Shown here in pieces: positions 1-54,380 of a DNA stretch of 54,380 nucleotides (the first letter of the stretch is position 1; the number at the start of each line of letters is the position of its first letter). The stretch covers positions 558,001 to 612,380 of the forward strand of contig JBEWZL010000232.1 of the NCBI GenBank assembly GCA_045837725.1, given 5' to 3'. Made by a program: the position numbers and the translations under genes. Below the pieces are notes generated by a model that was not told the DNA's origin, searched no databases, and saw only the letters and a program-made list of their open reading frames with translations. This DNA comes from Vermamoeba vermiformis. Lineage: Eukaryota.

Positions 1-2240
1 TTCGTTGATCTTAACTTGCAGCACATCGTTCAGCAAGGTAATAACGTTTACGAAATGCAAGGAACATTACTAAAGTTTCGTCAACACAGAATAAAGATCG
101 TATGATGAAAGAATTCCGAACATTGTTAGCAAATGGCAACGCATCAGATCGTGAAGCTGTGGTCGAAGCGCTATCGAGAATTGGAGTTGGTATTGGAGAC
201 CAAAAATCAAGCATTGAAGCAGACATTGAAGTGCTGTACGATCAAGTCGTTGAAGACTGCAAGAGAGATCGTGACGCGCACTTAGATATGCTGTTGAAAA
301 TGACTGAGTTCGAAGTTGAAGTGCTCGGTCCAAAGTTCTCGAAATACATTCCTTTCGTGCTTCCGTTGATCTTCGATAATGCGAGAATACCTGTCGTAGA
401 AGAGAAGACCGAAGGTAAAGCAGATTAGTGAAATTGCTTACTAATTATTTGATAGACATTGAAATGGATGATGGCGAAGAGGTGCCAAACTTCAGCAAAC
501 CAGTAAGCTTTAAGAACTCGTTGATCTATCACCAATTACTCAACTCTCTTAGGTCTTCTTAAAACAAGCCTCCGAAAGAAAAGACGCTGCGTTGGGAGCA
601 ATTCTAAATATGCTTAGACAGTTTGACCGCACCATGTTTTTGCCGATTCATGAAGATATCGGCGCAGCAGTTAGACATATTATTACGAATCTCGAGCAAA
701 ACGTTCATGGTACACACCCAATTTATGATAAACGAGAACTAACGTTCGGTTTAGAACAAGTTCGAATGGCAGGTGGTGTGTACAGCGAATACATTCAGAA
801 GTTATTTGAGAAAGGAGACCCAGAATGGTGCACGACTGAACGAATGATGGAGTACTGGCTGAACAGCTCCAGCATGTTTGTAGAGAGCATCGATAATATT
901 GATCTAATACAGACGAAATCTAGCTTTATGTTTCAACTTACTAAGGTACTTGTCTGATTGATCTAGAATACTTGGTGATTCCTTCATGATTAATTTCTTT
1001 ACTTAGATATTCAAACACTTATGTAAAGTCAGCACCCCTTCACAGCCGTTCTTGACTGACGCATTCATGCAAAGATTCACGGAGGAAACGTTCAGTGCAA
1101 TATGGTCACAATTCTATCGAGGTGAAGCACAAGGAATACCACCCGATGAGGTGCATGACTTCGGTTCGGAAGTAAGTCAATTCATAGTGTGCTCAAATTG
1201 ACAATAGAAATGTAGATTGTACATTTAATGGAAGCAGTATGTGCAACAAGTACAGACAAAGAGATATTTTGGAACTTCGCGGATCCAGTTTTACAAAGAA
1301 TCGCTGGAATATTCGAAGACCAAGGCCTTAATGAATATAGATGGTTTGACGCTTGTCTCATTTGCACTGTTTTCGATTATTTTGGCAATGAGTTTTTAAA
1401 CAACGACAGAGTAAGATCAACCACGCTGATTGTTGCATGCCGTTGGCTAACGTTTGATTTGTAGGCAGAGTACTTGCACTTAGTTGCGACCTGTAAAGAG
1501 GTTCAAACGAAAGAGATGTATCAGTGCCTTGCTAATTATTTAGGTACTTTAACAATATGAGCATAATTAATATAACTGACCGTATTTGGCAGGTGTAATG
1601 GCCCGAAAATATCCGAACCTTGTTCCTGTTCCGCTCCAGGAAGATGACGAGAACATTGATTGTAAGCTTTGCAATTGTTTACTCAACAGGTAGATTAACC
1701 CTTTGTTTTAGATCTTTTTAAGTACCTTGAGGACCTGTTGATCGGCGAAGAGTGCCAAAGAGATTCAGGACCAGCTGCCTACGACAATGCATTAAGTGCG
1801 TAATTGAGTAATTGAGTCGCTGATGTGCACAATAATCATTCCTGTTTAGTGGCTATGAGTGGTCTCGTGCTCTTTTTGGTGTCGCTTTACGAGCAGAATA
1901 CAAACAAAGAAAGTGACATAATTGGCCCACGTATCAAGACTCATTTTGCAACATTGACGAGTGCACTTCCTCCTGCTGATAATGGTGATCAAGAAGAAGC
2001 TTTGATTTGCATCACTCAGTACTGTCAGATTTTGGTCAAGTACGTCTCCGAACGTTAAAAAGCATGCAGGATCTAATTCGGTTTTTAAGGACTCAATTCT
2101 ATTTTCAAGATGAAAACGGTGCAGAACTCAAGCTTCGAGTGATTGATGCGCTTCAGCAAACGTTACAGATGTCTGCGTATGATACGCCTGAAGTGCACCA
2201 GATTGTCGATCCGGTACTGGAAACGCTCCGAGCACAATAA
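1..2240 (+). CDS. Importin-beta (importin-4/5, karyopherin-beta3)-like HEAT-repeat protein, copy A; 5' end outside window; multi-exon
   Basis: Spliced exons encode EALSRIGVGIG, LGPKFSKYIPFVLPLI, AYDNALS and LPPADNGDQEEA, which resemble C-terminal importin-5/4 HEAT motifs. Stop TAA at 2238-2240. Paralogous exon by exon to 4230-6769. Confidence 0.75.
201..271 (+). repeat. 71-bp exact duplicate of 4581-4651, shared by the two importin-like paralogues
   Basis: caaaaatcaagcattgaagcagac...gcaagagagatcg is identical at offset 4380, while flanking exons are clearly diverged. Confidence 0.9.
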
Positions 2241-2385
2241 GAGCGATTATTTAACACCTCAATTCAATTTGTACGTAATATGGAAGAATAAATGACCAGA
2301 ATTGTACTTGGCCTAAATTGCGATCCCGGCCGATCCATGCACAAAAAACTACCGGTCGTTGGTTTTCTTCTTTTATTTTCAATGA

Positions 2386-5300
2386 ATGGAGGAGCAGCAA
2401 CTCTACTTCGATAATTTGCCAACAGAGGCATTGTTTAGCTTCTTTTGTACATTAGATCCTTCCCTGCTTGGTAACGTAATTGATTCCAGTAAAATCTTAT
2501 GGTTATAATTTAAGGCGTAAAACATCAAAAAAATGCGCACCATTAAAATAGAAATATTATAATTAATTCAAAATATTTTAGGAACGTACAGCACGGTTTG
2601 CAAAAAATGGGCACAGATGTGCAGAGACAACGAGCTGTGGAGGCAGTATTGCATCGAAAGATGGGACAAAAATCCAAAAGAATCAGATTGTGCAAAGAAC
2701 TGGCTTATTCCTGTTCGTGAAGGCGGTAAGAGGAGATGTCATTTCGCCTATCAAATTTTGAATAACATTAAATAGGCGGCTCCAAAGAAAATCGAATAGA
2801 TTGGAGGAGATGTTATTTGCTACGGTAAGTAATATGTCAACTAATTGACGCTGTGTCTTATTTCAGTTTGCCAGATCGTTCCATGATAAGGGCGCGAAAT
2901 TCTTTCAACTCGTTCCTGAAAAGAAACAACGACTCGGATTCTTAAAAAGAAAAAACAACAAAAAATTGCAAGCAAACGGCAACGATTTGTTCGCGAAAGG
3001 TTGGCCCGTCATTGACGATCTTGCCAGATTCGAAAAGAAGGTCCAAACTGCTATTACAAAAATAGAATTAGAAGAAGATACTGAACCCCATGATATGCCT
3101 GATTATGTGGCACTTATGGATCTTTTTTTGGAGTTGGAGCTGTTAATCTTGCGTCAGATCAACATCTCGCGGATCAAGTTTCTCGGATGTGCTGGCAGAT
3201 TTTTAGAATACGTAGCTCCGTTATTGAGGAACTTTCCAAATTATGTTCCTTCAAGGTAATTACCTCTGAATTCTCGTAAGCCTGATCCGTTTTTAATCCT
3301 TCCCTGTAGACTTGCTAGTTTTGCTGCTCAATTTTCCAAATTAGCGGCAGAAAAAGATATTCCAACTGAAGTGTCTCTCCGGCTAATGGAACAAGTTGCT
3401 CTTATATACATCGACTTAATCAGCAACGTTATCTTGCCGACTGATTTTACAGCGTCGCTTACTCACTTTATCTCCGTAATTATTTCAATTATCGCACGCA
3501 TCCTGCAAGATTCAATTGTAAGTGTTGCTATTAGCATTAGTATTAAACTTGACAAGTTTAATACTAATAACGACCATTTAGAAACAATGGGCCAACGAAG
3601 ACTGTAACGAACGGCCGGTTTCAGTTTCACCAACGCAAGAGTTTGAAGCGATCCTGCACAGTCTTAGCTTGGCGTTAGGTACAAATTTTATATAATGCTT
3701 ACAATCGATTTTTCTAATCAATTTGAATAGAAAATAAGCAGGACCTTGGAATGCAACTGTTTCTTGTTGCCACGCAAATGGTACTTGACCAATCAGGAGT
3801 ACAAAACACGAGCTCCGTAATCTTGCCTGTAGCAGTGTTAGCTGCTGTTGCGAGAGGTTTTGCTGGTCACATCGGAAGCAACTCCAAAAAGTTCATGGAG
3901 AAGTACGACAAAAACTCGATGAACGTTGTCAATTGTCTTATATTGTTATTATAGCCACATCTTGCCTTTTTGGAAGCCCAGCACTGACGCCGAGTACTTA
4001 GTGCCAGCGTTGTATTATTTTTCTCAACTGTTAAGCGAAGTTGGTGAAACGGTAAGTCCGCTTTTGATAACACAATGTAAGTCTTAATAATCCCTGGTAG
4101 AGTATTCAAACCAACTACGTAGCTGAAATCATTCAACCGCTGCTGACAGTGGCTAAGCACGAAAATCACAAGTAAGGCGTTGCAAAGATGACACTTTTTA
4201 TTCACAATTTTTAACTTTGTGGATCTAGTGTGCAGCGTGAAGTCGCCGATTTTGTCATTGGTTATTGCTCGAACTTGCTCAATAAGGAAGTGCTAGTGCC
4301 CTATTTAAACGATCTGTTGGATATCATGTACGGCTACTGCGGCAGCAAGAACGTGTCTGTTCGTAAGGAGGCTGTCATCGCCATCAGTTCGCTCATTATC
4401 ACGTGCCAGACTGTATTCGCAAAGGTACATGGCTATACTAATCGATGTTACCCTGACACTTTAATACAGCATAAAGATCGTATCATGACGGAGTTCAAAA
4501 AGTTGCTGGCAAACGGCGATGCATCTGATCGCAAGTCAGTCATCGAAGCACTATCCAGAATTGGAGCTGGTATTGGAGATCAAAAATCAAGCATTGAAGC
4601 AGACATTGAAGTGCTGTACGATCAAGTCGTTGAAGACTGCAAGAGAGATCGAGATGCGTACATTGATTTGTTGTTGAAAATGACCGAGTTTGGTATCGTT
4701 GCGCTCGGTCCCAAGTTTGCAAAGCACATACCCTTCGTGTTTCCTTTGCTCATCGAAAATGCAAGACTGCAAGAGATCGAACGAAGGGATACGGAAGAAG
4801 AAGAACAACAATCTCAAGGTGGGAGAGAAGCAATCATTAAACTGCAATTATTAGTGATTAACTAATTTGTTGGTAGCGGCAGATCTCATGGACGTGGAAG
4901 AAGGTGACGATGACGAAGACGCTGAGACGCCTCCAGACGTTGTAAGATTATATTACTTGACCTACGATAAACTAATTAGTCAATTTCAGCACATCTCCGG
5001 ACAAGCTATTGGCCGCAAAGACTCAGCATTAGCGTCGCTGCTCCAAATCATCAACACGTTTGACCGTGCAGCATTCTTGGCCGTTCACGAAGAAATTTGT
5101 GCAGCACTTCAATACACATTAGCACATCAGCTGCAGAACACTGCCAGTAAGATATTACTAACCACCAATCATTGAATTGTAACATTATTCACTCTTGCCT
5201 TATTTAGAAACCCTCAGATTTGCTCGCGAGATCTTTACGGAATACATCCGAAAGTTGTTCACGAAAGGCGATCCAGAATGGTGCAAGTCTGACCGCATGT

Positions 5301-6769
5301 GGGTGTACTGGCTGAATAGCGCCAATATGTTCATTGAATATATGGAGGACTCCAATTCTGTTCAGCTTAACGTGCAATGCGTCTTTAGCATTAATCAGGT
5401 AATTAAGTCACCGTCATGATGATTTGCTAGTATACATATTATGACATTTACATCACAAACTATACTGATGTCAGTACTCCCGAGCAACCGTTCTTGACCG
5501 AACAGCTTATGGAACACTTTACTGAGGTGGTGTTTAGTTCATTGTGCGGCCAATACTACCAAGCCGAAGAAGAACGAATTCCTTTTGAAGAGATTTACGA
5601 CCTCGGATCTGAAGTAAGTACTATTGAAAAACGAAATTTTTGCGACTTAAATTATTAATTATATTACGCAGATTATTGATCTAATGGAGTCCATGTGCAT
5701 CGCAAACAAGGACAAAGAATCATTTTGGAAGTTTGGCGATGCAGTTTTGGGAGAGATTCCGATGGTGTTCGAAGTCAACGGCATCGATCAGTACCGCTGG
5801 TTCGATGTTTGTCTCATTTGCACAGTCTTCGATCATTTTGGCTATGAGTTTGCGGAAGGTGACAGAGTAAGTCTTGAAAACAATCACTCGATTTAGTAGC
5901 CTAGCTTAATAATGAACCCTTTTTTTTTTGTGACAGATTACCCTGCTGAACCTGGTCGTCGAATGTCGTGGCATTCAAACGAAAGAAATGTACCAATGCC
6001 TCGCCAATCACATAGGTACTCATTCATAATCATTTATATTCACTAAGTATATCATTGACTGAATGGTTCTTTGACAGGTGTCATGGCCAGAAAATTCCCC
6101 GAGCTTCTTCCGAAACAAACCAATAATATCGATCGTAAGAGCCTTCATTTTAATGAGATGTATCACTAATCTATTGTTATTATAGACCTCTGCAACTACG
6201 TGGTGCATTTGTTGATTGGTGACAACTGTCAAAGAGAAGCAGCTCCAGGTGCTTATGACAATGCATTGAGTACGTCCCCAACTAATAATCGCATAATTTT
6301 TTACTAATCACCTTTTTGTATAATATTTGTTACTAATTACTGTTTTAGTGGCCCTGAGTTGTCTCGTATTCCATACGGCAGCACTTTACGAGAGATCGAC
6401 GGACGCTACGCACCGTGCAATACTTCGTGAACGTCTTGTGACGCACATGACTAATTTGACAAGCGCATTGCCCCCTGCTGCTGTGGACGGTGATAAGATT
6501 GAAGCCGATATTTGCATTGATTATTACTGCCAGACCTTGGCAAAGTATGCACCATTAATTTTATTTTGTTAACCAAACCTCGGCCCAAACAATCGTACTA
6601 ACGCCTTGTCTGTTGTAATAGGACGCAAGTGTATTTCGAAGGTGAGGATGGTGCAGCGCTCAAGAACGATGTGATTCGTGCGTTGAAAGAATCGATGGAA
6701 ATGCCCGATTATAATCACCCTGATACGCACAAAATAGTCGATCCTTTGTTAAAACTGTTACAAGCGTAA
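2386..6769 (+). CDS. F-box + importin-beta(4/5)-like HEAT-repeat protein, copy B; multi-exon
   Basis: Exons 2386-2470 and 2582-2726 splice to FDNLPTEALFSFFCTLDPSLLGTYSTVCKKWAQMCRDNELWRQYCIERW, a clear F-box. Later exons give VRKEAVIAISSL, EALSRIGAGIG, LGPKFAKHIPFVFPLL, an acidic loop EEGDDDED and AYDNALS. Ends DPLLKLLQA* at 6767-6769. Confidence 0.72.
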
Positions 6770-7016
6770 TATTACGTGTCGGAAGTAAACATCTAGCGCG
6801 ATATTTTCAAATTGCTCAGCTGTGCGTCATTACACTTTCTAATGTTATTTCTCTTTGGTCGGATCCGAATTGAGTTAAAAAACCAAATTCCTAGTCGTAG
6901 AATGTCTAACTTAGCTATCAATTAACCATGAATTACTTCATTTCGTGGCTTTGTTTTTTTTATTTACATGTCTCAAACATAAAGTATGAAGGTACGACGA
7001 AGCAACAAATCTGTTA

Positions 7017-9695
7017 TTATTTGAAAGATATTTGCTGCTTAAATTCCTCGATCCAAGGCTGCACATGGAACAAATTTACACTACGCAGCTTTTTCTGCAA
7101 GACGGAAGCAGGTGCTAAGCGCATCAATGTCTCGCGGATCTTGATTAAAGTCGGGTTAGTCCACTGTCCAATCTTCGACTGTTGATAAGACTCGTTTGCG
7201 ATCTTGGTGGTGTGTGGATGTCGCGTTTTAAAGTACTGGTAAAACGCTTCTTGATGACCGTCCTTTTCATAATGGTAGTATTTTGCCAATAAATTCGACA
7301 ATACAAATACGTCTTCAATAGACATATTGGCTCCTATTGTACAATAAAAATTAGTGAGCTGAAAATTGCGAATCCGATCGGATGTGCTTTACCTTGCCCC
7401 ATGTTCGGTGTGACAGGATGTGCAGCATCACCCACTAGTACTACTCGCTCGCTGCACCATTTGTTCGATGGAATTCGATCAAGAATTGGATGCACGTACA
7501 AGGAAGACGGATCCGTGCTTTGGAAGAGCAGGTTGAGCGGATGTGGCCAGCTTGAAGGTGCATTTGGATTGGGCTCGGGCGTAGGCGACTTGACTTTAAT
7601 CCACCAAAATCCTTTCGATTGCGTCTGGTCGATTAAGCCCCATGAAGCTCTAATTCCATCACCGTAGAAAATAGTCATCGCCGCTGGTTTCCTTCTTTCA
7701 TTTTCCAAAAATAACGATGAAATTTCGCTGTTTGATTTCAAATCGCATACGCCTCGATAACAGAGCTCACCACAATATCTGCTAGCTTCGTCGACTTCAC
7801 CTTTCGCGGATCTGATAATGTTTCGGCAAAGCGAGTTGATGCCGTCAGCTCCGACGACTATTCTTCCTCGAATCATCTTCTTTTCGTCATTATTGTTATT
7901 TGCAGGTGTGTTGTAGATGATGTAGTCGGAGTATTTAGACTTTGGTTTTTCGACCGTGGATTCGAGGTGAACTGTGACGCCAGTAGCATCTTCTTCGATA
8001 TTTTCGATCTTTGTAGAGTACCTATAAAATTGAGGCATTAATATCGTCACTCTTCGAAAACCTGGCGGATCTAGATCCCGCAAAAAAAATTCAAATTTTT
8101 GGGGCTTACATTATTCGCGAGGGATCAACCAAGCCGTGCAAGACGTCCATAAGCTCTTGTCGCCCAATTAATCTGAAACATTCGCCGGTTCCCTTGACCA
8201 CTTGATTCATGTCCACTAACTTCATCACGTCTTCTTTTTTGCCCTCGTGCACTGATTGGTCGTGCAGTTTGGTCATGTAAACTCGGCGCACAGGGTACGA
8301 CTTGGTTCGCCAGAATGAATCGGGAATGCCTAGTGCTTGTAGTATCTTTATGCTTGAAGGCCAAAGACCCAGATCCGCTCCGTCTTCGTGGGACTCTTTC
8401 GACTTCTTTTCTACGATGATGAACGGAATGCCTAGTCTTTGCAAACATGCAGCCAGTACCAAGCCAGAGACGCCACCGCCGGCAATAATAACTTGATCTT
8501 TTTCTTCAAAACTGCGTTCTTGGTTTTGTTTCGGGTATAAAATGAACGGTGGGGGAGACTTGCCTAGCAACACGTTGTAAATGTAGGGATAAATGACCAA
8601 GCAGCGTAGTTGAAAATCGAGCGAGAAGATATGTCCAAATATGGAAGGCGCTGTAAAGATCTCTCGTACGAAGCAGTCAACAAATATCACGACCAATGGG
8701 AGCGGAGCGTGCTTCAGTGAACGGAAGACCAAGTGATTGATGTGGTAGGGTCTGTCAGCGGCCAATAAATCACGTGATATCGATAGACCAGGCACAGCGG
8801 TCACGAGCACACCAATGAGTGTCCAAATGTCGACCGGATCTGACGGACTGCGCCAAAAATAGATCACGATGCTGCTGAGGTAGGCCAATACCATCGTCAC
8901 CGCGTGCAATCTGGCAGTTCTTTTGTCGCCCAAAATGACCGGCAAAGTGATCTTGCCAGCCAGCCAATCAGATCTTCTGTCTGCCATGTTCAGCACCAAA
9001 AACAGCGCAAATTTCACGAGTGCGGCAGGCACGACCAACATGGCCAATCTGGGCAGGTAGAAGTACAAGTTCCACGGGAAAGACGGCGTCTCGTAGATGA
9101 TAGTTGAGGCCAATACGGCTGCAAAGTAGGGCAGTAAGACGTTCATGACCAGTGCCGCGCTCAATTCGCCGAGTGCGCGGTGGTTGAATCTGAACGGGAT
9201 ACCGCTGTACTGCGTGGCTAAAAATACCATGCAATAGCCCACTAAGTGAACCTTTGCCGGGAGGACGAACTTCAATGTGGCTAATGATAATACACAGCAC
9301 GACCAACCGAGAATTAGGCACCTAAAGAGACTCGTGTCAGATCCGTCAAAAAAAATTCCAGTAAAATTCTAAAATAAAGGTAAGAATATTCTTAATTACC
9401 TCTTGGGACTATAACCGTTATCTACTAATACTCTACTGCCTCCAGTAAATGGGGAGCCTTGTTTGTTGAGTTGATCTGCTTTGAAGTCGTAATACTCGCC
9501 CAAGAAGTGCGCTGATAACTGACATAATAATACAAAAATCCATCCATATAAAAATTGAGAAATATTTAACGTATCGCTGTGATCATAGTGCATTTCCAAT
9601 GAGTAGGCAACGCTGTAAGTGACTGCTGAAAATACGGTCATCTTCAGACGGCCTAATTTGACCAATAAATTAAGCTCTCGTTTAAGGAGCTCCAT
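7017..9695 (-). CDS. UbiA/MenA-like membrane prenyltransferase fused to a group A FAD-dependent monooxygenase; about 4 exons
   Basis: UbiA motifs HFLGEYYDFKADQLN..GGSRVLV and LNMADRRSDWLAGKITLPVILG plus many TM segments. The same uninterrupted ORF (8106-9275) continues into IIAGGGVSGLVLA...VEK, and later exons give VVGADGINS and LVGDAAHPVTPNMGQG. Confidence 0.85.
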
Positions 9696-10177
9696 GAGTG
9701 ACGCTATTTGCCTGAAAGAAACAAAAATGGTAAGAAATGAAAAATCAAAAATATTTTGTGGCACGTTGATTCAGCAATAAGGATAAATATTATTAACCCC
9801 GAGCGTTTAATATTATCATTCGAATTATTTGACAAACCAATGACACGGATCAAGCAAGATAACTTACTTGAGGGAAGTGTGCGTTTGCTGGATGATTGTT
9901 GCGTCAACTATCGTACAAAACTTATTATTGCTTGGGAGCCATTGCCGTGGCGAAATAGGTTTCCGCTCCGCGTTGTTGGCGATCTGAAGCAAAAAGTCGA
10001 AAATTGACGGGATTTTCGGATTTTTAGTTTCAAGCTATTTTCCATTTTGAAGAACAACGACTGGTTTCGCTAATGAAACGTTTGCCAGATATTCGATATT
10101 ATGGAGAACAAGAAAGTAAGTTGAATTGAATTTTTTAGATTGTTTTAATGTAACGTGATTAGCAACGACAGCCACAG

Positions 10178-11855
10178 ATGACTAAGAAACAACCGGCAAA
10201 AAAAGTATCGCCCTCGGTACTTCCTAAAATATATTTGTCAATTATAGTGGCTATCATCGCAGCATTCTTCTACACAGATGACATCCGCCACTCAAGCGCT
10301 TTTTCCAACATTTCAAAGCCTGTAATCCCTGTTCTGTCTCAGGCCTCGAGTCACCCAATTATTCAACAAATATTCCAGTTTTTTTCAAGCCTGCTTCCCG
10401 CATCTAAAGCGAGATCTGCTCCTGTCGAAGAGTATTCGTTGCTGGAACTTTTTGCAAACAACTCGATGGCCTGGGATATAAGTACAACGCCCATACCCAT
10501 CTCCGCACCTTCAGTAATTTTGAAGTCTATTTTGGCCAAAGAAATGGACAAGATCCCGGTGGAACTGAAAAATCTTGCGAAGCAAGACACGGTCTCCGTA
10601 GACATCGTACGCCAATACATCAACAAGCAAAGATTTCACAAACTCACGGAATTATGCGGAGGACAAAACGAGCAACTGTGCCGCAAACGGATCAACAAAG
10701 CAGATCCTGAATTTGGCATAACTCCTTTGCACATGGCTCACGGACTTGGTGATCAACAGGCCATCGAGTACTTGAAGTACCTCGGTGCAGATGCTAATCT
10801 CTTCGATAACGCTGGTCGCAAGCCGATGAACTTAACTTTTGGATCGTTCATCAAGAACTCCAAGAAGTTTGCCCGCTTGGCTGGAAGAACTGATTGCGAC
10901 TTCCCTGTCGTCGATGCAAGTTCTCCTAATGCCTTCAAAGAGATTAGAAGACTAGTGAACGAAGGCGAACCGGTTTTGATTCGCAAAGGATTGTCGTTGC
11001 TGGATGGAGGCAAAGAACTCGCAAATCTGGATCTGGAGAAACTCGTCAAGCAATATGGTGATTCTAAAGTGACAGTTGGAGAAGTACCCTATGCCAACGT
11101 CTTCAAATTGGACCACTCAATCAGCACCTTGAAAGATTATTACAATCATCACGTACTTACTAAATCCGACGCACCTCTTTACATTTTCCAAAAGAACAAC
11201 GATATAACCGAAAGCGGATTACGCGCGCTTGGAGATCTCGTCACGAAGGCATTCCCCTCGCCCAATTTAATATGCCCGGTGGAGTACGACAATACCGGTT
11301 TGGACAGCATCCACTTCTTTTGGGGCAGCAAAAACAGCGGCGCACCTTTGCATATTCACGCCGACGCTATTAATTTGGTCGTGCATGGCGAGAAGAAGTG
11401 GTTTGTCTATCCTCCCTTGCAATCCTTGTACAGTCGCAAGCATATTTCGAGATGGTTGGCTGAAGACTACGTGCATATGAGCGATGATGAGAAACCTATT
11501 GAATGCATCCAAAGAGCTGGTAAGAATTAACAAATTTTGAATTCTGATTTCAGGATTGAAAAATAATCAAAATTTGGGATCGGAACGGTCTCCGAAAAAT
11601 TGTGCACTTTTTTTTGGCTCGAGACAAAGATAGATATTAATATTATTAACTTCGCAGTATTATTTATCATTGCTATTCACTAAAGTTAAATTACTTACTG
11701 TCATTTGTATAGGCGACATTATTTACGTGCCTTTTGACTGGAGTCACGCCGTTCTGAACACCGAGCAAACTTTTGGCTACGCACTTGAACTGCTCAACAG
11801 ACGAGAAGTTATGGCGAGCTTGCCACGTCTTTATCGCTCTTGTTCTAAGCAGTAG
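10178..11855 (+). CDS. Membrane-anchored ankyrin + JmjC (cupin-like, HxH type) 2OG/Fe(II) oxygenase; 2 exons
   Basis: N-terminal hydrophobic anchor; ankyrin-like FGITPLHMAH..AIEYLKYLGAD; JmjC motifs GSKNSGAPLHIHAD, GEKKWFVYPP and CIQRAG|DIIYVPFDWSHAVLN across an intron at about 11520-11712. Confidence 0.85.
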
Positions 11856-12334
11856 ATCTGGTTGACATTTTGGATATGAAACTACTGTAGTTAACTCTAA
11901 CGATTATGTCAATATTATTCATGTAAATATAAGCTACTATTATCATACGTATTGCACATAACGTATGGATCACTTACGCTTCGATTTTGCTATTCGGATG
12001 GATAGCGCGGATCAGACTTCGTCTCGTTGCGGCTTATCGAAATGCTACAAATATTCCCGCAACCGATCGCTCATGATATGTGGTGGGTAACGGATCAGAT
12101 TTATCATTTGTGAAGTTGGGGTAAGAATAGAACGTGACCAGAATCAGTTTTCCATAGAGTCGGACAATCACCGCTCGGATGCACAACAAAATTTAACGAG
12201 AGTTTTTGACACAAACTCAATAGCAACTGAATAGAACAACACACGAGATACTCAAAAAGTATTCAATTGTTGATTCAATCGAGGTTGTGTTGCAATGTTG
12301 TAAATTAGACGTGTAGAATTGGATTGAAAGTCGG

Positions 12335-14152
12335 ATGTTACGTGTTGGTTACCAAACTTATGCTGGAAATCGGTACCAAGGCTTAAATCAGGACCGTATA
12401 TTATCCCATCATGTGAAAAAGCTGGATAAAAACACGAAGGAAACGAGCAATATCTGGTTATGGGCAGTCTGCGACGGCCATAATTGTCTCGGTGAACTTG
12501 CTGCCACATCGTGCTGCGAGTCGTTTCAAAAAATATTTAATAATGTAAGTATTTAGTATTTTGGATCAATTCTACAAGAATAGATCGAAATTCAATTTTC
12601 TCCAGGCAAACTTTCAAATCCGACCACTACAATCCATAATGCGCTACATTAATTCGTAGTAATTGATATTTGGTTAATTATCTTTTTTAGATGGTAGAAG
12701 CGGACAGGAAGTTTGATAATAAGGGGATTGAAACTATGTACGAAAAAGCTCACAAGTCCGTTCTGGAAATATACTCCAAGCCACCGACTAAGTATGTTTA
12801 AGCTGGTACTTAATATAATCGGGGCCGTAGCTTCGCTATCAAGTTAAATTTCTATCGCGAGGTCTGCACCTCGGCTAAATTTAATATTTAAGGTACACAA
12901 TGAACCGTGGCACCTATGTGCTGAAAACAAATAAGCAAGGTGAGAAAATATATGCCATAAACAATCAAGAAAGGTAATTTTCAAAAACGCTGTTGCGTTT
13001 TTTTCCCATCTATTAGATCTGACGTACTTTAATAGAATAATTGACTTTGGAACTACGGCCTTGACCGCCATATTCGAAGAAGCAACTGGACAGCTAATTA
13101 TTGCTAACTGCGGTACGCATCTGTTGGTGAGCAATTCCTTTGTGCGTGTACCTGTTTGACGCACAAAAGCTTGCTTGCATGATATCATCTGGCCATAATA
13201 ATAAGACTGTAATAATTACTTACGGTCTACTATACGATCATGCTCTAATTATTGACATTACAGGTGACTGTGAGGCACATCTGCTTTCCAAAGAGGAAGG
13301 TTCTGAAGATTTTGTGATGGAGCGCTTGACGACGAGTCATAACGCTGCCGACAAGTCTGAAGGTAAAAACCAAATGAATAGTAATTCGATAACGTAAAGA
13401 ATCTACTGTTACTGTAATGTCACCGAAAATGACATTCGCCGGAGCAAGCCGCGATCAGACGGAATTTGTGGGACGAATCTTTTGATTTACGCTCTATTTT
13501 TATAGTGCAAAGAATTACCAAGTCCTGCAATGCTAAGTTTACAGCTGATGGATACTTAGCGCCTCTACCTACAGCGCATCAAAGTTATCAAATCAATGTT
13601 ACAAGATCAGTCGGACATCAAGTACGCAATGATGCTATTCAATCGAAAAGCTATTATGCTCACGATATCATTTCAAATTTAGTTATTGTTTCAGTATGGA
13701 GTTACGTATTTACCATCCATCACTTGGCACACGGTGGATTCCGCTACCCATAAAGCGTTGATAATGGCTTCTGATGGTAAGTTATACGCGGAATGACGCG
13801 CAGGGTACTACTAACTCTCACAAATCTCAAATCACCTAACAGCACGTCTTTTTAGGACTGTGGAATAATCTCACTGCGGATCAGGTACGGGATAGTTATG
13901 AAATTATACTGCGTCTTTTCGACAAAAAAACTGTTGTCCGAGGGTACAGCAGTCAATAGAATCGAGAATAGGTAGTCCGAGGTTCCTTTACCAGACTAAT
14001 TCTCCCAATTCTTTCAGATTCTGGAAACGGTCGTCTCGATTTCCGACCCACAGAAGGCCTGCGATGAACTAATAGCGTCAGTAAAAGAGCTGGAGCAATT
14101 TAGTCAAGATATTGATAACACAAGCGTTTTATTGGTGTATTTCGGGGACTGA
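12335..14152 (+). CDS. PP2C/PPM-family protein phosphatase; multi-exon
   Basis: Motifs NQDR, VCDGH, GTTA, ANCG|DC, NVTRSVGH, ASDG|LW and DNTSVLLVYF. TGA at 14150-14152. Confidence 0.85.
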
Positions 14153-14539
14153 AATCTGACGGAAGTGCAAAAACAGAGGCATTTACGAAAACGCAAAGAA
14201 GGGCGACCATAACAGTTAATATTTGCCCGCGAACCATCGAGGTAAGCCTCGTACCATTTCTTAAATCAGACGAAATTCTGAATTGCCTAAATCTGGCATC
14301 TAAAATTTTGATCCCAGAAAGGATTTGCTTTTTTGCTTTAATCTCTTTACTTAAACAAGCCACTATATTAGCGTGGTCATGCTTACACTTATCATTCCCT
14401 AAATTTTCAGCGATGACGATTTCTTTCAATTCATTTCGCCGTCCGCAGCATTAATTAATTTTATAATGGTGAATGACAATTGCAATTCTTTTAGAACTCC
14501 ATACCAAGACCAACAACAGACAAGGCGGATCAACCGACA

Positions 14540-15390
14540 ATGCAAATCTCTTCTCTGATAAACAACACGAACGAAGACCCTCTCGACGAGCCAAAAATCC
14601 TCATCCGCTTTGCTCCCTACATAAATTTAGATGCTTGCCCTACAGCAGATGAAATCACCAACTATCTCAACAGAACCGATAAACATATATTCCTTATGCT
14701 AGGCCAAAAGAACTTTTCGATCAGGTAACCCAAAAACTTATTTTTTGAATTTCCATCGGATGATATCAGCAATTTAGTCCCGCTTTATGCACAATATTGC
14801 AATCGAACGCGTCACTTTTACCGTGGCGACTACTTAGTTCCCTTTCCGGCACTTTTACTAACTCGTAAATTCGTTTTAGTTCTAAAGCGTATGAGCTTTC
14901 ACTGCGCGAGTTTGCCGTTATATTATGGAAGGTATCTCTGCTACGAAGGATTACAAACAAAGGACGCAAACTTGAAAAGAGCAACAAGTCATTTTTCGAA
15001 TTCAAGCCAGAGCTAGACCTGATTAAGAGGAATATCGGTCATGTGCCTGTAGATCAGTTTTTAGCACTAGGGCAAGAGGCAAAAGAAATGAGGTGCTTGC
15101 GCATTTGGAAAAACCTAAGGAAATACTTCAGTTTTCAAGAAACTGAGCACGGTTGGTCTGTGCACCACTCAGCGTTTCAACAAATTGATACACCAGAACG
15201 AATAGGCTCGGTCATAAACACGATATTGCCAATCAGGAAAAAGGCTCAAAAGCGCAGACAAAAAGGATTATTAAGCAGCAACAGCGAGGAGGATCAAGAC
15301 GTAGTTGAAAACTTGCCAACGCGGAATGCATCTTTAATTCCAGCGTTAGTCAATATCGTGCAAGAAGAGCGGAAACATTTAGGATTTTAA
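14540..15390 (+). CDS. Hypothetical protein; probably 2 exons
   Basis: ORF 14540-14728 ends at a GTAACC donor and an open frame continues to TAA 15390. No family recognised. Confidence 0.5.
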
Positions 15391-15980
15391 CACACCAAAC
15401 AATTCAAACCCAACCAGCCATGTAAATGTCACCCTGCCCGGTTATTGCGTCCTAGTGGAATTTTACTTCGTACACTTTTGGTAGACACGAAATCTATACG
15501 ACCTGATACCACCCAACTTATAATTCAATAAGTTTAATGTAGTTAATATAAACCAACGAAATAAATCACCTTTGTAAAGTTTAATTAATTTCGAAATCAC
15601 AAATTTATCGAGAGGGGTTTGTGTGGAATCCTTTCATCGGAAGCAAAGTAATAATGAATGATCGCGCAGATATTTACGATTTATAAACCTGAGATAAATT
15701 AAGCACGGCATTAAGCTCGGAAAAATAAACAATTTTTGGGTGATGAATTCAATTCATTTGTGTGTCACAATAATGTTTCAATAGATTTATCAACGGGATT
15801 CCATTATTTAGATTGGAGATACGATGCAAATCATAATCTTTCAAGCGTGCCTGCAAAGTTAGAAAGATTCTTATTCGCTGGATGTGGTCTTGTCGCACAA
15901 TTCGTGTTATAATGTGTACTGCGTAGCAGACGTGCCCGATTCTTCGATGCAAGTTGTAATCATCAAACGCGGTAGTTTAT

Positions 15981-17614
15981 TTACAAATCGTCTTTTTTGA
16001 TGATAAGTGTCGATCTATCTTTGACCTTGGAGTGCACGTCGTTGTATTGATAGCCGACTGTAATGTGAAAGTCTTTATCTCCAAGACCCATCTCTTTACG
16101 CCACTGATTTGCGCTAGGCCAGTCGATAAGAACGAAGTATGCCTCGTCTTTGCCGTCTTGCACGACTCCCAGACCCACATCCGTCCAGTCGTCAGGAATT
16201 TTCTAAACATGGAGGATTAGTTTACGTCTTTAAAGATCAAAAATTCGCACATATCCAATTGAAAATAAATCTAAGCGAAAGAAATCACGTTTTGATTGAG
16301 TTGGTAAATATAGTAGCCCTTAAAATAGCTTTCGACGTTTATCGCGTAAAATCCACCACACGGATTATTGCGAAGTGGCATAATAAATAGAAATAAAGTG
16401 GAATGCACCACTTTGCAATCGTGTAAGATCTTTACATACCGCAACTTTATCCATGAGGGCCTTTCGCGCGCTTTCGTTATCTTCTATTTTTAGCTGCTCG
16501 AGGTCAGTCTTGGATACCATCGTAACGTGGAAGTCATTGCCATCGCGCTTGACTCTCGCTTGAAGATGCGGGCTAAAATCAAGATCGGGCTTGATGCTCA
16601 AAAGTCTCTCGGTGTATTTGACAGCAATCATGTTTACTGCAGGTCCGTATAGTCCGACGTAATTACCGTAGTAATAATTCTCTTTGATCATGCCTAAGGA
16701 AGTGAATCATGTCAGCGTAAATTGAATGCCGTTCGTTTTCCGCATCCAAAAGAATTTCGAAATGAATCGGTCAGTTCTGTAATTATGAGAACTTCTGCCA
16801 CTAACAAATACGGAACATGGACCATAATAGTATCGCAAAAGTAAATTAACGAAACAATGGAGAGCAGATCCACCAATCCATTGTCGGCAACATGGTCCAT
16901 GGGAGCGAAACGATTCAGTTTGTGATTTACGTAATTTGCATGAGTTGCGATTAAACTTACCATCGGTAACAAGGCCGTTATTCTCTTTTTTTCTTATCGA
17001 CAAATAGCGTCGCTTGCCGTGGCCACAGCTGTCGTGTTGCATCTAACGACTCCGCGAGGTCATGCACGCGAGCTCGTTGTTTGTTATCCAATGTGGATGG
17101 GAAGTCGTACACGGTCTGTGCAGGATCTTCTTTAAACTTAATCAACTGTGCGTAGAATTGCTTGTCCTCTTCGGTAAAGCTGGCTGGATCGACATCCTTC
17201 TTATCTTTTGGTTTCGGTGCAGGACGATTCTTTTTATTGTCGTCTTGATCAGCTGTCTTTCTACTATCATTCAGCACCTTCAAATTGCTGTGCAGCGATA
17301 TTTAGTTGAGAAAATTGAAGGAAATATTAATTTGAACTCTAAAATTTTAATTATGCGTGTATTGAGCGCCTAATTGCTATAAATTGATGCTACAGTCACA
17401 TGACGAATTACCTTAATTTTTGGGTAATATCAAAGATCGCACTGTCATTAACGTCCTCCGGATTTGCTTTCTATCCAGGTAGATATTAGATAATTTAATT
17501 TAAATTTAATTATAATAATTTAGCGCTACTAACTCTATTGACAAAGCAACGGATGACTTTGACTTCGTTGGTTTTAGCCTCAACGCCTTCAGGCTCTGTT
17601 GCATTTCGCTCCAT
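15981..17614 (-). CDS. R3H domain + 2H phosphoesterase (Swiss-Army-Knife-type 2H); apparent frameshift at about 17043
   Basis: R3H: YDFPSTLDNKQRARVHDLAESL/MQHDSCGHGKRRYLSIRKK. A phase-1 intron (16960-16694) joins it in frame to the 2H exons with DFHVTMV and DFHITVG motifs. The start exon is tentative. Confidence 0.7.
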
Positions 17615-17769
17615 CAGGTGATTATTGAAGATGAATAGTGGTCTTAGTAATTTACTACAAGGAATTGAGAAAATGATGAGACAACGGCTCAAATTGAAAT
17701 TCTGAAGAATGACCAGGGCAAACTTTACTGTACACTAATTCAGCATTATTAGCGTAATTGGCATTTATG

Positions 17770-19817
17770 TTACAATGTCTTATTCAAATCACCATCGGCC
17801 ACGTTCGTGAGACCGAGTGAAGGCTCGAATACAGGCGTGATCTTGTGATCTTCAACCAATCTGATCAAGAACGTTTGCAAACACGCCAAAGTGATATGAT
17901 TGGCCTTATACCTAAGATAATTACGACATTAGCTATATTGTACGCATAAAAGTGCGCGTTGTATTCGTACTTGGATGCCACCATGCTGTCCCAGACCACA
18001 CCACCGTGATTAACGCCGCTGACTTTGGCAAAGTACTGGCCAGGCAACACTGCGTCCTGATCAATCACCATGCCGTCGCTATCAACACCGTATTGCTTCT
18101 TCAAGTACGAGTACGTCGATTGGAACACGGAGTAGTGACCTTTAGTCGCGCACGAGACGAAGCAAAATGTGGGCAAGTTGTACGTGCTGAGCGGATGTGC
18201 TGCAAAATATTCTTTACGGCGCTCGTAAGTCAAGTCGAGAATAGACTTGGTATCCACTTTGTACAATTTGTGTACGAAACCCTCCATAAAGCCACGCTTG
18301 GACTTGTCCATCTTAATAAAATCATTCTGCGCGAAATATTTGAGTACTTGACGATATAAAGCATAGCGCTAAACTTACCGCTATTGCTACGCCGCCGAAT
18401 GGACTTTGAAGAGAAATTAATGCAAAGACAATCTGTTTCAGTTCGGGATATTGTTCGAGCGTGGCCATCGTATCTAAGCTACCTTTAAGTAATAAAAGGA
18501 TTAATATACTGCCGCGATATCACATTGTGCGAACAAGTTCGTATTTTCGTACCTTTACTATGCGCGATTACCAAAATAGGTTTTTCGGTCTTCGCGTGCA
18601 GAGCTTCGATTGCCTCCTTCAGCATGGGCATATTAGTAGCTATAGTACCACCCGTATGGATTTTGGCCTTAGCCGCGGGCAATTTGTATTTTTTGAGCTT
18701 GTTGATGATGCAGTCCATGTAGAACGGAAAGGCGTTGCCCATCCAGCCCGGCACGATCAGATAAGCGAAGTTATAGGCTTCGGGCCGTAAAGAAAAATCT
18801 AAAAGTATCATTAAGTAATTCAAAACCGAAACTTCCTAATTTAGATTTGATCGTTCAAAAAAGAAATGCCAAAACTAAAATCAGCCGATAATTCATTTTA
18901 AGTTGCTTACTCTTCGAATTTTTCTTTAGTGAGCCCAATATTTCAAAGAACCTTTCGCTCAAGTCGACAGAAGATTGCATGGCCGGATCTTGTTGTAGCC
19001 ATCCGATATGTTTGCGCGTATTTTCGGCTTCATCCTCTGCAACGCGGTTAGAATTGAGGCACGTGATCGACTACAAATGGCACTTACTATTCTCATTTAC
19101 AACCTCGTCGATCTCCTGTGAAGTTACAAGGCCAGCTGCGATGTTCATTTCTTGCATCTGATCAGTCGCACTGGCCACGGACTCTGCCGCCTCCGTTTCT
19201 GTACCGTCTGTGGAATCGCGCGGGGTACTCGCTAAATAGACAGGTAAGTATGGAAACTACGCGGAAAAATATAAAATACTCACTGGTGAAGATTTGCAAA
19301 CGGAAAATAATTGAGTTTCAAAGCGAATCTGACAACAAATAAAATTTCGCGATTAATTTCACTCAAATAATATATAAATACGGTATATATTATTACCATT
19401 GCCTACGAACAATGCGTGGGGCTCTGTTTTTAATTTAATGCTAACTGTCTCTTCGGATTCTTCGTTGTCCTCTTTGTGAAGCTTAAAAACATGTTCTCGA
19501 AGTTTAGTTTCAAAATAACGATGCGGTATTGTTTTTTTGAATTTAATTGTCTCGTGCTCGCTATTTGTTTCATTTGAGGCCGATTCTGTTGCGTTTTTAC
19601 GGATTGCATCCAATTGAAATTCTACGCGCAGGTTTCTTTTATGCAATTCGAAGCTAAAAGTATCTTTCCACGCACTAATAGCATCTTTTAATATGGCTTT
19701 TGATTTATAGGAGTGCGATCCATGTTTGATTTTGATGGATACTGAAAGCACTCGATCGAGCACTTCGGTTGGCAGCCCTATTTGATCCGCTGTGATTGTA
19801 AGAACTCGTTTATCCAT
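17770..19817 (-). CDS. C2-like domain + alpha/beta-hydrolase (lipase-like, AHSKG nucleophile); multi-exon
   Basis: N-terminal beta-rich C2-like exon; LIVPGWMG, LVIAHSKG, SLQSPFGG, DSDGMV and GVNHGG give a Ser-Asp-His triad. TAA at 17770. Confidence 0.75.
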
Positions 19818-20057
19818 GTCTGCTATTTCTTGTGACTACAGCCTGCGCATATGAAATAAATAGAGCCGTTGTTGGTTTCAATCCAAAACGAAGCGCACAA
19901 TGACAGAAAAATTGGGCGTCAAATTTCAGTATTGAATTGCTGGATTTCATTTTGATACAATTGTACATCGGCTGATTATCAACAAATATTGCAGCATCAT
20001 AAAGCCTAAGACGCTGCTCAGATATTTACAAAACGCATCTCGCTCGGTTCCGTGAAT

Positions 20058-21299
20058 CTATTGTTCGTCAAAACCTCGGAAAGGCATGTTCGGTCTTTGA
20101 AGCCAATTATCATCTGTATAGAGCGCGTTCTTGTCGACAAGATGCACGGTGTAAGCGTGGCGAGGCTTGTTTGAGTTGTTCGCGGCGGAGCGGTGCACGA
20201 CAGCTCCGTGCAAGACGACGAGCGTGCCTGCAGGACAAGCAGCTGACACGAACTTATCTTCGGGCCACGTGGGTTTCTCGCCTGGCACGATGGGCTCTAA
20301 CACTGCACCTTTGCCATCAGCTGTACGCTTAAATCGGTTCTTGATGCCGTCTGGCAGATTGAAGGATAAGTACTCGCGCTTATATTCGTATCAATAGCAC
20401 ACGTTACCTTTGTGAGAGCCCGGCAGCATGTACATGCATCCGTTCTCCGTGGTCGCGTCGTCAATGGCAAACCAAATGCCGTGACACGTGAGAGGCTCGG
20501 TGTGAATGAAAGTGCTGTCTTGATGCGGGACGACTTCACCGCCCGTGTGAGGCTGTTTGAAGATGTACATGGACTGTATGAGCAAGGGGTCGTGCAATCC
20601 GAGTTGATCTAGCACGTCCTTACACTTCTTTTGACGAGAAAACTTCGAGAACAGAGGATCCAAATCATGAAGGGCTACACGCGTTAGATAATGAGATTTT
20701 CTGAACTTTCTTCGTGCACCGTGTACGTACCATGACCTATTTTATTGACCGCGAGAGACTTTTCAGTTTTCAATTTGCCGTGTTCGTCGGTAGCTCGCTC
20801 TTCAAGAAAGAATCTGATCTTATCGCTGCTGCCCATGAAATAGTCATTGCTATTTTTCTATATTTTTAATTAGCAACACTGTGCTGGCATATATTTTAGC
20901 CGACTTACTGCTTGGCCCTCTCCCGTGGTAAAAATTACTGAGTCTTTCATGTCCCAGTCATCTACGAGCTGATTCGCACGACTTCGCAAGGCTTCAAGTT
21001 CTTCTTTAGGCACGAAATCTGGAATGCACAAGTATCCTATTTATTATTGTGAGTAAGGGCCACGAAAGATTGATTAATGAAAAACATTCGTGAAGATTTA
21101 GCAAAATCTGGGTTCAAAAAATTTTAAAAAAGTGGGAACTGATTCAATATGACTTCATTAGCGTTATATAAAAGTTATTGTTTATGGGCAATTTAATCAG
21201 TAATCGAATCATTGCATTTTAAGTAACCGTTACACACTCACCATCCTCGTGGAATTTTTGAATTTGTTCGGGCGTAAGAACGTAATCGTAGTGGCTCAT
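20058..21299 (-). CDS. PHYHD1: Phytanoyl-CoA dioxygenase domain-containing protein 1-like
   Basis: QSMYIFKQPHTGGEVVPHQDSTF, GIWFAIDDAT.ENGCM..LPGSHK and HGAVVHRS..N.S..PRHAYTVH; ends NWLQRPNMPF. Confidence 0.9.
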
Positions 21300-21449
21300 A
21301 TTGTATATAGTTAATTATTGTGTTAAAAGTGAATACGGAGCAAGGGGCGCTTCGTCGGATTATTTTGAATTTGACCGAATTTTGACTTAATTCCTTATTC
21401 GGACCAAGATTTTGTTCGTTTATGAATATTGTCGATAGCGAACAACATA

Positions 21450-24400
21450 ATGGCCGCAATTGTATATGCAAAGGCTATTGGCTCGTTTGCTGCTAAAGGC
21501 CCTGACTTTCTGACTTTGAAGAAGAACGATCTGGTCAAAGTAATAGAGTTAAACAAGGACAGCGGCTGGGCAAAGGGTCAAATCATCACCGTCAACAATG
21601 AAAGTGGCGATATAATCAATAAAGAAGACGCTGGCAGGTTTCCGTATCATTACGTTAAGATAATTCAAAATTTCGATCCAAAAAATCAATTAATTAATGA
21701 GGCCGGAGAGGCTAAAAAGACTAAGAAAGAACGACCTAAATCTACACCAGCAGGATTTGGCGTTAATCAAATCGAATACGACGCGGAAATACAAGAGATC
21801 TTGAAAGAGAATTTATTTTCAGGTAGGAATAATTGCAATCTATAATTGATATTTACATGGCATAAAATAACCTTTTGGCGGTCAAATTATTAAATTCTAA
21901 CACGCACAAAATCTTTTATCGAATCTGACGTCCGTCAAACACGTGACGGCTTTCGGCAATCAGTTTAAATTCGCTTTTAAATAATATAATAATATCAATA
22001 ATATAAGTTTCGAATATGTACAGCCTAGTGTCGAAGGTTTACCTGGATCGGTCTAATTTTTAAATTTAAAATCAAAGCAGGAGAATCTCAACCAATTGTA
22101 CGAGCTCCCAGAAAGACATCCACATTAGTGCGCAATGCAAATAATGCAAACAATACCAACCATAGCACACCAAGTAAACACCACTCAGATCGCGACGATT
22201 TAACTTCAAGTGGTGGGCTTATTAACGATGCTATTGACGAGAGCGAGGATCCTTTATTACAACGTCGATCATCGGCCTATGAATTGCCGCAATTTACGTT
22301 TGTTCCTAACGTTGCATTGCAAGCTGTTGCTATTGCCGACTTTCAGATCGGTGATCGTGGCTTATCGTTTAGTAAGTGCGGAGCAATTACGTCGTATTTT
22401 TAATACGATCGGTCGCGAATTTGGAATTAATTCCGCAATTATGCAACAGGAAAGGGAGATCTCGTGGATGTAATTTCAGCGGCAGGTGACGCGTCAAATC
22501 CTCGCTGGTGGGTCATTGAAATTGATGGAGTTCGTGGCATTGCCCCCGTAGACTCAATTCAATTCTTGGAAAATGATCCTGAAGTCGAGAGTGAATTGCG
22601 CAAGCAGCTCGAGAACATTAAAAAACAGGTACGCAAGCAGATCTGCTAAGTTTGGTTTTAGTCGTTAAAACTAATTATGATGGTACTTCAGTTGTCAAAA
22701 GAGAGGTCTTGGAGGATAGAGACCATGGACAAGATTGACAATGTTGAGCGACAATTGAAAGGCTTGCAAATGGAGTACTTCAGACTGCAGCGGTACATGC
22801 AAATTATGCTCCAAAAGAAAGCCGTAAGTACTCTATTATGATATCTATAGTCAACGTTAGTATATCTACACGTGTAATACGTCTGCATTTCGTTTTCATC
22901 GAGGATAAAGCTGATTTTGGTATTTTACCTTTTTAGGAAAAAGTTGAAAAGGTGATCGCAAAAGCACTACGCAACAAAGAGACGAAAATTTCGTTTGCAG
23001 AAATGAATGTGCGCACAGAGCATATTCAACCCTATGTATATAAGTCATTGATGCCCTTCGAGTCCATCATTTTCTCTCGCAACAAACTCACGCACGTAAG
23101 TACATTGTACGCCTTATCTCATTACTATACTAATCGTCGAATACAGATTCATGCTAATATCTGTTATTGTGCACCAACTTTGACCGAGTTACGGTTAGAT
23201 TTCAACAATTTGATGGCGCTACCTAATGAGATCGGTTACTTGAAGAATTTGACGCATTTAGTGCTGTGCAAGAACAAGCTTAACGAGATCCCTGAGGACA
23301 TTGGAAATTTATCAAATTTGATCGTGTTGAACTTGCAGGTACGTAGCAATAGTATCGAAAAGTAGGTGACTAACTGAAGTTTATTTCTTCAGGCGAATTA
23401 TTTGTCACATCTTCCTGCCTCACTAGGCAATCTGACGAACTTAAAGGCACTTAATATCGCGCAAAATTCATTCACTGCCCTTCCCGAGTGCGTGTTCAAG
23501 CTGAGTGGTCTGTTGCAACTCTCGGCAAAGAAGAACATGCTGACGACGTTGCCCGCTGAAGTCGAGAACTTGACGAACTTGAAGGGGCTCTCATTGAGCG
23601 GGTGAGTACTAACTCGTAGTGCACGTTACAATACCAGTGCTAACATATTATTCGTCAAATAGTAACAAGATCTCCGAGTTGCCATTGAGCCTGTTGAAGT
23701 TGAAATCGCTTAACAAACTCACTTTGCACGATAACAGGCTACAGTAAGACAAGTTCTAAGCCCTTAAAACTAATTAACCGACTTGGATTAGCACCGTGCC
23801 AGGAAAGCTCTATCAGTTAGCAAATCTCCAAATACTCAGCTTGGCTGATAATCCATTGCACGCACCTTACAGCGAGTTGATTGATCAGAGCTGCGACAAG
23901 ATATTGGCGTGGTTGCGTGACTTTGACTCCAAAAAGAGCGAGGTCTTTGGTTCACCATGTAAGCTTGTTCATATACACACGACACGTCTCTAACCAATCT
24001 CCCTAGCTCTTGATGACAGAAAAATCAGCCATACACTGCGTGATCCTCAAGGCCGCAAGAGGTTCGAAGATTTTTTGAAGGTGCAGCTGCCGAACTATGT
24101 CATTGTCTTTCAATTTTGGCGCGATGTCGAAGCACTTACCAAAGCTCCATTGCAAGAACGACTAGACAAGGCTCGTGGTATCTTCGATTATTACGTCAGA
24201 GCAGATAAGCTTCCCATCACACCTGCGGCCAAAGCAGTAATTGAAGCACGATTTGACAGCGGCGAGTTCGTGGAAGATGTCGAGCAAAAAGTTCATCCGT
24301 TCCAAGAATTGCAACGATTTGCGGTAGAACTATTAGAAAGCAAATGCTTGCCTCGTTACAGACGGTCCGGCTTCACCAAGAATTTCAGCGAAAGTTCGTT

Positions 24401-25508
24401 GACTCGACCGAAATCAAGTAGTAGTCTAATGAAGAAGGTATGTAATCATTGGACCATTAGTGAGGGTCGTACTAACTTACCGTGCTATGCGTAGCAAGTA
24501 TCGGGCACTATTCCCCGCCAAGATCCCGCGACACCTCGATTGAATCCTGAAGAACCACAAAAGAGTCCAGAAGGGGGTCGCAAACTCAACGTCGAGCACA
24601 GTATCAAAATTTGGATGAGTTCTGTGCTTGAAGAGCTTGTTCCAGCGGTACGTACTTAGTAGTTAAGTTCCTTGGTATCGAGGGAATTGATCGAGTTTTC
24701 CCTAGACTTCTTTGTTCGAGGCGACACGTGACGGTGTGATCTTGATCCGCGTGTTCAATGCTGTGCATAACAATAACTCAAAATTGCATTTGCGAATATA
24801 CAATAATGAGCCCAAGAAGAATATAAAAGCTTTCATTAATGGCTGCGAGAAGTAAGGATAAGAAAATGTTGAACTTGGAACGTTTCAGATTCGCTGACTT
24901 GTTTTTGCTTAGAATGGGTTTGAAGAAAAAACTGTTATTCAAATCGAGTGACTATAAGAAGGGTAATAATAAGAGAATAGTCAGCGGTCTTACATACTTT
25001 ATGGAGTGTTGCAAAAAGGTACGGCAAAACTAGCGCTATATTTGGTCATTGTTCTTAACGCTATAAATAGCCTGCCCCACCGCTTACCGGAAGCGTTAGC
25101 CCACCGTTGTCCGATGGGTACTCCAGCGAGGGATCCGCGAGTCCTTTGACGCGAGCTAAAACAGTCGTGTTTCACGGACTCACGATCCCGGAAGAAACTA
25201 GCGATGAAGAACTTGTCCGCAGCTCGGACCTTGGATCCATGAGTGCATCTGTAGATAGCAGCTTGAATCGATCACCGAGTAGTTTGAGTACCAGCCACAG
25301 TACCAGCAATAACAACAGCAATACAAATATTACCCGCAGCGAAGAACTACCGAAAAAGAAGAGCAAAAATAAGATTTTCAACTTCTTTAAGCGAGCTAGT
25401 GAGAAGAGATTGGCGAAGCAAAAAGCAAGCACTGCTACGTCCACATCCGGTGATAAATATAGCCAGGAAGAACATGTATCAATCAGCTCGAGCTCATCCG
25501 ACAGTTAA
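21450..25508 (+). CDS. Multidomain signalling/cytoskeletal scaffold: SH3-SH3-coiled coil-LRR-RGS-CH; multi-exon
   Basis: SH3 (LTLKKNDLVKV..GWAKG..GRFPYHYV; second ADF..LSF|KKGD..WW..RGIAP); LRRs (LRLDFNNLMALPNEIGYLKNL); RGS (LRDPQGRKRFEDFLK..FWRDVE..IFDYYV); CH (IKIWM..RDGVILIRVFN..NIKAFINGC). Confidence 0.75.
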
Positions 25509-25760
25509 TCAATTTTCTTTCTTTTATTTTGTTACTCCAGCACTTTTGTAATATAAATAGGAGTACAGATAGCAAAGGAACGTTGTTGTGCGTAACAGTT
25601 CTACACTTTCCATAAAAAGAAAACTTTATCTCGTTGTATCTCCCAAAAAAAACTGCACAATTTGGCGGCAGAAATTTTGTTGGGTAATTACTGGTTAATA
25701 AAAACGAAGAAGCAATAGCAAGCATTTGAAGGGTATCAACAGAACGGTCGACGGCATTTA

Positions 25761-28700
25761 ATGTTCAAATCTAAAGCCAGCTCAGACCGTGTTGTTGCCA
25801 AAATCACTAGCCATTGTTCGCAATGTCCTTGCGAGTCCTTTGAAGCTAGTGCGGCACAACCCGAAATATGCAAATTATGTTCTCATGATCATGTAAGCTC
25901 AGCATAGTAAATTAAATTGTGAAATTCGTATTTAATAATTTGGCAATTGACGAATTAGTTTATCATTGATACATTGTTAATATGGCGATATTGTTGATAT
26001 TAATTAATAATTTTATTAGATTATGAGGGCTCGTTTGTCGGAAGAAAATTTGGATCAAGTTACCGATAGAAAGTCAAAGAGAAGATCTGTCTCCACTTCG
26101 ACCCCGAGTATGATAGCCACGTCTATGAAGAGAAAGAGTTGTACGGTCAATTACCACAATTTCATACGGGAAAAGCGGATTTATTAATTTTCATTCATTT
26201 AGCGGATGAGAGAAAAAAGAAACGCTCTAGTTCCAAAAAGAAGCCAAAAGATATTCCTGTAGAGCCCGTATTTGAGATTTCTAGGCCAACTGATACAGTG
26301 TATGTGAACCAACATCCGCGAACTCGTTGAGAAATTTAAAATTGTTCCTAAAAAATGCCTTACTATTTTTTGCAAATATATGGCCACAATTTTAACGCAA
26401 TTTTTCGTACAGGCACGTGTCACACGCGGGATGGGACGAATCCGGAGCCTTTTCGGTAAGTCTTTCTTCAATAAGCCCAACAATTTGCTAATATTATTAC
26501 AGGCTGTCAATTTGCCTCCAGAGTGGGCGAATTTGTTCAGTTCATTGGACGAGACGCTGAAACAATTAGGATACAACGGTTTGACTAAAAATGAAGCAAT
26601 TTACGTAAGTCTCCTTGATTCAATAGCACTATTAATGGATATTAATTAATAATACTGCTGATTTTGAAATCCGTAAAAATTCAAGTATTGCGTGGCATTT
26701 CCGTTGTTTTTCGATCGTTAATTACCGCTCGATCACTAGTTTGACTAATTCTCGTACAGTTGCTCAAGCTCGAAGCCGTGCAAGATCTCGTCAACGGAGT
26801 GGTCGCGCCCTCAGGAGCACTCTCACCCACTGGCGCGCTGTCACCGACTGCTGGGTCACCGCGCTATGGCATGTCAACGTCGACCCCGACAAAGCTGTCT
26901 GTCGGCGGAAGTTCACCTCCAGTACTCCGCGCATCAAATTCATCGCCTGGCATGAATTCAGGGCTGTTCAAGATCGATGAGAAACCTTCAGCGAATTCTC
27001 CGCTGCCTCTCCCAACTGGCCGTAACGAGGAGTTGGACGACACAGTGGGCATTGCCTCGTTGAGCACGGAGGCTATGAACGGCTTGAATACCAAGGTCGA
27101 GGGCAGACTGAAGTCGATGACGCAAGAGATCAGAATTTTGAACGATCGAATCCGCGCTTACGAGGCCGGATTTGAGAGTTTGAAAACTGAACGCGACTTG
27201 AACAAGATTCGTTTGATGCAAGAACAGAACTTGCGCTTGCAATTAGAGAAGCGAATACGGTATGTAATAGAGGCTGCTTAACAGTGTACTGTGCTAATCT
27301 CGTGGTGCTTCAGTGAGCTGGAAGTTGAAGTCGTCGCTCAGCCTGCGGCAACTGAAGGCAAGGTCAGCAAGAATGTCGAGTCCATGCAACAGAAATTCGA
27401 CAACGAGCTCAAGAATGGTACGTCCCTCTCGGTCTTGACCGCGTAAACTAACGCAATTGTTATTGCAGTTAAGGCACAGCTCCAAGCTGAAATTTCAGAG
27501 CTGAAAAAGCAGTTGATCGAGGAGTCCAAGTCAAAAGTCCTGCTGATGGAAGAGAACGAGAAACAGATGGCCGGCGAACGACAACGCAATGCAACACTGC
27601 AGCAGACCGTGATCAATCAGATGCGCGACATGCGGAACAATTATGAAAACGAGTTACGAACGCTTCGTGGCAACATTGACAACCTCGAGCGGGAAAACTC
27701 GGTGCTGGTCACGAAGTCTAAAGGCTTAGAAATTGAGATCAAGAAGCTGAAGAGCAACAATTTGACGTCCTCCAACGACAGCAATTCTGAAGGCGACAAA
27801 CAACAGTTTGAAATCGATTTGGAAAAGCTGAAAAAAGCTCTCGAAGCAGAAACTAAGGCCAAGCGTGACTTGGAGGCCAAGTTAGCGTAAGTCAACGTAT
27901 TTCCTTTTATAGTAATGACAATACTAACGCGTAAATATTGCAGTTCTGAGCTGGAAAAACAAGAAGAGACATACAAAAAGCAGCTCGAAGAGCTTGACGC
28001 GAAACATTCGGAGGAAATTTCGCGCGTGAAAAAACAACACAACGAAGCGTTAGAAAAGAGCCACAAGCAAGTGGAAGAAGAAAGAGCTAAAGTCGTCGTG
28101 TTGGAGGACGAGAAGCGAGGTCTGCATTTGGAAGTTGAGGCAATGCAACTCAAAGTCAATGAACTGCAAGAAGAGATTAAAAACAGCGACATTGAACGAG
28201 AGCGCGCTGAATTTAAGACCAAGTTAACAAATGTCAAGCAAAAGTACGTCCTAAAAATAGACCACTGAGTACCATACTAACCGCGTGACTAGGCTGAGTT
28301 CAGAGATCGATGACTTGACTAAGAAACTTACCAATGAAACGAGTGAGAAGCAGACACTCGAGGATGTCGTTGTTTCACTGAAAAATGAAGTGACAGTGCT
28401 GCGCGAACAGTTCGACGCGTAAGTGACACGCGACTTGTTTATTGCTTTTCCCACGTGACTAACTCTCCTTCACAGTGACTTGAAGCAGGCACGTGATCAA
28501 TTCGAGCAGCTCGATAAGGAGTGCGCCTTGTTGAAGCAACAGCTGGCAGGCAATGTCGAGCCAGGCATGCAAAGCAGCGGATCTACCAAGAACGTTTCAC
28601 CGCCACCTAAAGCACCGAGTGTAAGTGACCTCGGCATGCTTCGTAGCGCTAGTGGGTCGCGCAGTATGTCCGTGGTCCCCGAGAACTTGTTGGAGGCTAT

Positions 28701-29042
28701 TCGTAAAGGCCAACAGTTGCGTCACGTGGTACGTTTATTGGACCAGATTCGCGTGACTTTTTTGCTAATGACTCCTTGTTAGGCTTCCAAACAATCGATA
28801 AAGGCTTCTGGTGGCGCTCCTATTGCCGCTGACTCCAATGTCTTGACGAGTAAGTCATCTTAGATGAAACTACTCCCTGCAGATCTAACCGTTGCATTCA
28901 TTCAGTTTTGGCTCGTGCTTTGATCGATCGTCGTGAGAAACTAAAAGAAGAAGACGCCGAGAAGAATGGTCACGGCGCTGTTCCTCACAACAACTCTCGT
29001 CCTTCATTGCACATGAGTGGCACTCATGATGATTGGGCTTGA
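25761..29042 (+). CDS. Atypical WASP-family-like protein: Cys/His finger, basic region, CRIB/PBD, long coiled coil, WH2-C-A
   Basis: Exon 1 CSQCPCESF..ICKLCSHDH; spliced CRIB ISRPTDTVHVSHAGWD..NLPPEWANLF; heptad-rich exons 27090-28550; WH2 LLEAIRKGQQLRHV; C region LARALIDRR; ends HDDWA*. Confidence 0.78.
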
Positions 29043-29172
29043 ATTCGAGTAATGATGAATTCAATTTTGTAAATTTGTGCTTTTGTGTATTAATAAACTT
29101 ATACGCTACACCCTTAACATAAAGACCTTGGACTCTTATTACGGATCCAACGGCTGGTTTTATTATGCAGTT

Positions 29173-30890
29173 TCAGTTCAGTTCCAGAGCTTCAGGTGGG
29201 TATAAAAATTGCATTGGGATGTAGAATCGCTTTCGCCTGTAAAGAAGTGCGTTAGGAAAGTACGCTTTTGACGTCGAAGGCTTTTACCAGTAAGTTTCGC
29301 TGTGCATGCCACCGTGGTCAAGATAATACATCAAGTTGTCATTCAAAGTGAATCCTAGCTTCAAAAAGTGATCGCGTACTCGTTGGGTTTGCTGAAATAA
29401 GGGTTTAGATCGCGAAGCCAAAAAAAAAGCGATGATCTTTTTACTTACTGCTTCATCATCGTTATCAGTGCCCGAATCACCACTATCAATATAAATCTTG
29501 ACGTTATTGCTAGGCGTGGGATATTTGACGAGTATTTGATTGTTAAAATCTTCGCTGTTCCACCAAAACGAACTCGACATGCATCCACCTTTCGAATACA
29601 CTTTGCTTCGTGTCCAAACTATAACGCATTAATATAGACTTGGGTGAGATGATATATGTTACCTGCATAGCAGCTAATTAAACCTCCCAACGACGAGCCC
29701 AAAATGCCCAGATCATTTCGTACTCTCGTGTGCACTCTGAAATTTTTCTAACAATACAAACATTACAATAAAATACCATTATGACTCCTATACTATTATT
29801 TATAGGTTCGTACCTCGATGATGGGCAAGACGGTCGTTGCAATGAAATCCAAATACAGATCGCCCTTGCCTCCGCCAGGCACAGTGCTGTCGTAGCTGTA
29901 AGTCAGCTCGTCGATGCGATCAGGTGTATTATCCACTCCCACAATAATAATCTCGTCCATGGCGCCTTCAATCACCTGCACATCTACCGTCTCTTGACAC
30001 AACCACGAGTTACCGAGGAACGACGTCGAAACATTGAACTATTTACGTCGTTAATAAGCATCATATGTATATTGATGCTAGATTACGCACCAAATTTTGA
30101 CCATCGTGCATCACTAACACGTTTCGGATCGTCTACAAGAAAATCAGCAGCTGTTTTATTAGAGAAAAGTAATAAATGTGAGCTGAGTACCTTATACGGA
30201 TTTTCATAATACGAAGGAGGAGTGTATATAACAAGATCTCTATAATTTTTCAGCTGAGGCGAAAATACGTTGCGGATGTATTGATACCTAAATACATTTC
30301 AATTAATACGCGTAACATAATAAAAAAATATGCGACGTACTGTCCATTTGTCGAATAGAAGAACGGATAGGCAGTCACTTTAGTGTTATTCTTGCCGCTC
30401 AACTCGACAAATGCGTTGGCTCCAATCATCCATTGATTATCCGATAATAATGCCTTGAACTCAAGTCTGTATGGTCTTTAATATAGTCCTTATCGCGCAT
30501 AATTATATACTCACTGTTGGCCGATCATATTGGTTGTATAAGCGAAAGAATAAGTCCACAGATCGTTCGATTGTGAACTCATTTCAACGCCTGTGTCCCA
30601 ATTTAAAGGCGTTATAGAGCCTCTTAATGTCAATATTTCACCATTTGGGACCTGTTAATATAATTAATTAAATTATTTGGCAATTTAATTTTTTAATTGA
30701 TCTTGACATCCGTCGGCTAGCCAAGATTCTGCGCATTTTTGGGGATATTAAAATATTTATTATCACACAATACTGTGATTCATAAATAACTTACTGGATA
30801 TTGGCATTGAATAGTGAGTACTAGCTGAGTTCGGTAGATGTCGACGACACTCAATAAAAATACAATGATTAGCAATGGAGTCAGTTGCAT
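29173..30890 (-). CDS. Secreted IroE/Fes-type (esterase family) alpha/beta hydrolase with N-terminal CBM20-like domain; multi-exon
   Basis: Signal peptide; LRGSITPLNWDTG..LEFKAL; IYTPPSY, MHDGQN, GSSLGG nucleophile, SSSFWWN, IYIDSG and GGMHSE. Confidence 0.8.
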
Positions 30891-30977
30891 GGTGTTAAAC
30901 TCCGTGCGTGGTGGAAAACGACATTTTGCAGTAACTTTTTATTGCTGGAAACACACGCTGCTTTTAACGACGAAAGT

Positions 30978-31869
30978 TCAGAATGCCAGGGAAATTAAAG
31001 TCAATGCTGTGAATATTACGACAGGAACTCCACATCGCTCTGTTGCCGTGCCTGAAGTACTCGAGGGTTGATTATTACGCGAAGGACTGTTTGTGATAGG
31101 AGTAGCAGGAGCAGACGGAGTGAAATTTGGCGGATTAGCGGCGGGTGACCCGCTGAGCTCATTAAATAGCGTAGAAAGACTACAGCCAATTAATGTATTG
31201 CTACTATATCGATCATTTAGTGTTGTTAAGCAGATTCGGTCGCCAGATACCAGCTCTTCTCGGACAAGACTGTCGCACCAAGTCGTCGAATGGTAGTACT
31301 GGGTGAGTTGACCTGTAGTGCTGTTGCAAACAAAATCGAAGAATTCGGTGAACGAGCTGTTCGTGTTAAAGCACTCGTTGTCTTCATAGTAGATCATGAT
31401 CGAAGCGAAGTCAGGTCGGTTGCACTCGCCAGGTTGATCCCACACGACCTTGAGTAGGGCATTGGAAGGGATCAGATCTTCCGTGATTGGCTGACATGTG
31501 CGCAAAGTTGCTCCGCTATCGCATTGATTCAATGGGACTGATGAAGTCTCTATGCAATTTGAGCTGCATGTTGTGCCTGTACATGAGTTGACGACGTAAT
31601 GAGTTCCGTTACACCTATATTAATTTGGGCCGTGAGATCTTGTTGATCTAAACAAGAAAAACTTACTGGCGCAACTGACTATTCGCTCCAGAAGCAATAC
31701 ATCCAAGAGGAGTAAAAACACCATACGTGCCGACTGCTGCTTGTCCCGTGCAGTTGGATTCGCCCTCAAAGAATCGGGAAAAGAGAAAGTCATTTGTTGG
31801 CAAACAAACTGAGGGCGAAACGAGGCCGATCAGTACCAAAATTGTGGTTAACAATCCGTGTGTGTTCAT
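30978..31869 (-). CDS. Cys-rich secreted, probably GPI-anchored surface protein; 2 exons
   Basis: Signal peptide MNTHGLLTTILVLIGLVSPSVC, many Cys and N-glycosylation sequons, Ser/Pro/Thr stalk and hydrophobic C-terminus. Confidence 0.7.
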
Positions 31870-32125
31870 TTTCGAGGTTGAGAATAAGAAATAAAGTAAA
31901 ATTTCTTTTTTGATGTCGTCCCCAAAACCCCAAAATTTTCGCGACATTTTGGGGCGACAGCAAACACGAATTTGCGCAGTTTCGAAGTTTTGATGAATTA
32001 CAGTTACAAGCTTTGATTTAAGGAATCGCGGGTTTATGTACAATAAATACAGTGGTAATAATTACAAAATTGGTTCGAACGACAATAAATATAAACAATA
32101 TGTACAAGTGCACAGATGCGCACGC

Positions 32126-33049
32126 TCACATGAACTGTCGCATCGCAGTGGTTTCAGTTTGTAGACCAGGTCGAGTACCCAATCCTAAGCTCGCATCGAG
32201 CACACCTCCATGGAATATTCTGGCCCACTTTTCGGTGCACAGAGCGTAGATCGAGTCGGCAATTTCCTCAGGGTCCAATAGTCGCTGTTTTGGCATTGAG
32301 TTCATGAATGCAGTCGGATTAGAGCACTTTTCTAGCGTAGATTTTCGGAACATTTCGGTGTCAGTAGCACCAGGGGCGTAGCAGAAGACGTCGATGTTGG
32401 AGTGGATGTGCTCGGCGGCCAAGTGCTTGGAGAGGTAAGTCACAGCAGACTTGGACATGAGATCAGAGGCTCTGTATTCGGGGAACACTCCTGTGCTGCC
32501 GCCGACGGAGCCGAGGAAGAGGACAGTGGAGTAGCTACGTGAGCGAGTGTTGGTCGAGTTGATTGACTTAGTCAAGAGAGGCATGAGGCTCTCGGTGACC
32601 CAAAGCGGTCCTAGTGCATTGACCTTCATCAATGCCTCGTCTTCGAGGGCCTTCTTGCGCAGATCGGACAGCTCTTCAAATGTCTTGCTGTTCGCTGGTG
32701 CTTCGCGGTTGTATTTCTCTTGAATGTAGGGGATGACTGTTGCTGATCCCAAAGCTGCGTTATTAATGAGGACATCGACGGTTCTTCGGGTGTCGACTTC
32801 CAAAGGCAAATCCAGATTCAGCCAGTTCCGCACGAATTCAGTGAACGTTTCCACGCTTTCCAGGTTCCCTTGATCTAAAAAGCAGAAATCTACGTTTCTG
32901 TATTGTCTTTTGATTGAAGCAACGCTCTCTTCATTGCTGTAATATGTAGTAAGCACGCGATGTCCGGCGTTCGCGAATCTGCACACCAGAGCCTTGCCGA
33001 TACCACTGCTTCCGCCAGTGATGATAATATTAAGTGGATTGACGCTCAT
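32126..33049 (-). CDS. Short-chain dehydrogenase/reductase with atypical active site; intronless
   Basis: TGGSSGIG, VLINNAALG, VNALG and APGATDT. The YxxxK position reads DLMSK. Confidence 0.88.
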   Translation of the reverse strand: MSVNPLNIIITGGSSGIGKALVCRFANAGHRVLTTYYSNEESVASIKRQYRNVDFCFLDQGNLESVETFTEFVRNWLNLDLPLEVDTRRTVDVLINNAALGSATVIPYIQEKYNREAPANSKTFEELSDLRKKALEDEALMKVNALGPLWVTESLMPLLTKSINSTNTRSRSYSTVLFLGSVGGSTGVFPEYRASDLMSKSAVTYLSKHLAAEHIHSNIDVFCYAPGATDTEMFRKSTLEKCSNPTAFMNSMPKQRLLDPEEIADSIYALCTEKWARIFHGGVLDASLGLGTRPGLQTETTAMRQFM

Positions 33050-33747
33050 AGTTATTGACTAGTGGGTTCTAGAAGACCTGTGCGGAGGTTGGATTAGTCC
33101 GAGTTTGCAAACGGTCAAAAAAACGAAGTATACTGTAATGTAATTATAGTGGTTTTTAAGAGGGACTTGATGCCAATACGACGACGATTAATGTAAAACT
33201 AGCGCGTAAGATCAATATTTCCGCGCTTGAATTTCAAGTGGATGTTTCCTTTAATAATTGTTGCCACTAATAATATGACCTTACGCTATAGTACTAAATT
33301 TTTGATCAAAAGAGAAGATATTTTCGCTTTCGTGTCAAAATTAAATTTATTTGCGAATAGTCTGAATCGGCATTCCAATGGATAACATTGTAATAATAAA
33401 AAATATTTACCTGTTTGTTTGTTTTTTAGTCCAAGTACAGCGAGCTCAAACTAGATTCGCGGTTGACAGGATGCGTTTGATCTCTTATCGAAGTATTTTA
33501 CAATAAGCCAAATTTGTTCTGGTTTGGTTATTTGTACTCCGATAGTGTGGGCAACTGAAACCGAGAAGACAACAAGCAGAAATTTGTTGTGAAATTCAAG
33601 TGTTTTTGGTTTGTGAACCCAAATTTGGAAAAACACTCCAGTTTTCTCTCGTCTCTATTTCATCGTACCACGTTCCTTGTATTCTGTTATTCAGGCACAA
33701 TCATTAGCGAACAAGAATTCCAGCGAAGCAGATCGAGATCGAGCCAA

Positions 33748-35518
33748 ATGTCACGACAAGCACAATTTAACAAAACCATTGTTATCAATGTAGTAGGGCT
33801 GTCAAAGTAAGTAAAATTTCGACACTATTTTGTTTTGGCTTATTATTGCGGAGTGGTGGACCACGGACGCGGAAGATCACAATACTAAAATCTTTTTTTA
33901 AATTTTCACTTGAATATTGACGAGTGGTGCGCGACTTGTGGTAACTTACGGGTATTTTTTTCTTATTATTGCATTTTTTAGGGCATTAATTACAAAATCA
34001 ACCACGCCTTTCATTTACAAATGGTTAGAATCCGCAGCCCCGAATGTAGACGATCGTATTACGATTGTTGAAGGTGTTTTTCCTGCTGTAACTTGCGTAT
34101 CTCAAACAACGTACTTGACTGGCAAGCCCCCAAGCGAGCACGGTATCATTGCGAACGGATTCTACGACAAGGACTGCTGCGAAGTCCGCAACTGGCATCA
34201 ATCCGCGAAATTAATCAAGAGTGAGCGAATTTTTACGCTGCTTAAAGATATAGCACGCAAACAAAACGGAGGAAACGCTGACAATATGACGGTCTTCTCG
34301 AACTGCTGGTGGTTTCCAATGTACGATGAAGACATTGATTATTTGATCACACCTCGTCCTCAGTACCTACAAAACGGTGGCAAAGTCGCAGATATCTATA
34401 CTAAACCAGCTAGTAAGTTGCACGGGGCTAAAGTGACCGTCTTTAACGCACCATTTTAGGTCTTCGTGACTCGTTGCAAAAACAGCTTGGCACATTTCCT
34501 TTACACAAGTTTTGGGGACCGACAACGTCTATTGCTTCAACCAAATGGATTTCTGATGCATCGATTTCTGTGGACAAAGAGTTTAACCCAACACTGTCGC
34601 TGATATACCTGCCGCACTTGGACTATTGCTTGCAAAAATACGGTCCTTACGACACCTTAGTAGTGCCAGCTCACTTGAGGGAAGTCGATAAAGTCGTAGA
34701 AGAGCTTATCACTTACTATGAGACGAGCCATCCAAATGCCAAAATCATCATCCTGTCGGAGTACGGAATTTCACCAGTGGATAAAGTAGTTTATCCCAAC
34801 AAGATACTACGTGAAGCAGGCTACATTACAGTCCGACGAGAAAACTATGGCGAGACTCTCGACTGCGGCGCATCACTTGCCTTTGCAATGGCCGATCATC
34901 AAGTCGCGCACGTGTTCATTAAAGATAAGAAGCAAATTCCGCTCATCAAAGAACTGTTCCGCCAAGTCCCGAACATTGAGCACGTACTCGATGCTGCCGA
35001 ACAAGACAAATATTACAACAGCGGAAGTAGGTATCAGCTCTCAAATAATTGAATCAACATTAACGATTTCGGTAGATCCGGCACGTGCTGGTGGTGCATT
35101 CAATGCACAACGAAGTGGAGATTTGCTACTCGTGTCAGCACCGTCAGCGTGGTTCGCTTATTACTATTGGAAAGAAGAGTCACAAGCACCTGACTTTGCA
35201 CGATGCGTCGCCATTCATCGCAAGCCAGGCTATGATCCAGCGGAGATGTTTTTCCGTTACAAATCTACTTTCCTCGGCATGCTCTATTTGTTTTTCAAGA
35301 TATTCCTGGTGTACGTGCTGCACCTGCGATTGACAGTCGATGCTACGCCCCTGCACTGCGAAATGATACGCGGAAGTCACGGTGCATTGCCAAAGGATGA
35401 CATGTTTAAGCCTGTATATATTACGAAGAGCTCTAATGTTCCAAATAGAATTAGAGGAGAAAATGTACATAGTTTGTTGTTTAAAGCTGTTACTGTGCCT
35501 GACAGTATTAATAAATAG
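33748..35518 (+). CDS. eboF: EboF-like alkaline phosphatase / nucleotide pyrophosphatase family protein; 4 exons
   Basis: KTIVINVVGL, FPAVTCVSQTTYLTG..PSEHGIIANGFY, WWFPMY, TPRPQY, FPLHKFWGP, YLPHLDYCLQK, LSEYGI, ADHQVAHV, APDFAR.V.IHRKPGYDP and IRGSHG, collinear with bacterial EboF as recalled. Confidence 0.8.
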
Positions 35519-35600
35519 CCATCATGAAGCGCATCAAAAATAGAAAATTTGACATTTACAGCGTATGTACAATAAAATTTCATTCAGTTAATGTGCATCG

Positions 35601-36448
35601 TTATTTCTTTTGCTTGGGTGCAGTTTCATCGAGCACGTATTTGAAAGCTTGCCATACCTCGTAGTTTGCACGCTCGAGTGCCTTTAAAATGACCTCAGTT
35701 GGTACGTCAAACTCTTTGAAATGAAACACCGTCTTCAAATAGTCCGCTAAGAATGTTTGATCTTCGTTCTCCAACTCGAACAGCTCTTTTTCGTAACTGA
35801 TAAGCTGTCTAACGAAGCCTACAAGATATTAGCAACAATTGTCTATGGTTCAAATTGAAGCGCGTACCAAAGTTAGGTTGAATTATTCCGCGCCTTTTTC
35901 TGACGTATTCGTAGGCTTTTTGGAGGCGCAATTTATTTTCCTTCATGACGAAGCTAATAACGATGGTCGAGCTAAACAAGCCGTTAGTGACGAGTGTATA
36001 AAGGAGGACGCGTACCTTCGTGAGATTCCAGCGTCGCAATGAACTAAAAGATCCGGATCGGTAAAAAGGCGCAAGAAATTTAAGCACTTACCTAATGTTG
36101 CCGTTCCATTTCGTTTCGCGGATTCTGTAAATATACATTTTAATGACGATAATAGCAGGCTCGTAGTATTGTAAAATTCAAGAAAGACGAAATAAAAATA
36201 TTGATAAAACTCTAATAATTACCAATAAATGCGTGACAATCTTGAAAATGTCTCGAAATTGTTTCTGAGCCTGCGTCGTCAATTTGAATCAATTTATATT
36301 GAAACAAATCCGGAAAAGTTGGGATCGGATGTTGAGTCAAAGACAGGACGTGGCTAATTTTCCTCTTGAGAAGGCCATCTTTGTTTTCTGGTGCTACGCG
36401 GCTGCTCAGGTATAACACGCCGGGAATTATTTCTGATATGTCTTCCAT
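35601..36448 (-). CDS. Dual-specificity protein phosphatase; multi-exon
   Basis: SEIIPGVLYLSS, spliced catalytic motif VHCDAGISRS, and VRKRRGIIQPNFGF. Confidence 0.88.
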
Positions 36449-36519
36449 TGCTGTTGCTAGTTTCAAACAGGGAAATTTGGCAGTGAATTTTTCTTTTGGT
36501 TACGAAGCAGCACACGCTC

Positions 36520-37735
36520 ATGGATTGGATATTGCGATGCTGTGGAAAGAGTTCTTACGAAACACTAAAAGATGAAGACGATGCCGCCATCACGCGCCCA
36601 ACGAACGTTTCCTCACCAGCAGGCGCTACATCTGCGGGGCAAAGAGCAACAATGCCTGAATTAGCTATAGATAATGCGTGGAAAAAGGACTTAGAGAATA
36701 TTATTAACCGACCCTCCCAGCAACTACCTATCCATATCGATCTTGGTCGGTTAATTACAAAGATCGTGATCTACAATTTACCCAACGAACCCGTGTTTCA
36801 ATATCAAGCCCCCGACGAAGATGACCCTAATAATTTACAATCGAATATTATTCGGTTTTTGCGTAAGTTAGTTAGGAGGACAATTTAAATTTATGCAACG
36901 GCTAAATGCCTGCCCTCGAAGGAAATTCGAGCCATTTAAAAGTGATATTCTGGTAAATTATTTTACTGAATTTATATTTTTTCAGAGACGATGGCTCTTG
37001 CTTTAGTTGACCAGGAAGCATCTCGAGTTTTAGACTATGCAGCGCGCAATAATCCGCCCATAAAAGGTATTATATTACGAATATTATTTCATTAACTTGG
37101 ACATTACTTAATAAGCAAAATCACCTCTCCGTGCACGGTGACGATCTAACTAATTATCCCGCTTTTTCCTCAGACGACTCAGAAATAGCCGACGTTATTA
37201 CCAAAATATTAGAACAAATAAATAGCACGAGCGCAGTCCCGGATTCATCGCCATTAATACGGGTGCTCAAATGCGTCAATCAGAAGGTTATGTTTCCGCC
37301 TTTCCACTGCATCAAACAACTGCTCAAGCTGTGAGTGTTGCGCAACTATTTGCTGAGTGTACGTGTATTAATATACTATTCAGAGATCGTCTAAAAGATG
37401 TCGCGGGCAGTTGGAAGATAGCAATACAATTTGGGCGAGATGTGGTTCGGTACGTCGCGGAGAATACCGTCAATGCCGCATCGTTCTTGCTAATATATAT
37501 GTTCATTAGGATCGTGCACAGCAAGCTCCAAGACATTCCGGACCCAGAGGACATAAGCACATTCTTGGGTCGCTTCCAGTGGCACTTGGTGTTTGAATTG
37601 AGCACTGCGACGCAAGCCTTGACCAATATTGAACTAGTGGTGGACGAGGTGACCATGTACGAGACTGATCAAGTCGAAATCAGTCAGCGGTTGCAGTACT
37701 GTTTGCAAGCCTTGGGACCCAAGCACCGGCTGTAA
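36520..37735 (+). CDS. Hypothetical protein with N-terminal di-Cys (possible palmitoylation); C-terminus recalls an amoebozoan domain (GlfB-C-like)
   Basis: MDWILRCCGK start; spliced exons with KCVNQKVMFPP, LKDVAGSWKIAIQF and FQWHLVFEL. The family match is from memory only. Confidence 0.55.
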
Positions 37736-38247
37736 TTCAGCTAGTACTACAGTAGTTCTGTTTCGCATCACACGAGTGGGTCGAGTAAGTAGCTGCTGGG
37801 CGAGCATGTTGGATTTTGCTTTTATGTATCGTCGTGTGATTGGTTTGCTGGCAACAACTTTGATGGGCGACTAACCTTCAGAGAAAAAATAGAAATGGAT
37901 ATTGAAAATGTTTGCGCAAATAAATAATTGTAAATACGGTCTCTTACTGTACGCAGCCATTTTTGTTCGTCACTGGTTCTGTTGTTTGGCCTGGTGATCA
38001 TTTAATTTGCAAATTACCACTAACACAAACCCTATTATTCGGCCTTCGCTGCCAAGTTTGTTGGTAATTTCCCTAGACAATCAGTGCTACCGCAACCAGC
38101 TGGACCGTGCTAACTTATACTATGTTGAGATCACCGTAAGCTAATTAATTTTTTGTATGCAGTCATTCAATTTCCAGCAATGCACAATTGATTACTCTTA
38201 AGAGTATTTTTTTTTGATGCGCATCTAAATTTTGCAAAATTAATTAC

Positions 38248-38310
38248 CAATGATTTATTTTAAGCATGAATTAACTCTTGGGATACCAATTTTTTTAAAA
38301 TAAATCATTG
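38248..38310. repeat. 16-bp perfect inverted repeat with 31-nt spacer
   Basis: caatgatttattttaa (38248-38263) and ttaaaataaatcattg (38295-38310). Confidence 0.8.
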
Positions 38311-39122
38311 TCGTCCGATGCGCAACCAGAAAATCCCAAAAAATAGGATGCGAATCTCCTGAAGTACTATCTGCTAAAGTATCCATGGAATGATTTGTCC
38401 CAACGCCAAGACACTAATTTACCTTAAATTTAACAGGCTTACCTTGTTCGGTCGTGACAATTACCGATGAGAATCGCATGTTTCCAGATCTAAATGGTCA
38501 GCTGCGATAATGTAGTTAAGATGCCGAATTTTAGACATAATATATAATATAATCAGCGCAATTTGTTACCGTTTTAGGCAACAATATTCGTGAATTACTG
38601 CGCTAGCGGCGAAATTCGGGATCAAAAGAAAGTAGGTGAACCAGCCTTTAAGGTAAGCTCGCGTCGCTCGAGTGCTATTACATCGCTTATATGCCTATAA
38701 AGCTCTGGCGCAGACTTAGGCTTGATTAATTTTTCAGCGAAGTACTTAACGTTAAGGCTTCTCGAAGAAAAGCATGCTTACTGTGCTTAATACATAATAT
38801 TAGCAAGGTACGTTATGCTTATGATAACGTGTCATAAGCAAGAAACTGTCCCACAACGTTTCGGGCGTATTTTTAGCAAACGTTCTTACTCAAGTAATTA
38901 TTCCTCACTCCGATTTCAGATTGCTATCTCGATGGAATAATGCCCGAATTCACGAACAGTTCAGAGTGAATTCGAAATCTTGGACGAAAGATTGGCTTAT
39001 TTGGTAAGCAGAGTATACGAATTTAAATCTCCTTGCGGGATAATTATATATCTGGACCAGACATAAATACTCGTGGAACAGCGTTAGTCACTCCAAAAAC
39101 TTTTTCTGAAAACCACACAGCA

Positions 39123-42100
39123 ATGGCCCATCGTCAGCTACTCGTGCTTCTCGTAGCTGTTTTCGCGTGCTACGCGACTGCTCAAACTTGTACTGCACCA
39201 GGTACATTGATCGATTATCACTCGTTGGTTCGTTTTCTAATTGAGTTTCATTTAGACTCGCAGTTGTACGTGTTCCCGTACTCTTCTTCTGCCGGCGGTT
39301 ATGTCAGTAAGTATTTAGCTCTACTATTGTCGCAAACGGTAGTAATAATTCCAATTGCTCAGATCAACCCATGGCACAACTCAACGTCAATGCTACTGTG
39401 CGCATGGTCTACTACTCGAATTATACTTGGGTCGTAACTCAAATCCCCAGTGGATTGACCTACACCGTACTTTCGGATAAGATGGGCATTTCCATTACTG
39501 GTACTCCCGTCAGAGCTGGTACCTATACCATGAACGTCAATCTCTTTTACTATGGTAAGCGGGTTTATTGTTCGGAATAATAATGTCTAAATTATCGTGT
39601 ATCGCAGATAACGCTGCCAATAGACTGCGATGCTCGACTCAACCAATCAATTTCAACTTCCAGTGCAGCGTTCCAATTACTCTTACTCCTACTGAAGAGC
39701 AAGGTGTTAAAGGTACGGTAACTCTAACAGCGGAAGAACTCTTCGTGACCAAGTTTAACTTATTGCTATTTTAGGAACTGCGTATAGTCCCGCTAACGTG
39801 CAGTTTGTCGCTTCCGGTGGCTTTGGCTCTGGCTACTCATTTAGTGCCAAGTAAGTTATATTTGATCTGATACGTATCAAGCGTAATTTCTAATCAAATT
39901 AAAAAATAGCTTCGCAAATCCCAAGAACGGAGTCAACTTGACTTCTTCTGGTGCGCTCGTTGGCACATGGAGTGCTCCCACATCGTTTAGCTTTTACTTG
40001 AACGTCGTCGACGATGGTAATTGCGAAGCTACTTTCTCCTACACGTAAGTTCCGAAGCGAACCAAAATTAAACCGAAATTCAAATTGATAATATTTCCTT
40101 CTAAAGCGTCACCGTGTCTTGCCCTGATATTAATATCGCTCCTCTCTCCGGAATTATGCCTTCTGGCGTAACTACCGACTACTACAACTCCTCTTTGACC
40201 TCATCCGGCGGTCTTGCTCCCTACACTTACTTTATTACCGAAGTTTCTCTTCCTAATGGCTTGACATTTGCCAATGATGGTACTGTCTATGGTACTCCTG
40301 CAGGTGCTACGACTACGACCTTCTTTGCCAACGTCGAAGGTAAGTCGCTTCAATTGGAAAATCGGATCAATTTGTTGAAATTTATTTTTCATGAATAGAT
40401 GTAAACAACTGCCCTGGTTCTGGCGAGTTTAGCTTGGAAATCAAGTGTGCTACCATTACTTTGGGTGCTATTAACGGCTCAACTTTGGTGGACAAGGATT
40501 ACTCCAGCACCGTCGTTGCTTCGGGCGGCAGTTCTCCGTACACCTACTCACTCGATGGCTTAAAGAGATCCACTCTTGCTAATGGTCAACTGCCTCCTGG
40601 CATGTCGCTTGATGGCTCTACTGGTGTAATTTCCGGCAAGCCCACTGCCACTGGATCGTATCAATTTTCAATCCTTGCAACCGACGCTAAAGGTAAGAGC
40701 AGCTTGCTTATAATTACTCGTGTATAAAGCTAATTCGCTGTTGTAGGTTGCACGCAATCAAAGTCCTACACCATTCAAGTGTCATGCGATGACTTGGCTA
40801 TCCAAGACATTGCCGTCACCGGCGTTGCTGCAAGTTCCTACTACGCATCTTTGAGCACAGTTCGCGGATCTAGCCCATACAGTTATACAAGTAAGTTTAA
40901 AAAGCTAGCGTTGAAGATCCGGATCTAATCTTAAACATTAAGCTGCCGACACTTTGGCTAAAGATCTCGTGCTCAGTTCACAAGGAATTTTGTCGGGTGA
41001 ACTTAAACAAACCGGAATCTTTACTTTCACCGTTACATCGACCGATTTGAGATCGTGCCAAGGTAAGCTCCTAAGATCTAATCAACTTTCTTTGCTAACT
41101 TTATTCAGCTACTCGCCAGTTTACATTCAACATTACTTGCCCTACTCTTATTCTCTCGAGCTTGATTACTAACAACGGTCAAGGTAACACTTAATTCGAA
41201 TTTTATTTGATAAGGTATCTAACTTGTTTAATATCAACAGCCAGCAAGTATTACTCTTCGTACGTTCTCCCTGACGACGGCGTTGGTCCTTACACTCTTG
41301 TCTCGGTGTCTGGTCTCCCTAACGGAATTGAAAATGACGGCCAGAACTTCAACTTCGCTGGTACTCCTACTGAAATTGGTCTCTTCAATGTGACTATCAC
41401 CGCTGCTGATAGCAACGACTGCATGAACACCTTCTCCATGCCCTTGAATATTACTTGCGCTACATTTGTGTTTAGCGGCATTGATTCTGGTGCCACCGTC
41501 GATAGAAGTTACTCGGATCAGTTCGCAGTTACTAGCGGCTTCATCGGCGCAACGTCCTTTGTCGGTAAGTTTGAACAATTAATGGCTCTCAGAGAATATT
41601 TCTAACGCGATTCTCATAGTGGCTAACGGAACTTTGCCTCGTGGATTATCACTTGCCACCGACGGTACCCTGAGTGGTACTCCTACACAGAAAGGAGACT
41701 TCACCTTCACTGTCCGAGCTACTGACGCCAACGGTTGCACCGGTGAATACGATCAACAACTGTCCGTCGATTGTGCTGACAGCGAGCTTAGCGTCAATCC
41801 TTCATTGGAATCTGTAAGTTGCACAATTAACTGACTCTATTGTACCGATGACTGACTTTGCGAAAGGGTCAAACTGGTGTTTTCTACATTGATTCATTCA
41901 CCGCCTCTGGCTCTTCTCATCATCCTTACACGTACTCAATTACGCCTGCTTCGTCTGTCAATGCACAACTCCCTTACGGAGTACAAAAGCAAGTTGTCAA
42001 GCCTGATCTTCGAGGATGGACACAATGCTATTCCGGTACTTACGCTGCTGGTATGGGCGAAATCGAATTCGAAACCATTCTTGAGTGTGCCATAACGACC

Positions 42101-44059
42101 GAGGCCAAATATATGATGCTCGCCTGCGGTACTAGCGCCGACAACTTCTACAATATGGCAGCCGGTCCAATTGAGGACGTCTTTTTAATCGAAGGTACCA
42201 AGATCAGCAATGGTGTCACCTGGTACTGGCTTACCGAGGATACCGATCATTGGGCTTGGGGCTTTGCTGACGGCAGTGTGCAGCCTGCACAAATTCAATG
42301 CGATGATGCTGCAGGTGATAAACGCACCTGCTGGTATGTTGACTTCGTTGGAGAGCCTCGCACGGGATACCGTTGCGGCGACATGACTGGTCTCGATGGT
42401 AATGAGTGGTATCGTTACGTCTATGTTGCTAGCGAAATCCCTACAATCCCTCTGGACACCGTAGAAACTTATTCGTTGATGTCAAACGGAACTATTTCTG
42501 GTATGCACTTGCTTGGTTCCAGTTGCAATCCAACTAATCCGTTACAATTAGGTCTTCCAACTATTTCTGGCGATCTTGGCTTCATTGTCACGGCGACTGA
42601 TGACGCAGGCTGCTCTGCTTCAGCTTCTGGAATTCTCCACGTATGTAACTTACTCTATTTTGAAACCACCGATTAACACGTTGTTAGATCGATTGCGGTA
42701 GATTCTACGTCGAAGACCTTCCCGGAGCGCAAGTTACAATCTTGTACTCTCAAAGCTTGAACATTAGCGGTGGTTCTGGATCATACAGCGCGATCATTAG
42801 TAAGTATCACTCGACTAGTTTACTAATACATTCGATTTTAACGCGTTGTTTTATAGCTGGTTTGCCCCAAGGACTCACCTACAATACGACAGCCAATGTT
42901 CTTAGCGGCACACCTGTTACCCACGGTGAAGTACGTATTCTAATCCTGTGCTAAAAAGAATCACGGCTAACTGCTTGTTTAGTATCCTATTGTCATTGAA
43001 ATCACCGACAATATCAACCCTTGCAATTACACGGTGCGCGTCACTTTCGTTGTTTTGTGCCCTCCCAACAACTTGTCCGACATTCCTCCTGTTGCTCAAG
43101 TCGGCACTACTTACCTCGCTACGATCTCGTACAAGAACATGTTGCCGCCTGTTCACTTCCAAGCCGAGACCTTGCTTCCTTACGGCTTGACCCTCTACCG
43201 CGACGGAACTATCGAAGGTGTTCCTTCTCTCCCTGGAAACTACGAGTTCTTCGTCAGATTGATCCAAGACGTTGAAAATGGCTGCTCTGATGGACGCTGG
43301 TACAGCATTTCAGTCGTCTGCGGACCTATCGACGTTAGCGACATTAGCAACAACTTCATTCTCGGCGACTCTGTCGACGAATCCTTTGGTTCAAGCAACG
43401 GTATCCAACAGTACGCTTACACTTTGGGCTCTGGTCAACTCCCCGATGGATTGACTTTGAGTATTGATGGTAGTCTCAACGGCACCGTCACCAAGGCTGG
43501 ATTCTTCAGATTCTCTGTACGTGTCACTGACACCTATGGTTGCGTTGGTGAGCGCCGTTTCGTCGTGGCCGTCACTTGCACCAATCCCATTGCTCTCGGT
43601 CCTTTGCCAACTAGCTTCATGGCCGGCGAACAAGTCTCCATGGCTCCAGTAACTCTTGGTGGAGTCGCTCCTTATTCCTTCCAACTCTTGCTCGGTGCTT
43701 TGCCTCGTGGTCTTGTACTGAGCACCGACGGAGGCATTGCTGGAAATCTAACTTCGGCGGGTACTTTCGTCTTCCAGTTGGGCGTCACGGATAGCCAAGG
43801 CTGCGTCGCCACCGAATTGTACACTATAACGGTCACTCCTCAACCTCCAGTTGATGCTCCAGTCTCAACTGGCAATACACCCGTATCGACTCCTGTTGCC
43901 GCTCCGATTGAACCCCCTGTCGCGCCAATTCAAGCCCCTGTTCAACCCCCTGTTCAAGCCCCCACTAATTCGCCTGGCGCTGTTTCCGGACAGTCTTCAC
44001 TTCGTAGTGCGATCGCAACCATCCTTCCTGTGTGCCTAATCGTGCTCATTTCCATGTAA
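39123..44059 (+). CDS. Large surface protein: signal peptide, about 12 He_PIG (putative Ig/cadherin-like) repeats, inserted Cys/Trp domain, Pro-rich stalk, GPI-type tail; many introns
   Basis: Repeated GG..PYTY....LP.GL.L...G.ISG.PT..G.F.F.V.ATD..GC units; signal MAHRQLLVLLVAVFACYATA; PVQPPVQAP stalk; hydrophobic C-terminus. Confidence 0.88.
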
Positions 44060-44399
44060 AATAGTAATTCCAGAAATAAATCAATATTAAAAATTAAGTT
44101 TTTAATTTTTGATCTGTGCGTAATAGCCGCCAAAATGATTGTGCGACCTGGTATTTACGGAAAACATTAATTAAACAAGCGAGCTATTTCGATAGTCTTA
44201 AGTCAACCGTACAAACGATGAGCGTTTGCGTTCCCCCAATATTCGCAATTTCAAGACGATAATCAAAATGACAGCCACACGTTGTTAGTAATTTATATAA
44301 CAAGTTGATTACACGAGATATCATGCATAATGTTAGCTGATAGCGAAGCAAGCATTGTAATTGTAGAAGGTATGTCAATTTTACGTCACATCTGCGCGC

Positions 44400-46360
44400 G
44401 TGCTCAAAATAATCACGAAAAAATCGCTAATCATTGATACAGGTCAATTAATTACTGTCGATAAGCCTCCTACAAAACAACAATACAACAGAGGCCAAAG
44501 CAATTTTTGGTTTGACAAACAAAATAATTCGATTCGTTTTCGAGAAGGACAGAAGAAAGACAAATCAATTCAAGTCGAATTTCAAAACGAAAAATATCAA
44601 TACGAAGGAATAATATCGTCAAATATTTATGAGATTATTGTTCGCACGAGCATCTTTTCTTTGTTGTTTGGCAACTCATCTCGACACGTTGCAGTGACAG
44701 AAGAATCTCTTCGTCTTCCCTTTGAACAACAGCCGTGGTTTATTGGTGCCGTTGATAAAAAAGATGTCAAGAAGCTCGAACAAGGTACGTCATCGGTAAT
44801 CTGTCGAATTAGAGATCTAACACAGACGCAGCTCAGACACGCATGTTTTTCACGCGTGCAAAAGGACCCAAAGTCTATCTTCATTGGACGAGAACAAAAT
44901 CAACGACGGACACAGAAGGTCCAATACTTCTCGAGTCAAATGACTTGTCTCTCGTACTGCCTCGCGGTGAATTCATCACTGCAAGGCACAATGGGGGAGT
45001 GGTCAAGCATCGCAATGAAGTTCTTTTCTGTCGCCGAATCATGGAAAACGACTTGGAAGGAGCTAAAGTCATGCTAGAGCAAGGTATTTTCATTGTATGT
45101 CCATACAAACAGGAGCTCTAAGTGACACGAGTCACCATTTTTTAATGACAGGTGTCAATCTTAAATGCCCTTTTCTACACGAACCAAACCTCCTAACGTA
45201 CTACATCGAGCACACTCCTCAACGACTACAGAGCGATGAACTAATAATATGGTTATTAAAGTTGAATGGTGGTGTCTTCATTGACTAGTACGTTATTAAC
45301 CTTGCTCGCTCAGCTTCTATTGTAAATGTGGCTAACGTGTTTTACCAGCGAAGACAAAGCACTCATCAACGTGGTAGCGTCAAGATGTTCTGATCACGTG
45401 ATTGAAGCGTTTCTCGAGCACGGAGTCCCGAACAATCCGAGTGTCACGAAAAGAGCAATATCGCGCAAGATTCCACCGCACAGACTGCGCATCTACTTCA
45501 AGACCCTTAGTATTACTTGCGGGTCATCTAAATACAATTATTCAAATGAGTATTTGGAGAGCATCAAAGACTATAAAGATGGCTCAGATTGCACCAATCG
45601 AGTTCTCATCACCTGTGCCTGGCAGTTCGGCAATGATGACAATTTGTTCAAACAACTGCCGATAGAACTACTGCAACATATCATTAGCTTTGGAGTTGAC
45701 GATGAATATCCATGGCTTGATTACGTGGATCCACCTGACGTGGTTCAATTCGTATATCAGCCTGTTCAAGTACTGTTGAAGCTAGCTGTTATTGTGTGGC
45801 ACTACAGACACGAGCCAAATGGAAAATACAACGTAGAATGCATTTTAGATCGTCTGATCGATAAAGGGTTATCTGGGTCAATCTACAACAACTTGACACC
45901 AAGCCAAATGAAGACGCTCGTGTCGTGGATCATCACTTTGTCAACACTCTGTCAACCTAAAAAATACACGCTTTTGAAGTCTGGGTTCATGAAGTATTTA
46001 ACTACCAATCACCACTCAGTACCGCACATCAAATCATTATTAGACTCAGGCACCTTCAATCGAGAGTGGTGGATTGAGCCTGGTGATACAGGAGCTGGTT
46101 TAGTGCCAGTACCAACACCCCTCTCTTGGAGTGTGATCAATCCTGAAAAACTACACAAATCATTGATTGCACTGCTCATCCACGAGAATTTGTTGCCTGA
46201 ACAGTGTGTGCTTGATGGTGAAATTCTGCTTCTGAAGGAGTATCTAGAAATGTTCCACAGTGACAGCAGCAATGTTAGAGCAACAATTGCATTCATTGAA
46301 GAGTGCAGGAGTGCATCAAAAACCGGTACCAGCAGATATTCAAAACTGAGGAAAAGATAA
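44400..46360 (+). CDS. Hypothetical protein with degenerate SH2-like, ankyrin-like and F-box-like (LPIELLQHIISF) segments; start uncertain
   Basis: Spliceable ORFs 44400-44783, about 44830-45083, 45152-45288 and 45349-46360. Motifs PWFIGAV..FFTR, NDLEGAKVMLEQG and LFKQLPIELLQHIISF. Confidence 0.5.
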
Positions 46361-46705
46361 CCAGTGCACCCATGGAACAACAAAGGACCTGTCACAGGTT
46401 TGAACATTCCCATAGTAAGCCATCACAAGCTTTGGAATTAAGCAGAAGTCATTCTCTGCTGGTGAAAAAAAATAAAAATTTCTGACTAAGTTTTTTGATG
46501 GGACAGTGCAAGATTTAATATTAGGTTATCCTACTTTCCTAGGAATAGGATTTAAGGTGTCCCACCCCAGGCCAAATTAGGCGTCCTTCGAAATTCGTCA
46601 ACAAAATTCAAAATTCATATATGTAAAAGGGCTTGGCCATATAGGGCTAGCCCTGCAGAACCTGACAATAAATAGAGATTTGGAAGGAATTTTGCTTAGT
46701 GATTT

Positions 46706-46767
46706 TTTTACTTAGGAAAATTTTTACTTAGGAAAATTTTACTAAAGGAAATTTTTACTGTAGAAAA
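46706..46767 (+). repeat. Four ~15-16-bp direct repeats, consensus TTTTACTTAGGAAAA
   Basis: Copies at 46706, 46722, 46737 and 46753; the last two are degenerate. Confidence 0.85.
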
Positions 46768-46833
46768 ACTGACCCACCAGCGTAAGTTGGAGAATTTGAA
46801 AAAACTAAGTCTGGACAGTCTTATGAAAAATCG

Positions 46834-47162
46834 AAGTCCTTAGGGGTCGTCTCCACGCGGAGACGATCTACCCAAAAAAAAACCCGAAGTCCGCAAGGGT
46901 CGTCTCCGCGTGGAGACGATCTCGCAAAAATACCAAGTCCAAAGGGGTCGTCTCCACGTGGAGACGATCTCAAAAAAAACAAAGTCCAAAGGGGTCGTCT
47001 CCACGTGGAGACGACCTACCTAAAAAAATTAAAGTCCGCAAGGGTCGTCTCCACGCGGAGACGATCTCGCAAAAAAACAAAGTCCAAAGGGGTCGTCTCC
47101 ACGTGGAGACGATCTCAAAAAACACAAACGAAGTCCATAGGGGGTCGCGATCTCGCGAAAAA
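46834..47162. repeat. Tandem array of seven 47-53-bp units, each AAGTCC-N-GGG-[20-bp palindrome TCGTCTCCACGTGGAGACGA]-A-tract
   Basis: Units start at 46834, 46887, 46935, 46982, 47032, 47080 and 47131. Palindromes at 46847, 46900, 46948, 46995, 47045 and 47093; the seventh is degenerate. Confidence 0.97.
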
Positions 47163-47513
47163 AACAAGGTAACGTAGCGACGCGATGCAAAGTTTATCTG
47201 CAACAGTAAATGTTAATAAATTATTGTATTAATCTAACTAATAAAACCAGCACTTACCAATTTTAAAATTAGGAGCGAATGTTGTTAAATCGTTGATCGG
47301 TTCTAAAATACAAGATTAGCATTAATAAATAAACATAAATTAAATTTAATCTCAATGCAAACCGCCGCGAATATGTAAATGATCGGAACCAATTTTGTAT
47401 CCGGATTCAAAAATAAATAAAAAATTAAAATTACACTTACTATTAGCGCCAAGTCGTGTTGCTTTCGTTATTCGTGAATAAATAATACCAAGCCGGCACG
47501 AACAACTTGACCT

Positions 47514-47563
47514 GTCACGTCAAGTGATTCGTCACGTGATATGTCACGTGGGTTGTTCACGAA
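47514..47563. promoter_or_regulatory. Cluster of GTCACGTG-type (E-box) motifs upstream of the first orphan gene
   Basis: GTCACGTC at 47514, GTCACGTGA at 47531, GTCACGTGG at 47543 and TTCACGAA at 47556, about 300 bp before ATG 47834. Confidence 0.5.
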
Positions 47564-47833
47564 AAACAGAAAACAAACTTTTTGTAATTTACACGGTGCT
47601 AAAAACAATAGCGTGTCACCACAAGTGGCGCGTTTTGTTAAATATAATTGCGATACGAATCCAACAGATTCTATTGCAATTTAAAGTTTAGATCGTCGAT
47701 CAAAAATCGGCGCATCTAAATTATCTGCTAAGCCTCCAAAAGAGGCTTAATTTTATATCTATATATCGAATCATCGCCTATAAATTCCGTTAGTAAAACG
47801 GAATATTACAAGACAAATTTAGATTCGATCAGA

Positions 47834-50399
47834 ATGGTAAATATTATTTAAAATTTCAACCTTAGTTTAGTGACACAAATAATTAAAAACAAGTTTTTAT
47901 ATATCGTATTTTATTTTATTAGTATTTTTACAGTGCTAATGCTTTTTATAGAACAAGTCCAAGACATCGACCTTGGATTCTATCAGAACTTACGTGACGT
48001 TCTTCGTCCTTGCTCGCAACCGTTTGGCACCAGGCGGAAGTACGGAAGCCTACGTCACCAAGTTGCACGACAGCCTGCAGTACTTTGGCACGTTTGGCCG
48101 CAGAGCAGATTTCGTCTTTTTCTACGTCCTGTTTGATTTTCATGGAATGCTGCCCTCGCTCCCAGACCGCACTCCCGTCTATCCAACGTGGTACAAGACT
48201 TACCGCCAGACACTCGCCGATACACTTGGAATTGCTATTGGCGCAAATCCGACATGGCAAGAATTTTCCGAGTTCATGCAAGGTTTTCCAGTGTTTCTGG
48301 AACTTGCTCAACGAGAAATCTGCATGTGGAACGTAACGAAGAATATCGCGAACAATGTCAAAGAAGAAAACGACCGAATTCACGAAGAACACGCAAAACT
48401 TTGGAGAGCGATGCGCTACAACCTGAAACACTGGTCGTCCCTCACAGCTTTGCGTGCGCTTCTGACATTCATTGGCTCTGCTGAATGTCAGTATGGCGTG
48501 CCGTTGTTCTCGCAGTACACTTCCTACGATACAAAGCCCGCAAACGGTAAGTCAAATTCGGATCCATTTGTAACGGTCACTAATAGTTCGTAACTTAGGT
48601 GCTCAGAGTTCTACAACAACAACAACTGTACCCGATCAATTCAAATTTGTAGAGATTGGCTTTATTCCGGGCTGCACAGGAGTAGGCTACGAGTGGTTTC
48701 ATCTGCCTGAGTTCAATTCACGCCCTGGTGTATTTGGACACTACAAGCGTAGAGGAGAAGAACTTCCGCCCACTAACACCAAGAAGAGGCGTATCGAAGC
48801 CGTCCCCGAAGCCGCCCCCGAAGCCGTCTCTGAACTAGAAATTGGAGGCAACAGTCCTACAGGGAGCGTTGACTTGTTCTTACTCGAGTCAAACGACAAC
48901 CCTGAGCCGTCTCAAAGCCCTGTACGCAGTCCAGACTTTAACAATGAAATGCCCGTGAGTAAAAACGTATAATACACTTAATAATCGTTTAATTGATTCG
49001 TTTTAGAGTTCGCCTTTCCGTCCTCCAACTCCAGATCCGATCATTGCTACAAATACTACTGCGGTTGTTACAAACCCTGCCAAGCATCCGATTGCCGAAG
49101 CAATCCGAATCAGTAAGTCACAAACTGTCAAAATTAACTCAACGGTAACTAATTTTTCTTCAGCTCCTACTGCTAAGGTCCGCGTACCTCGCAGCACGGG
49201 ACTTACCATTGTTGGTCCTCCGGCTGTCTTTGAAGATATCCGCGGAGAGAGGCACAGCCGTCTAAAGGTGGAGGATTGCACGGTGAACCTCTCTGAATTT
49301 GGTACAATCAATTTGGTCGACCAGACCGTGTGCCGTGAGCTGTACCTGAGATGCGTCAACCTGGCCCCAACTGGAACGTCCATGACCGCGGCTGCTGTTA
49401 AATTGTAAGCTTTAGTATTACTAAACCGAACTAATACCAAAATCAGCATACTTCGCCAGCGAGTGCTGTATTTCGAAGACGTAGATTCAGAGCTTGTGGC
49501 GAAGTTGTGTCCTGTGTCTTGCAAGTCTGTCCAAGCCCTGTATATCAAAGACATCTCGAAGCCATTGGTGACTTACGGTTTTGGCAACCATACGTGGCAG
49601 CAGTTAAAATTCCTTCACTTGACACTCTGGCCAGGACAGGCAGTTCAAGTCTTTCAAAAATTGGGCGAATCCGTTGGTCAAGTTCTCAACACCATCTTTA
49701 CCGTGGCCCCTAATCTAATGGGAGTTCGATTGCCCATTGCAAACGAAGATTCGTCGAAAACGGCTTCCTGGGAGATCTCTCTGACAGGTGTCACTTTTCC
49801 TCCGGAATTTCTACTTTTGGAACTGGAATCACACTGCCCTGGAGTCTACATCGACTTGCGCAATTTGAATCAACTCCAGCTTCGTCATCTTTGCCTGGTT
49901 AATATCTTTGTCTCCCCACTCGAGTTTCACGAAGAGGTAGATCCTCGCTGCGTAGATCTTAAAGTTACAGGCCCGAAATTATACATTGGTGGCCGTAACT
50001 TGATTAATACGCTTAGTATTATGCGACACATACTGCAACATCGTCCGTAAGTCTTCCTCCGCAGTTTTGTTAAAGTCAACGCTAATTTATTTATGTAGGT
50101 TCCGCTTTCATCCTCGTGCTCTAGTTCCTCAGCTAATCTATCCCCCCGCATTGTTTTCCATCGAATGGAGTTCTCAAGTGGGTGCTCAAGTTCATGGGAA
50201 ATACTACATGGTCAGCTCAGATTTTGAATTGGCCACGACCTACGGTCCCTTCTTCTACCCTGCCATAATACCGCCCGATAACAAGCTCACTGAGAGCCAG
50301 CGCCAAGACATACCCATTCCCGACTCAGTAATCTCGGCTCAAGACGAGGAAACCATTGACGAAGTTTTGGCGGAACATTTTAGCAATTTTAGTTTGTAA
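47834..50399 (+). CDS. Orphan gene 1 of the putative element: helical N-terminal domain, KKRR NLS-like motif, Leu-rich C-terminal region; about 6 exons
   Basis: ATG|GT at 47834 splices in frame to 47952. Donors near 48547, 48955, 49405 and 50046 link ORFs 47973-48593, 49463-50050 and 50067-50399. Confidence 0.6.
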
Positions 50400-50537
50400 A
50401 AGATACAAAAATATAGAAAAAATCGTCGTTTTTGACCAATGCCGTGTAAGCCCGCTCTTTTTAAAGCTAACGCGATTTGAAAATAACTCGTTACTTACTA
50501 GAATACGAACCGTAACTCAACTCAACCCTAACAAAAC

Positions 50538-52957
50538 ATGGTAAGTCTTTTGAGAGAGCGATAGTATCGCACTAATTTAAATTCGTAGTCGCGTCTGGAT
50601 TGTATGGCTGCTGTGCAAGACCTAATATCAACCACCCCTCGTGCCCCCCGTACCAAGTCGCCAGTCCGTCACTTTGACAGCTCAAGTTTCTCCGTCCAAT
50701 CCAAAACGTCAGCTGCAAAATCCAAGCCGCAAAAGAACAAGTCTAAGAAGTCTAAGAAGTCTAAGAAGGTCCCCAACCCGTCTAAAAAGTCGCCACCCAA
50801 GTCTACTTCAAAATCGCCCAGAAAGTCCCCCGGCAAATCGTCAAGCAAGTCTTCCCCAACAAAATCTACGTCGGAAAAGAAGAAATCAGTAAAATCAGTA
50901 CGTCGAGCCAGTGAGAAAGATCAGGCCCCTGCGAACAACGAAGCACCGAACCTGCCCGACAAGGTAAGCTAATGAACTAATTCCCGCCATTTCTTAAAAT
51001 CTAATAATAATCGTAACAGAGCGCCAAAGCGAGAGCCTTGCCAAAACGAGCTGCCACTCATGAACCAAAAGGTACTTAATTTAACTTAAGCAAAATTTTA
51101 CTCCCGATTTTTGACAGATTTTAGATTTTGACAGTGAAGGCGAGTCCTTTGACGCGGAACATGATGCCGAGCAAGCAAGGAAGGCTGCTGAAGAAGCCGC
51201 CGCACCCGTGGACACCTTGATGTCGGTCAAAGGAATGGCGCAAGATTGGGCTGAATTACACGAGCCCGACGAAGAGCCAAATTCTGATGATATGGAGTTC
51301 ATCGATGCGAAGGATGACTCTCCTCCTGCGAATGATGAGGATTATAATCATCAGGGGCATGAAGAAGAAGAAGAAGAAGATGAAGATGATGATGACGATG
51401 AAGAAGACGTCGACAGCGACGACAGTGATGACGAAGGCGAAAGTGAACTTGGAAATAACGACAACGACGACGTTGACCTCCAGGACAAAGAGATGAGCAA
51501 CACCAATTCCCAGCCAGAGAGGACAGACCCGACGTCTCTACAAAGTGATGACCGTACGTTACCAATAGCTTCTTTTTTGATTTTTGCTAATTCAGTCGCC
51601 TTAGAACACCGTGGTGCCCCAAATGAAGAACAGGAACACAACGAAGATATTGGCGGTAAGTATTTTTGCGAACCAACCATTCATTTATTTATCTTCTTTT
51701 GTAAGTGCCCGAACACACTCCTGACAAAAAAGTTACAAAAAGCAAGAAGTCACGCCCCCTGGCTGCTGAGGATTCTGAAGACTCGGCTTCAGATCCTGTC
51801 GAGAGCATCTCGCGCAAGAAGTCAAAAGAGAAAAACAAAAAACGAAAAAAGAAGAGCAAGAGATCGCGCACAGAAGGTATGTCTTATAGAGAACTCTTAT
51901 TTTATTATTGAAAGTTCGGGTGAATTAATTGGTATTTTTAGAACAACTGCTAAAATTGGAAAGACGTCAAAAATTTCTTGACAAAAATGACATGTCACCT
52001 GATTCTGTCACAAGGCGAACTCATCGTTACATCATTGCACTACGGGAGCATTTGGAGAGATTACATGTGCACGGTATTGGCATTGACGTGGATGCACAAA
52101 GTGATCGGTTTAGACTCGTTGCGCTTACTTACGAGAACAAACAATTCCTGCTCCGTGATAGCGTGAAAGTTGGCGTTAAACTGAAGGCTAAATTAACCGG
52201 AGATGCTTTGATTACCCACGAATCAGGTAAGCATAATTTCTTTTTTATTTAACCGTTTGTGACTTACTTGTTCTGCGAAGGGGCATCGAGCCAATTGTTG
52301 ACCGGAATTCGTAATTGTGAGTTTTCGCAAACCTCGCTCGACTCAGTGAAAAATTTCATGGACCTCGAGCTATCCGGTGTCAAAGAAGGGGCAGATTCGG
52401 CTGCCTTGAAGTTCTTCAACTCTTCAAGTCAGGACCTCGCATCGTTTGAACAAGATGTGTTGGTGCAACGCTTAGTGGATGGCTTAGACGGCTTGGCTGT
52501 GTTCTGCCAAGCTCAGTTAGATCTGCACATCATAACAAAACTGAAGCTGTTCTACATTGGTGGAATCATTAGCACTCTTTGCAACCGTTTTCGAACTTCC
52601 ATCATAGCAGAGAAGTTTAACTTGGCCCCGAGAACTGTGGAAATAGAAGTTAACGATAAGCTGTTCAAAATCTTGGCTGGACTCAATGCAACGAAGCTTG
52701 CGGCTGCGATGGCAGATGATTTCGAGGGGAAAGATGTGGGTCCTGCAAGTGCCTCTCCAGTGCGACGCGAATTCTTTCGCAAATGGAAATTTCGTATCCT
52801 TAAGTTTTATGAAATTTGCTGCGTTGAAAAGAGATTAATATTTACCGATTTACCATTCTCGTTCTTGACGAGAGTGTTTCCTGATTTGGAATCGACAAAC
52901 CGGATATTTCGATACATTAAAGCTCATCCGGAGGACTTTCCAGAGTGGTTGCATTAA
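50538..52957 (+). CDS. Orphan gene 2: Lys/Ser-rich basic N-terminus, long Asp/Glu tract, basic patch, globular C-terminal domain; multi-exon
   Basis: ATG|GTAAGT at 50538 splices in frame to 50589. Exons lie within ORFs 50604, 51208, 51705, 51929 and 52259; ends HPEDFPEWLH*. Confidence 0.6.
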
Positions 52958-52970
52958 CCATCTTTAACAG

Positions 52971-54380
52971 ACTTCTGTTTGCTTTGGTGACATCACCGAC
53001 CAAATTCTGAACGCCTCATTCGATGGTAAGCGGCTTATTTAATGCTCAACAACCCCTAATAAGTAATTGCAGAAGCTCTTTCTCCGACAAGGAAGTTTGA
53101 CAAGTTGTTGCACGCTGCTTTCGATCTCTCAGCCAAGGAAAATGCGTGTCCAGATGCGCAATACGAGGCCTACGACGAGTTTTCAACTCAAGAGGCCTCT
53201 ACCCAGCTCGCCGTAGACGAGGACTTGGCCAACTACGAACCCTCTGACGCGCTTGCCACCTCTGTGGACGTGAACGATTGGCTGGTAACGCCAAAGCCCC
53301 TACGTGAGCATTTATATTTAATGTTATGAATAGCCACTTGTTTATCGGTTGAGTAGGGTCAAGAAAGGCCATGCGGTCTTCTTCTCTTTCCTCCCCATGC
53401 TCTATTTCTTCCTCTCTTTCTTCTTCTCCTTCAGCGTCTTCCAACTCCAAAGGTATGCTGCTCAAGTCTTATAATGCTATCTCGTACTGACACTATGCAG
53501 TGTGCCTCAGCCCTGCACCGTCACTGGATACGTCATCCGAAGAAGAGGAATCTGTGTCGTGCCGCAGCCCCGCACCACCGTTGGAGACTTCCTCAGAAGA
53601 GGCGGAGGCAGAGGATCCTGAGCCGGAGCCTGACATGCCTTCCGATGAGTTCTACTCGCTGCTGCGTTTGCTGCGACGGGATGGGGCGATGTCCATCCTC
53701 GCGAACCTAAAAGATTACTTCGCACTGTCGCCAAAAGAAAAAATACAGCTCTTGATTAGAATAGAGCAGTAAGTAGTTGTTGAATTATCTATTTCTTTCT
53801 TAAAGTAACGTTTTTACTTAATTAGGGAAAATCACCTTAAAGATGATCATGGCCGTACTGTGTATGATGAAAATCTCCTTGACGAAATTCGACAAGCGAT
53901 GGCCGTTGGCGTTGTAAAGCCCAACCTGTTCATTCAGCATCTTATCAAGGATGCTAAAATCATCAAAGATGGTGACGACTTTGGCGAAGATTTTGAAGAT
54001 TGCATCGACTGGTTGACAACGGACACGTATTACGGGCCAAAACCTCACCTGACAAAAGCCAAGGACTCAAAGCTTACTTTCTCCCTGGACACGGACTTTA
54101 CCGGGTTTGTCAGCGAAACCCTGGAATTCATTCGTGGTTCTTGGGAGATGGTGATTTGCCCCAACTTCAACGTTCGTCTCAGCTCGTGCAAAATGCGCTA
54201 CAAGGGCAAAGCGTTGCACACTTGCCCAAGTATTGGCCTTGGGTACGTTTATACAAGATTAAATTGAATTCTTACTAACTCTTTGTTCAGATGGATTGAT
54301 GGCAATATTCCCTTGTTCGTAGTATTCCCCGAGTGTCCATTTGAACAGTCCGGTGATGTAATCAAAAAATTCTTTGAGGA
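52971..54380 (+). CDS. Orphan gene 3, 3' truncated: acidic/Ser-rich N-terminus followed by a conserved-looking globular domain; start unresolved
   Basis: Exons within ORFs 53105, 53500 and 53860, plus 54291-end. Sequence FSLDTDFTGFVSETLEFIRG...LHTCPSIGLG...IPLFVVFP. Confidence 0.55.

Follow-up and report, generated by a model that had tools for sequence, protein, structure and literature searches.

An ordered array of palindromes, possibly transposon-derived, in a repeat-rich intergenic stretch of Vermamoeba vermiformis

The window analysed here, a stretch of 54,380 nucleotides from a Vermamoeba vermiformis contig (JBEWZL010000232.1, positions 558,001 to 612,380), is cellular eukaryotic DNA with spliceosomal introns of 47-52 nt. 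Its stop-to-stop open reading frames (ORFs) include UbiA, FAD-binding, RGS, short-chain dehydrogenase, phosphodiesterase and He_PIG domains, and the two phosphodiesterase ORFs run on in frame across a 47-nt GTAAGT...TTTTAG intron. Among named sequences, the dehydrogenase is closest to those of an amoebozoan, of blastoclad and chytrid fungi, of red algae and of plasmodiophorids, with identities of 42-58%. CpG is undepleted in the window (observed/expected 1.15), and the tRNA search returned no genes. Transposase, integrase, reverse-transcriptase and viral Pfam domains are absent from all 26 ORFs of at least 150 amino acids, nine further queries yielded no mobility-gene Pfam domain at E <= 1, and no DNA-binding domain was found in any ORF neighbouring the array described below. 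The sequencing runs that contain the stretch include water metagenomes.

Within this window, a 344-amino-acid ORF without a Pfam family (45326-46360, + strand) ends with its stop codon 466 bp before a tandem array of palindromic units, and several short repeats lie in between. The segment at 46554-46667, where summed contig depth is raised about ninefold, contains the 12-bp palindrome AGGGCTAGCCCT (46643-46654) and is probably another dispersed short repeat. A 16-bp tandem repeat, TTTTTACTTAGGAAAA x 4, follows at 46705-46768 on the + strand (Tandem Repeats Finder (TRF), 79% matches), about 60 bp upstream of the array. On the other side of the array, three ACGT-core motifs with a 12-bp period (2.8 copies) occupy 47517-47550, two of them being CACGTG (47533 and 47545), and the long exon of a downstream gene lies about 780 bp after the array. 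This exon, open in frame from 47952, spans 47952-48546 (+ strand) up to a GT donor at 48547 and is followed, after a 52-nt GTAAGT...TTAG intron, by an exon at 48599-48969 (+ strand) homologous to the C-terminal part of a relative, P0001. There is no in-frame ATG before 48147 in this gene, and its relatives start near the equivalent of 47965. The next seven ORFs of at least 100 amino acids after the array all lie on the + strand. Besides this gene, five other downstream ORFs, all on the + strand, have no Pfam families either.

The array itself occupies 46826-47168 on the + strand and consists of six head-to-tail units (1-6, 46826-47122), each carrying TCGTCTCC-N4-GGAGACGA, plus a degenerate seventh. 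A pattern search of the window for the 20-mer TCGTCTCCACGTGGAGACGA with at most one mismatch gave six matches, at 46847, 46900, 46948, 46995, 47045 and 47093, three of them perfect palindromes and three with a single change, whereas 100 dinucleotide shuffles gave none. Six near-perfect palindromes and one degenerate copy had been described in a first-pass annotation made from the sequence alone, and both the pattern search and TRF bear this out: over 46826-47128, TRF reports a 48-bp period in 6.2 copies and a second period of 145 bp in 2.1 copies (88% matches). A separate repeat search recovered six 55-nt copies with start-to-start spacings of 53, 48, 47, 50 and 48, in agreement with the annotated period of 47-53 bp. 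The units share a common plan, namely an A-run, AAGTCC, three to four variable bases, GGG(G), the palindrome, TCT, a variable tail and a further A-run. AAGTCC precedes all seven units, the degenerate one included, and together with GGG it is invariant in 7/7 units at a near-fixed distance from the palindrome; the annotated AAGTCC..GGG before each palindrome and A-tract after it were thus read correctly, and the first-pass description held good on every point that was checked.

A higher-order structure is superimposed on these units. Block A (46826-46973, + strand) comprises units 1-3, starting at 46826, 46879 and 46927, with palindromes at 46847-46866 (centre ACGC), 46900-46919 (centre GCGT) and 46948-46967 (perfect, centre ACGT). 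Block B (46974-47122, + strand) comprises units 4-6, starting at 46974, 47024 and 47072, with palindromes at 46995-47014 (perfect), 47045-47064 (centre ACGC) and 47093-47112 (perfect); that of unit 4 extends to 24 bp at 46993-47016. The two blocks are a duplicate of 145-148 bp, as the first-pass annotation had proposed for units 1-3 and 4-6, and the repeat search resolves this as a 107-nt pair, 92% identical and 145 apart. Both edges of the array are decayed. On the left, a partial copy at 46799-46825 (+ strand; 'unit 0', read directly) has an A-run and CTAAGTCT and lacks the palindrome, and its segment AAAAAACTAAGTCT at 46799-46812 agrees, counted by eye, at 12/14 bases with the unit start AAAAAACAAAGTCC. 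On the right, the degenerate unit 7 (47123-47168, + strand) keeps AAGTCC and the G-run, and its palindrome is cut to TCG|CGA, with TCTCGCG after it; read directly, TCG|CGA equals the palindrome minus its central 14 bp. The DNA fold of this unit is weak (z = -1.9). The array thus has decayed copies at both edges, and its latest growth was the duplication of the three-unit block of 145-148 bp.

Comparison of the two blocks shows where the unit varies. The palindrome arms differ in 0/48 columns, the 4-nt centres in 3/12 and the linkers in 13/88 with gaps counted (about 15%), and the difference between arms and linkers is significant (Fisher p = 0.004); at the linker rate, about seven changes would be expected in 48 arm columns, where none is seen. 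The first-pass claim of a conserved palindrome between drifting linkers is upheld. All single changes within the palindromes fall in the central 4 nt, with ACGC in units 1 and 5 and GCGT in unit 2, so that CACGTG forms the centre of 3/6 units and the other three have CACGCG or CGCGTG. Unit 2 and its higher-order counterpart, unit 5, have centres (GCGT and ACGC) that are exact reverse complements of each other, two changed centre positions jointly giving the inversion. None of the six units is a compensated arm variant, that is, a perfect palindrome with altered arms, and there are no compensatory stem changes; since the arms never vary, the array holds no covariation evidence for or against a structured product. 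All six occurrences of each arm in the 54-kb window lie inside the array. With half-sites found only there, the arms are not a general promoter motif across these approximately 25 genes.

Contigs from two DNA runs of one sample, X1 and X2, possibly the source of the window, carry related sequence. The contigs are short; 204 of them in X1 and 105 in X2 aligned to a 3.4-kb stretch spanning the array, 85 and 47 of these being only 95-99% alike. The left 1.2 kb of this stretch is covered by three clean contigs per run, and nearly all of the contigs fall on the remainder, from about 46520 onwards; the upstream gene shows three clean contigs and flank-level summed depth in each DNA run. Summed contig depth, which is not a copy number, rises in X1 from 60-93 in the flank to 621 at 46554-46667, stands at 219-248 over the array and at 114-281 over 47238-48149, and reaches 4152 at 46554-46667 in X2, as against 280-500. 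The raised value over the array is in part due to its six internal copies.

Loose contig ends hold units whose linkers between AAGTCC and the palindrome are unlike those of any of the window's seven, one of them with a decayed right arm, and a variant with an extra G in the centre, giving a 5-nt centre, occurs in two contigs of X1 and four of X2. After 47078, contigs run out of the array into either of two continuations, and 15-nt samples of three loose-end sequences had no match in the window. One contig joint steps back 96 bp, a sign that the units may be ordered differently in another copy, and one low-depth joint in the same sample, again among short contigs, runs from 46869 to 46825. On the variant units and the exits into sequence absent from the window, taken as a whole, the unit belongs to what these contigs suggest is a dispersed family with other copies in the same genome, varying mostly in the centre; some variants could be alleles and not separate loci. 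The first-pass annotation had named a dispersed minisatellite with no consistent link to the neighbouring genes as the outcome that would speak against its own reading, and the variant units and foreign continuations go halfway towards it.

That reading took the palindromes as iterated binding sites for a dimeric protein. In its developed form, each unit would present one symmetric TCGTCTCC/GGAGACGA half-site pair to a dimeric DNA-binding protein, possibly with AAGTCC included, the binder being either a host factor or a protein of the repeat family's own element, and six such sites, at intervals of 47-53 bp, would jointly serve the downstream gene or genes as enhancer, silencer, insulator or tether. 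We consider this somewhat unlikely, although several regularities of the array speak for it: arms that do not differ (0/48) beside linkers that do (13/88; p = 0.004), the lack of compensated arm variants, AAGTCC and GGG invariant in 7/7 units, and units that are all co-oriented and followed by the seven + strand ORFs. Other observations fit such sites poorly. The centre varies in 3/6 units, CACGTG being lost in half, and the 5-nt centre in other copies alters both half-site spacing and phase, which is unexpected for a rigid dimer site or an E-box. Half-sites are missing from the rest of the 54-kb window, the other copies include decayed palindromes, and no DNA-binding domain was detected in the neighbouring ORFs. 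What survives of the dimeric-protein proposal is the layout, direct units with a symmetric 8+8-bp core and A-rich spacers, and the low arm variation; the free centre, the dispersal and a context free of viral or transposase genes count against it. Clusters of E-boxes bound by bHLH-type factors resemble the array in the CACGTG at 3/6 unit centres and at 47533 and 47545. An E-box enhancer cluster fits poorly, CACGTG being present in only 3/6 units, variants with 5-nt centres existing and conservation residing in the outer 8+8 bp and not in the core.

The layout invites comparison with two viral systems to which the first-pass annotation had likened it. In the EBV family of repeats (FR), each 30-bp unit has at its core a 12-bp palindrome to which EBNA1 binds (PMC3218044); strain B95-8 has 29 copies, and the repeats vary in copy number and are prone to palindrome-induced deletion. 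The array resembles FR in being built of direct repeats with a palindromic core and an AT-rich remainder. It differs in that FR sits on a viral episome and is bound by dimeric EBNA1, whereas the present array is cellular, with 48-bp units, a 20-bp core and six copies; its spacer varies in both sequence and length. Baculovirus homologous regions (hrs) are made up of three to eight 64-bp units that contain an imperfect palindrome of 24 bp apiece; they serve as enhancer and origin and occur at seven places in one genome (PMC4535591). They share with the array direct palindromic units dispersed in a genome, here six to seven of about 48 bp; unlike it, they are viral and bind IE-1, and no viral genes were found near the array. 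The array belongs neither to EBV FR nor to the baculovirus hrs, and the likeness is one of form, offset by the cellular, intron-bearing surroundings and the lack of viral domains in them.

The same surroundings bear on a viral or episomal origin of the array, which would make it a chromosomally integrated replication origin or partition element with an oriP- or hr-like function. To this we assign an almost negligible probability. Its one attraction is the unit layout of palindrome plus A-tract; the neighbouring genes are cellular and contain introns, the array occurs once in 54 kb, and three flanking ORFs have no relatives in viral contigs. Viral contigs contain the palindrome at 0 loci and the longer unit pattern in four single, non-arrayed matches. 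Elsewhere, metagenome contigs gave seven single matches to the palindrome, all in DNA of 61-73% GC and lacking the unit context, and we dismissed these as chance matches on account of the GC-rich DNA and the missing context. Across 596 Gb of prokaryotic genomes the longer pattern had 94 single matches, where chance alone would give about 69. The palindrome is absent from all 98 stored loci of that pattern, one of which has three half-sites. Nothing related was found outside this organism within the collections searched; the literature searched does not contain the exact palindrome, its 12-mer matches being unrelated primers in four papers.

A further possibility is that the array is the subterminal array of a large mobile element, Foldback, Mutator or CACTA-like, that carries the downstream Pfam-less genes. 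A transposase would then bind the palindromes, and the mirror array would be expected past the end of the window, at a distance of more than 7.2 kb. One X2 contig diverges from the window after 46522, at a point where an X1 contig from that sample still follows the window, and this divergence, about 300 bp left of the array, could mark a presence/absence boundary. Summed contig depth is raised across 46554-48149, and the family of the downstream gene has in P0002 an apparently frameshifted paralogue. Such an element is nevertheless distinctly unlikely: the window holds no inverted copy of the array or its flanks and no terminal inverted repeat, no transposase, integrase or reverse-transcriptase domain occurs among the 26 ORFs, the downstream genes bear introns and look like ordinary cellular genes, and the boundary at 46522 is seen in a single contig. 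The mirror array that the first-pass annotation had suggested looking for has no counterpart within the 54-kb window; an element of this kind could reach past the end of the window.

The first gene downstream deserves separate consideration, as the first-pass annotation had placed the array at the head of an orphan gene block. The gene has no Pfam family. A word-indexed search returned two relatives at 55-61% identity, and a profile search of 1.84 billion representatives returned 19 proteins at E <= 0.001; 11 members of this family were scanned, and none had a Pfam family above cut-off. With a 19-protein family at hand, the gene is not a strict orphan and belongs to a small lineage-restricted family of 19 cluster representatives. 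The description of the block as orphan thus holds as regards Pfam families and fails for its first gene. The relative P0002 matches a different frame of this sequence over part of its length, which is what a paralogue with a frameshift would do. With the 19-sequence alignment, the structure of P0001 is confidently predicted as all-alpha (mean pLDDT 86, pTM 0.81), in comparison with an unusable model from only four aligned sequences (pLDDT 41). Foldseek matched this model to no PDB entry at E <= 0.001, and the best Z from VIA-align against representatives was 3.1, no chain reaching 5, which does not amount to proof of a new fold. The tail of the downstream protein has two basic clusters about 10 residues apart, which resemble a bipartite nuclear localisation signal, a point in favour of a protein acting on DNA at iterated sites.

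The 5' half of the downstream gene shares the raised summed depth, and joint copying of array and gene is a possibility. A bolder reading, which builds on the nuclear-looking protein, makes the two the cis-site and trans-factor of a selfish or mobile unit, as yet undescribed, of a free-living microbial eukaryote; we hold this to be highly unlikely. If it were true, a nuclear-looking all-alpha protein would bind, as a dimer, the 8+8-bp arms in front of its own gene, paralogues elsewhere would each have their own array, and the segment from about 46523 would be a presence/absence insertion. Were arrays to lie regularly upstream of this small gene family, that would speak for a regulatory or mobility system peculiar to a protist lineage that has been little studied.

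Folding was considered with regard to a further suggestion of the first-pass annotation, an array of RNA hairpins. The + strand of the array folds at -166.4 kcal/mol (z = -14.6 against shuffles) and the - strand at -163.5 kcal/mol (z = -12.0 against shuffles). An array of identical palindromes must fold well on both strands, and these values are therefore not strand-specific; the minimum-energy fold, moreover, mostly pairs neighbouring units and does not form single hairpins. Only on the + strand do G-T/G-C pairs lengthen the stem, to 12 pairs against 8, which is worth 0.4 kcal/mol in the DNA fold. Splice-like signals, read directly, flank the interval between array and gene, with a possible GT donor at 47169 and an AG acceptor at 47933. 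If the array were transcribed, its stems might give rise to small RNAs or serve as structured elements of a 5' leader, and this donor and acceptor would make it the 5' exon of the downstream gene. That the variation is limited to the would-be loop, with a 5-nt loop variant tolerated, would suit such an RNA, as would the + strand stem extension, the z of -14.6 and the splice-like signals. Set against them are the nearly equal folding of the - strand, the pairing between neighbouring units and the lack of compensatory change. Nor does any part of the window match an Rfam family at gathering score, the best sub-threshold hit scoring 31 bits against a required 99. The indexed runs that contain the stretch included no RNA run. 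In each of two RNA-seq runs labelled with this species, a single read fitted the 3.4 kb, and that in part; as the flanking genes were equally bare, these runs weigh neither way on expression of the array. A hairpin-array RNA is in our estimate a marginal possibility; of the original suggestion, the G.U-type extension on the + strand is real, and what it lacks is a strand difference in folding and an Rfam family.

Two further functional readings were discarded. A coding repeat is incompatible with unit lengths of 53, 48, 47, 50 and 48, which break the frame, and the open-frame translation through the array has no relatives, with 0 protein relatives among 267 candidates. An intrinsic terminator or a Pol III unit has neither a supporting promoter nor a family match.

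We read the array as non-coding repeated DNA, set in an intergenic stretch that is rich in repeats. It behaves as such in that its edges are decayed, a block of it was duplicated once, sister copies exist elsewhere and short repeats neighbour it. The palindrome array is possibly transposon-derived, and its general class is that of minisatellites with higher-order structure and of arrays internal to transposons. With minisatellites and other higher-order tandem repeats it shares head-to-tail units of about 48 bp, a duplicated three-unit block and decayed edges, as well as variant units, and what may be a variant unit order, elsewhere in the same sample; it departs from them in that each unit holds a 20-bp palindrome with arms that never vary, against a divergence of about 15% in the linkers. 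From transposon-internal tandem arrays it differs in that no transposon ends or genes were identified here. The explanation we prefer, to which we give not quite an even chance, is a minisatellite- or transposable-element-derived array that is kept palindromic by DNA-level processes and has no dedicated function for the neighbouring genes.

Under this preferred explanation, the array would have grown by unequal exchange or replication slippage, and its palindromes, when single-stranded in the course of replication, would fold into hairpins or cruciforms. A switch of template from arm to arm would keep the palindromes perfect and occasionally invert the 4-nt spacer, and hairpin-mediated deletion would take out palindrome centres, as may have happened in unit 7. 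The conserved arms would then reflect DNA-level homogenisation and recent common descent, not service to neighbouring genes, and any protein binding to the array would be secondary. Template switching and palindrome deletion have precedents in the literature: template switching between the arms of inverted repeats is reported to homogenise the arms and invert spacers (PMC8604942), quasipalindromes are described as hotspots of template switching (PMC7202029), and slipped mispairing with palindrome-induced deletion has been invoked for EBV FR (PMC3218044). Identical arms, a free spacer, one inverted spacer and a hollowed palindrome match the template-switch pattern as it is reported.

The array also differs from quasipalindrome template-switch mutagenesis. 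The two are alike in the identical arms, the inverted spacer (units 2 and 5) and the palindrome with a deleted centre; template switching is, however, a mutational process, which explains perfect palindromes and leaves six-way identity and the conservation of AAGTCC unexplained. Mutations fixed on both arms would sometimes be expected under it, and yet all six arms are identical. The invariant AAGTCC and GGG lie outside any inverted repeat and are not accounted for by hairpin processes, which points to a sequence-level constraint or to very uneven mutation. Iterated protein sites keep some weight for this reason, the arms being all identical and AAGTCC being conserved outside the inverted repeat. 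The first-pass interpretation is thus partly supported, in form and not in substance.

On the ordinary reading as repeated DNA, the locus would be a clean natural example of how palindromes behave in a tandem repeat, with arms kept identical, one spacer flipped and one palindrome hollowed out, and the locus may in addition be fragile or cause trouble in assembly. The palindrome arms contain CGTCTC, a type IIS enzyme site; a Golden-Gate-type cloning artefact was rejected in view of the diverged linkers, the higher-order structure and the variant copies in independent contigs.

Left of the array of palindrome-bearing tandem units (window 46826–47168, forward strand), a segment at 46554–46667 containing the palindrome AGGGCTAGCCCT stands out by a roughly ninefold rise in summed contig depth, a total over read contigs that is not a copy number. 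Sequence similar to this segment also continues the contigs that leave the region's other copies after 47078 and after 48383, which suggests that 46554–46667 is a small mobile repeat inserted at differing points of paralogous copies. Between this segment and the array lie four copies of a 16-bp tandem repeat, TTTTTACTTAGGAAAA (46705–46768), which are independent of the array and can also be read as a loose 35-nt palindrome. Just to the left of this repeat-rich stretch, one DNA contig from sequencing run X2 matches the window as far as 46522, beyond which its sequence is dissimilar; a contig from X1, a second run of the same sample, stays window-like past this point. At 46522/46523 the DNA may be structurally polymorphic, or a paralogue may have its boundary there.

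On the other side of the array, ACGT-core motifs cluster at 47517–47550 with a 12-bp period (2.8 repeats), including two CACGTG hexamers (47533 and 47545) and one TCACGTGA. The cluster lies approximately 400 bp 5′ of the long exon of the first gene downstream of the array and may be the real promoter element. The gene itself (exons at 47952–48546 and 48599–48969, forward strand) is a member of a small family that has no Pfam match and counts 19 representatives in a set of 1.84 billion (relatives P0001, P0002 and P0123–P0139). The AlphaFold model of the relative P0001 is confidently all-alpha (pLDDT 86, pTM 0.81), with no PDB match in Foldseek at E ≤ 0.001 or in VIA-align (best Z 3.1). Two basic clusters in its C-terminal tail resemble a bipartite nuclear localization signal.

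The window copy of the gene has no in-frame start codon at the position where its relatives start. Relative to the window, read contigs carry single-base deletions at 47573, 47593 and 47595, as well as at 46703 and 47393. The deletions have full depth in X1 as well as in X2 and reflect either assembly indel errors or strain differences. Similar errors could lie behind apparent frameshifts, such as the lack of a start in the downstream gene.

Elsewhere in the window, a gene-sized segment is duplicated in tandem (83–1548 and 4463–6020; approximately 80% identity, spacing approximately 4.4–4.5 kb). On the reverse strand, UbiA prenyltransferase and FAD-dependent monooxygenase domains share one continuous open frame (8109–9368), the remaining part of the monooxygenase lying in the adjoining ORF, and 7337–9368 may constitute a fused prenyltransferase–monooxygenase gene. 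A forward-strand gene or gene cluster at 40242–44059 encodes repeated He_PIG (putative Ig) domains; within it, 39-nt repeats lie at 40242, 41627 and 43693.
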